Assembly: GCA_020891255.1 (NCBI GenBank)
Contig: BQFW01000011.1
Coordinates: 496,001-560,000, forward strand
Length of the DNA stretch: 64,000 nt
Direction: 5' to 3'
From: Entomortierella parvispora E1425
Lineage: Eukaryota; Fungi; Mortierellomycota
The notes under the pieces are model-generated. The model made no database searches. It was not told the origin of the DNA and saw nothing but the letters and a program-made list of their open reading frames with translations. Below are positions 1 through 64,000 of this stretch, piece after piece. The translations under genes and the position numbers were made by a program. Each line of letters begins with the position of its first letter. The first letter of the stretch is position 1.

Positions 1-16
1 CACCATAAACATACGA

Positions 17-1045
17 ATGCCAGCTTCAGTTGTCGGAAAATATCTCAGGAACAGAGCGCCTTTGATCGCGGCTATCCTCTTGATCGAGTGCCTTGCTATC
101 GTTTGGTTCAAAGGCCCTTCTTCCTTCTCCATCCCATCACCATCACCATCACCATCATTAGCAACATCCACCAGCTCCATACTGACCAGGAACAAGGCCA
201 TCAACAGGAACGTTCCGTTGGCCCTAGGACTTGAAGATGCGACGACACCTCTTCCCTATCATCGATACACGCAATCGGTCCTCCGGAATCCCGCTCGCAA
301 ACAAACAAAGTCAACTACTATTCGTACAATTCATCACAAACAAGCGCAAGTACCTCAGGCATCAAATGGAATGGAGCAATCGAAACTGTCGCAGAAACGA
401 TCGTTGCTTGAGGCGTCACCTCTATCGCTACGAAGGCAGGGGAAAACACACCGTGGTGGACCTCGCCGACTACAAAAGCAAGAACAAGAACAGAAGCGGC
501 AACCATCCAAGATAGCGGCGGTGGATACTCCTAAGCGTGTCAAGACTGAGCAGGTTCATCGCAAGGGTAGCCAGCGTGGATCAAAGAAATCAAACATGGA
601 CGAAAAGCACAGCGAAATATCAAAATCACAAGAAACGGTCTCGGCAACTTTTGCTTCCCAAAACAGGCAGAAGAAACGACCCTTGACCAAACAAGAGAAA
701 AAATCGTCCCAATTGATCCCAGTGATGGACGAGGAAGGCGAGGCGATCAAGGACCATTTCGTATCGCCCAGAGACATTGACGGGGATGGCACTCCAGACT
801 CTTATGTCTTGCTTCGCCCCGCTATGGGAAAGCAAAAATATATGATGGACGTTGGGCTGTTTGATGAGACACTTATCCACACGTAAGATAATACCACACA
901 GAACCATTAAAAAAAGAGCATCCAAATCCATTTCTCCTTGCGTAGAGACCCAAGTTTAATACATATGCTCCGTCAGTCAGGTAGCGTTGAGTTCTTCGGT
1001 ATCCTGCTTCCCGACCGGAGGTCAAAGGAATATCGTTCTATATAA
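17..1045 (+). CDS. Hypothetical type II membrane-anchored protein, probably join(17..883,946..1045)
   Basis: 289-aa ORF with an N-terminal hydrophobic segment (PLIAAILLIECLAIVWF), a Lys/Gln/Ser-rich stalk and a DIDGDG motif. The GTAAGA donor at 884 and TAG acceptor at 945 give an in-frame second exon (TDPSLIHMLRQ...EYRSI*). Confidence 0.55.
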
Positions 1046-1123
1046 TATTTGATCTATTCCAATGCCCTTTATCCGCGCCTCATCCAGGGTTCAAGGACAA
1101 CAAACCTCCTCTACCATGGGTCC

Positions 1124-2609
1124 TTAGGCATCCTCATTTCCGTCTCCCTGCCACAGTCCATAGCGTTTTCCTGGTGTGGTTTGCCAGAGACGGATAGTAC
1201 CGTCTTCCGAGCCAGTAGCGTATAATTCGCCATCAGGGCTGTAACTGACAGTGTGGACTGGTCCATGGTGACCCTTGTACACCTCAAGCTCACGGCCAGA
1301 CTCAAAGTCGTAGATGCGAACCCAGAGATCAGACGAGCCTCCGGCGACAAAGCGGGTATGGTTAGGATGCAAAGACACCGCAGAGACATCGTACTCGGTC
1401 TTGATGTGCTTTCTTAATGTGTATCTGTTTCAAAGAATCAAAACAATAACCTTTTCAGCATTCCGACATGCTTGGTCCATAGATAGCGACTTGACTGAAC
1501 ATACTGATACTTACGTTTGAGCATCCCAGAAGTAAACGGATTTGCCAGTCGTTGCGGTAATATATTGTCCATCTGCTGATAGCTCCATTGATGCAATAGG
1601 TCCGTCCATCTTGCAGGAGTGCACTTGGTTGAATGTGCGAGGATCCAAGACTCTACAGTAGCGCAATAGCACAGTGGCACAAATCAATTAGTGTCAAAGC
1701 ATAAAGGTACGCGCGCAAGCCCATAGATGTCAAACGCTGCTTGTACCTGATCTCTGTATCTTCGCCAGAGCTGAGGATCATATTCCTTGGCCCATCCCAG
1801 ACTACATTTCTGATAACGGAGGAATGGCCTTCGTTGGTCAAGAGGGCTTGTCCTGCCATGTCCTCCCGGTTCAAATCAAAGATTCTCAGTTTCTTCTCCA
1901 TGCCTCCCGTAACAATACGACTTCCGTCACCAGAAAAGTCACCAGCGCGGACAATATGTTGATGTGGGAAAGAGTGCAAGATATCGCCTGTGTATGTATC
2001 CCAGACCTTACTAAATGATCCAAGACGAGTGACAAAAGGAGCAAACAGTTAGTCTTGTGTCCAACTCAGGGGGATCAAAGGAACCAATGAAAGCATAAAC
2101 TCGGTCGGGAGAGATAGAGTCGACCAAGGTGTGTGCCACAACAAGATCGCATGGTTCCACCCAATATTGTCTCTGAAGGGTAGGAGGGCTTCTCCGGACC
2201 AGCCCAATAGGCATTGTTCAAATCGTCAGAGCAGCATACTTACGCTGTGAAGTCGGCCGACGCAGTGACAGCCTTTGTGACATCAGTGCTCATGCGTGCG
2301 CTCCAGACAGCACCCTTGTGTCCAATGAATGTTCCAATCCAGTCTCCTGTCTGTCCATCTCGAAGCATGGGGTTTCCATCTATTCATCCAATGCCTGTGT
2401 TAGCCACTGGATTCTAGACGCGCGAACTCTCATCGGAAACAACCCAAGAAAAGTAAAGTGGTAAAGGTACCATTTCACTCACCTTTGCATGCGCTAATCA
2501 TGTAGTAGGAACCATCAGACATGACCCTAGAGAACTGAAGGTCGACCACGGGGCGGGTGTGCCCTGAACAGGTCAAGGGGATGGCACGGGGAGTAGAGGC
2601 CATGGCCAT
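1124..2609 (-). CDS. STRAP: Serine-threonine kinase receptor-associated protein (STRAP/UNRIP), WD40 repeat; exons 2609-2483, 2379-2244, 2010-1747, 1652-1515, 1424-1124 (321 aa)
   Basis: Family-typical segments: [79 protein letters not shown]. All introns are GT-AG and the exons sum to 966 nt, in frame. Confidence 0.93.
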
Positions 2610-2868
2610 GGTGCGATGGGGTGGAGGAGGGGAGGAGGAGGAGGAGGATGGAGTAGGGAGGTGTAAAGGAGAAGACGAGCCCACAAGGCGCTTCAAGGGG
2701 TTCCAGCGCGCCCAGGGGGTGCGAGGGGAAGGCAAGAAGGGTGTGCAGCACTTGCGATTCGGAAGGTACAGTGACAAGGAAGCATCGCCTGGCTTTGATC
2801 TGCTCCATGTGGACTTTAGCCTCTCGACTCTTGTCCTCCATCGCCATCGCCATCCCCATCCTCGCACC
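2610..2868. promoter_or_regulatory. Putative bidirectional promoter between STRAP and CWC15
   Basis: The two start codons are head-to-head, about 260 bp apart. Confidence 0.55.
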
Positions 2869-3943
2869 ATGACTACCGCTGCTAGGTACCTAATCCGACA
2901 TTTCACTGCGCATCGCATTTTAGACGTATGATGTTATACGAGTCAAGACAGGAAATTGACCCATGTTTCCAACCATGATCAACTCTCTAGACCAACATTT
3001 GATCCCGCCCGTGGCAAGGGTAGCCAGGCACCCACACGTATCTACAGCGCACGCGATCTCGCTTCTCACACAAAGCTGAAGTTCAGGTATTTCCGCCGTC
3101 TTGTAACTTATTGCCTGTATCGTCTGTACTAGCATATCTTAAGATGAACGCTGACGACCGTTACACTTTTGTTTCTTCAACTTTGCAGACAAAGCGGACA
3201 GACAACTCAGGATGAACTTAATAGACTGGATTTGAAGGCTCAGTTACAAAAAGCTGAGCAGGACCATTACGAGAAGCTCAACAAAACTACAAAGCTGGCT
3301 GCTGGTCTTTCCAACTCATTCAAAGATAACGGAGATGACGATGATGAAGACGGATCAAATCACTACCAAGGCGCGCCTTCATCCACGCAAGCAGCCACAG
3401 AAGAAACGCCATTGGAGAGAAAGCGGAGACTTTTGAAGGAGGCTGAGAGACTGGACAAGGACGATAGCGACGACAATGATAGCGATAAGAGTGACGACGA
3501 CAATAGTGATAGCGATGACAGTGACAGGTAACATCGACAGTGAAATTTTTTCTGATTATATCCTCTTATTTTATCTCGCAGTGGTGCTAACAGTGCAATT
3601 CCTCTGAAAATTCAGTGATGACGACGAAGACGACACAGCAGAACTTTTGCGAGAACTAGAAAAGATTAAACGCGAGCGGGCAGAAGAAAAGGAAAGACAG
3701 GAACGGATTCAGCGCGAAGAAGAAGAGAAAGCACGGGAAGCAGAGGTTGCCGCAGGAAACCCGTTATTGCCAATGCCTGAGGCAGGACTTCCTAAGGATT
3801 TTTCTGTCAAGAGGCGTTGGGACGATGATGTGATCTTCAAGAACCAGGCACGAGGCATGGATGACAAACCCAAGAAGCGGTTCATCAACGATACGCTCCG
3901 CTCTGACTTTCATCGCAAGTTCATGTCAAAATATGTGCAATAA
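2869..3943 (+). CDS. CWC15: Pre-mRNA splicing factor Cwc15/Cwf15; exons 2869-2885, 2991-3086, 3189-3527, 3616-3943 (259 aa)
   Basis: N-terminus MTTAARPTFDPARG...RDLASHTKLKFRQ, an acidic middle, and C-terminus KRRWDDDVIFKNQARG...FINDTLRSDFHRKFMSKYV. GT-AG introns keep the frame. Confidence 0.95.
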
Positions 3944-3984
3944 AAGTCAAGTAGCAATTTATTTATGTACATTTGTTGTCTCTG

Positions 3985-4377
3985 TTATTCGATGTCAAAG
4001 GCGACGACGACACCATTCCCTTGTATCCGCTCTGCACCTGCGTCTTGCGAAAGTACTATTCCTGACTTTGTAGCAATTTCTCGAAGTTGCTTCTCCGGGA
4101 TAGACTTGAGGTCGATCCGGCGGGAGTGTATTTTGCCATCTTTTGGTAATCGAAGAGGACCGCGGAAAGCAAGTCCAGGAGTGGCGTGGATTGTCTCCAT
4201 GAGCAGATCGAAGGTCTTGTTGAGCTTTGTTGTGCTCTCGGACTGGACAGTGATAGAAAAGTCTGCTTTCAAGTCCAAGGGGGCAGCCGTCTCCGCTGTT
4301 GCTTCAGTTATCCGAGTTGTAGTCAGATTGGCGGGAGTGTTGGCAGAAGATGAAGCATCTGTGGTTGGTGACTCCAT
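3985..4377 (-). CDS. Divergent ribosomal protein uS10 (Rps20/S10/NusE)-like protein lacking the extended loop
   Basis: 130-aa ORF. FSITVQS..KL / LAFRGPLRLP / KIHSRRIDL / GVVVAF align with the uS10 core motifs (IRITLTS..QL, KGPVRLP, RIHKRYIDL, GVDVEV). The ~20-aa loop between RLP and IH is replaced by KDGK. Confidence 0.7.
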   Translation of the reverse strand: MESPTTDASSSANTPANLTTTRITEATAETAAPLDLKADFSITVQSESTTKLNKTFDLLMETIHATPGLAFRGPLRLPKDGKIHSRRIDLKSIPEKQLREIATKSGIVLSQDAGAERIQGNGVVVAFDIE

Positions 4378-6961
4378 GGCTCTTAATGCTCCTGTCTTCT
4401 AGCTACGAAAGCGGGATGTCTCTGGGTTCTTCAACGACGGCTGTGAATCGAAAGACTGATGTTGCGCATTCTGCAATTCTCAGTTGCTGTCTGTTCGCTG
4501 TGAGCGGGACGTGGGCTTGGGCGATTTCAGTCACATGACATTTTTTTCGTTTCGCCTAACGTTTCGAGTTGGTTTCCAGCTCGGGGATGGGCACACCCTC
4601 ATAACTCTGCGTAAAGATCGTGGGGCCAAGAAGGACTAGATCACATAACCGTCGTGTTCGAGGTCATTAGTTAGAGAATGAGTGCAATGCTCGTTTGGTA
4701 TCACGAGCTCTTTGGCGACATCCATTGTTCGCCGGAAAGGTCAGCAACTCCAGTTTTTAAAAGACATCCGCAATAAGCAAGTATGGAAATACTCCATGCA
4801 TAAGCACAGCAGAGTTGAAAAGAATTGCCAGTGGTTAGTGTCCACAGAGGGCGAGGGCGACAACAAACTCAGCTTGCCATGTTCAAGTCTTCGTCTTTAG
4901 TCAGCTGTTCGGCACTTTCGGTATGCAGTCGCCCAACCAACGACGATACTGCCGCTAGTCAGGTCGGAGAGGACGTTTGAGTCTTGAACATGATACTTCT
5001 GGAGGGACAAGAGGCCAACATGTTGTCTATCGAGATGAAGAGAATGAGTGCAGAATCCTAACAAGTCGCCAAGGTCTTGAAGACGGTTAGCCAAGAGTAA
5101 AAACTGTGCATGATCGGCATGAAGACAAACTATCGCTTTGGTGTGAATATGAACATTCAGCTGAGGTGAATACGGTGGTGTAGCTTAGATCTGCTGCAGA
5201 ACAAACCCTTCCTCATAACCCTGCCTGATCATAAAGGTGTTGGCCAGGGTCAAAATCGACGACGAGAGGGACACAGAGACGGCGAATCAAGAACCGGGTG
5301 GCCGAAGACCCGGTGAAAAACAAGACTTTCATAATGGTCACCAATAGCTCCAAGTAAAAGCTCCTGCAATTTACCCCTGTCGAGAAGAGCAGGAGAGGCA
5401 CCCAACGTCTACGGAGCGCTTTCAAGCAGAGAGGCGGCGACGCGACTGAAAAAAGATTCGGGACTGCCAAATCTCGCGTCTCGTCACTTTTCGAGAAATG
5501 GCGTGCTGTGCCATGCAAAGAAGAGACCCTTGACCCGTTCCTCTGGTGTAACCTGTCGTTCCCCCCTCTCCTTTGCTGGTAATGACAACGATGAGATAGA
5601 AGGCGAAGGATGTGAGAGAAATGCGCATTCTTATCAGTGCCCGCGCTTTTTCAGTCTCACCCCTCCCAGCAAGTAGCGTGCTTCTTGCCTGAAAAGTGGT
5701 CCAGGCACACAGTGCGCAGTGGTTGAGATTGAAGTCTCAAGGCTATAATAGATAGTTAGCTGTTTGAAAGTTGCTCCACTATGAGAAATTGTCCATAACG
5801 GATTTCAACTTCATGACGAGTGAGGGTCCCGATCGCCAACAGTGCGGAGGTGATGTATGGCAGGTATTGTGCGTAACGAGAATGTGGCCTAAACACAGTT
5901 TGGAAGGGAGAAGCGCTCGATTGTCCGACGTAATTCCCCTGTGGTGACCGCAATCAGCAATCGAAGTCACCCCTGCCTGTTGAGCTCAAAGCACACCATG
6001 GTTGATCGGGAAGGCATTCGCCTGCCACCATTGGCTGCGGGCAAGCAAATTGCTCAAGGTCACAGTCTGAACTTCAGCCGCCATCCACGAAGAAGAAACG
6101 AGGAGCTTCCTTTCCCATCCATAATCCTCCTTTGTCTTTTCCAACCCGAGCCATCCATCTCATATCGATCTGCGGGTCTTCACACTGGCCCTTTCTTCCC
6201 CCTGTTTCCTTGTTTTGAGCCTTTGGCCTTCATTCCCGGAATTGCCAAAGAACCAGCAATATCGTGTCATCGCAGGACCCTTTCCATTCACTCTCGCTCC
6301 CACCTTGATTGTGGTCTTGATCTCTTTCTCTGTTTCTTTTTCTTGTTTTTTTCCTTCTTTTTTTACCGTTCGCCCGTTTTCACCTGCCAAACCCTGTTGA
6401 TCTTCTCCCAGAGAAAATACAGGTCAACTTCCTTGCAGTCCCTTTTTATCGCTCTGTTTTGTAATCCTATCCCCTTGGTTGCACAAGGGAAACCAGAAGG
6501 AATACTTCCAGTTTTTTTTTGAAATATGAATCGTGTGCTCTTGACCGAAATAACATCATTGGAAGCCATGCCTTCGCCATTTTCGGCGTTTTCTCTCTAA
6601 TACAAACCACGCTTCTGTGAACGTCCGACATCCTTGTCCATCGCCCCTCCTTTTTTGTTTTTGTTTTATTTTGACTCCTTTCCTTCTCTCTTTCTATTTC
6701 TCACCTACTTTTTTTGACAATTGCTTTGCGCCATATATCCCGTCGTTGGATTCGCCCTGAACTCACTCCTCGATCCAACACTTCTCCTTGCTCGTGCTTT
6801 ATTTTGGCTCTCAAAACTCAAAGATCAGGTCAACTATTTGCTTGTCAGAAACCTTTGACTCGACGTTAAGCAGAATACAGCCTCTGTCTGCAGCAGTTTT
6901 CTAGAACCCACAAGGACGATTTCCGAAACACTTCAGTAGTCCAACAAACTGGTTTCCTTCA

Positions 6962-8564
6962 ATGCAACACCAACAATTTTCGCACGGTCAACAACAGCAG
7001 CAACAACAGCAACAGCAGAGCTCGCAACACCACCATCAACAGCAACATCAAAGACAGGAATCTTCATACCTGTCTGGTGGTCTTGTATCCGACTATCAAA
7101 GAGCGATGCAACAGTTCGATTCACTGCATGGATTCTTAGATAGTGGTAGGAAGTTTTTCCTCTCGGATTTCTGTAAATATTTGATAGACCTCGGACCTGA
7201 AAATTGGCCATTATTCTGCGCAAATAGATCCTAGATCCGCCATGCTTCAGGGGCAACAACAGCAGTCGTCTCATCAGATAACATTCGATCCAAGAGTTCA
7301 GCATCACCAGCAACATCAACAGCCTCACTCAAATTTGCCAGCGATCCAAGGTTATCATCAGCAGCCGGCATCCTCTGCCTACCTGTTATCCTCTTCGACG
7401 TCGGTGTCACATCTGCCGCTGAAAAATCGGAGCCGACATCACAGCGTCAGTACGGCTCATGGCTCCTCTCACTCGGCCCCTCAGCAGCAACAACTCTTAC
7501 CAGGTTATCAACAACAGCAGTATCAGCTCAGCTCTCAGTCCAGCGAATCAATTCAACGGGAAAGACTTCAACAACTCGAGGATGAGCTGGAGGAGTACGC
7601 ACAAGAGCTTGCAGATGAAAAACGGTTATTATTTCTTCAAAAAGATCACCACGCTTCAAATGACAGCCCCATGGATGAATACGATGATGAAGGCGACGGG
7701 GATTATGGAGATGAAGACGAAAATATGAACTACCCGAACGGGAACAGAGGAGGCATTAGGACCGATTCTGGAACACCCGGGACTGGTGGCAACAATACAC
7801 CACGTCACTCTGCCTCACCCTCACCGTCCTCACCGTCCTCACCGTCCATGACTTACACGCCCTCCGACATTGGAGGAAATGCCAGTGGTGAGTCTCTAGG
7901 CTCTCCCATTTCCACTTCGTCTCCGAGTACACCTTACTCCCCTGGAGCTGTCCAGGCCGAAGGAATGTCGGCAGCCGCAAAACAAGAAGCCGAAGATGAC
8001 AAGCGACGCAGGAACACTGCGGCTTCAGCCAGATTCCGACACAAGAAACGATTGAGAGAACAGATCCTGGAAAAAACGGCCCAGGAAATGACAGCCAAAT
8101 CAGACCGTCTGCAGGCACGGGTGCGGGAGTTGGAAATGGAAATCAAGTGGCTCAGGGGCCTTGTTGTCGAAAAAGATTCTAGGGGAACATTGAAAAGAAG
8201 TCTAGGCGTTTCGTTGGGTCTGACGTTGCCGACAGGGCCAACAACTGCCGGAGTTGGCCATGCTGCAACAGGCATCCCCAAAGGACCGGGAGGCACACCG
8301 TCAACTGTGGGGGTCTCTGCAATGTCGAATTTATTGTCGAGTTCATTGCCGGCTTCCTTGGCTTTGCCTTCTTTTGGGTCTCCAACCTCATACCTGAATC
8401 AACCCTCAGCCCTGCCCTTCGGCATGGATATCACCAACAGTGGCAGTAATGGTCCTTTTCCTTCGTCGACCATAGCTCCGAATGCATTGATCCATCAGGG
8501 TAAATCATCAGAGTCGGGACCCGCATCCAAGTCAGCATCGAGGAGAAGTAAAAAGGCACAATAG
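6962..8564 (+). CDS. bZIP transcription factor, Zip1/MetR/CYS-3-like; join(6962..7145,7228..8564), 506 aa
   Basis: Basic region and zipper EDDKRRRNTAASARFRHKKRLREQILEKTAQEMTAKSDRLQARVRELEMEIKWLRGLV match the fungal sulfur-regulator bZIP family. PolyQ N-terminus. An 82-nt GT-AG intron joins the two ORFs in frame. Confidence 0.85.
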
Positions 8565-9368
8565 TTTCCAAGCATCACATCCAAAGCATTTTATAAATTC
8601 CCTCTCCCAGTCCAAGGTTGGCACACGCTACCATACGCCGTGGAAGGAAAGAGGTTGGGCCGATTACCATGTTCCGTTCCGGATCAAGCCCATTTCCCCT
8701 GTCCGCCCCTCTTGTATGTGCATCACTTTATGATGGAAAATGTTACGTCAAGCAAATCTGTTCCTTATTCCTGCAAGGATCTCAGATTATGGTTTGTGGA
8801 CCTGCATCGGAAAGAGTTTCCACCCCTAGAATGAACATAGGCAGACATACGGTAGTAAATCGTCCATGGATCTCCTACATTAGGTACGATCATTTGTGTA
8901 ACACAAAGACACAACGCGTCTTTTGACCGGCCAAGAATCTCAAAGGTAGTCAGGCAACGTGCACTCCTGCTTCTCTGCACTGGCTCATGGCGGCCTGATG
9001 TCCTGCACCTGAGCTCATAATATTTTAAGAACGCGTTTCGGCCCTTCACTTTGTGCAGCACGGTCGAATTGGACGTAGACAGATGGCGGGTCCATGGTTT
9101 TCTCTTCAAAACAATAACAACAAACAAAAAAACAAAAAAACAAAAAAAGAATACTCCATACCTGCCGCCAGCCAAGGACCAACAGCACAAGCGGTAGCTC
9201 AGCGTAGAGTCTACTCTAGAGGGGACTATAGACCTTACAGGGGCAGAGAGTGTCCGAAGTTTCCCCAGGTTTTCACCCTTAGCGCAGCCATCTAGCACAG
9301 CCGCTATTGCAACTACCGCAGCGGAAGGTGCGGCCCAAACTCATAGTACGAGCGATAGTGTCCAATCG

Positions 9369-10109
9369 ATGGAACCACCCACAGCAAGAAGAGGAGTGTC
9401 CAAAGGCGAGCGACCTCTTCGTCTTAGATTGGGAGCAACACCTCGAGTGGCGAATCCCGCTCCCCTCGGTCTTTTAGCCTTCGGATTGTCTGCCTTCTCT
9501 ATGAGCCTGTACAATGCTCGAGCTGGAGGGTTAAGCGACAGCGCATCTACAAGTTTTCCAATCGTTACGGCGATGTATTACGGCGGTTTTGGGCAGGTAA
9601 GCAGGCACAGTGTTAACACGACTTTAATCAAGCAGCACTACGTTGAATATGATGGAAAAAAAATGAACAGAGCTCTTTCTGCCTTCCTCTATCTTGCTCA
9701 GATAATTACCATGACTGTTCGAGTTCAAAAACGGCAACATGTTCGGCGCTACAGCTTTCCTGTCTAATAGCCTCTACTGGCTTTCATTTGCGACGCATCA
9801 GATCCCATTTTTCGGATTGACCAACGAGACAGCAGCCTCTGTGACATTTGAATCCGATTAGAGGATTCATTCCGGATTCCTATCTCTCAGTTGGGCTCTT
9901 TTCACTTTCTTGATCTGGTCGTTGACGCTTCGATCTAATTTGGCCACATCGTTGCTGTTCTTTCTTCTCGGCACTGGATTTTTGTTGTAAACAGATCTCG
10001 CTGAGTGAGATTGGTGGGTAGGGTGATCATTGTCCTGACTGGCCTGGTCTCGTGGCACTGTGCCATGGCACAACTCAATCAACAAGGGTGGTCGAAAGCA
10101 GAGTATTAA
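9369..10109 (+). pseudogene. GPR1/FUN34/YaaH (acetate/ammonium transporter) pseudogene
   Basis: Contains the ANPAPLGL motif, YYGGFGQ, intron 9597-9701, then EFKNGNMFGATAF and WALFTFLIWSLTLRSN. It is disrupted by a +1 frameshift near 9714, an in-frame TAG at 9859-9861, a TAA at 9988-9990, and a further frameshift before the last helix (GRVIIVLTGLVSWHCAMAQL). Confidence 0.8.
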
Positions 10110-10322
10110 GAAGCATGAAAACAGTGGCAGCATGGATATCGAGGCCGATGCAAGAAGGGAGGAAAGAGAAGAAGAGCTGGAGGCGGTAGAGGAGATATTT
10201 TTCTTTTCCAGAATAAAATCCAAATCGAGATATTGAGTGAGAATAATTTCTAATTTTTTTTATATAGAGGGAGGACGTCCCCAAAATAAAAAAAACGCAA
10301 CGCTTCTCTCATTACCGCAGCC

Positions 10323-11867
10323 ATGAAAGACCATTCCACTACTGAAGGCAAGGAGGCAGGCGAGAATATTACGAGGGAGCTAGACAAAAAGACAATCGGT
10401 CCTAATCAATTTAGTCTTTGCATTCATTAGATGACTCGAATCTGTTGGTGATTGTCATTGACACGAACCCTTTCGAGTGGGAGCATTCCTCCGCACCTAT
10501 TAAGCTGAACGATGCTCTTCAGCATATTCTGACATTTATGAACGCACATCTTGCTGGTCGTCATGATAACAAGCTGGCAGTGATCGCAAGCCATGTAGGC
10601 GTTAGGTAGGTGCAGGTTAGATCAAATGGTGGTCAAGTGTATCTTGCCCTGTTCTAACATTGTTCTAACATCTTTCTTGCTTTATTGTAGCCAATTTCTC
10701 TATCCTACACTGAATGACCATATTCTCGGAAGCACGCAACAGACAGAAAAGGACGCCAACGTATACCAAAACTTCAAAGTTGTGAACGATGCGGTGCTGT
10801 CAGGCATCCGGGGACTGCTGGAAGATCATAGACCAACTCTAGAAGAAAAGGATCTCGGGTCCTCGAAGATTGCGGCATCTCTGTCACTAGGATTGTGCTG
10901 TAAGTTGGAATCCGGATATCTGAAAATGTCCCGTTTCCTTGGTGTAAAGGAGAAATGGTTCTTGCGCAGTTCCTGACTAAGAGCGCTGGATATTGTTCAA
11001 CTAGATATCAACCAGGCACTCAAGTTGGACGGGATGGGACATGTTAAGCCAAGAATTCTGGTTCTCACTGTGTCCCCCGACTCATCATCGGACTACATCC
11101 CTATTATGAACTGTATCTTTTCTGCACAAAAAGCGGTAAGGGCGATGGCTTGGTCCATTGTTTTGTCATCACACGCCACCAATTTTAATGGCCCTGAATT
11201 AACGCTTTTATCTTCAATAACAGAACATCCCCATCGATGTTTGCAAAATCTGGGGTGAGGACGCGGTCTTTCTCCAACAGGCGGCTCATATTACAGAGGG
11301 CATTTACATGCGGCCGAGCGACCCTGCTGGATTACTACAAGTGCTCATGGTAGGTTACATCCCACTTAAGATTTTGTGATATACGACTTACTTTGTGATG
11401 AAAAACCTGACATTCCTTCGCTTCCATCTTTCATTAGTTCTCGTTTTTGCCAGATATGTTCTCAAGGAACTATTTGTACCTTCCAGGACAGGACCAAGTC
11501 GATTTCCGGGCTGCTTGCTTCTGTCATAAAAAGATTGTAGATATTGGATACGTATGTTCTGTCTGTCTCTCCAGTAAGTGCTTGTATCCGTGGTTCAGGT
11601 GTGCTCTATTCTTGCTTGAGTTCGTTTCCTCACCAGTCATCGTTTCTGTGGTTTTCTCTAGTCTTCTGCAGTTTCTCTCCAGTCTGCTCTACCTGTCGGA
11701 CAAAGTTTGCCTTTCAACCGTTATTGTCCCAAGCAAGGCGCCTAGGAGCGAGAACTGCGGCGTCCAATCCCGGATCTCCGAAAACTAGCACACCCGGCAC
11801 ACCCGTAGGGACACCTACAAACCTAACATCTAGCGCAACCATGGCTATTTCTACGCCTTCTCAATGA
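10323..11867 (+). CDS. TFB4: TFIIH core subunit Tfb4 (GTF2H3/p34); exons 10323-10347, 10431-10605, 10691-10899, 11005-11135, 11224-11349, 11438-11573, 11662-11867 (335 aa)
   Basis: [37 protein letters not shown], and the C-terminal Zn motif [28 protein letters not shown]...CSTC. Exons sum to 1008 nt. The first intron is GC-AG. Confidence 0.93.
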
Positions 11868-12217
11868 GTGCTGATCACCACATCCGCATAACCACATTCG
11901 CAATCAGGAGACACGTTCATAATGCTTTTACGTCGCGACGCAAAGGCGAAAGGGCATGACGTGGTGGCCAAGGTCCATGGACAAGTTGCTACAGTTAAAT
12001 ACGTTTCATTCTGCTACTTGAGACGGATGTAATAAAGAAAGGTTGGACGGAAGGTGGTCTAGGCCATCCAAAGATCGTGGTCAGAATTTCCATCACAACA
12101 TTTTTAGAACAAAGAGTTCTTGCAGCGGTACAGAGGCATATATCGTTCGTGACAACAGGCAGAGCTCAACATCGTTTAGTCTGTGCGACGTCTGCGCCTC
12201 CAGCACGCTGAGCTTGC

Positions 12218-12231
12218 AAAAAAAAAAAAAA
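12218..12231 (-). terminator. Pol III oligo(T) terminator of the tRNA-like gene
   Basis: T14 run on the minus strand, 5 nt downstream of the tRNA-like 3' end. Confidence 0.6.
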
Positions 12232-12236
12232 GTATC

Positions 12237-12341
12237 GGGAGAGGGAGGGATTTGAACCCACGACTGCACTAAAGCAGACTGCACAGTGAATAGTCGTAAT
12301 AACAGAGGTTGCAGCGCCTTGGACCACTCGGCCACCACTCC
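12237..12341 (-). tRNA. Atypical or pseudo tRNA with a Leu-type body, long variable arm and probable intron; anticodon not canonical
   Basis: Reverse complement is GGAGTGG TG GCC GAGTGGTCCAA GGC G CTGCA [26 nt] TGCAG TCTGCTTTAGTGCAGTC GTGGG TTCAAAT CCCTC CCTCTCC C. A-box TGGCCGAGTGG and B-box GGTTCAAATCC are present. There are T:T mismatches in the acceptor and T stems. Confidence 0.7.
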
Positions 12342-13171
12342 ACACACTTATTGAAGGTCTTTTCTACGTCGTGAAGTTGAAGGGAAACCGATTAAGGGTC
12401 ACGCTCCAGGTTGCCACCAAAATTAGGAAATGATCGCCACCAATTCTTTTTGCATCTCCACTACCATCCTTCAATGCCAATGTTGCCACACCATGACCTT
12501 CGTCGCCACTACAGGTTCCAGGAGTTCCACTCCAGAGATTTCTCCAGGGTTCATCAGTGAGCTTGAGGAGATTATGGTTCCCGGTGTCCATCTTGTTATG
12601 GTTGGATCCTATCTTTGCCAGGCGGCCATCTACGTCAGGTTTGTCCAGGCTATTTTTCGATCTCTTACATTCTGAGCATGACTATCTGCTGTACTGAACA
12701 TCGCAAAGTAAAACGTGTGCCGCAGAGGTAGCCTAAAGGAAGATTCAGATTCGTTGCGAATGACCAAAGAAGCGAGAGATACTCTGCAGGTAAAATAGCT
12801 TGAATGCCTACAAAAAAAAAAGGATTTCAGAGTAAATGTACCGGAAGAATGACCAAACGTGCCTGTCTAGGCCATCATCTGGTCCACAATTGTTTGCACT
12901 CCTGTCAAAACCAGCAACAGGAGCCCTATCACTCATATATATCACCCGGAGTTTCATCTCTACATCGAACTTCTACCATGGACTCTATATCGGCTTTATT
13001 CCATCCGAATGAAGGGCTTGGATGTGCAAGGATGTCAGGGAAAGATCCGTTTCACTCTGTATCCCCGTGACAGTGAAGACGAGGGATAACATCGACGCAT
13101 CAGCTGCGGTCATCAAAGAGGGCATATCTCCTTTTCAAAGCATCCCTTCTCTCCTTTACCGCTCTCCAAGC

Positions 13172-13205
<34 letters not shown>

Positions 13206-13231
13206 GAATAAATCCCTTGTATACGACCAGT

Positions 13232-13695
13232 ATGGCTTCCTCAACTTCTTCTACCGTAGAAAGGGTGGTCGAAACACTTTCTTCTAAGGCTGCTGTAGGA
13301 GCAGAGGTGGCCATCCAGGAGCTGACACATTCAAGGACTGTGGGGCGATACATTACATCTTTGATTCAATGGAGCCAAATCCAGTACTCTAATCTGCCCG
13401 GAAGAATTCGTTTTGCCCTTGGGGGTGCATCGTTGCGCTAGGCTAGCCAGTTATTTGCTCATTAGCCTGGATAGTCATGATGGCAATCGAGATTATGATT
13501 GTGACGGGAGCGGCATACATGACTGTGATGTCGGCTGGGTGCTTGCTCCTGGTGGGATTTGTTACACCCTGCGTTTGCGTTATAACTTTGATTGTTGCGG
13601 GGACCATCCTTCTTCGGGTTGCAAACGCGGCCATCTGGATATGCAACTGCCTTAGATTACTTATTATGATCGGTCCGATGTTTGTTTTCCTTTGA
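13232..13695 (+). pseudogene. Promethin/LDAF1-like hairpin membrane protein pseudogene
   Basis: The ATG13232 ORF ends at TAG 13439-13441. A shifted frame continues ALG*PVICSLAWIVMMAIEIMIVTG...PCVCVITLIVA, which resembles the intact gene at 26752-27448 (LSCLPTILLLAWII...PILCLCVIAA). There is one frameshift and one in-frame stop. Confidence 0.55.
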
Positions 13696-14259
13696 GGGCT
13701 GAAAGAACATTCGATGGCGAAAGACCCTTGTGCCTCAACGTGTTTCCCCGCACTTTTCTCCATTTGCCCATCCTGCTCCCCAAACCTAGCGCCAGAATTC
13801 TTACTGTATTTTTTTTTTTTTTTTTTTTTTTTTTGCGTTTAGATTTTGTCTTCCCCGCAAAAGTGTTGAGCGCACAAAGAGGAAAGTCAACGGGACCGAC
13901 AAAAAAGCACTTTTTCTTGAAAAAAAAAGTGCGGACAGTGAGCAAAATGAAGGAACGGATAGGAGCGTTTCGCCGCCATTCCCTTCCTTGGACTTTAGGT
14001 TCAGGATGGTCTTTCGAGAGGAATTTTAGGCCTGGTCATCATACCTACTGATTCTCCTGGAGTATTTTCCAGGGTAAACCAAGAATTTCTCTTTCAGCTT
14101 GGAGAATCGAAGAGATTCCCCCCACTCGAAAAATTGGGAGTTTGTACATGCGAATGTGATATGTTCTTTATATGCTTGAGGGATGTAATATTGTTTAAAT
14201 GAGTGAGGGGGTAACTTGGGCAGGGTCATCACCCTGCAGGGAAGAAAGAATGGCTCTTT

Positions 14260-15196
14260 TTACTTCTTGCGATCGGCCTTCCATTTGTATTTGGCAAGTC
14301 CATCCTTGTCGACACCAATCTTCTTCTTGCGACCTTTGAGCATGAGGTTCTTTCTCAACTTCATCTCCTGTTCCAGCTTGCTCATCGTCTCCTCCCTCTC
14401 CATCCTTGAGGCAAGTTCTGCCAAAGCCCTTTCACGCTCCTTGGTTGCTGCCTTGATATCGGCCTTTTCCACATGTGAGACGGCTACCTCCCGTTTGAGC
14501 TGTGATGTCCGTGGGCGGTTGAATTTCCGATGTACAAGTTCAGGGGCGGTATCAAAATGTTTTGCAGGGTCAAATGTCTTGACTAGAGAAATGAATAACA
14601 AAAAGAGCGATACTGTCAGGATACTGTAATACAATGACCTCCCGTCCACACACTCTCTTCCTCTCGAAATCTTCCTTGATGAACTGGCTTGTCTGTTTAC
14701 CTTCTTCTTCAGTGTCCACGAACACGATATGGTTCTTTGGCTTTTGTATCGTACTTGAAGAGCTGCTGCTTCCTCCAAACATATCCTCGTCCTCTTCCTC
14801 CTCCGCAAACTCGTCATGGACATCATCATCTAAAAGAACGAGTCCCTGCTGCATTCGCTCGATCCTCTTCTTGCCAATGTCCCGTTGTTGTGTGACATAG
14901 TTGAGATCCTGAGTATTCAACAGCTTCAAGAAATCGTGTGAAAACTTCTCGTTTCTCTCCACCAAGTGCACACCGTCCTTCGTCTTGGTGTTGACCATCT
15001 TGAAGTAAAACTCGTCTGGGTTACGGAAAGCAGCCTTCTCACGCATGGCCTTCAGACGGTCCTGCTTCGAGTGGTAATCTCTTGCACGAGCAATGTAATC
15101 CTTCTTCTTCTCGAGAAGACCAAACTTTTGGCGAGCCAGGGGCTGCGAACGCTCCTTGTGGTTCCGTCTATGGACGGCATTGCGTAGAGAGGACAT
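14260..15196 (-). CDS. UTP11: U3 snoRNA-associated protein Utp11; join complement(14260..14582,14701..15196), 272 aa
   Basis: MSSLRNAVHRRNHKERSQP...GLLEKKKDYIARARDYHSK...RNPDEFYFKM at the N-terminus and YKWKADRKK at the C-terminus. Confidence 0.95.
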
Positions 15197-15412
15197 TGTG
15201 TGATGTGTAGTGCTGTTGTTGGTTTGTGAGGGTTGAGATGAACGAGCGTAATGCTGCAAAAAAAAGAAAAAAAGAAAAGCAAACAAAAGAACTTCGGACT
15301 GCTTTTTTTAATTTGTTAAGGGTACAATGCCTTTCTCTTTCTCTCCCCATTTCGTGAATGGAGCAATGCCTCGGCATTTAACGCACCCACCTACCCCTTT
15401 GGACGACAAGAA

Positions 15413-16444
15413 ATGCTGCCAAGCTCCGGGGAGGAGTACCTCCGCATGGTGCGGTGAGTACAGTGTTGGCATGGTATCGCCATTACCAGCGTTTTAGAGT
15501 TCATACTGTAAGTCACGACAGTTCTGACAGTGATTTTTATTTTCCTGTGTTCGCTTAGGGCTCAGGCCGAGTCATGTCCCAATGTGGTCGTAGCGAAAGG
15601 AGCAGACCAATTCCTCTCTGTCAAGAATACATCATGGAAATACAGGACTGATTGGAAATCATGCGTGCCAGCTCCGGAAGGATGTACACCTACTGAACCA
15701 TGGAGGGATCAGTTCATGGCGGAATTTGAGCTCGCTAGAAAGGCATTGATGAACAGGAAACAGCAAGCTTCCTACGGACACAGTGCCACGGTGGATATCG
15801 ACAGGGGGACCAGGTCTGCCAAATCGAACCCACCCTATCAACGTCTCCCCGATTTACAAGACGAAGATGCTTGGCGGTTAATCATGTATGGACCACAGGA
15901 TCAGTCTTTTGAGGACAAACCTTCGCTGGAGAGCTCAGGGGGTGCTCCTCGACCACAATTTCTTATTCGACTCAACCAAGGATGCGTGATGCGCCTTTTG
16001 AAGTATCATCTCAGATGGCTACGCGCAAACGATATTTCTGAACAGGAGGTAAGAAACTCTTATGCTCTTTGATCTTCAAGGTCGTATTTTCAGTTATATT
16101 GTCCCTGTTGATGTCTAATCGATTCTGGGACTTTTGTGATTTGTATGAAATCGCCTTAGGGAAGATGGCTGTATGCTCTGTTGCTGAAGTTGGATCCTCT
16201 TTTGGAATCTCACGATATTGCTGTACTTCGAAGCTTGGCCAAGAAATGTTCATATATCCGATCTCATCTTAATGTAAAGGAGGAAACGTCCGAAAAATTG
16301 TTCATGAATATAAATGCCTACCAAGTTTCTAGAGACTGACTTTTTTTACTCCGTTTGTAGAGCGAATCTGGTCACAAGCTTGCGAGTGTCAACATGGTGA
16401 TCACTGTCGTCGCGCGCTTGTTTGGACAAAATGACCTGGAATAA
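15413..16444 (+). CDS. GEMIN2: Gemin2/SIP1 (SMN complex); exons 15413-15453, 15559-16048, 16160-16273, 16361-16444; start codon uncertain
   Basis: PSSGEEYLRMVRAQAESCPNVVVA, GRWLYALLLKLDPLL...LRSLAKKC and NMVITVVARLFGQNDLE* match the Gemin2 conserved blocks. GT-AG introns are in frame. Confidence 0.85.
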
Positions 16445-17561
16445 GCTGCTTTGGTCTCCACTTGTATTATATTTTCTGTTTCTACTAAAAATTCATGTTT
16501 CTACAAAAACAAAAAGAGTCGCCTTGACAGAATTCGTGGAGAGTCTCCGAGCCATTTGCAATAGTCGGCGTGAATGTTTGAATGTGTCGCATGGGAGCGA
16601 CAATTGATTTGCTGCTTCTATGCACTTTGTGTGAAATGCCAGATAACCACATGTCAAAAGCAAACAAAAAATATCAACTGCGTTCTTTGGCATATGGGCA
16701 TCGAAACGATAGCGGGACAAACAACACTTGGTGAGCAGTTCTTTCACAGCCTTTGCCATATCTTTCAGACGCGTGTATAGAAAAGGGAATTGGGGAGAGC
16801 CACATGGATGCAAGGGTCTCAAACACTGTAATTTATGACGATGACCATTCAACGATCTGTCCAAAGCTCAAGATGCTTGCCCGTCGGTGGATCAGGAGGA
16901 GGAAGTGGGTGACAAAGATGACAGCACCATGCGCTATCCTGAGGTATCTGTTTGCAAATTCAGCTGGGAAGTTGAGCTGACCAATGATTTTCTTGTTGGC
17001 GGGTTATGGCGGATGTGTGAAAGGGGAGGAGCAGAGGAAATGGACCGAGGGTATTGCGCACAGCTTGATTCTCCTAATGCAGCAGGACCAGAAGCAGGAC
17101 CAGAAGGCGGGGTGGATGGACGGTCTTACGGAGATCAGACAGAGAGTTTAACCCAGGAACATGGCACCTCCTCCCGATCCACGTTCGTTACACCTGCCTT
17201 TATTCTCCTTCCGCTTTCAAGGGAGGGGTGGGAAGAATGGTTTTGAGCACACCATCCTGGTCCACAAGAACAACTTGAGAAAGGAAAAATAAGGAACGAA
17301 CAAGGGAAAATAAGGAAAGGAACTGTGTTGCCGAAGAACAAGCCCCTGTGCAATTGGGAGAAGGAAAGGCGCAACCCCGGCTAACCAGCCTACTCCTGCT
17401 GACCTATTTCTCTGAGGTTGTCTTTGGGATATGGCTTACTCAAGGTTGCGAAAGCAGGCAGGAAGCCAATGCCAGGCTGCAGAGACCCTTGAGTGAAAGA
17501 GCAGCCAGGAATCAACCTTAGACTAGAGTCCGCTTTGCGGATCATGGTCTTGTGCTGTGAA

Positions 17562-17660
17562 GGCAGGGCAGGGCAGGGCAGGGCAGGGCAGGGCAGGGCA
17601 GGGCAGGGCAGGGCAGGGCAGGGCAGGGCAGGGCAGGACAGGACAGGACAGGACAGGACA
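17562..17660 (+). repeat. Compound pentanucleotide microsatellite (GGCAG)15(GACAG)~5
   Basis: Tandem array read directly from the sequence. It generates spurious PALPC/GQGRA ORFs. Confidence 0.97.
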
Positions 17661-18339
17661 AGAGCGGGCAACTGGACCAAAAAAAAAAAAAAAAAAAAGT
17701 CGATCCCACGCACGCCAGCCAAGTGCGTGCTGTCGCACAACACAACAACACAAAAGATAATAAAAATCTTGGGTTCCAGCAAATATCGGACTGCACCGTA
17801 GCCGTGGACAGTTTTCGATTGAATGGGCGACTCTATTAGATCCGACAGCAGAATCTTATTCAGTCCGTATCTCGCCTGCGCTCTCCTCCCTCCTGTCCTT
17901 CCCTTCCCTCCCTCCCTCCTTTGCCCTGTCGTGCCAGCCTGTGAGCTCACGTTCTGCTGCACTGCACACGGAACTGGCACCGGGACTATGAAAGTGCAAC
18001 GAGCAATCCCGGAAGCACCGAAGAAAGCGGAAAAGATCATAAAAAACGACTCTCTCCTTCCCTCGAGTAAACACCCCCTCTCCTTTCCTCTTCCTCTCCT
18101 CTCTTCCCGTCAGTCATCACGTCTTCTTGCTTACCTTTCATCCACATCTCTCCATCCTCGCATTTCATTTCATTCCTTGGACGCCATTCTTTCTTTCTTT
18201 CTTTCTTTCTTCTGTCTTGCTTTTCCTCCGCTCATCGTTCTGTTGACGCTTTTTTATTTTTTTTTATTTCTCCACACAACGCTGCACTCAGGAACCGGAT
18301 ACCCGTTTCACTTTATATCAGACAAACAACAACAAAACC

Positions 18340-21230
18340 ATGGAAGTTCAGGCGGCTTCTGCTCCTATGATGGCCATCTCTTCTTCCCCCTCCTCCTCTT
18401 CTTCGTTGAAAACAAAAGCCTCCTCCTCTCACAATAAGGCCCTTGCCATCACAACCTCACCAAAAGCCATCAATCCCGAGAACGACCCCAACCCCTCGTG
18501 GACCTTCTTTCCTCCGTCGGCTACCTACATCCCGCACTCACCCTACCTCTCCTCTTCTTCACCTACTGGTGTTCAAATCCCATCTCCAGCTTCTGGTGCT
18601 TCCCCCTCTGTCGCACCATCTATCAACAACAACAACAATGGGAGCAGGATCCAGAGTAATAACAACGCAGGCAATAACCTTCCTTCTTCTACCCCTTCGA
18701 CCCACCATCGAATCCTGGACCATTGCTTTCACCTCTCCATCGAAACTCGTTTGAAGCAGGCCGAGGCTCAGTATCTCGCCTCTACTCAAGAGCAGGCAGT
18801 GGAGCAGCAGATCCAAGAACAACAGGCATTGCACCAACCTCCCATGTCTGCCTTCAAGCAGGATGACTGGCGCCGACGACAGCGATCATTGGTCGACGAG
18901 GCTGTGGTTCTCGGCCGTAAGGGATCGAATGTGGAGGCTATCGTTGATGGTAGGTGCTTAGTGTGGATGAACAGTTTTGTTCGCTGGGCTTTTGTTTGTT
19001 TCTTCTCCACATGCACCTCGTCCCTTTTTTCTTTGTTGTTCTGTCATGTCTGTTGGTGCTCTCGACCGGCCAAAAAAAAATAATCAAATGTCCGTTCTGC
19101 TATCTGCGTCTTCTTCCGAAGGAGCGCGTGCTAAAACTGGGACTCCTTCCTTTTTGGGATGGCGTCCAACCAGAGGACTTTTATTACTGTCCGTGATGCT
19201 GCATGCTCCCTCCTATCCCTTCCTCTCTTCTCCCGTCCTCTCTTGCCGCTTCAACAACAGAGTTAACCGTCTTCTGACATTACCACCGATCCTCTTCTGA
19301 TCGCTGCGAATATGAAATTTGTCCGCCTTTTTCATTAATATTTCTCCTTTTTTGTGCTCACAGGCATCCTCAAATCGCACCGATCCAGCGGTCCTCTTCA
19401 GACTTTGCCCATGCATCTCAAGCACCGTTTGCATCTCTGCCAATTGACATCCATGGTCTTTGGTCGCTTCGATGTAGCCTCTTCTACCAATAACTCTGCT
19501 GGTCTCAACATCTACTCTGCCTTCCAATCCAGTCGTCATGAGGCCTCTTGCGCCGTCATCCAGTATCATCTAGCCCATAGTCCACAGGGTCAGAAGACTC
19601 GAGAGCTGTTTGTCGAACCCGTGAAGTGCTCATTCACCTACTGTCGTCGACATCATCGCAAAGATTGCCAGCGCACCTGCTGCACACTCGCCAAGATGCA
19701 GAAGGAACAACAGCAGGCCCTGGAGTTAAAGAAAAAGATGAGCAACACCTACTATATGAACAACACTCGCAAACCTGAACAGCAACGTGTCGCTGGTCTC
19801 ACGGATGCTATCCCAGCGTTTCTCAAATGCTCGGCAATGAGCTACCGAGACATAGCAAAGTGCATGGTGGAGAGGGGAGAACAAAAGGATGTCAAAGACA
19901 CCAAGATTTCAGAGGGCTGGTACCGATTGCTTCTCGAGATGTTGACCCAGGCCGTAATCGAATCGTACCTCTGTGATGGCACCGCGGGTGTGGATACTAT
20001 CCTGGATATCTTTTCTTATGGCGACGACCCTGAGATAGAGGAGCTGCAGGATGGAGCGACTTCAGCTGCTGGATCATCCCCCGCCATCAAGTCTAGCAGG
20101 GAATTGTCGCCCACTGCTCGCCGTCCCTCTGCTGGAAATGCTGTCAACACAATGGATGACACTCAGCCCCAAGGTGGTAGACGCTCCTCTATCAAGGGTC
20201 AGAGCCAGATCTCTCAGCAACATCAGCAGTCACCCGCACCTCAAGACAGTAACGCTCAGGACCGTCAGGATGATATCTTGTTTGTGAAAACGCCCGAATA
20301 CATCGCCTTCAAGAATGCAAAGACAGAACGACTTCAAGAGGTAACTTTCATCTATGACAGAGGCGGTCACCGTGAAGACTGGCGAAAACAATATACCTAA
20401 CAGCATCTTTCTGATTATCACAGTTCTTGACCCTCAATGGAGCCTCTGTTGAGCAGCACTTTGTGGCTCTTGCCAACAAGTATCCTGTCATTGTCTTTGA
20501 GCGCCAGATGACGCACTATATTGCCCGGTCGCAGAAATTGCTTGCAGATCCTAAGCTCTCCAGGAACACCGAGGATATTGGCTTGCTGATGCCTCCCACA
20601 ACTTCAGCATATGCTGATGGGTCCCTGTCCATGCCAGTTAGCGACGACGAAGATGATGTTATGGAAGAAATCAACCGACTGGAGAAGATTAAAGAGGAGG
20701 ACGAGGTGGATGAATGTAGACCGATTGTTGTGGAGTCACCTCCCTCTCACCACCAGCGTCAGCCGCAGAAGCACAGCAGACATGAAAAGATGAAGCTTGC
20801 CACAATTACTCTTTCAATGGACGATGAGCTCCCCAATCAGGCCCAACATCATCATCACCCTTTCGCTGCACCCAATGTGTATGGAGCCCCCGGATACCAC
20901 TTGCCGTCACCTCCGCACTCGGTTGCCGCCAGTCGGTCCAGTACAGTGTCGCCCAACTCTTCGTCATCATCAACTGGATCGCTTTCCGAGGAAGAGGAGT
21001 CCATTGCAGAGGCGGCCAGGATTTTGATGTCATCCAATCTCAAGAGCATGAGCATTGGTCACATCAAATCAGACGGCTCTCATGCAGACAGCAGGAAGCA
21101 CAAGTACCATGATGAGCCATCCTCCACGCATCCTTATGGCCACGCCTCAGTCAAGATCGAGCCCTCGGAGACTGAAGACAAAGCCAAGAAGGCTGCTCTG
21201 CGCCGACCAGTTAAAAAGATGAAGGTTTAA
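18340..21230 (+). CDS. Hypothetical protein; join(18340..18949,19364..20340,20424..21230), 797 aa
   Basis: Three long ORFs are joined in frame by GT-AG introns (414 nt and 83 nt). Globular helical segments (WYRLLLEMLTQAVIESYL; FVALANKYPVIVFERQM) and a Cys/His cluster lie among low-complexity tracts. Confidence 0.75.
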
Positions 21231-21749
21231 GGTTCATTTCTCTCTGCTTGCTATACCCCCCTCCCCCCCTTTCCTCCCTTCTCTCCAATATTTCTACCAT
21301 TGTATTTCTCAGTAGACTATCTTCTTTTTTTTTTTTTTTTTTTTTTGCCTTCACCTCAAAGGGACATCGTCTCCCTCTCCTCTCTTTTCCTTCTGTACTT
21401 TTAATCGATTAATAAATCTCCACTCTCGCTGACCTGCACAAATTACATGATCATGTGAATGTAAAGACCGTGGGAATGTTGACAGGAAAACCGTGGGGCT
21501 CGTTTGGTATCGACGTAGTAGCTCTGGCCACCAAAAACTCCCTCACTTCCAGAGTGTTTACGATCGCGTACATTACTCCATTTGGGGAGGAGCAAGACAG
21601 GCAAGGAGGGCTTCCTTATGAAAGGTTTCTCTTGAGAATAAGGGTATGTAATTTTATTTGTTTGTTGTCAAAGAATTAGGCTTGAGTTCGTTCGACCAAT
21701 TTGACAGGGGAAAAACAAGTGAGTCTCAAATAGCAGGGCACTGCCGCCG

Positions 21750-23000
21750 TTATAATTTCTTGCATTCGTCATAGGAAGGCAAGTTGAGCAAGGACTTTCC
21801 ACCGTGGAAACTACCTTGGATTGCCTCGCTGGCGTAAACCCTGAGTTCACTCTCGTAGTCGCCAATAGAGTCCTTCGAGACACCTTTCTTGATGGTCTTC
21901 AATAGGCTGGCGGCATCGCGGAGGGCCGTGTTGGCGCCAGCTCCTCCTGTTGGTGGCATAGGATGAATCGCATCACCCAAAAACGTGAGTACTGACGAGG
22001 GCTCCCAGCTCTTCATGTTGGGTCCTGTGGCCGACAATTGCAATACCGAAGCCTGCTCTTGCGATTGGAGTTCGAACAGGGAGCGTACCCTTGAATCCCA
22101 TCCTTCTGTGAGGGAGAGCGATTTGGCGACAACGTCCTGGGGGCTCATCTTGAACAATTCGTCGTCTTCCACACCAAAGATTTCCTTACGTCCTCCCAAG
22201 ACCCAGTAGATGTAATCCGCCGTGTTGGAGAGTTTGCCTTCCGAAACCTGTTCGACATTAGTCTTCCATCGGACGGGCTCCAGGAAGAGCGTCAGCGGTC
22301 TATCATCCTTGATGGCTGTGATGTTCTGCATTCCCTCTGCAGGAAAGATACTGGTCAATTCGGGAGTGATGGGTGTCTTTCCGTAAATAACTCGACCAGT
22401 TGTATCGACGAGATCAAGGCTTGAAAGTCCTTGTCTTCTGACGGGGGATCGGATACCGTCTGCACCCACCAAGAGGCGCCCTGTGGCATGAGTTCCGTCT
22501 TTAAAGTAGGCTGTGATCCGATCCTCGCTCTCGATCTCATATCGCTCGAAAGCCTTGCCAAATTCGACATGGGACTCTAGTCCGAGTAGCAAGGTGTTTC
22601 TGAATGTCTTTCGATCTGCGGTGTAGGGGCCGTAACGTGGCCCATTTCCAGGCGCCATTGGAAAAGGAGGTGGTCCGGGTCTTGGTCCAACACCAGAAGC
22701 AGGATCATGTCCAGTTCGCGTGACAGTGGCATTGATGGCGTTCATTCCTGTCATGCCCATTCGAATCTCGGCGCAAGTCTGCTCAAAGAGTTGGAACAGC
22801 TGATCGTCGAGGATTTCCTTGAGTGCCGCGCCTCCAAAACCGTTGATACGGATACGATATCCCTGGGGTCGGAAATCCGCAGAGATGTCGCGCTCAAAGA
22901 CTCGGAATGGGATGCCGGCTTTCTTGAGACCTTGAGCCAAAGCCAGGCCGCCGAGGCCTGCCCCGACGATGAGGATACACTTATCGTTGGAGGCCATCAT
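21750..23000 (-). CDS. Group A FAD-dependent monooxygenase (FAD_binding_3 / UbiH-TetX-like), intronless
   Basis: All three flavoprotein fingerprints are present: ILIVGAGLGGL (GxGxxG), LLVGADG and FLGDAIHPMPPTGGAGANTALRDA. Confidence 0.9.
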   Translation of the reverse strand: MMASNDKCILIVGAGLGGLALAQGLKKAGIPFRVFERDISADFRPQGYRIRINGFGGAALKEILDDQLFQLFEQTCAEIRMGMTGMNAINATVTRTGHDPASGVGPRPGPPPFPMAPGNGPRYGPYTADRKTFRNTLLLGLESHVEFGKAFERYEIESEDRITAYFKDGTHATGRLLVGADGIRSPVRRQGLSSLDLVDTTGRVIYGKTPITPELTSIFPAEGMQNITAIKDDRPLTLFLEPVRWKTNVEQVSEGKLSNTADYIYWVLGGRKEIFGVEDDELFKMSPQDVVAKSLSLTEGWDSRVRSLFELQSQEQASVLQLSATGPNMKSWEPSSVLTFLGDAIHPMPPTGGAGANTALRDAASLLKTIKKGVSKDSIGDYESELRVYASEAIQGSFHGGKSLLNLPSYDECKKL

Positions 23001-23398
23001 GTTTTCAGTAAGGGCGTGAGAAAGAGTGTGTGGAGGAAGAAAAAAAAAAGTAAGGAGAGAAGAGGGGTAAGTAAGCGTGCTTAAGGTGGGAAAAAAGTCA
23101 ATCTCGCCGGCCTGGTTTTTGTACTGGTTGTTCACTCAGCAAATGCCCGTTTTGGACGAGGGACTCATCCAAGAATTTGCCTTTTTCGGCGGACCAACAC
23201 GTCTGAGCCTTGGCGCATTGGGTCGAGCTAAAATTGATCGGAGCCCAGTGATATTTGTGGTTGGCTAAAAGAGGCTTGTTTCTGCCTTGGTAAATCATGA
23301 CAGATCCACCGAATTGCAAGGCACATTATGGACTCAAAGATGAACTATTATTACTATGTGAAGACTTAAAAGTTGTACTATCAATTGACCCCGAATGA

Positions 23399-25925
23399 TC
23401 ACACGTCCGACTGAAGGGTCCCTGAGGGGAATGAAGTTCTGGGTGGGGTGGAAGAACCAACATTGGATGGTGATGTCTGCTCCCCTTCAGATTCTCCCTC
23501 CGGGAATGCAGGCAGAGGAGGCGAAAACTTTGACTGCGCAGGTGAGGCTGAGGCCATGTTTGCTGACCAGCCAGCCAAGGGGGACCCACCCGCGGATCCA
23601 GCTGAGACTGAAGGTGAAGATGAGGAGGAAGACGAGGACTGTCTGTGGAAGTGGCTCTGGTATTGATGCTGGAACTGAGACTTCAAAATGTGAGGAGGAG
23701 AGTTGTAGTGAAGATATTGCTGTTGACGATGATGTGAGTGATTGGGGGATGCGGCCGTGGGAGAAGAAAGGATAGAGGACACGCTCCGATCATTCTCACT
23801 CACAGACGACTGTTGAGAATGGTTCGGTCGGACTGAGGACGAAGACGAGGGCGTGTGGCTATGATGCAGATGATTCGGTCTGAGGACCGCAGCCGCTGCA
23901 GCATGCGCATGCTTGGCCACAGCAGACTGTTGACGATCGCGAACTAGCTGCTTGTTGTTCTGACGACGTCTCCAACGATAGCTCTATTGTTTTTAAATCG
24001 CAGCAGTGCTGCATTAGCCATCTTGAGTATAAAAACCCCTTTACCATAATCCAGAATTCAGTTTTATCTCTTACCGCATATTGAGCCATCCAGATCATAG
24101 CCACGGCACCAGGAAGAACTGCAGCCCAGGGGGCGAGAAGCGGTACCATGAGCGCCCAAATCAACGCACCGACCAACACAACCCCATAGGAATAAAACAT
24201 CCAGTGGGATCCAAGCTCTTTAGCATCCTCAAAGAACCCAGGAAAATTCTCGCGCGCTTTCATGTTGGAAGCGTCCATCATGTCACGGTTGGTAGCAACA
24301 CTCTTCTGATACCCTGTGATATTCATGTGATGAAGATTGCTCCGAGTCAAAGCCCCCACGACCACAGTAGAGGGCTCAGTGCTACCGCTCCCATGGGCCT
24401 GGTGTTGGAATCCACCCAAAGAGGTAATGGATCCTCCGACGCGCCCACGACCTCGACCACCCGTCAGACCTTTTTTCAGTTGGTGGTCAGCCTTGCAAGG
24501 CCTCTGACTAGTCAAAGGCGACAGGGGATGGAAATCTTCGTCTCTCTTCTCGTCGTCATCCTCATACATCTCGCTACTAGACCTTTCCATCTCGCTGCGC
24601 TCCAACAAACGACCGGATCCGACATCACCAGCATTGCCAACATTGGTGGCAGCCGTAATGGCGGATCGTGGAGTGAACAGAGTGGTTGCCTGAGGAGGAG
24701 GGGTCATGGTTCGAGCAAGCTGAGGCCGGGTCACGACCGAACCCACGATACCCATGCTCATGGTCATGGCTGAGGGCCACTGAACCTCTGAAGTTCCGAC
24801 AGAAGGCAACAGAGCTGCTAGAGCTGGTCTCTTGATCATTGACACAGGCAGCGAGTGCCTCTTCATCTCCTTGGGTGTCTTGAACGAGGGGGTCGAGGAG
24901 ACCGAGGTATTAGAAAGAGGAGGAGGAGCAACCAAGGTGGTCACGGAGGGGGACAAGCCCGAGGAGGCCAGGGAATGCAGGGAGCTTGAATGCGGCATTG
25001 ATTGCCTCTTGAGATTGCGCCGACTACTAGCATCCCCCCTGACGCCACTGCTGCTGCTAGAAGGAATTCCCAAACCAAAACCACTCGAGGCATGAGGGGG
25101 AGGAGAAGACGATTCAGCAACTCCGTGATCAGATTGCAAATACGGGGGCGGTGGGGCTTGACCTCCTAGGCTGTCCCTGTGCTGGTGATGATGGTGTTGC
25201 TGCTGAAAGTAATGTTGCTGTTGGTTGGTGTTGACGTGTCGAGCAACAGAGGCATCTTCGCCCGCCTGGTGAAGGCCTACTTTTTCATTCTCAATCATGG
25301 ATAGAACGACATGTGTCGATGGTCTGCTCGAATCTTTGACCCCGTCATTTACACCATTGCGGGTAGAAGGACGGGAGGTGACAACGTTCTCTGTGACGGA
25401 GGAAGAAAGAGTCGAGCTCTTTGGGCTCACATGGACGATGGTCGGTCCGCTCGAAGAAGACTTGACAAAGTTGGCATACTTGGTCGAATAGGACTGCACA
25501 ATAACTGTGGGCTTGGTACTGGCCGGGGCAATCGCAGTTGGGGTCGACTTTAGAACATATTCTTGGCTCTTTTCATTCTTTTGTTGAGGCGGTTGAGGCT
25601 TGAGACTCATGAATGGGTGGTTTTCGATGGTCTGAAAAGGAAGGTCGATCTTGGCGGCCTTTGAGGGCTCACATTCGCCGATCCTCTTACTGTCGTGCTC
25701 TTGCTGGTGATCTATCATCACCTTGAATGACAAGGGTGTCATCATAGGCGAAGACAGATCGGACGAAGTCGGCGAATCCAGATATCGATTGCCATCGCGA
25801 GTAAATGTGAGGAAACTGGGATCCTGGCCATCTTTTGAAGTCTGAGGACTGTACTCAAAGTACCCTGGAGCCTCCTCAATAGGCGGGGGAACAATGATGT
25901 GTAGAGCTGTAGAGTTGGCAGACAT
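23399..25925 (-). CDS. Hypothetical low-complexity protein with two TM helices; join complement(23399..23983,24075..25925), 811 aa
   Basis: A long Ser/Pro-rich ORF with hydrophobic WMFYSYGVVLVGALIWAL / PWAAVLPGAVAMIWMAQYA. A phase-0 GT-AG intron leads to SYRWRRRQ and a Ser-rich tail. Confidence 0.7.
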
Positions 25926-26751
25926 GTTGAAGCAAACTTGGTTTACAGATTCCAAGGCTATCAAACTTGGTGGCCGGTGTAACTGAGTGCGATGAGTCGA
26001 AGAAGGCAGGGGTGAATGGCAGGAGTGAGAGTGGGGCCAATGCAGGGTAAAAACTATGCAAGATGACAGGGGCGATCTGGAAATATGAACGCTATAGAAA
26101 AACAAGAAAAAAAAGAGAAAAGGAAAAGGGACAACGAAAGAGTCTGCAAGCACAAAACTGGCGCCCAGCGCCAGAAGATCTAAGCAAAGGATGGTACCTG
26201 GCCTACCACCATGGCCACTATGACTAAAAAGTTCGCGGGCCTTCTCCTGGCAAGGCCATTGGGGCACAACCAATTATCACAACCTCCTTTCGCCCTGGGA
26301 AACCCTTCCCCTTTATTTTTTCACTTCCTTTTCAGTGGTGTTCTTGCACCCAAAGACGCCACAGTTCCAATCCCTTGGAATCGTTGTCACGGTAAGTGCT
26401 AACAAATGGGCATGGTTCCACAAGAACCTGGATGGTAGAAGTTACCGTAACGACCATCAATGTCTCAATACAACCCGATCCCAGGCAATGTCTCTTTCTT
26501 CCTTTCTCCTTGCATCCCTTGTTTTCCTGGTCCTTACTTTTGTATCCTTGTTGTCAGCAGTGCCCAGCTAAAAGTTTAGAGACCGTCCAACGCGTCTTAG
26601 TGGCAAAGGAAAAGATAGATTGATCAGCTTGAGCGTTGAGGCTGACCTTCGATGATCATCAGTCCACTTTCCGAGGATCGTCCATTTTTCGCTCAAGTGC
26701 TGGGCCAAGGGAGCAGGATAGGGCCAGCTCTCATCTTCTTAACACAACGCG

Positions 26752-27448
26752 ATGGTAACCCTCATGGACCAGGTCTGGCGAAGCACACCAATGGGACCGT
26801 ACGGAGATCAGCGTCCGGACACAAAAAACAACAAGGCATCCGACAACGACAGAAGCACTAATAACACAAGAGACAATAGCCACCAAAAGTATAGTGCCTC
26901 TATCGACAATGAAGACCGAGAGAGTTATTCGTGGAAATACGTCTTCATGACTGTGCTCGCGATATTGTCTTGCCTTCCAACGATTCTACTTTTGGCCTGG
27001 ATCATCTCATGGGGTGTTGTTATTCTGGTAGGAGCATATGCATGAGGCATGAAAATGAGGAACAGAGGTTCATGCGCTCACATCGCAAAATTTTCATCGT
27101 GTCAAGTATGCTTGCACGTTCGGATTCGTTGCAGCAATCGCAAGCGTCATAGGTCTCTCGATGCTTGTGTATGGACCCATCCTTTGTCTCTGTGTCATTG
27201 CTGCCTTCACGTTCGCCAACTTTTATATTCTCTCTACCAAAGCCTGGGATCTTTACAACGACATCCAGGTGTCCATTTCCAATTTTGCAGTTTGGGTGGT
27301 CCCAGCTGCGGTCAAGATTAAACTCGAGAGGCTTCCTGGACACGCCAAGGAAAGCTCTGATGCTGGAACCGGCTGGCCCACTTCATCACCAATTATCAGT
27401 AACAGCCCCCAGCCCGGCAATTGGGGTGCTGCTGGTTGGATGCACTGA
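26752..27448 (+). CDS. Promethin/LDAF1-like hydrophobic hairpin protein; join(26752..27027,27107..27448), 205 aa
   Basis: A phase-0 intron joins ...LAILSCLPTILLLAWIISWGVVIL to YACTFGFVAAIASVIGLSMLVYGPILCLCVIAA..., giving a continuous hydrophobic stretch of about 70 aa like promethin. The family call is from pattern recall. Confidence 0.6.
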
Positions 27449-27637
27449 ACCATGGTGTCTAGTCGGAGGTACAAACATTACGTCAAAGTACCACCGAGCC
27501 GGGACACAGGCAAATAAAAAAAGTGTAGGACCAAATGAGCCTCGTGCAGAATGAGTCGAGGGAGGCGTCGATTGTACTGTACAGGCGTAAACATCACCCC
27601 TTTTATTGAGCTGAATAGACGCTCTTCAGCAGATTGT

Positions 27638-29530
27638 TCAGAGCTCCATTTTGCTTTCCGTTGCACCCTTAGTTTCCGTAATCTCAACTGGTATAATAGA
27701 GTCGACTGCTGGAGATAGTTGATGAGCAGGGCTTGCTTTCCTGATGGGTGAAGCGGTAAACTCCCGGATAGGTCCTGCACTTGGGGGAGGGGGAGGAGTC
27801 CTAGATGAAATCCCATACGAATTAAGCGGCGAACTAGAAGACGATGGTGGACTCCCATAGAAGCTGGATTGGGAAGGCTTCATCGGAGTGTTCATGCCTC
27901 CGACACCGCCGGCACTGAAAGGTTGAGTACCAAACGGAACTAGATCCGATTGCGTTGGTCGGGTGTCTTTGGAAACGGGCGGTTGTTTGAGGGCGGTCGG
28001 AACGTGGGGTTGTTGCTGCGGCTTATGTTGTTGTATATGTTGTGTGCGCTGCTGTTGCTGCACCTGCCTTTGCTCACTGGATACAGGTTGGGCATTAGTG
28101 GATTGTGAAGATTGCGCCTGCCTCTGCTCCTCTTCCTGAACGGACGGCGGCGGCATCATGAATTCAATCTTTTCATCTTGCAGAGGACGGATATCGGGGT
28201 GCATCAAAAGTTCGGACATGGCAGTTGCGAACTTCTTAAGGGCTCGCGTCATCTCATAAAAGTAGCTAGGATGCCGAACGTCCTCGAACTCTATGAGGCG
28301 ATCATAGATGTGCTAAGATGGACAGAAAATGGTTACAATGAGCCGATTTGCGCCACATCAGCTTGTTCGACATGGGCAACTAGTTGGCTGCCTTACCTGA
28401 GGTGTGATGGGCCCTTCGACTTCCGATGGTCTATTGTGGATGTAAATACAGTCGAAGCGAAACTTTCTGCTGGCGTAGAAGGCTTCCCGGAGCTGCTCGA
28501 GACAGACGAGGACAGGGAATCGTTAGAACAGCCACTTGGCTCATAATTGACCCTGCTGAGAATCCTGGCAACTGAAGAATAAGTACCTCATTATCGGGAC
28601 TCGTTGGCAGCACATTTGACCGAGTATATATCATGATCACTCGAATGATAGAGTCATCGTCTTCATCCAAGTCGACATGCTCCACGCTATTACCAAAAGA
28701 GGTGTTAATCGAGGCACAGTATAGCGATTCGTCTGATATTGTGATTGAGCGTGGAACCTAGACCTACAGTTCTCTTAAAATGCTGGTATAATCTATTTCA
28801 AAGGGCAATGTTGAAGGTTAGAGAGTGACGGGCAAGTACATTGGACGTTCCAGTATTCAACTTCTACGTCCTCACCAAAAGAGTCAAATTTGCCCATCGT
28901 GTACAGCTCGTCGATGACATGCGAGATTAGGTCGCTTTCTGACGTGAAATCCATGTGCTACAGGAGAATTGCAAGATTGACATATCCTATGTTAGTTTCT
29001 CTTCTAAAGCAACCAAGGGCACATGCACATCAATTATCTACCAAGCGGTGTTGTTTCATTACCCAAAGAGCTTTGGTGCCTAGAACCATCATTGCAAACT
29101 CATGCTTTGGATTCCATCTCGACTTCTGACCGATAAACCATTTTAGAAGCTGTTTGCTTCGGCTGATTCTCGAGTCCCTGAAGAAGCAGTGGAGTAGTTT
29201 ACAATGGTTATTTCCCGTCTTTTTTTTTTTTTTTTTTTTTTTTTGGATATCTCATGCCCTTGTAAACAACTCGCATCAGACATACTGAGACTTCTCCCCG
29301 GTCATGAAATTCTCGTCCATAGAAATGTCCAGGTCGATACAAAAGACCTACAGTTCGAGAAAATAGAGAGGTGTTCATTCAGCATCGCTTTGCATGCCTC
29401 GCTTTGGCCAGCCTGCATTGTGCGTTCATGACTTTACCAGTTTTTCGCGGCAGCATTTTGGGGGAGGCGAGTCTAAGGTTGATAGAAGGGTCCTGTTGCT
29501 CTTCTCGATGGGGGTGTCAGGTTCGAGCAT
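27638..29530 (-). CDS. BABAM1: BRISC/BRCA1-A complex member 1 (BABAM1/MERIT40/NBA1) homologue, vWA-like; 8 exons: 29530-29438, 29347-29286, 29177-29063, 28957-28876, 28792-28768, 28686-28587, 28492-28397, 28312-27638 (415 aa)
   Basis: The spliced protein has EKLVFCIDLD, KHEFAMMVL, RVIMIYTRS, FRFDCIYIH and MSELLMHPDIRPLQ. These match the MERIT40 blocks EKVIICLDL, SHEFALVVV, RTILVYSR, FFFDVVYIH and MAKLLAHPLQRP in order. Exons sum to 1248 nt. Confidence 0.85.
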
Positions 29531-30224
29531 GTTGGTGGAGGGTGGGTTGGAAGATGTGCATTCGCAAAAAGCCAAGGCGGCTTTTCTTTTTCCTGCAGCG
29601 TCACGTGGAGAACGCGCCACCAATTTTACGGTTCTTGCAGGTTGCAGCCAAGTGCAATGCTCCCCACTGCCGTAAGTGCCTGCTGTCAATACGAAGCAAT
29701 ATCGCCTGAGAGGTCATCATCTTCGAGCACGCCTCCTATTTCGACACATCTGGCAACTGCATCAAAGACCTCCGCTCTTTCTTACTTGGCAACCGTGAGT
29801 GCTTTGTGTTTAGGATTGATTGGGAGCGGTGCCCAATTTTTCCTCGCCATTGCAAAAGTGCTTCTTCTAAGCTGCTTGGATGGAACTGGACAAGAAGCGA
29901 GAACCCGAGGTAGAGGAATGCGATGTACGCACTACAGCTATGACGCCTGTCATGCGTACCCGTGAACCAAAGTTCCGTGTCAAGAAGGCGACTCAAGGCC
30001 GAATAAACATGGACACAGGGAGTCCGAGATTTGAGTTCACAAATCACAAAGCAGGACCTCTGGCGGTTACTGGCACACCCCTTCAATTCAAAAGGCTTCC
30101 CACTTCGTCCACTTCGTCCACTTTAGATCCAGAATCCGTTCTCATTCAATGCAAACTTTTTATAGAAAATATGACTTTTTGCTGTTTTAAGAGAAATGGC
30201 TAAGGAGGATAGGACCTTGAACAT

Positions 30225-31325
30225 CTAGAAAAGCATGGTACCGACAACAGCGGCAGCAGCAGCGGCAAGACCAACGCTGACACTGAACGAGGTGGAGCCA
30301 GCGCTGCTGCTGACGATTTTAGGGCCTCCAGTCGAGGGACCGGTACCAGTGGGCTGGGCGCCACCGGCAGATCCAGTGGCACCAGGGGTTCCATTGGTAG
30401 CAGGAGGAGCGACGCCATTCTGGTAGGGGTTGGCATCGTTTTCGCATCCGGCAACCGAGGCAAAGTTGAGCTTTCTTGCAATTCCAAGGGGAAGAAGTTG
30501 AAGAGCCATGTCGACGACGGGCTTGGAGACATCGTGCTCCAGGCAGTAAAAGCCCTTGGTTCCGGGGTTAGCAACGTAAGCATCCAAGGACTTTGTGAAG
30601 TTTCCGATAACTTGTGGCGCCGTCATACTGACAGTGTACCTCCAGTCGTTGGTATCAAACTCATCACCGGTCCAGTCGACGGGGATGTAACCCATCTTCT
30701 TGAGAATGAAGCGAACACGGTTGTTGATATCACCATAAGGAGGACGCATGTACTTGAGCTTCTTTCCTGTTGCCTCCATGACGGCCAGCTCGGTCCACTT
30801 CATCTCGGCAACAATCTGCTCGTTGGTCAAGGTGGTCAGGGCACTGTGGGACCAGGTGTGGGAGGCAAGGTGGTGGCCGTCCTTCACCTCATCCTGGACA
30901 ATTTCAGGATGTTGGATAACGTTGGAGCCAATCAAGAAGAAAGACGCAGTGAGCTTGTTGGTTTTGAGGTAATTCAACAACCTAGGTGTCTCGACCGAGG
31001 GACCATCGTCGAAGGTCAAGCCCCAGGTGTTGGGAGCATTGCAGACAGTGATGTCGTCCGCGGGACAGTTGTCACAGGTCCAGACACACTCTCCCTCGAT
31101 CTTCTTGGGAGCGCACTCGGGAGGTGCTCCAACGCGGAGGGGGAACTTGGGAGCTGCGCTGAGGTCGCCCAGCTCCTTCAGCCAAGTTTGGACCTGAGGA
31201 GAATTGACAGGAGGCACCACGTTGATCTCGGGGTATTTAGAGGGGTCCAATTTGGTAACCTGGGCGTTAGCCGCAGAAATGGCCAAGAAGAGGACAGTGA
31301 GAGAAGTGGCGGCAATCTTGACCAT
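30225..31325 (-). CDS. CDA: Secreted, probably GPI-anchored chitin deacetylase (CE4/NodB domain)
   Basis: Signal peptide, CE4 motifs TFDDGP, HTWSH, RPPYG and LEHD, then a Gly/Ser/Thr linker and a hydrophobic C-terminal GPI-like signal. Confidence 0.93.
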   Translation of the reverse strand: MVKIAATSLTVLFLAISAANAQVTKLDPSKYPEINVVPPVNSPQVQTWLKELGDLSAAPKFPLRVGAPPECAPKKIEGECVWTCDNCPADDITVCNAPNTWGLTFDDGPSVETPRLLNYLKTNKLTASFFLIGSNVIQHPEIVQDEVKDGHHLASHTWSHSALTTLTNEQIVAEMKWTELAVMEATGKKLKYMRPPYGDINNRVRFILKKMGYIPVDWTGDEFDTNDWRYTVSMTAPQVIGNFTKSLDAYVANPGTKGFYCLEHDVSKPVVDMALQLLPLGIARKLNFASVAGCENDANPYQNGVAPPATNGTPGATGSAGGAQPTGTGPSTGGPKIVSSSAGSTSFSVSVGLAAAAAAVVGTMLF

Positions 31326-33867
31326 GGTGAGATGTGCAGTTGGATGTGGTCGTTAAAAGAGAGGAAGGGGCAAGAAAGCAGAGTTTCAAGCAATGAGCAG
31401 ATGAGTTGAGGGGAGAAGGAGGTGGTGGGAGGAGGAAAGGGAAGAGAGAGAGAAGCAGTGAAGGAAAGGAAAGGAAGAAAGAAAGAGGGGAGGAGAGGCA
31501 AATAGATAAAACAAAGTGGAGCTTTTGCCGCGAAGGGCGTACCGGGGATTCATGTCCAGTGGGAGGTAAAAGGTGTCACAGTTTGAGAGAGAGAGAGCGT
31601 TGAGCGAGCAACAACCGCCTTTGCCCTCATGCTGTCGTTGCCCGATCCATGTAAGCGACCAATACGGGCACGCAAAGAGTTCAAAGATGGTAAATATAGA
31701 GCTCAGGTTGGGAGCAATAAATAAATAACTTGCCTATTACCGACTCTTCTTTTAACTGCATTGCCCCTGCAACGGTACTATTTCTTGAGTTTTAAATGTG
31801 CTGCAGGACAACTCCAGAGAAAGGAGTACGGTCACCAAGAAGGAGAAGGAGAAGAGGAAAAGGAGGGGAGGGAAGAAAGGTGTGTCGACATGTGCTGTTA
31901 TCAGGAGACAAATGCAGAGAGGTTCTTCTTGGCCGAACAAGACTGAACGATGCTCTTCTTCTTCCTTTTCGTGTCACCAAACGTGGGCCTGACTCAGTCA
32001 GGCTGACAGGCACATCTGCTCTCGCTTCTTTTACCAGGGATGTGCGCCAACTTTTTTTTTAAAATTCCTCGGATTCGAAAATTCAATTTTGAGATCGAAA
32101 AACCTTCTTTTGGCGCCTCTCCATTGTCCCAATGCAAGGGCCGCATTGCCGTCTTTGCGGTCTGGGTTTGGATCAGTGCCAGTGCTCCCAAAATCCTTCC
32201 ATTTTTTCCATTTCACCTATCAATTTCTTTTATGCAGCTGGATCACTTGCCCCATATTGTTGCCGCTTTGGGATCTCATTTTACAAGTCGAGTGGAAGGA
32301 TCATCTCAAAAACTCCCATCTAGGAGACACCAGCTCCACATCGCGGCGCGTCAGGAACCGATTCAGACACCACAAATACCCCCTTAGTTGTCGTGGGCTA
32401 GTTCTGAAATTACAGAAGCTCGTTATATCCGACCATTCCTATAGTTTGTATTCTACACTAGATCGACTTCTTCAACAACTCCCTTCGATCGTAGATCTCA
32501 TCAGACAAGAAGTTGGCACTCTCTTAGATCCCCGTCGCACTCCCACACCGCTTACCAGACGAGTGAGTTATAGCAAGCAAATATCTAACGAGGAGCTGCT
32601 ATACATGAACTCACATCCTCATCAAACAATCTTGCCAGAGTTTCAGGACAATTGGTAGTTTGAATCCCATTTTCGTCTTAGATTGCTGACCGCTGCCACC
32701 TGTGTTTGCACGCATCAAGTAAGTAGAAGCAGAGACCCAAGATATCACTATGAACCTTGACATGGATCACAAACCGCACCAAATAGTCCCTAAGTGAATG
32801 GCCGTAAGTGGCCGCGGTGACACAGCTGGTGCATCCTGATAGCGATTCTGACCAAGAAAAAAAAAAGGTTGCACGTGACGAGGCCCGGCAATGCAGACAT
32901 GTTAATGCAGCATTCACATCTTTTCAACACCCATCTCAATCTGGACATATCAAACTCAAAGCGCCTTGCCAAGACCATTTTGGGAAACACCGGACTCCGA
33001 GTCTGATTAAGTACAACTGAACCAGCGTGTAGGGCGGAAGGCCTTGGGATATCCACGCTACTTCATGGAGGCTTCGCTATCCTAGACGCCATCTTTATTT
33101 TTTTGGGGCCAGCCTGGTTTTGGGAAATGGCCACGAGCAAAAGTCATTGTTGAAGGCAGATACACCGGTACCACACACTGCTATCTACATTTGAGATCAA
33201 CTCATCGGAGAGCTCAGGGGGATATGAGCTACGATCAGGCAAAGTAGATATTAGCAATGTGGTCCGCACATTGAACTGGCCGATCAGCCAAACCCCAGCA
33301 CAAGGAATCTCGAAGATTATAGAAAATTGAGGTGGAGCCGCCAACAGTACCCACAGTGCACCTTGGATCACTGGTTTTGCGGCAGGAGATGGTGCTAGTG
33401 TAGATGGGATTTAGCTGCGGGACTGTATGATGGACTCGCTGGCAAAGAGGTATATTGGGACTCTCGTGGGCTCGCTATTTCACTTTCACTTAAACTATAT
33501 CTTCAGCGCTTGACAGGACGCTGGATGGACCACCAGAGGGTGGTCGATTGTAGTCAGTCTGCAAGCGGTCAAGTTGTCGGTGTCGATATGCAAGTTCGAT
33601 GCGTTGGCTTCTCGACCAGTCGACCTTGAAATTGCTGATTATGTTACGAGGACTCAATCTTGTCAGCAAAGTTCGTGGAAGTAGCGAGAGCGAAAGAAAA
33701 AACCAATTCGTTTTCAATCGAAGGTGAGCTACCTGCAATGCCACGTTTTTTTTTCCGAATAAAGAATCATAAGCAATGAAGATTGTACCATGAGCCAGGC
33801 TACATTGTTATTATTACTATTATGGTTTTGCACATGTCGTTTTGGTATATAAAATATATTATCCTCC

Positions 33868-35367
33868 TTAGACAGTCTCCATCTTATCGCCGTACTCCCT
33901 GTATTCGCTGTCAAGATCGCCATTCACAACAATGCTTCGGCTGGCAAAAGCCTTGTTCCTGTACTTGTGGATCAGCAATGAGATAAAGTAGATGATGAAA
34001 AGACCAACAGCGATTCCAATGTAGTAGGCCGCCGCAATGGGGCCTTGGCTCCAATCCAGGAAAGGATAAACCCTAGTAATCGGCGAGAGATAGAATAATA
34101 TCTGGGTAAGTGTCATACTACTAAAGTAAGGATGCAAGAAAAGCAACTTCAGCCGCGAGAAAGAAAGAAAAGTACCAAAGTCCCTGAGTCTTGTGGACAA
34201 CAAATGTCAAGAACATGTAAAAGACCATCACCACGGCAACAAAGACAGAGTGGATTGGCTGAAGAAAGTGTCTGTTCAAGGTCAGCTCGACGATAGCTCC
34301 AAACAGTCCGTCAAGAGCATGGACGCTCAAGTTTTGGTACCAGGTCAAAGAACTCCAAGAGCTCATGCCAGCGGTCAAAAGGGTCCAGAAAACGATTGGA
34401 ACGACAATCTATTTAGAAGTTTAAAAAACATGAGAGGTCGGCCTTATTTGTGATTGAATCTGCGAGCTTTTTTTCATGATTTTGCCGAGCAGTTATTACC
34501 GAATAGGTTGCAACTGTTGAGTAGAGAAGCCAATGAGCTCTTCCCCACCATGGGTTGCCAAGCTTGACCCATTGAGCGCGCTCCGAAACTGGCTGACGGA
34601 GGTAACCAAAAGACCAAATCGTAGATGCCTATACAGAAAGTAGGGTGTTAAGCTCGTGGGAAAGTAATAGTGCTGGTTGACTTTTTCCCGAGATCGTTGT
34701 TGCTGAACAAGTTGTGGACCAGCAGCTCAGAAAAGAAATGTGGAGGTGTGGAGGGAGGTGAATCACTGGATGGATGTGGAGCTCGAGTGAACTCCGTTTG
34801 TCCGCTAGCACATGGACTGAACGAGTGCCTTCTTTTTCCTTCTCCGCAAGGCAATTGAGCAGGCGACCAAAATGACATTTCAGCCACCGATCGATTGCTT
34901 CGCACCTGGACTCGCTCGCCCTCCTTCTCGCTCAAGCTGAACAATGCGATGGCAACACAGGCTGCGGCTGATCCAGAGCAGAGGGCCACGGTTGAACAAA
35001 ATAAAGTATTTCCACAGGCGTTGCTCTCATTCTCGATCGGACAACAGGAATGCCAATGCAAAAAGAAGGTGGAGAAAGAGGACCCAACTGCCGCCTGAAC
35101 GGGATACAAAATCAACAAACGCAAAAGCAAAAGCAAAAAGCTTACCAAGAGATAAGAGAAGAGACCAAAGTAGGTCAGGTTGGTGAAGTAGCGGAAGTAT
35201 TCTCCAGCCGATGAGGCGGTTGCCCAGACCGAGATCATAGCTGCAGACACATAGAGGAGCTCGACAAACCGGACAGCAGCCAAGACCTTGGGGCTAACCA
35301 AGTTGGAGGTGACGATCCTGTTGGGCTCGAATCGATCCAGCTTCATGAAACGGACAATGGAGGACAT
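33868..35367 (-). CDS. FAR-17a/AIG1-like multipass membrane protein; exons 35367-35146, 34628-34500, 34408-34176, 34072-33868 (262 aa)
   Basis: About six hydrophobic helices, with YFTNLT, SVHALD and WVYPFLDW motifs. Four GT-AG-linked exons are in frame (789 nt). Confidence 0.7.
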
Positions 35368-37431
35368 TATGGTGAAGTGGAGTACAGGTGAAGAGTGAGG
35401 AGGTGAAAAACGGACGGCCGAGGGATGGGAGGAATGAGGTTTCAAGAAGGGAGAATGAGCAAATGAAGTGAGTGATTCAGGCGTGAATGAGAAAGAGAGA
35501 CCGAGCCAACGTCGTAAAAAAGGACAGAGGGGAAGAGGGCTGACAGTCGGACAGGGAAGGACAGGCTGAGAGAAGAGAAGCAGAGAAGGGAGAGAGAGGG
35601 AAGAGGGAACTCTTTAAGAACAACAAGAACAGGACGATGGTTCTTCCAGAGTTCCAGCGCCTGTGGAGGACAGCAGTAGCGGTCGGAGCGGCAGGGAGGG
35701 TGTGAGCAGACACAGAAACTTTGGAGGCAGACACAGCGGGTAGCAAACAAAAGTTACAAAACAAGCCTGCGGCAACCGTAACGTCGATTGCATTTGAACT
35801 CTCGGCCTCGCAGCGGTACATTGCAATGTTCTTTTCTTATCGTTAGCCCTGCGTCCCCTGTTTCGTTGTTATAGCAGTCTGAACTGACACAACAACACGG
35901 ATGTCCTGCTCTCTTGTTCTTCTGGAATCGGGTGGCCGTCGACAAGGCAGTGCAGTTGCGACGGAGGCTGAAGGGACTAGACCGCCGACTTTGGTGTCAT
36001 GGAACGTCAACTTAATTCCGGCCGTTGCAGTTCATTTTGGATGCATGTCACCAACGAGGAAAAGGGGTCGCCCGTTGGATTCAGGAAAAGATCATCAATG
36101 TGCCGCATTGTGCAGCAACATCTGCACGCCTGTCTCGCCCTGTCTCGCCTTTTGGTCTTTCCATCCCCCATCCTTCATTCTATGCTTATCTCTGGCTCCT
36201 TGCATCTCTGGCGCATGAGAAACCAGGCTGTGGAGGACGCTTTGTCAGATCCAATACAGAAATGGAAACAAGGACGGAAATTTACCCACCGTCTCAGAGC
36301 AATAATAATAGCAACATTCGTCGTGTGCGCTCTCGTGCAACATCACGCGAGGGACCAACAGGCGGGGATAGGATATTCGACCCTCTCTTCGTCTGCGCCC
36401 TCACCTCTTTTGAAACTATCTCGACGGTGGGAGCCAGGTTGGCAGTCGTTAGTCTATCTACTCGTGAACAGCGGTATTTTTTTATTTATTTCGTGGCTCG
36501 GCTCTCAACACCTGGACTGCACAGACTTGGTACTCCGCAGAGTGCACATGTTCACCCAAATGGGGAGTGGAGATAGTCCAGGTTCAGTCAGTGAACTATG
36601 GTTTTCATACACCTTGCCACTTCTCACAGAAGCATATGTTGGACACGCTCTAATCTCATCCCACTGTCCAAATCTCGCCAATTCCTAAGAGGTTATCTCA
36701 ATTGTGACCGCAAATGATCTCTGGTTCAGGGATGTCTGACTATTGGGATGGCTATTCAATGACAATGACTATTCAGATTCACGGTCAGGCTGTGACATTC
36801 ATCCTAGGGCAATAGATGCATTTCTAGGGCTAAAAACTTCGTTCCAAGTCATCTCCGCCATCTGACATCATGTTTTATACGTGTGCTACCTTGTCCCCTT
36901 GGTGTCTGGTACTACCAGAATGACAATCTTGAAGATTCTTGACAGTGCACCAACAACGGCAACAATAATGGTAAGAGTGATGATACACAATCAGCGCTGC
37001 AGGCCCAGTTCTCAGCAATGGGCGCTGCATGAATGGGCCTTTTGCTTGAGCCAAAGAAGATGGACGCACAGGACTCCAATTTGATTTCATGGGTGCTTGT
37101 GGTGTTGTGCAGCAAACCCAGTCCAGTTTGGTCGCCCCACACTGTTTTGGGTTGTTGACAATCAGTCATGCGATCAAGGCGCTTGTGAAGCGGTCGATGG
37201 CTAGCCGTGAGTGCTGACGTTGACCCAGCTGTTTTATTGCTGCTGTTGATGTCGATACCCATTGTTGATGAGGAAGACGAGGTATTTAAGACAAGGATTT
37301 TTGCATCACTCCGTTTTTTCTCTTTTTTCTTTTTCCCTTTCATCTTCATCCTTTCAACTCTCCAGTTCCCCTACCCACCACCTTCCCACGGAACCCCATT
37401 TCACTAAGCTCTTCCTTCTCCAAGTCCAACC

Positions 37432-38378
37432 ATGGGAAAAAAATCTGCCCCCGCTGCTGCCGTCAACCCCAAGCAGAACTGTGCCTGCGGACGACACGCT
37501 ATTGGCGATAAGGAGGCTTGCCGCTTGTAAGTTCTTTTGCCTTGGCATCTTGCTCAAGACTGTTGCCTTTCCTTTCCTCCCCTGTTCGTGTTCTTCTGCA
37601 GTACCTTCCCTTTCTTCGTTCTTGACCGTCAACTACCGTCTGTGGATGCCCTCGCGTGGACGTGGACGTGGACGTGGACGCCTGCATGGATATGAGACGT
37701 TTTTCCTTTTCACACGCGTTTGTTTCTTCAGGACCTGGCGCCAGGATGTGACGCGCGCAGAGACAGACAAGGATCCCAAGCCAAAGGAAGGGCGGACTGG
37801 GGGGGTGGGCGCGCTGTTCCTCGTTGTTTCTCGGTTGGACCCATGATACCTACGGGTCGCGTCTGTGAAGGCGTGAGTTTTTCAAACTCCCCTCCGACCC
37901 CTCGTGGGCCATGGCCATGGCAGGGCAGCCAACGAGCAGAGAAAGGGGTTTGGTCTCGTGTTCACCGCAAAGAGCCTGCCTGTTCTTTTTAGTGTGCATT
38001 AATTTCCCACACACTTGTTTCCTCCAAGGAAAACCTATTACCCCACATCCGTCGTCGTAAACTCCCACGCGATATCCCCCCGTGCTGACATCTGTTCTCT
38101 TTCTTCTTCATCATCTCTTCAATAGCTGCCCTAATGTGGTTTGTGACAGCTGTCGCGAGGAGTACTGCTGTGGGCCCATCTGTGAAAAGTGCGAAGCAGA
38201 CCGCAAGACCTTGATGCAGTGTGACAAGTGCGAGTCTCCCGTCTGCGAGAAGTGCATCGTCATCACCAAGGGTCTTCGTGAGGGTAATGTCTGCAAGACC
38301 TGCAAGAAGTCCCCACCTGCTGCTAGCGCCAGTGGCGAGGCTACCCTCGAAGCACAGGCTTCCGGCATCAAGGCGTAA
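37432..38378 (+). CDS. Small cysteine-rich protein (16 Cys, six CxxC); join(37432..37526,38126..38378), 115 aa
   Basis: Exon 1 MGKKSAPAAAVNPKQNCACGRHAIGDKEACR ends at a GTAAGT donor (phase 2). It joins a pyrimidine-rich TAG acceptor in frame to CPNVVCDSC...CKTC. Codons are mostly C/G-ending. Confidence 0.75.
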
Positions 38379-40237
38379 TGGATGATAAAAGCTCCTTTTT
38401 GGTCCCTCCACCTGTCCGTGGGAGTGGATGACTTGAGAATTGGCAGGGAGGATAAGACTGCGTATGGACAATCGTTGAGAATAGCAGAGTGCTTTTGGTT
38501 CTATCCCCCCCCCTTTTTCCTCCTGCCAACAAATATCCTTCAGAATAAAAAAAATCTTCGAAGCACAAAAAACTGGACCTTGGAGGATGACCCGTGACAT
38601 GGGCGCACGTGCCCTGGGCCAGAGGTCGCGCTCGCTTACCCTGTTTTCTTGTGCTCTGACATGAAGACCGCTGGGTTCCGTCTTTCTTTTCCTGTTTGTT
38701 GTTGTCGTGCATTATTGTAGACTATATCTAATAACAACATCAGAGCCATCCGATTCCCTAAAGCACACGAGAATGATTGGTTTATCCTTCTGGAAGGTGT
38801 TCCAATGTGTTCAATATTGCTGGTCCTGTACGACTGTGCAAAAAATGCTCTTGCCTGTTGACCGTTCCTTGTTTTGTTTTGTGTTTTTAAGCAGCAGCAG
38901 GGACGTTGGGGCAATGAGAGCCGCACCTTGGGATGGTATGAAGAAAGCATGCAAAAGGAACAACAGTCTACAAAGACAGACGGGGGCGAGGGGAGCAACG
39001 ATCAAAGAGAAAAAAAGAAAGGGTAAAAAAGGGAGCCAAGAATAGATTTTCAGGATTGGAGCTACTGGGACGCATGGGAAGAGGTACCTGAGACGACGTG
39101 TACCCGAAGAGTGAGGCTATCAATGGTTGCGGTCCGGGATCAGATCGCGCGATGTTCCAGGAGCAAGGTTTCGCGTCCAAGGGACGGGTTCCATCCAAGG
39201 TGGCAAGAGAGACGACGAGCGGCCTGAACAAACCGGGGCTAGGATGAGAGCAGCTCCCGTGAACTGAACTTGACAATCGCGCACAAAGAAAGAGGAATGA
39301 ATGTCCCATGCATATATATGCGCAAACATGGACTTTATTGATGAAGTAAGGTGCCCTGGACCTGCAAGGAGAGCAGCCCGAGCAGGGAGAAGGAGGGGGA
39401 CGAGCAAGGGATGGAGAAACTGTAAGCAAGCCCGACAGCACTTTGCCGCGAGGAAAGGGAAAGGGAGAAGAATGCCAACAACAAAGCAGCAACCATCGAC
39501 GGACGCTTTGGGCATGGTTCGAGGCCGCGGGCCGTTGTGCTTTGTCGCCAATTGCCCATCTTTGCCTTCCTTCTCTCTTCCATCCTTCCTTCGTTCTTTG
39601 CTCCTCCTCCTCCCTGGTCTGCTCGCTCTTCGCGACCGCTTGACCGACCTCCCCTCTCCCATCCACGCACCCTTCCCCGCACCCTGCTGCGAAGCGTCCT
39701 TTCTCCCCCTCTGATCCCATCTCTTTGCATTCCCCTCTCGTCTCATCTCATTTCTCCGCTTCTTCTTCTCTTCTTCATCTCCCTCCCCGGTAAATCCACC
39801 TTCCCCTGATTCATTCTAACGGAGAGGCAGCAAGGGTCATTCAGCAACGCGTTTCTGTTTGGTTGTGCGCTTTCGTCCTTTGTCCAAACTCGACTGCAAA
39901 AAGGATCATCGGTACATGAACATTGCAGCCTTTGTTCACTCTCCCTTTCATCCGCCTTTTCCCATTTTCCTTTGCTTGCATTCTAACTTCGATTCATTCC
40001 CATCATCAACGGTTCACCAGCCTTCGGCTCAACCTCGATCGCGAGGACGGCACATGTCTTTAGAAGTCGGAACCCAAGCTCAATCTCTCTAGCTCATTCC
40101 TGTCTGACTCTCTTGCCAAAGAACGAGAGCTAACAGTCATGCCGCAAACACGGATGTGTAAGCTACAGTCTCCCCTCCGATGAAAATTCTCGGGCCTTGC
40201 TCTAGCTGACGTGCCATCGACAGTGCTCTAACAGCTT

Positions 40238-43200
40238 ATGCCCGCCCCTGCTCTCGTTCATACTGTAGTCCTGGAGCAAGATCCACCGTCGCAAGCCATT
40301 CACGCCTCCGTAACTGGCTTCATTGTTCTGGTGAGTGCTCAGCGTGTATCTGCGAATCTACCAGAACCCATCAACGGTGTGCAAGACTATAAAAACTACA
40401 AAGACTACAAGATTTGTTCGATTCGCCTCGTTTTACGCGTCCAGTCCATCCGAACGAATATTTGCTTTTGAATCTTGCACAGCCAATCTCGTCATCTTCT
40501 AGTCTCCATCCACAGATCGAATCGCACAATACCACTCTCTAACGCCAATCTCACCCTTTTAGGTCTTCATCACGACGCGTGCCCTCTCGACACGTGGCTT
40601 TGCTGCCTTCAAACCTGGTCTCAACACACGGGCCATGGTGACTTGGCTCGCAATCGCGTCGTTGTCTCTGCTAGTTATATACAGTGTCATACTTGCTCTG
40701 GTCCTGTACAAAGAGTCCATGGCTGGCTACTACATGGCGCCAGAGCCCCACCTCAGGAGCCCAATGAACACCACGAATGCCTTCCCTATCACAATTACCT
40801 TCCAAGACATGACAACGAACCCTGCATGGAACCTGTCCGGCGTCACAACCCCTGAAAACTACGGCATGTTCTACATCCTGGGAATGAAAGCGGTCTCGCT
40901 TTACACTGCCACAGACAGGCACATCTACTATGTGCTGCGGTTGGTCCTCCGCTTTGCTCAATGCAGTTTAATATCCTGTCTACTCCTGCTGAACACATAC
41001 TGGTGTCATCACGTCGAAGCGCTCGTAGATGAGGGTCACTTCATGTCCAAGGGCGAGATGTATACCTATTGGACGCTTGCCGCGACTGTTCTTATCCTTC
41101 CACCAGGCATCTTTCTTGGCATAGGACTGGGCTTCGAAGACTGGCTAAAGGCCGGACGCGTATCGGACCTTTGCATGCTTCTTTTGGGCCTCTCTGTTCT
41201 CTTTGGATACGTCTTAACCTGCTCTCGACTTCGGGCTTTGCAGAGAGATTCCAAAAATGTAACTGGAGAAGACACATCGACTACGCTCCAACTAGCCTAC
41301 TATGTCCAATGTGTTTACTGGCTCCTCGGCAATATGCTTGCGATCCTGGTCCTGGGCATCTTGTACCAACTTACGCTGGTCAATTGTAAACTGCACCCAG
41401 TGCTAGGTCAAGCGATCAACGATCTCCAGGGTGCTCTCTGGAGCACATTGATTATCCTAGTATATCCGGCAGCCATGTTTTTGCTCTACCCATCCGTGGA
41501 CGTATTAACTCAGCCAGAAAACGACCCTAGCTCGAAATTCCAGAAACGAGTCCGTAAATCTGTAAAGGATGCTAGGCGGATACGAGAAAGTCTATACGTG
41601 GACGGTGAATCGGGTCACGGAATTACAGGAGGCGATGGCACTCGTCAAGGCACAAACAACCACTCGAGTCTGCACGGATTGACTAGTCAGCCTACTCTAT
41701 TTTCAGGAGTCGATAGTGGTCAACTGCAACAGCAGCAGCAGCAGGAGCAGCAACAGCAACAAAGTCAACAATATCAGCGCCACAAGAGAACGGACCATAT
41801 GGACTCCATTGCCGCAGTCGTGAGTGAAATTCAATTCACTAATGAAGACCGCGACCCTCAGGAAGACCATGGCTCAGGGTCGTCTTTTGAACCATCGGGC
41901 GACAAACAGCAAGATGTCGAGGTCCTGGGCGGTAGCAAAATCCAAGAGCAGAGCGCAGACCCTCAAAAAAAGATCTCTGGGATTGCAGCAGAGAAATCAA
42001 GGAGGGACTCTGGAAGTCCTAGCAACTATTATGACGATATCAGGGATGTCGAGGCCATGAAAAAGTTTCTAGCAGAGCACGATGGTGTTGATCGTGCAGG
42101 ACTCATTGCCGATCTGGAAAAGACCATATCCGTTTTATCACCAGACCATCGACCTCAGGATGGAACCGACCTCACTTGGATCCAAAATGAATCCCCATCC
42201 ACCACTACGTCCCACACCAGAGATAACGCGGCAAACATAACTCCCTCCAACACTTCCGGTTCCAAGAGATCCTCCCCCCCCAAGTCGCCGGCGACAATTC
42301 CACCTGTACCTCTAGCTGGAATATTAAAAACACGGAATAGCACAGGTAGTGCGCGGTCAAGTATTGGGCAGAATCTGTTTGATCGCCCCATGCTCGGCGG
42401 TCCAACGCCTGCGTATGGGGCTCGAACGAGCTCAATCCAAGGAGTTCATGGTGGTATTAGGAACAAAGCAAGTTATGATCAAATGTCCTCAGTGAGAAGA
42501 CGCGGCTCGTCAGGAGCGACTAAGACCAGTGCGATAGCCGCAACCACAGCAGCCTCTACGTCCCCCACTTCTCCTTCAAGTTTACTTTCCGAATCACCTT
42601 CTTTATCAGCGTCGACTCTGCAACAACGGCGGTCCAATGTGACGACGCGAGTCGATGCTGGAGCCCTTGCTATCGCAGCAGCTCAGCAGCAACATTCTCG
42701 AATAGAGGCGACAACCTCTCCAGCTTCCCCCGCGCCACGCACTTCAAGGGATGGTGCCATCGAGATGGATTACTTTGGACTCAGAAAGTTTTCGTTTGAA
42801 GAGAACAATAGGTCGAACCCCACTTCTCCGATGCTCCTGCCGTATGAGCCGCCATCACAGCCATCCGGTCATCAACTCCACCCTGAGGTGGTGTTATCTC
42901 CAACTATGACCGGCTTTCTGATGGCAGATCCATATCCCTCTGCAGGAACGCCTTACCTTGGTACTAGCGGCATCGGCAGTGATTCGGAACAGGAGGTTGC
43001 CTCGACATCACCTCTCACAGAAGACGACGACTCTCGAAGATCAGGGATTAATAGTACAGCTAGCAGCACCGTGACCACCAAGAGGTATAGAGCCCCTCCG
43101 CCTCCTATTCCTACTCAACTTTCCAATGCAGCGCCGCTCGACGATAGTTCGCAAGGAGTGGCTCCATTGACACCTACAACACCGCCGGGCGTCCGCCCTC

Positions 43201-45770
43201 GACGGTCTGTCGATGCTGTGGTGGACAGACAGTTGTTGGAAATAGCAAATCAAATGTATGAGGACGTCGTACCCAAGTACCTCTTCCTAAAAACAGGTAC
43301 AAATGTCAACACTCCGCAACTTACAGCAAATTCTTCAGAGCCTACCCCCACAACCAGCATACCAGGATCAACAGCTACAGTTCTCCCTCCAACATCTGGC
43401 CATACAATTCCAGCACCGCTCAGTAGCGACTCACCGGCCTCTACCGCCACGAGATCATCGTTCGCTCCCTCATCGCTCTCTGAGAATGCCTCTGTAGCCA
43501 CGTCATTGGCCACGTCCCCAACCCCACCGATCGCTTATGGGGGAGAAAGCAGCAGCGGCGGCAGCAGTAGCGCGGCCAACAGATTCGCAATGCAGCAGCA
43601 ACAAACCTTCTTCCCAAGTGCACAGCCCGAGCGGAACTATGGGTCCCCAACTCCTTCACCGCAGCAGCAAAATTTCAAGCCCGTCTCACCAGTATTTCAG
43701 CCTCAGGAGAGGGTCATGACACCTCCAGCACGGAATCCATATCGGATGCGGGAATCGTTCGAATCCCGGATTGCTCAATCAGGAGCGCCAACTCTGTTCA
43801 CTGGCCCAAGCTCATCGCAATCTCAGCAGCCGCAAGATGATCTACGCCAGCAACAACAACAACACGGATACGGTAGCAGGGTCAATTCACCTTCTCCTGC
43901 GTCAACTGTGTCTCCAACTATGACACCAGCCTCAACGTTGCCTCGGCCATTGACACCAGCGTGGTATGAGACCAAGACGAGCTTTGCTTCCACGAATGAT
44001 GTGCTGACACACTACAACGCAGTGATGAGAGCTGGAAGCTATCATAAGCAACAACAACAACAGCAACAAAAGCAACAACAGCAACAGCAGCATCAACAGC
44101 AACAACAGCAGCAACAGCAGCAACAGCAACAACAGCAATACTTTCCAGAACCACCCATTGGTCCTCTGGATGATGTTTCGTCCTTCCCCCCATCTCAATA
44201 TCGACTGCCACAACATCCTTTACAACTGCAACAAGAACAGCCGGCTCCTGAAAAATCGTCCAGCAAGCGCTCAACGCCTGACTCACTGAACGAGAGTATT
44301 GGGCAAGATGGCTCTCGACCTTCGTCACTGCAACCTCGAGTGGGCTCTACGGATAGTTTTGGGGTTGTTCGAAGGCGTCGCTCTTCAGTTGGACGGAAAG
44401 AAGATGCAGCGATGACGGCGATGATTTCATCTGGACTCACAGAGGATGGTTCAGAGTCTAGAGATCGTCAGATTCTCTCGCCACTTGAACAACATCAACA
44501 ACTGCTTCAGCGACAGGGGCAACCTTCACCAAAGGAGGCCTCTGGTCAAGTGGGCCGACATTCGTTCATGCTACAGCCAGCTACGCAGCATCAACCTCAA
44601 GGATCTGAAAGTATTAGCGTGTACAGCACTTGGACTGGAGAGCTATCAGATGTCACAACAACCTCAGGAGAAGTCTCTGTGGGTGCATTCGGGGATCGAA
44701 AAAAAGTCCTAGCTCAGCAAACCCCTCGGCGAAAATCTTCGGGCAACGGGGAGTCTTCCAATAGCCCCAGCGCTACAACTAATAAGCACAGTTCCGTGTC
44801 CTCTTCTACTGGCACGTTCTCTTCGGGTTCGGTTATTGTACCGAGTCGCTACAGGAGTGGAACCGTCGAAGGTGGACCCGCAATGGATGATGTCAGAAAA
44901 AGTCAGGCCAGTGGCTATTCTATGGGTTCGTCCTTTGGAGCCAATGGCAGTCATAGCGGCAGTAGCGGCAGTGGGTCTCGTCAATCTGCGGGTGCATACT
45001 CGACATATTCACTTTATTCGACCTCAACAGGATTCGGATCTGGACCAGTGGTTGTGTCAGCCTCTCTGTCTTCAGCTGGAATCCCGACAGTTGCGTCACC
45101 GGCATCAACAACGACTGCGATTACAGCACCCGAAACCCCTTCAGCACCTTTGGCTCAACCGACAACCAGAAGGCAGAGTAGGGGGGCCAAGAATCGGTCG
45201 AGCAGTGGTACTGAGTTAGCAGACGGCGACACTGGCTACAGTCAGGACCCCGACACTGAGGTTGAGAGAATTCACCGACGGTCTATGGAAAGGATGTCAA
45301 CATCTAAAGAGCACGCATTGTCATCGGGAATGTCACCGGCAGCTGATAGCTGTGCTGCATCGCTCACGGTACTAGGCCCTTCTCAATACAGGATCACTAC
45401 TACCGCAGCCTCCCCGCCACCGCTGACGACAAATCGCAGCACTGCCACTGTAGGCGCTGCATCTGGACCATCCTCATATCAGCAGCAGCAATACCCACGC
45501 TCACCGTTGCGGCAGTACCACCACCAAGTGCAGCAACAAACTCAGCTCTCGTCGTTATCCTCCGCCTCAAACAATAACAACAGTGACAGCAGCAGCAACA
45601 ACAATATCATTGACAATAGTAACGACGACGACAATATTGCAGCAAGTATCCGAAGCCAAAGTCCTTTCAAGAGAACGAGCAGTCGATTGACAAATTTGAC
45701 AAACGCGGATTCTGATTATCAATGGGAGAGCGCTGAGCTCGATAAACACCAGTGGGAGATGTTGCAGTAG
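40238..45770 (+). CDS. Orphan 7-transmembrane (GPCR-like) protein with a ~1400-aa disordered C-tail; join(40238..40330,40563..45770), 1766 aa
   Basis: The upstream exon (GTGAGT donor, TAG acceptor) extends the 1711-aa ORF in frame and adds a first helix. Seven hydrophobic segments precede a Ser/Pro/Gln-rich tail. Confidence 0.75.
44049..44138 (+). repeat. CAA/CAG trinucleotide tract encoding a 30-residue polyQ stretch (one K, one H)
   Basis: Read directly within the 7TM gene. Confidence 0.95.
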
Positions 45771-47000
45771 AGTCCAGTCTCCAAGGGTTCCATCAGTGGA
45801 ACTAGATCATACCCAAGTGTATACCCACCAAACGCCTTTCGTCATTCCATTTTCATCTATTCAACCTGTCCCCTCCTGTCACCTAATTTTTTTTTCAATT
45901 GTCGACATAGTCGTATCTTCATAGTCTCGTCTTTTCGGCATTGATCTCGCCCTAATTTCCCTCATGAACTACTTTACGCACGCTTCAATAATACTATGAG
46001 TTCTAAAATAGTTAAAAATGTAACATACTTCAGTGTTGCGACAATGAGAATACAAAACTATACTGCCAAATGGCAACCAGTAGAGTGGAAAGTGGAGGAG
46101 GGAAATCTAAATTGGAAGAGTAGTTGTCTGTACTCTACACCTCCAAGGTCGGCACCGATGTCAGTCAGGGCATATGCCGGATGAATGGTTGGTCCGAGTC
46201 CTCGTCATCATTAACTACCAGGTCAAAGAAAGGTTTGTCCCGGGAATGAACATCATAGAGGGTCAAGCATTTATTGGTAGGTAACATTCTTTGATACGCC
46301 GTTGTCGCCTTGTTGTTGAGATGGTACGTTGAGCGATCACTGCCGTCCCCAAAGTTTTCCTCCGCATTCAAAATCAAGAGTCGATTTTTTTTCATTCTCA
46401 AGCTCATGGTCTTTGTTGCCCTGTGCTGTCTTCCTGGGACCATGTGACCCAGCATTTGTCCCGATTCCGGATAAGGAACTGAGATTATCCTCATAAAGGT
46501 AAACATAAAGAAGACCTAGGAGAGCCTTCCCGGGGCTTTGGATCGGATCCGCGTCCGAGGCTTTCGAATATATAAAAAAATGTGTCTGCCAAGACTATTT
46601 TTTTTGGTACATGATCATGAGCCGATGCTAGGATGGTCAGCTTGGAGCAGGTACATCAATAGCGAGAACGAATTAAAACGAAGGACAACCACCAGCTTGG
46701 CCCTTGCTACTGACATTAGACGGGCATTCTTCCGTAGTACTTTGGGCTTGACCACAGACGACGTAGAATAATAGAGAGAATGGTCATCTTTGGCGGTGAC
46801 AACGTGTTTCAGTGTGGCTCAATCTTGGAGGAGTGATGAGTGCCAACCGCTGTTCGAGATTTGTTCTGATAGTTAGTATTGGCTCTATTCCTCTTTTTTT
46901 TTCACAAATATTTATGTTTATTGAACTGGATGATTTCCTATAATGACGACGCTGTTCTTGATCCCGTTTCCTCCCCAAGAAGTTGAAAATGAGATGTAGT

Positions 47001-49140
47001 TCAGGGCTTTGGATTGAAGTGGTTTGATCTCTTGGAGGGAGAATGGGATGATTTGGGGAATTCCTGATCAGGATCTTCAGGTGGATTGTCCATTGTCAGA
47101 TCGATCGAGTCCATAAAATTCTGTAAATCAGATTGATAAAGACGTTAGATTTGCCAGCAACAAATAATTGAATCTAATAGAGTTTCTTCATATCGGTGTA
47201 GCCACGGAGAGAACATATCGATTGTGGGACATCATTTTACCTGTAGCGAATTTAAGAGGCGCAAAACCGGGCCGACGTTGATCAGACTGCAGCGGTCGGA
47301 TGGAATATTGCACATTCCCAACAACGACCAAAAATAGATGCCAGAGTCCAGTGTCATGGTGTAGATAGACATGCGCTGTCCTGCAAGAGTCGAAGATCGT
47401 AGTCGCTTGAACATTTAGTAAAAAGCAACTGGTTAAATGCAAAAAGAAAGAAAAAGGATAATGAAGACAGCCTTTTACCATAGAATTGAGCAGCGGAACA
47501 TTTTCGCATTTGGCATCCCTTTCTTCCGGCGTCATCGATCGTGTCCTTGCAAAACATGGCAAGCTTGTGGTAGTCGCCAAGAAACTTTGCAGGTCGGAAC
47601 GGTGAGTCTGGTCGTTTGATTTCGATGTGGCAGAGAGTGAATGTGTTGTCCTTGTCTTTTACGGAGGCGTCCGGTTTTCGCCCTTTTCGGACACCTCGTC
47701 GCCTCACAGAGCCGCGTTCACTTTTGTTGGAAATCCAAGCCAATTTGTAGTTGCTTTCGGAAAACTGGTATTCCCAAAATATCTTGATCCACGAGTGAGA
47801 GAATGCGGTCTCATCTAATTCAAAGTACCCGAACAGGCCTTCAGGAGACGCTCTACACCTAACCAAGAGAGACATACCCAGGCTTAGAATTAAATATATT
47901 ATCAAGAGCGTGCTGCAAACTATCCTTACAGTTCGTGGAGAAATTCCTGCACCTTGTCCTCGGTGTTTTCGCCTTGGGCTGATGTTGACATCTTGAATGT
48001 TTCTGTTTTTGCAATCTGGCAATCAGCCTCGGAAATGATGTTGGTCGTATCTTTGTCGACATTAAGAATCTGAGCCTTGAACTGTACTCTGATTATACTA
48101 TATTCTGACCTCAGACCCTCAAGACCCCTAGGAGTTTTGTTCTGTGTGAGGTCGAAAATGTGATTTACGGCACTATGGCATGTCGATGTAAAGTAAAATA
48201 GTCAGCATAGCTGATTGCACATCAGAAAAAAAAAAAAAAAAAAAAAAAACGTCTGAATACTTACAGAAATTGAGCCACGTTGTCAATGCTCATTTTTTTC
48301 GAGACATCATTGACGAGGCTCACGCCTTCGATTTGATAACTGTAAAAAAGGTCTCGGACCTTGCCCTCGTTTTGAAACATGAAGGTGTTTTTCTTGATCG
48401 AGGCAGGGTCAATATAAGACGGCGTTGTGGCGTCTGGAGAAGAAGTTGAATCCAATGGAAGGATAGCATCAACAGCATCAACACCGGCATCGGCATCAAC
48501 ACCGGCATCGGCATCAACACCGACATCGGCATCGGCATCGGCATCGGCATCGGCATCGGCATCGGCATCGGCATCGGCATCGGCATCAGCATCGGCATCC
48601 ACATTGTCATCGTCATCGTCTTGAATTGTCTCTGTATTCTCGATGCTCCCGTCTTGAGTTGTCACTGTGTTCTCGATGCTCTCTCCAGCACTTTCGTTCT
48701 CGTCACCGGCTTGGATAAGCTGTGTGCTCTCGATAGTTTTGTTCTCGTTCTTGAGTTGGATGTCACCGCTCCTCTTCTTGTTGGAAGGACGTGGATGTTG
48801 GCCGGAGGCGCGCTTTACCGATGAATTCAGAGTCATTGGTAGGCGCTTTGACGAGCTTGATGAGGCTTGCTCTCCACCGATCGAGGAGTTTCCCGCAGTG
48901 TTCTAACAAGTACGCTAAAGATCAGCAACCTGCGTTGGCACACAGTAAACGATAGCGTCCCGCACTGTACGTTACTTTGATTCGTAAAGACGATCGGACG
49001 GTAGTTACACGCGGGGGAGGGTTGACTTGCGGTTGATTGCCAGTCGCAAACGGAGAAAGATTCTCTTTTTCGTGGTCATTGTTCTTGCCTGACTTTGGCA
49101 TTAATGTTTTCGAGGGTTTGGTCCTGGACGGCCTATGCAT
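47001..49140 (-). CDS. Hypothetical protein with a C-terminal PD-(D/E)xK (restriction-endonuclease-like) domain; exons 49140-48976, 48902-48265, 48127-47930, 47858-47479, 47380-47241, 47120-47001 (546 aa)
   Basis: Six in-frame GT-AG exons. Motif series [10 protein letters not shown] ... RKPD ... HIEIKRP ... [14 protein letters not shown] ... GQRMSIYTM. Acidic (DA)n N-terminal region. The exon 3 acceptor is uncertain. Confidence 0.65.
48487..48599 (-). repeat. (GATGCC)n hexamer array encoding (Asp-Ala)12-Asp, plus degenerate VDADAG units
   Basis: Read directly; the core array is 48525-48599. Confidence 0.95.
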
Positions 49141-50735
49141 GTTGGTTGGTTCGTTCGTGGGTTCGAGCACTAGGTATGGAGCAGTGGTGCGCGCAATAAT
49201 TTGTGCCTTTTAGAGGATGTCCGACTTTGACTTTACTGGTGAGAGTGAGAGGAATTACACTTTTCTTAATATGCTCTCGGTTCCGCAGGAGGACTTGAAA
49301 AGTAGTGGCACTATCCTTGGGCCAGGATGTGTGTAAAAGCTGGATATGATCATTTTGGATCTAATGTTTGAAAGAACAAAATCATGTCAGCAAAATCGAA
49401 TCTTCGTATCCTCTCTGCCCAAATGATTTGTTAAAACCTGTCAGTTGCATGCACTCGCTCAACCTAGATAAAATATAGGGCCACTTACAGGTTAGTATGT
49501 GATGAGGGTCACTCGATCCTGTTGTAGAATGGTTGGGGCATACGTGTGATAGATGAAAGTGTTGAGAAATTGAGAGTGTGTGTGCTTGTGTCAGGAGGTG
49601 AAGGAAGGAATGGTATTGAAGGAGAGGCTGGGTGCAGAACAAAAAAAAACTGGGGTCTGTCAATGTTTAAATACATTTTGACGCAATGGCCGTGGGAAGT
49701 CGTCAAACCTCGATCCTCCCTTTGTGCAGCTTTGCCTTAAAATCAACCCCATTACACAAAAAAGATGCCAGTTGCTGTTTTTCCGCCGTTTTAAGTGCTG
49801 CGTGGTCACAAAAAAAAAGGGATGAACAAAAAAAAACAGTTGTTTTCACTTACATGTACTGCACTGCACAAAGATGGGAAAATTCTGTGTTTTGCTTTGT
49901 GCTCTCTGCTGCACTGCAGCAAGTCCCCCCTTTATTTCCCCCGAACTGAATTACTCTGTCTTTTCTGGAAAACAAAGATGCATGCTTCCTATGATTTCCA
50001 CCCACGGACAAACCTTGCCTGCCTTTTTTTCCTTCCCAGACCTGTTTTTCAAGGGTCGTCTTACTGCAATTGAAAAGACTTACCGTCCTTCACTTCCTCT
50101 GATCGAATCTCGTTTGACATCTTTGCCTCCAATGTATCGATTCTCTATTCCACTGTCGTGCTTTTGCACAAAAAAAACACGCTCTCCTGAACACGACATG
50201 TGGAAGAACCGCTCCTCTTGTAACCCTGTGTATGCATATAGCCAGACTAATTGATTCGGCGCTGCATTTTTCAATAACAGAAGAGAAGGTATGGTAAGCA
50301 GGTCTGTTAAAAAAAGTGTCAGTCGTGGGAGGTGTTTTCAATGATCCGATCTACCACCTTGCTTGCCATCTGGACACGTTGTGCACTGTCGGCCGATGCA
50401 GGTGCTCTGGGAGGCGTTGATTAAAACGGACGAAGACCCATTGGGAATGGTGATTTCATGGCTAATGTCGCGGAAGTAGATAAGGCAACAGGAGCAGGAG
50501 CAAGAGCAACATCGTTTCCATCTGTCAACAGTTATGATGCCTATGATCGATCGAACTGTCGCCCCTGCTCCATGACTACAAAGTCCTATATTTTGTTCTC
50601 TATAGAAAGTTTAGAGCTGCTCGGAAGCCATCAACTTGATATTCACCATGTAGTCACCTCATCGAAAACCCAAGGAAAGCTTTCGTAGAAAATTACGCTT
50701 TATTTCTCTACAGGACAACGCTACGATGAACGCGC

Positions 50736-53019
50736 TCACATGATATTGCACATCCGACCATTCCTTTTGGAAGCGCCTCCTCCAGACCGGATAGCTTCGT
50801 CGACCTGAGCTTTCAGTCTTTTACCCTCCATTCCCAACGCACCAGGTCGTCTACTGGCCAACGTGAACCACTTCTGCGCCTGCATCAAATCTTTCTTGGA
50901 GGGGTCCCATACATGATGTACAACCGTCTTGTTGTTGGAAGTTGGCTCGGTCTGATTAATGCTTGTGTGATCTGCGTCCTTGGAAGAAGAGGGGCCTGGG
51001 CTTGCTTCCTGTGTTCGAGGCTTTTCGTCTTGGAAATAATAGGCACCCAAACTCAATTGAGCCAGGCCAAATCCCTGCTGACCTGCCATCTTCCAGTATT
51101 CGACTGCCAGGGCTTCGTTCTTGGGCACCACCCCTCCCATACCTGTGAAGTAAGCTTGGCCAACATTGTATTGAGCCTCAACCATGCCCTTAGAGGCAGC
51201 TTTGAGATAATGCTGGAATCCCGAGCCCATTAGTTGTTTGCTTGTTTTGTTGTGAATCATGGCCTCCTTTGACTCCTTATCCGAGGTCGATTCGGTAGAA
51301 GTTGCCAACTCTCTGGCCTCCTTCATCTCGATGGAGCCCATCAGGAAGTGCGCTTCAGGATTATCATCTGACTGTGCAGCACTACGCAAATACTTCTTGG
51401 CCTCCTTAAGATCCTCCTCCAGCTCTCCATTAAGGTACATCCTAGCCAACGCGACTTTAGCCTCAACTACTCCTTGAAGTGAGGCCTGTTCGTAGAGATC
51501 CTTTGCCTTTGCATAGTCCTGATCCTCTCGAGCATAGATGCTAGCCAGCGTCGATTGTGCCCAGGGTAGACCCTTCAAGCCCCTGAGTCGACCAGCGCTT
51601 CCACCGGGCTCCGCAAGTGAAGACAGATATTGACGACCCTGATACTTGTCTGCAGGCACACCTTTGGCTCCACGGTAGAGCATTACCGCGTAACTGTAAC
51701 GTGAATAGATATCTCCTTGATCCATCGCCATTTTGAACAATACAAACGCCAGAGGCGCACCGTCTATCACAATTAAAAAAAAATAAAAAATAAAAAACAG
51801 CTGTCCTTTAGTAACATAAAATCGCGCGCAGCCCTTCATTTGATATGAACTGGCGCCTACCTCGAGTATATTGAAGCGATGTGGTGGCGAGATCATAGAT
51901 GGCAACGTTCTTCTTTTTAAGTGCTATTTCCACATGAATAGAGGTTAATAAGGAGTTTACACAATCAAGTGGTATAGTGCCGCTTAAAATTATTTATGGC
52001 TCTCACCTTTCTGGAATTCCCTTTCGACTTGCAAACGCGTAAGATCTTGCTCAGGTAAAGGCAAAACGTCGAGCAATGACTGCAACAACTCCTTGATCTT
52101 GTCGACGGTAATGTCCATCTTCTTTTGCTTGATTAAATGTTCAATAAACTCGTCTGGCGGAATCACATCTGTATACCATGCCAGCGTGATCAGTGTCGTG
52201 CGGAGCAATCAAACAACGAAAGGGACACATGAATGCGTGCGCAAGGCGGTTACCTGTAAGTGTTAGAGTACTGATGTCAAACTCCTGCGTGTTGGTTGAC
52301 CGTGGAGCAAGATCCCTAGTACGATAAATGGGACGTGGAATATTCGTCAGATTGACTCCTTTATACTGTTGTGGGTATCCAAACGCGAATGCTCATCATA
52401 CTTACTCGGGTGTGGAGGACGGCTTCGTCGTGAAATCTTCAAACTGACAGAATAATCCGCTGACGGGCGACTCAACCTTGCTCTCCTTCAAAGCTACAGG
52501 TACAATCTTGCCTGTGGGGTCCTTCCTATAAACAACATCCTCTTCAATCGGATTTCCACTCATCATGGCAGCAACCCGGGTGCCAGAGGTTGGGTCTGGG
52601 GGTCTAGAAGACAAACTGTCCTCTGCTGTCCTCTTGATTTGCTGATCGACCTTGGTCTGAGGCTTTTGAGGTTTCTTGTTAGACTTCACCTGATGTTTGG
52701 ATGAAGACAAGGTTGAGGTGGAGAAGGCATGTCGCTGCTGCTCCAGTTGCCGTTGAGAACGGTAGTATTGTTTATGGACTACACCTCCTGGTCCAGAAAC
52801 ATCCCTGTAGAAGGCCGATCTAGGAGCATCCTGGGCAAATCCGCGCGAAGACTGAACTGCACTCTGGTATCCGACTGCCTTGGTGTCGGCGCGAGAAAAG
52901 GCCTGAGCGCCTGTTCCTTGACGGCGCCGCGCGCGAATCCCAGCGGAGGTGCGGCCTGCGACTGAAGAGCCAGACACAGAGGTGATGGGGGCGTGCTTGG
53001 CAGCTGTGGACCTGATCAT
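50736..53019 (-). CDS. SEL1-like repeat protein with a probable mitochondrial presequence; exons 53019-52406, 52315-52254, 52168-52007, 51923-51861, 51763-50736 (642 aa)
   Basis: About six SEL1 repeats, e.g. KAASKGMVEAQYNVGQAYFTG...EALAVEYWKMAGQQGFGLAQLSLG. The N-terminus is Arg/Ser/Ala-rich and poor in acidic residues. Exons sum to 1929 nt. Confidence 0.8.
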
Positions 53020-53265
53020 TGCTGGCGGTGTGGAATGAGGGAAGGGATGCAAGGATGCATGCATGCTTTCTTTCGGGAAGAAAGAAATGTGACTGTGACT
53101 GCTGCGATGTCACGCAAAAGGAAACAGGGCGGATCGGTCAATGTTTCTCCTTTGGTGTGTCTCCACTTGCCTCTGCTCTCTCTTTCTCTCTCCTTCTCTC
53201 TTTCTCTCTTTCTCTCTTTCTCTCTCTCTGGATCAGCCAGCACCAGCGCGCAGGATTGATTCGCC
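53020..53265. promoter_or_regulatory. Putative bidirectional promoter with a CT-rich tract between the SEL1 and RanBP2-ZnF genes
   Basis: The head-to-head starts are about 246 bp apart. An imperfect (CT)n tract lies at about 53173-53230. Confidence 0.5.
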
Positions 53266-54072
53266 ATGGCTGCCCGAGGATGCAGTCGCACGGGATGGGA
53301 AATAGTCTCTCGCTGGACAAGGACCTGCTCCCCAATTACTCGTCCATGTCTTCAGGATCTGCATCCATCACCTGCAATCGCCAGGACATTTGCCTCATCC
53401 TCATGTCTGGACAGCCGACATGCTTCCAAACCACCAAAAGGGCCGCCATTGACTAAGGATGCTCGGCCTGCCGTTAAGGATGCACAATATACCTTTGACC
53501 GCCGTCTGAAATTCCTGCAAGTGCATCATCGCCCTCACCGCAACGCAGGGAGCAAGAAGAAATATAAACCAGGGTTCCAACCAGGCGATTTTATGTGCCC
53601 CCAATGTGGTAGTCACAATCATCGACCACCCGAGTACAACCAAGGCCACAGCTCACAGTCCTCTATCTTTACTTTGGATTCTGGATCGGATCAAGGATCG
53701 GGGGCGAGTTCGAGGCAAGCAGCAACGCGCAGCTATCCGGCAGGGGCGCTTCCAGCGTGTTTCGAGTGCGGATACGAGACAGGGGTTCCTAGCCCGTTGT
53801 CAGTTGATACAGCAAGGTCACCTCCGACCCCTGCGTCCACCTTGGGAGCATCGACCTCCTCAACAAAGTCTACTCAGGAAACCAATTTGCTCGAGAAAGA
53901 CGATACAGTCACCCAGGACGAGGATGATCTTCGACGGACAAAGCCAAGGGATTACGTGTGCCCCAACTGTCGCACACTCAACTTCAATGGTCGCATGTAT
54001 TGCATAGGCTGTGGGATACTTAATTCCCGCGCGAAAAGCTGGATCTTTAAGCGCGAATCGGTTACCAAATGA
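53266..54072 (+). CDS. RanBP2-type zinc-finger protein with a probable mitochondrial presequence (268 aa)
   Basis: GDFMCPQCGSHN...CFECG, and a canonical RDYVCPNCRTLNFNGRMYCIGCG. Arg-rich N-terminus ending ARTFASSS. Confidence 0.8.
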   Translation: MAARGCSRTGWEIVSRWTRTCSPITRPCLQDLHPSPAIARTFASSSCLDSRHASKPPKGPPLTKDARPAVKDAQYTFDRRLKFLQVHHRPHRNAGSKKKYKPGFQPGDFMCPQCGSHNHRPPEYNQGHSSQSSIFTLDSGSDQGSGASSRQAATRSYPAGALPACFECGYETGVPSPLSVDTARSPPTPASTLGASTSSTKSTQETNLLEKDDTVTQDEDDLRRTKPRDYVCPNCRTLNFNGRMYCIGCGILNSRAKSWIFKRESVTK

Positions 54073-55920
54073 CAATAAATTGTCATGGAATGAAAAGCAC
54101 TGGTCCCAGATTCTCTCAGGCATGTTGACTGGATGCGTGCAAAGGATACTCTTTGCGACCTTGGTCATACAAAGATAATGCCCATGAACTAAGGATTCAA
54201 GAAATGAGAGCCTATCTGCTGCTAGAAAGGAGGTTTTATGGCAGCCTACTAGCTTTGGAAAGTGGAGGACGACGGCTGTTGTGTTTTGTGGCCGCAATGC
54301 TTTAGGCTGTTTGTAGTCTTCTGATGAACCTCGCCGTGATCGACCACTACAGAGGGGAGAGAGTGAACGGTGGTGGTGGTGGTGGTGGTGGAATGTTCCT
54401 GGGAGGCACTCGGGGAAAATTAATAATGACAACGATAAACCGGGATGTGAGGAAGCGTGTAAAGAACATGATAGGCACAGTCAACGATGAAGACGACGCA
54501 TGCTCAGACAACGAGATAAAACCATTGGCAACCAGAGGCGGATCAAAAAAATGAGGCACAAACAAAATGAGAGACAATTGCCCTCAGCCAATAGATCCTG
54601 TGGGACGTGGGTGCAAGGGATGACAAGGAAACAGAAGGAAGCAGGCCGCCAGGTTTTACTCACGCCCCTGTCAAGGGCACCATGTTGCATTAAAAAAGAA
54701 ATATTGTCCCAATGACCTGTGCCAACCATGTCTATTCTCAGAGAACCCTGAAGACAAAAATCTGACACGGCACATCCTGTTATTGAGACACCAAAAAGAG
54801 TCGGGTAACGCTGGGATGGTCGGAGCGTAGAACAGGGTAAACCTCGCGAACAATGAGCCACGAGCACTGCTCTCCACGCGCACAACCACAGCGCTAGAAG
54901 ACCCAAGAGCTGTCCAGAGGGAAATCCGTTTTGCCACCACGCATCACTGCCACACCCACTGCCGCTGCATCACTGCGGTTGTTTGCCGCCGCCTTTGCCT
55001 TCGACTCTCGTCCCCCGACCTGACCACCAACTTTTTTTTTCATTTGTTTGCTCTCAATTGCAAACCATCTGTCAACTTTGCTCTTCTTCTTTGTCCTCCT
55101 TCGAGTCCTTTGGTCATCTCGTCTTCTTTACTTCATTGCCACCGCGCCCTCTTCGTCCTCTCTCATCTCGTCTAATCTCACTCGCCTTCTCCGGCGCTTT
55201 CTCGTGGTTTTGGTTTTGCTAGTGGTGGCATTGAACGAGGCGGGCCTTTTCTGTGCACTCTTTTTCGTTCTCTCGCCGGTTTCCTCCTCTTTTTTGTTTT
55301 CTACTCTCTTTGTGCTCTCATTCAGCTCCATTCCTCAACCCTTTCCCCTCCCTCATTCACGTCTCATTCCTGGAGTGAGTGCGGTCATTCCTCGGAACAG
55401 AACAATAGTAGAGCGGCTTCAAACAACTGCAACTCTCCATACTGAGGAATAGCTCGACTCGAGGCACCCCCTTCCTTCCTTGCACCGCCACCCAATCCCC
55501 CCTTCTTCTCTTCCTTCTCCCCATTTCCTCTTTTTATTCCCATCACCTTCACCCTCACAACGCTCCAACGGCTTTCAATTGATAGAAAAAAGGAGGCTGT
55601 CCCGTTGATCGAACCTCTGTCCCTTGTCGCATTCCTCAAGGTACAATCCCGGGTCTCAACAGGAGTAGAAAAGACAGTAATCCAAAATCCCATCCTCACA
55701 TTCTTCTTCTTTTTCTCTCCCCACTCTTTCCTATTGTTGTCACCCATGCACCGGTCTGTGCAAATCCAACTTGAACAACAACAACTCCCATCTTCGTCTC
55801 AAAATAGATAACTGTCCTCGACACACACACAACAGGGAAGTCGAGCATCTTCCCGTTCTTTCTCGATCCCCCGTTCCTTGCCAACCCACAAAAGATTGTC
55901 CAGAGAGAATAGATCTCACC

Positions 55921-57810
55921 ATGGCAAAGCCCCCAGTGACCACGCACTTGCCCACAAGCGCACCCGCACCTGCACCCAAACCGACCACTGTTGCTCCCCC
56001 AAAGCCTCCAACTTCAGTCGCCCCTCCACCTGCAACCAAGACCACGGTGGTTGCTCCACCTGTTCAGCATACTACCACGTCCATTGTCGCCCTCCTGAGC
56101 ACCTCAACTGATATCCGCCCTACTTCAACATTCACAACCATTGGCAATAGCAACATCGCAAATGAAAGTGGAAGCGGCGGAGGAGGTGGTATGGGAGGAG
56201 CAGCGATTGGAGGAATGGTGGCAGGTGTGGTCGTGATCTTGGTGGGCTCAGTTGTTGGCGGATTTATGTTGTTAAAACAACGTCGGAAGAGAATGATGAT
56301 GTCGGGACGAAGCGCTCGAAACTACAATGGATACCCGGATCCAGACTTTGGCAGTGGACGCGTTGTCGGCGCAGCTGCTGGAAGCGGAAGCGGACTGGGT
56401 ATCGCGCCACCGATGCCATCTTTTCGACGGGAAAGTGGATCAAGACCTCGTAGCGCGTACTCGGCGCACAGTCGCGCAGGAAGCAGCAATAGTCGTCACA
56501 GTGGCTATGGTCTGGTTCCGCCTCCACCTTTGCCCACGAGCGTGAGAGGCCGTGTCAATGTCGAGAGTGGAATCTGGGACGAGAAACAATATGGAAACAG
56601 TAATGCAGCGATGGTAACGCGACGCGTCAGCAGCATCGGTGCCAATGGCTATGTCCAAGGCGAATACTACGCTCCGGGACCTGGCGTTCCAGCAGGGGAG
56701 TCCTCTTATTCACAGTTGACCAATGGCATGTTTGTCGCGAACGGCCGTCGTGGTGAAGGGGATCTCCACAACTTAACGAATGGCGAGAGTAAGACGGAAA
56801 ATGAATCGGACCCAACTGCCTCAGAAAAAGAACAGCACTCGGAAATGAAGAGTCAAGACCGTCAGTTGGAAGGGTCCCATGGAGATGATGGCTCTGATAC
56901 ACCTGCCGCTGCTGTTGCTGCCGCAGTTGCTTCCTCCGTCTCTGCGGCATCAGGCAAGGCACCAGCCTCGTCGTTGGGTCCCCATCCACTCGAGTCAAGA
57001 CCTCTTGGGGCGGCTGTTTCAGCCTATGCTAATTCCTATCATACTCAGAATGGAGGCTATTACCAGCCTGGACATTCACGGCCGTACTCGCAAATGTACT
57101 CGAACCAGCAACAACATCCTTATGCTCCTCGCCCAGGACCGCCTCCAACGAATCGTCCCATGACTCCTTCCGGTGGCCATGGACCGTACCCTCCTCCTCT
57201 GCACCATTTCCAGCAGCAACACCCCTATTACCCATCACACAATCCCTACGGACCTGCACCACCGAACTTCCGTCCCCAGCAACGTCCTCCGTACTCGAAC
57301 GAGATGCGCCCTCCTTATCCAAATGAGATGCAAGGCCAAGGACTCGAACGTTCTCATGGTCCACGTCGTCAGCCAACCTATTCTTCGACGACCATGTCCA
57401 ATGACTCCTCGACGGTGGTCGACGATGATTTAGTGTCCTCGCCCACATCTCAGTCGCCTACCCTTCGTTCTCGTTCTCGTCAGCAGCAACATCCAAACGC
57501 AGGGAATACCCTGGTGGGCAAGAGTAGCCAAGAGCCTGTGATGCTGCTGCAGGATGCTCAGCCGTTGGAAGTTTTTACAAAGGAGGAGGTTGACCCTAAT
57601 CAAGAAAAAGAACCGATCTTGCCCTCAATGGGCGAGGATATCGCGCGTGACACACCTTCGCCAAACGGCGAGAAACAAGAGTATGTGACGATAGAAACCA
57701 ACGTGGTCCTGCCGGACAAGAAGGCGGAGCAAGAACAAGATCGCCCGGTAGCGATCTCTCCTCCCCCTTTGCCAATCGCAACCAAGCCCAAATCCATCCG
57801 CGAATTTTGA
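55921..57810 (+). CDS. Single-pass membrane protein with a Pro/Thr-rich ectodomain (Mid2/SKG6-like architecture)
   Basis: P/T-rich N-terminus, a TM helix GAAIGGMVAGVVVILVGSVVGGFMLL, a KQRRKR stop-transfer cluster and a long disordered cytoplasmic tail. Start taken at ATG55921. Confidence 0.75.
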   Translation: MAKPPVTTHLPTSAPAPAPKPTTVAPPKPPTSVAPPPATKTTVVAPPVQHTTTSIVALLSTSTDIRPTSTFTTIGNSNIANESGSGGGGGMGGAAIGGMVAGVVVILVGSVVGGFMLLKQRRKRMMMSGRSARNYNGYPDPDFGSGRVVGAAAGSGSGLGIAPPMPSFRRESGSRPRSAYSAHSRAGSSNSRHSGYGLVPPPPLPTSVRGRVNVESGIWDEKQYGNSNAAMVTRRVSSIGANGYVQGEYYAPGPGVPAGESSYSQLTNGMFVANGRRGEGDLHNLTNGESKTENESDPTASEKEQHSEMKSQDRQLEGSHGDDGSDTPAAAVAAAVASSVSAASGKAPASSLGPHPLESRPLGAAVSAYANSYHTQNGGYYQPGHSRPYSQMYSNQQQHPYAPRPGPPPTNRPMTPSGGHGPYPPPLHHFQQQHPYYPSHNPYGPAPPNFRPQQRPPYSNEMRPPYPNEMQGQGLERSHGPRRQPTYSSTTMSNDSSTVVDDDLVSSPTSQSPTLRSRSRQQQHPNAGNTLVGKSSQEPVMLLQDAQPLEVFTKEEVDPNQEKEPILPSMGEDIARDTPSPNGEKQEYVTIETNVVLPDKKAEQEQDRPVAISPPPLPIATKPKSIREF

Positions 57811-59357
57811 GGTCTCCTCTGCTAATGAACCCTTTCCTCCTCTTTTCTATCTCTTCCTCCCTCTCCCTCTTCTTTTCTCTCCTTCTCTCTCTCTCTCTCT
57901 CTTGCTCCCCTTCTGCCTCAAAAATAATATCCTCTCTTCTCACCTCACATATCTCCCTCCTACTGGACACGCGAGCTCTCATCATTCCTTGCTCTTTTCC
58001 TTCATTACCTTGCTAAATCATTCTCGCAGTAGATACCATGCCTAGTTTGCAAACCTCTTCTTCTCTTTCGTTTTACTATACGTCTCTTTCTTACCATCCC
58101 TTGTCTAAAGAGAAATAAACTCGCCCACGGGTCGCAGGAACACAGCCCATAATGAATACAAATGTATGAAGAACCCCTGTTTTTTGTTTCTTTTTTTTTT
58201 TTGTCGTCAGAGGGCCAACGTGTCGGGACGGCAAAACAAAGAGAATCAGCCATGCCCGCATTGCATGCATGACCTTTTCAAGCACAATAAAGCATTTCTT
58301 TTCCGAATCAATTGGGTGGCTATGTGCAGGCTTGAAGAAAAACCTTCTCTCTCTTTTTTTTTTTCTTTGTACGGCTATAATAGAAAAATGTGCTAATTGA
58401 AAGGAGAAGTGTGCTTTCTGGTTGTTGAACGAGACAGTGAGGATGCTGCCGCTGAAAGGAACATGACCTAAAAAAACAGAGCCGGGAAGAAAATGGCTAA
58501 TTCAATGTTCACCCCTGAATAGAGTCAGCCGTAAAACATCGCGGACAACAGTTGGGGAAAAAATCTCAACCTCTGTTGCGTTCAGTAATGCAGGCGGTGC
58601 AGAACGGAAGGAAGAAGTTCTTGTGCAATGCACCACGGAATTTTTGGTGGCAAAAAACAGTGATTGAATTTTGTGCACATTGCTTTTCCTTTGTTGTCAT
58701 TTTCGCGTTGTTCGCGTGCCCCTTTGCGATGCTCCGTCGATAAGGGAAGGCCTTTAGGACGAGAGGGGAAAACGAACTGGGGGTAGGAACATTCAGCGGG
58801 ACATTCAACGTGAGAATTGATGTTTAACGATTTCCCACGGCGACTGTTGGCCCAGTTTTGGTATTTAAACATGGGCGCTCGGAGGGCATTGCTCCCTTTT
58901 TTCTTATTTTCCTCACCCATCCATCTTCCTTTTCTCCTCACATCCACATCACATACCCTCTCCTCCCTCTTTTCCTCGTATACTCCTGCACCAGAACACC
59001 CATTCCACGTACGATTAACCACTCCCTACGACGATACATCAATGACACGTCCACCGTTTGCTAACTCGTAAGTACCTACGACCAACAAATCCATCGATCT
59101 CCTCCGAGGTATACTGTTAACCTTGTGCTATTACCATATCATCCAAAAAACAGAACTACAATGACTTCCCCAACTCTGTGGCTGGAAAACGAAACGACTC
59201 GCAAGAATAGTATCCTTCTATTCCGGGCCGTGGTGCGTTTACCCAAGACAAGTACACCCATATCTTATTCTTCGGAATAGAACCAAACCTCACCTCCTTC
59301 TCAAGAGCACAAGGCATCGAACTGCAACACCCTCCCTCAGCCGAACGAACAAGCAAC

Positions 59358-60055
59358 ATGAACAATATCTTCCAGTTCGGATCTTTGGCTTTGCAAGCGA
59401 ATATCATGCACCACTCCCAGCTCAATCTCAATTCTGACGACGATGAGCAGGGCGAGGTGAGTGTTGCAATTGAACGGAACGAAGCAGTGCAAAACGTGAA
59501 CTGTGGACCCAATGCTAATGCAGATTTGTTTATCATCTCTGTTGTGTATATCCATTGTTGCATCGTTAGGCTATGGTGGTCGATTCGCCCCCAGAGTTGA
59601 CAAACTCTTCTTCTCTCCCGGCGGTCCTGCCACTCGGTCTGGCTGGAGGATTCGCCTCTGCTCAACACCCCGAGCTTCCTGACGAGAACATGGACGAGGC
59701 CATTACTGCCAGTGCCGAGAACGGCGCGACAGTCAGCCAGGGCTTCACATTGAGGTCCAGCGTCTCGGCAAAGCTTTGTTATGACTCTGAATCGGTCCGA
59801 AGACGCAGCTCTATGTCTCTTCAGGTAAATGACTTTACAAGTGATTGACTCCTCTCTAAACCGCGCCAATAGGTAGATATCCAGTTGAAAATGTTGCCCA
59901 CACTCACAGATCTAATTGTGGACTTGTTTTTACAGCTCATTCTCAACATCGAGCCGACCGGGCAAGAGATTGCCGACGTGACTAACGTCGACATGGCCGG
60001 GCAGACCACTACCGATTCGACTGATGTCGAAATGGTCGAGCCCCTCGAGCCCTAG
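59358..60055 (+). CDS. Hypothetical acidic protein; exons 59358-59456, 59570-59824, 59936-60055 (5' end uncertain)
   Basis: Three phase-0 exons with strong GTGAGT/GTAAAT donors and TAG/CAG acceptors. No recognisable domain. Confidence 0.45.
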
Positions 60056-62897
60056 GATGAACACCTCCTCAAGAGAACGGGGAAACAGTCCATGCACTTT
60101 TCCCACTCCTTCGGGACGAATTGAACTTGGGCAAACGCACAACAATATCACAATATCAGAATATCGCAATACTCCACAATATCTTTGCCAGTGGGGCCAT
60201 TTTCTACCTCTAGGGGAGGAAATGGACCGACCCATACTCTAGGAGTCCATCCAATTGGATAAATAAAAATCTGTGAAAAAGCAAAAAAAAAAAAAAAAGA
60301 GAAAGGACCTACGGCTGCTGTCTTTCCTGTTGGTCTCTACAGCTTAATTCTTGAATTCGCCGCGCTTCCTTCTACTGAACCACAGAAGCGTGGTCTTGTG
60401 CTCCAATAGTTTCCATAGTCATTATCACAATCCCGATGGCACAGGTAGACGGTCATTTAGTGCAGACGGCGAAAAATCATGCAGACGGGGCGCATTGTGT
60501 TTTGTCTTTGTGTCTCTTCGAAGTAGAATCGCATGTCACCTTTCACGATTAGTACAACCACCAAGAGTACATGCTGCAGCGGCGTGCACTCTACTCTTTC
60601 TAGCCATTTGTTTCCTGTCTTCACGGACATCAACGTAGCTGACGGGGAATTGAGCCTGGTCTTTATTTTTGGTTTTGTGGCTCATGCTTTGCACATCCGT
60701 TTTGTCGGTCTGTGCATGTGAGAAGAAACTGGAAACACACACAGTGGATGCCTGGGGCTCGGGCACTTTCATAGAATGATGAAAGAGTGAAAGAAATGAG
60801 CACTTTGCGTGTACACCGGATGTAGTATAATCATTGCATGCTTGCGAAATTTTACTGCTGAAAGAGACAAACGAAAGAGAACATAGGTGAGGCGGTGGAA
60901 GCCATGTGTCGGTGTTGACCTGACTTTATCTTCACCCAACATGTTTACAAAAAAAAAGGCAACATTTGCCACTCCAACCCACCATCGGTGTCCGATTTTC
61001 GATAATTGCTGTTGCACAAGATAAACAAGCAGACACCAAGAACCCTTGTGAAAATGCACCATTTGCAAAGCAGACAAACAAAAACTGAACATGATCGATG
61101 GGCAAAAAAAAACTGACAACCTGCAACAAAAAAAACAACTCCATCAAGTAAGGCAACACAGCCGTTAATGTTATGGAAGTTGAGAACCAAAAGCATCGCG
61201 TTAATTCTAATAGCCCACTCCATTCACTTTTGCAGGCGCCTTTGCCAACAACAAACATCCTCCTGCATTCCCGTGATTAATTTGATTAGACCCTTTCTCC
61301 CCCAAAGCCCAAAGGTTTGGTCTTTCTCTTTACTCGCCCATGTGCATATGTGTCTCCAGGGAGGTGCTCACATTTTTTTTGTACTGTAGAGAAGCGACAG
61401 GGATAGAGAACCGATTAACTGAACATGTGCTGAAAGCCCGCGCCCGCTCCAACCCCTCCCCCACTCTATGAACCTTATCATGCAGGCAACAGATAGAGCT
61501 CTAAAGAGAGGGAGAGGAGGAAGGTGGTCGTCGAGGAGAGGCCCGGCGCCTTGGACACCACCATACCAATGGTCGTTTTCAAGCAATCGGTTTGTCTGTT
61601 GCTTCGGTCCGGAGAAAGTGCTCTTTCGCTCAGCGACTCTGGCCACGCCGAACGGTCCAAGATGACGGGGACTTTTTTTTCTTTTTCTTTAGGAGCGGAG
61701 ATTCGGGCCATTGGAAAGAAAGTGACAAAATTTTATTTGCTCGACCTTCTCCAATGGAGAAATGTGTGGAGGCGGTTTAAAGAGCGATTTCGCAGGCGAG
61801 AGAAGGACGTCCATCATGTGGGAGAGGGGGGCGGAGTCCACAGGGGAGTGACGATCCTATCCTACATGTTCGTTTCTACGTGTGTCTGTGAGTGTGAATG
61901 TGTAAATGGGTGTCAGTCTACTAAAACTACAGTGGTCATTACGCGAACCACAATGCCACAATGCCACAATGGATGAACTGTTTGCTAAGAGTTGTGCTGG
62001 ATAGAGAGAGGAAGGATATCTCGGAGCATCAAAGTGACCATTGGGATAGAGATGTGGAGGGGGTGGGGTCCATGACAATCCGAATGAGTAATGGATTGGA
62101 TAAAGTGTCGTGTTGGTTCGTGGTTATGGAGGGCAATCGGTTTTTGGGTTTATCACCAACAGCTAACCCACAAGGGAAGGGGAGGTTCTCTGGCGCCCAA
62201 TGCTTGATTTTTAGCGTCTACTCTTGAGCACCATTGCAGTCTATCGCAAGTCTGGAATCAGACGAGTGTGGGTTGAGGAGCATTTGGGCACGAGTCATGG
62301 AGGGAGGAGAAACAAGCAAGGTATGCACTTTTAAGTAAACGGGTCTCTGTCTGTTGAGCCTTCCGTGCACGAGCAGGCGACAATGGAGAAATTTCATGTG
62401 GCGGAGGGAGCTGCGAGGTCGGATTTCTGTGACATGTCTGGACTGTTGCAGATAGAGAGGGGGGGATCGCAGTCTTCATGGGATGAGCAAGAGACAAGGT
62501 TGGAATTGCAAGAGGGGTAAAAAGGTGGAGGAGAGGGCCAGTGGAGAGCGTAAAGTGTCGTCTGTGAGGATGACACCGCTGCGCGCACGCTTGTATGTAG
62601 CGATTCAATGCGATTCAATTGGATCCAACTGCGAATCAAGGTTGAGTGGACTGCCAGAAGGGCTGTCTCCAACTCTTCAAGGTTGTGTGCTTAGAAGGAA
62701 GTCGCAATCACATAAAAAGGAAACCTCCCCTCCATGCTTTTCTTTTTTTTTCTTCACTCTCAAGTCCTTCTTCCACACCCACCCTCCCCTCCAAATTACA
62801 ACCCACGCCTCCTTCGAGCACGCCCGTCCAGTTGCAAACTATACCCAAAGTCTTTTCTCTCTCTACCTTCAACGAAAAACACTCTCCCATTACAATC

Positions 62898-64000
62898 ATG
62901 ACCTCCACCTACGTCAAGCCCGTTCTCCCCACCGAGGGCCGCCTCGGCCATTTGACCCCCGAGCAGACCGAGAAGCTCCAGCAGTTCTGGGTCCGTCTCT
63001 ACGATATCTTTGACGGCAAGACTCAGTTCGATCAGACCGCCCCTTCCTCCTTCAAGGGCCAGGCTCGCGATGAGGACACCCCTGCCCCTGCCCCTGCCAA
63101 GTCCGGCTGGTTCGGACGTAGCAAGTCCACCGAGACTGCCTCGGAGAAGACCGTTGCTGCCCCTGCTCCCCGCTTCACCGGCGCCGAGCTCCAGAAGACC
63201 TTCTGGAAGTTGACCATGATGGATCACCCCGACTTGATTCTCCTCAAGGTACTTTTTATTTCTTCACTGCTATGGATGGATCAGACAAAAGACCAACGGA
63301 AAAGAAAGAAAAAATAATGCCGTTGTGCAATAACTTTAAAAGCGTTGAGAGCCATTTTGGACTATGGCCATTCTCCACCACACAGTTGGACTCAACTCTC
63401 TTTTGTCATCATCTTTACTTTCTGCCGACAATAGTTCATTCGTGCCCGCAAGTGGAACTTGGACGATGCCATGAAGATGTTCTTGAATGCCCTCAAGTGG
63501 CGCATTGTCGAGCGTCTGGATGAGCTCGTGGAGTTGTCGGACGTCGAGCTGGATGCCAAGTACCCCAAGTTCATTGAGCAGATGAAGCTTGGCAAGGGTT
63601 ACCTTCGCGGTGCCGATCCCCTCGGCCGCCCCATGTCCGTCGTCAACACTCGTCTTCACCACAAGGCTGATCAACCCGCCGAGACCATCCACCGCTTCAC
63701 CCTTTACACCATGGAGTGTGGTCGCATGGTCTTGCCCCAGGGTGCCGAAACCGTCATTGTCATTTTCGATCTCTCCTCGTTCGGTCTCGACAACATGGAC
63801 TGGGGATTCGTTCGTCTGTTCGTACAGTGCTTCGAGTCCTACTACCCCGAGACCTTGGGCGTTTGTGTCGTCCACAAGGCTCCTTTTGTCTTCTGGGGTC
63901 TCTGGAAGTTGATCCAGCCCCTCTTGGACCCTGTCGTTGCCTCCAAGTTTGTCTTCACCCGCAACAACGCCGAGCTCCACAAGGTCGTCCCCCGTGACCG
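62898..64000 (+). CDS. CRAL-TRIO/Sec14-family lipid transfer protein (Csr1/Sfh2-like), 3'-partial; exons 62898-63248 and 63435->64000
   Basis: GRLGHLTPEQTEKLQQFW, DHPDLILLKFIRARKWNLDDAMKM, GADPLGRP, VIFDLSSFGLDNMDW and YYPETLG...HKAPFVFWGLWKLIQPLLDPVVASK. Confidence 0.92.

Follow-up and report, generated by a model that had tools for sequence, protein, structure and literature searches.

A loop-less uS10 (Rps20) paralogue in Mortierellaceae fungi, a candidate non-ribosomal S10-fold adaptor

The locus and its gene neighbourhood

The window analysed here, a 64-kb stretch of the Entomortierella parvispora E1425 genome, carries on its minus strand a short gene resembling that for the small-subunit ribosomal protein uS10 (Rps20). 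The open reading frame (ORF) at 3985-4377 is intact, ATG-initiated and intron-less, comprises 130 codons, and is preceded in frame by a stop codon nine codons 5′ of the ATG. The following features were delimited within it, each given with the evidence used.

3985-4377, minus strand: complete single-exon CDS of a loop-less uS10 paralogue, 130 aa plus stop (ORF list, upstream in-frame stop, orthologues, dN/dS)
4273-4377, minus strand: N-terminal Thr/Ala/Ser-rich extension, residues 1-35 (alignment, pLDDT, dN/dS, composition)
3988-4272, minus strand: conserved S10-fold core, residues 36-130 (AF2 model, Foldseek and VIA-align matches to uS10, profile matches)
4108-4164, minus strand: most strongly conserved block, residues 72-90 (RGPLRLP-KDGK-IHSRRIDL), in which the two central strands carry the S10 signature motifs (invariant columns)
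4132-4143, minus strand: KDGK tight turn replacing the 21-22-residue ribosome-anchoring hairpin of uS10 (sequence read directly, hhalign gap)
4015-4065, minus strand: insertion particular to the family, residues 105-121, which lies between helix 2 and the last strand and contains a short extra strand (DSSP of the model, length comparison)
3988-3999, minus strand: invariant C-terminal FDIE, residues 127-130 (F127, D128, I129 and E130 invariant in 18 sequences)

This ORF is far more than a chance reading frame, with core identities of 64-95% between its product and 15 other Mortierellaceae proteins and a core dN/dS of about 0.05. Its GC and GC3 resemble those of the neighbouring genes, a native-like composition. 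The exact product of 3985-4377 was not found in a collection of 15 billion proteins, and the gene may therefore be unannotated in the E1425 genome. A plus-strand ORF of 145 aa (3965-4402) spans the entire CDS; this is most likely a spurious antisense frame, since selection acts on the minus-strand frame. The 64-kb window yielded no second ORF of the GPxRLP type. Because uS10 is universal, a separate canonical RPS20 is expected in the E1425 genome.

The S10-like gene lies tail-to-tail with a two-exon gene for the spliceosome protein CWC15/Cwf15 (PF04889, E 1.5e-44; 3169-3943, plus strand). Only 41 nt separate the two stop codons, so the 3′ UTRs of the two genes must overlap. In a diverged strain carrying the same species label, whose contig covers 3985-4309, all differences within the CDS are substitutions and the indels fall within the 41-nt spacer. 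The adjacency of CWC15 is limited to the window's own lineage (L001, L007 and L008), and for that reason we dropped it as a functional clue. Other gene pieces nearby include a WD40-repeat exon (1653-1979, minus strand), a 440-aa ORF with a bZIP_2 domain (7242-8564, plus strand) and an exon of a GPR1/FUN34/YaaH-family membrane protein (9369-9767, plus strand).

A different arrangement recurs elsewhere in the family. In seven named Mortierellaceae genomes, among the loci L003, L005, L006, L009, L010, L011, L014 and L004, a divergently transcribed PF01553 acyltransferase gene adjoins the orthologue, and in six of these genomes a protein kinase gene lies about 0.6-2.3 kb downstream of it; in Linnemannia gamsii (L003) the kinase was called and no acyltransferase was. 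These syntenic loci come from Linnemannia, Actinomortierella, Mortierella, Podila, Entomortierella and Haplosporangium. Neither the PF01553 acyltransferase nor the kinase was found in the 64-kb window. The promoter region that the acyltransferase gene and the orthologue share raises the question of co-regulation with lipid metabolism in these oil-producing fungi.

Transcript-like contigs were found for one species, Podila verticillata, in which three 1.1-kb Logan contigs (L015-L017; runs SRR6256863, SRR6256864 and SRR6256866) correspond to L014:4861-6008 and extend beyond the orthologue by about 70-140 nt on its upstream side and about 520-560 nt on its downstream side. The runs are consecutive, the contig ends nearly coincide, and one contig ends in an Illumina adapter. 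Because of the coinciding ends and the adapter junction these contigs look like transcripts, of which they are putative examples from runs of unverified type; the Podila verticillata genome contig also terminates near the orthologue. Contigs from runs bearing the species label of the window were rejected as transcript evidence, being diverged (<90% identical) and, in one case (24.9 kb), genomic.

The S10 fold and the ribosomal features lost and kept

The uS10 signatures that flank the ribosome-binding hairpin, GP-x-[RP]-LP and H-x-R-x-x-D, are both present and are invariant in the 18 sequences compared, where they align with the corresponding motifs of E. coli, Aquifex and Thermotoga. Eleven positions of the conserved block are invariant in these 18 sequences (R72, G73, P74, R76, L77, P78, H84, S85, R86, R87 and D89), and the block aligns to RGPIPLPT and THLRLVDI of E. 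coli S10. Between the signatures the long anchoring β-hairpin of uS10 is absent and a KDGK turn stands in its place. The reverse complement of 4132-4143 reads AAA GAT GGC AAA, and the peptide RGPLRLP-KDGK-IHSRRIDL is uninterrupted at the codon level; therefore no intron can conceal a loop. When the family was aligned by hhalign to E. coli S10 (reference sequence from NC_000913; P 5.8e-4), a 21-residue gap fell exactly opposite E. coli residues 47-67. A preliminary description of this DNA had proposed that motifs of the type ITxxS..L, RGPLRLP and KIHSRRIDL were kept, that the codons ran contiguously with no hidden intron, and that the uS10 loop was reduced to a short turn. All of this is borne out, with RGPLRLP at residues 72-78 and IHSRRIDL at residues 83-90, and the hhalign gap at the ribosome-binding loop occupied by KDGK.

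Two further departures from uS10 that it had pointed to, a T/A-rich N-terminal extension and an insertion of about 12 aa near the C-terminus, were likewise recovered. Residues 1-35 contain 9 Thr, 7 Ala and 4 Ser and differ in length and sequence between species in the alignment, and in the full-length model this head is predicted to be disordered, with pLDDT below 50 at residues 1-3, 11-17 and 19-32. At the other end, 47 residues run from the conserved His to the C-terminus, as compared with 34 in E. coli S10. The additional residues appear in the AF2 model, by DSSP, as coil at core residues 74-84 followed by a short extra strand at 85-87.

An AlphaFold2 model of the core, built on a 16-sequence core alignment, reached a pLDDT of 93 and a pTM of 0.84. 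Its topology, strand-helix-strand-strand-helix-(short strand)-strand, is that of the globular S10 fold, and the structural S10 signal from this predicted model is strong. In a Foldseek search against the PDB, the comparison with uS10 that had been suggested at the outset, the top match was an engineered delta-loop NusE (3d3c_J, E 2.9e-5), and 28 of the best 30 matches were S10 proteins. Similarly, a shape search of the ESM Atlas returned eukaryotic uS10 at a TM score of 0.71 and an rmsd of 1.8 Å. The C-terminal domain of PriA also appeared among the structural matches (TM 0.68, rmsd 2.2 Å in the ESM Atlas), with a Z rank below uS10. The top AFDB match, A0A2I1CKG6, and also Q8IK02 are presumably models of ordinary RPS20. 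A feature search of the ESM Atlas gave nothing beyond unnamed and phage clusters, with scores of at most 0.81. Structure-based identity was mostly 25-32% to eukaryotic cytosolic uS10, 20-22% to bacterial S10 and 10% to human mitochondrial uS10m. We conclude that the window protein is a diverged uS10 homologue, nearest the eukaryotic cytosolic type; that the highest identity is to cytosolic uS10 fits its original description as an Rps20 paralogue.

At the level of sequence profiles the S10 signal of the loop-less family is weak but consistent. The window protein alone gave no PF00338 match at E values up to 10 and matched nothing in Pfam, and it scored a sub-threshold 12.5-13.8 bits against a cut-off of 96 on TIGR01046 (uS10_euk_arch, NCBIfam). 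When family members were scanned separately, TIGR01046 was matched by 16 of 16 (best E 0.0024), PF00338 by 12 of 16 (best 0.0033) and the bacterial S10 model by 4 of 16, in all cases below the curated cut-offs; no S10 model reaches its curated cut-off in any of the 16 members scanned. Thus the profile search for Ribosomal_S10 proposed earlier gave consistent but sub-threshold uS10 matches, and among curated families the loop-less family has no match above threshold. Weak matches to bPH_1, GroES, CENP-S and Acyltransf_C were inconsistent between members and were set aside as noise. Against PDB sequences, the sole matches of the single window protein were the engineered delta-loop NusE entries 3D3C and 2KVQ. 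With a profile of the family core, S10 proteins accounted for 10 of the 14 PDB matches listed, and the five best matches (E 0.006-0.02) were without exception engineered delta-loop proteins, of E. coli, Aquifex or Thermotoga origin. Such bacterial constructs lead the sequence scores because they are the ones that lack the loop.

Several properties that tie uS10 to the ribosome have gone. The core has a pI of 5.4-8.3, with K+R about equal to D+E, and lacks the strongly basic character of a ribosomal S10; E. coli S10 has a pI of 9.7, or 10.4 without its loop. In yeast, Rps20 residues D113 and E115 of the last strand contact the N-domain of Rps3 and are required for 40S maturation (PMC6588571). 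Opposite yeast positions 113 and 115 the family has Val (core residue 93) and Ala, Ser or Thr (core residue 95), and the acidic pair is absent, as judged from a correspondence derived from the ends of the VIA ranges (model 2..99 to yeast 15..119, and model 6..98 to yeast 19..118). Other features are kept and invariant, namely the basic base of the central hairpin (the R72-D89 block) and the C-terminal FDIE. The retained S10 signature residues could mean that rRNA binding is retained as well. Since the family falls below the uS10 thresholds and has neither the loop that anchors uS10 nor its basic charge nor its contact with Rps3, we regard it as a diverged paralogue rather than as part of the ribosomal family proper.

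Distribution and selection in the Mortierellaceae

To define the extent of the family, word-seeded searches covering 5.8 billion proteins were carried out and returned 17 and later 33 relatives. There are at least 33 orthologues in at least 10 genera, nearly all annotated as hypothetical proteins, and every one with a source name belongs to the Mortierellaceae. The genera are Linnemannia, Mortierella, Podila, Entomortierella, Haplosporangium, Gamsiella, Dissophora, Lobosporangium and Modicella, together with Actinomortierella, which was added when 1.84 billion cluster representatives were searched exhaustively with a profile. This search found five clusters; those with a source name are all from Mortierellaceae, and P0018, the fifth, is almost a copy of a Linnemannia protein. 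No loop-less S10 member from outside the Mortierellaceae was found among the 1.84 billion cluster representatives. The preliminary description had suggested a search for orthologues across Mucoromycota, and its expectation is refined here: conserved orthologues do exist, but in the Mortierellaceae alone and not in Mucoromycota generally.

Within the family the protein is well preserved. Across the 95-residue core, the window protein is 64-95% identical to the 15 other Mortierellaceae proteins, with 44 invariant columns; across the orthologues from at least 10 genera, 30 columns are invariant. The core is under strong purifying selection: dN/dS was 0.05 between the window gene and its closest metagenomic relative (dS 0.54) and 0.04 for a Linnemannia-like pair (dS 0.71). 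For the N-terminal head the ratio is about 0.5, as compared with about 0.05 for the core. The dN/dS test of orthologues suggested with the original description therefore indicates purifying selection and not a decaying copy.

Public gene models of the orthologues vary in their boundaries. Several (among P0016, P0017, P0035, P0036 and P0038) are shortened to 71 aa and start at the internal Met of helix 1, and one (P0018) is extended 5′ to 236 aa. The Actinomortierella orthologues P0020 (L004:5001-5861) and P0021 are lengthened by some 85-150 low-complexity residues inserted between helix 1 and the second strand, away from the position of the S10 loop. The P0020 gene model has an intron, and part of this insertion could be an annotation artefact.

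Possible roles of a loop-less S10 core

We regard the identity of the window protein as a loop-less S10-fold paralogue as firm, and infer its mechanism from the features described above. In the reading that we favour, with a probability of roughly 60%, the gene encodes a functional, Mortierellaceae-specific paralogue of cytosolic uS10 (Rps20) that has lost its hairpin and now acts as a free, non-ribosomal S10-fold adaptor. The protein retains the globular S10 core and has lost the long β-hairpin with which uS10 reaches into the small-subunit head, and its sequence suggests that it is not a stable constituent of the 40S subunit. In line with the preliminary description, we read it as extra-ribosomal because the hairpin is missing, the basic charge is lost and the Rps3-contact residues are lost. 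The free core would then bind, at a place other than the uS10 site, a putative partner that is either RNA or protein, in principle analogous to the way in which bacteria employ the S10 core as NusE. The putative binding surface is the invariant basic hairpin base (R72, R76, K79, K82, H84, R86 and R87) together with the invariant FDIE, chosen as the most constrained surface of the protein, and the disordered Thr/Ala/Ser-rich head is a fast-evolving appendage.

A narrower proposal is that the protein is a eukaryotic counterpart of NusE, a dedicated extra-ribosomal adaptor for a KOW-domain or NusB-like partner belonging either to the host (e.g. Spt5) or to an endosymbiont. Mortierellaceae commonly carry bacterial endosymbionts. 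We consider this specific version distinctly unlikely; were it true, a moonlighting function of uS10 would have been split off into its own gene. To our knowledge, no cytosolic or nuclear NusB exists in fungi. In architecture the fungal protein is near-identical to the engineered NusE/S10 delta-loop proteins (3D3B, 3D3C, 2KVQ, 3R2C and 2MEW): the 22-residue loop of E. coli was replaced in the construct by one Ser, and the fungal protein has a natural four-residue turn at the same point. The constructs, however, are artificial and bacterial and act with NusB, NusG and BoxA, whereas the fungal protein is natural and nearest eukaryotic uS10. Architecture alone is common to NusE and the fungal family.

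The main rival to the free-adaptor reading places the protein at the ribosome, as a biogenesis or ribosome-associated factor. Its core would dock for a time at the uS10 site of the (pre-)40S head or close by, or would engage a partner of uS10, and so would act as a competitor or placeholder. Yeast Rps20 lacking the 11-residue tip of its loop is completely assembled into pre-40S particles and stalls the release of Rio2 and Ltv1 (PMC6588571); therefore loop loss by itself is no proof of absence from (pre-)ribosomes, and a loop-less core can in principle occupy the site. The family is, moreover, a uS10 paralogue in which the most conserved S10 residues are kept around the base of the hairpin, and placeholder paralogues are an established class. 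This class includes Mrt4/uL10, Rlp24/eL24, Rlp7/uL30 and Imp3/uS4, diverged paralogues of ribosomal proteins in which some feature required for staying permanently in the ribosome has been lost. These are essential assembly factors found throughout eukaryotes, and their binding to pre-ribosomes has been demonstrated. The loop-less family resembles them as a ribosomal-protein paralogue but is lineage-specific and limited to one fungal family. Its entire hairpin is gone and not merely the 11-residue tip, its net positive charge has been lost, Val and Ala occupy the positions matching the Rps3-contact residues D113 and E115, and the 800 nt upstream do not contain ATCAGG, a candidate promoter word of ribosomal-protein genes. 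On balance we think a placeholder or competitor role unlikely, though well worth entertaining. Stable residence of the protein as a variant uS10 in a specialised subset of 40S subunits would agree with the S10 fold and the signature motifs. A near-neutral protein with no anchoring hairpin, lost Rps3 contacts and just 25-32% identity to an otherwise highly conserved family makes a poor candidate for such a subunit, and we hold this to be highly improbable.

The remaining alternatives concern origin and not function. The protein might descend from something other than fungal RPS20, such as a convergent ferredoxin-like domain, a derivative of the PriA C-terminus or a transferred bacterial or mitochondrial S10. 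PriA_C (PF18074) is indeed a natural loop-less S10-like fold found among the structural matches, the E-values linking the family to S10 by sequence are just 0.002-0.02, and the best sequence matches are bacterial constructs. Against these points, structure-based identity is highest to eukaryotic cytosolic uS10 (25-32%, vs 20-22% for bacterial and 10% for mitochondrial S10), TIGR01046 was matched by all 16 members and the bacterial model by four, PriA_C was matched by no member at E values up to 10, and GC and GC3 are like those of the neighbouring genes. PriA_C is also part of a bacterial helicase, whereas the loop-less protein is encoded by a stand-alone eukaryotic gene with no sequence link to it. 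An origin of this kind is thus improbable. That the gene is a decaying RPS20 retrocopy or pseudogene with an ORF kept by chance might be suggested by its short, intron-less form, by the lack of its exact product in the protein collection and by the failure of the same-label contigs to yield transcript evidence; this reading is effectively refuted by a dN/dS of 0.04-0.05 at a dS of 0.5-0.7, by intact orthologues in at least 10 genera and by the synteny kept across named Mortierellaceae genomes.

With respect to eukaryotic uS10 (PF00338, TIGR01046), then, the family has a KDGK turn for a hairpin of 21-25 residues, about 12 extra residues ahead of the last strand, a disordered head, a pI of 5.4-8.3 as opposed to about 10, and Val/Ala at the Rps3-contact positions; it lies below every curated cut-off and occurs in Mortierellaceae only. 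Its nearest architectural analogue is the artificial NusE delta-loop, and its nearest analogue in evolutionary logic is the ribosomal-like placeholder. A eukaryotic S10 paralogue without the loop was not described in any paper that our literature searches returned.

uS10 is among the few ribosomal proteins with a well-defined second role, that of NusE in bacteria, and it was reportedly by deleting the ribosome-binding loop that these two roles were told apart. In a eukaryote, nearly the same deletion has arisen by evolution, and its product has been kept under strong selection across the Mortierellaceae. Should the protein bind (pre-)40S particles after all, it would represent a regulator, specific to this lineage, of the checkpoint in 40S maturation that depends on Rps20. 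Genetic tools exist for Mortierella alpina and Linnemannia elongata. The loop-less family offers a natural handle on what the S10 core is capable of off the ribosome in eukaryotes, and would lengthen by one lineage-specific case the list, so far short, of paralogues of ribosomal proteins that have taken on new functions.
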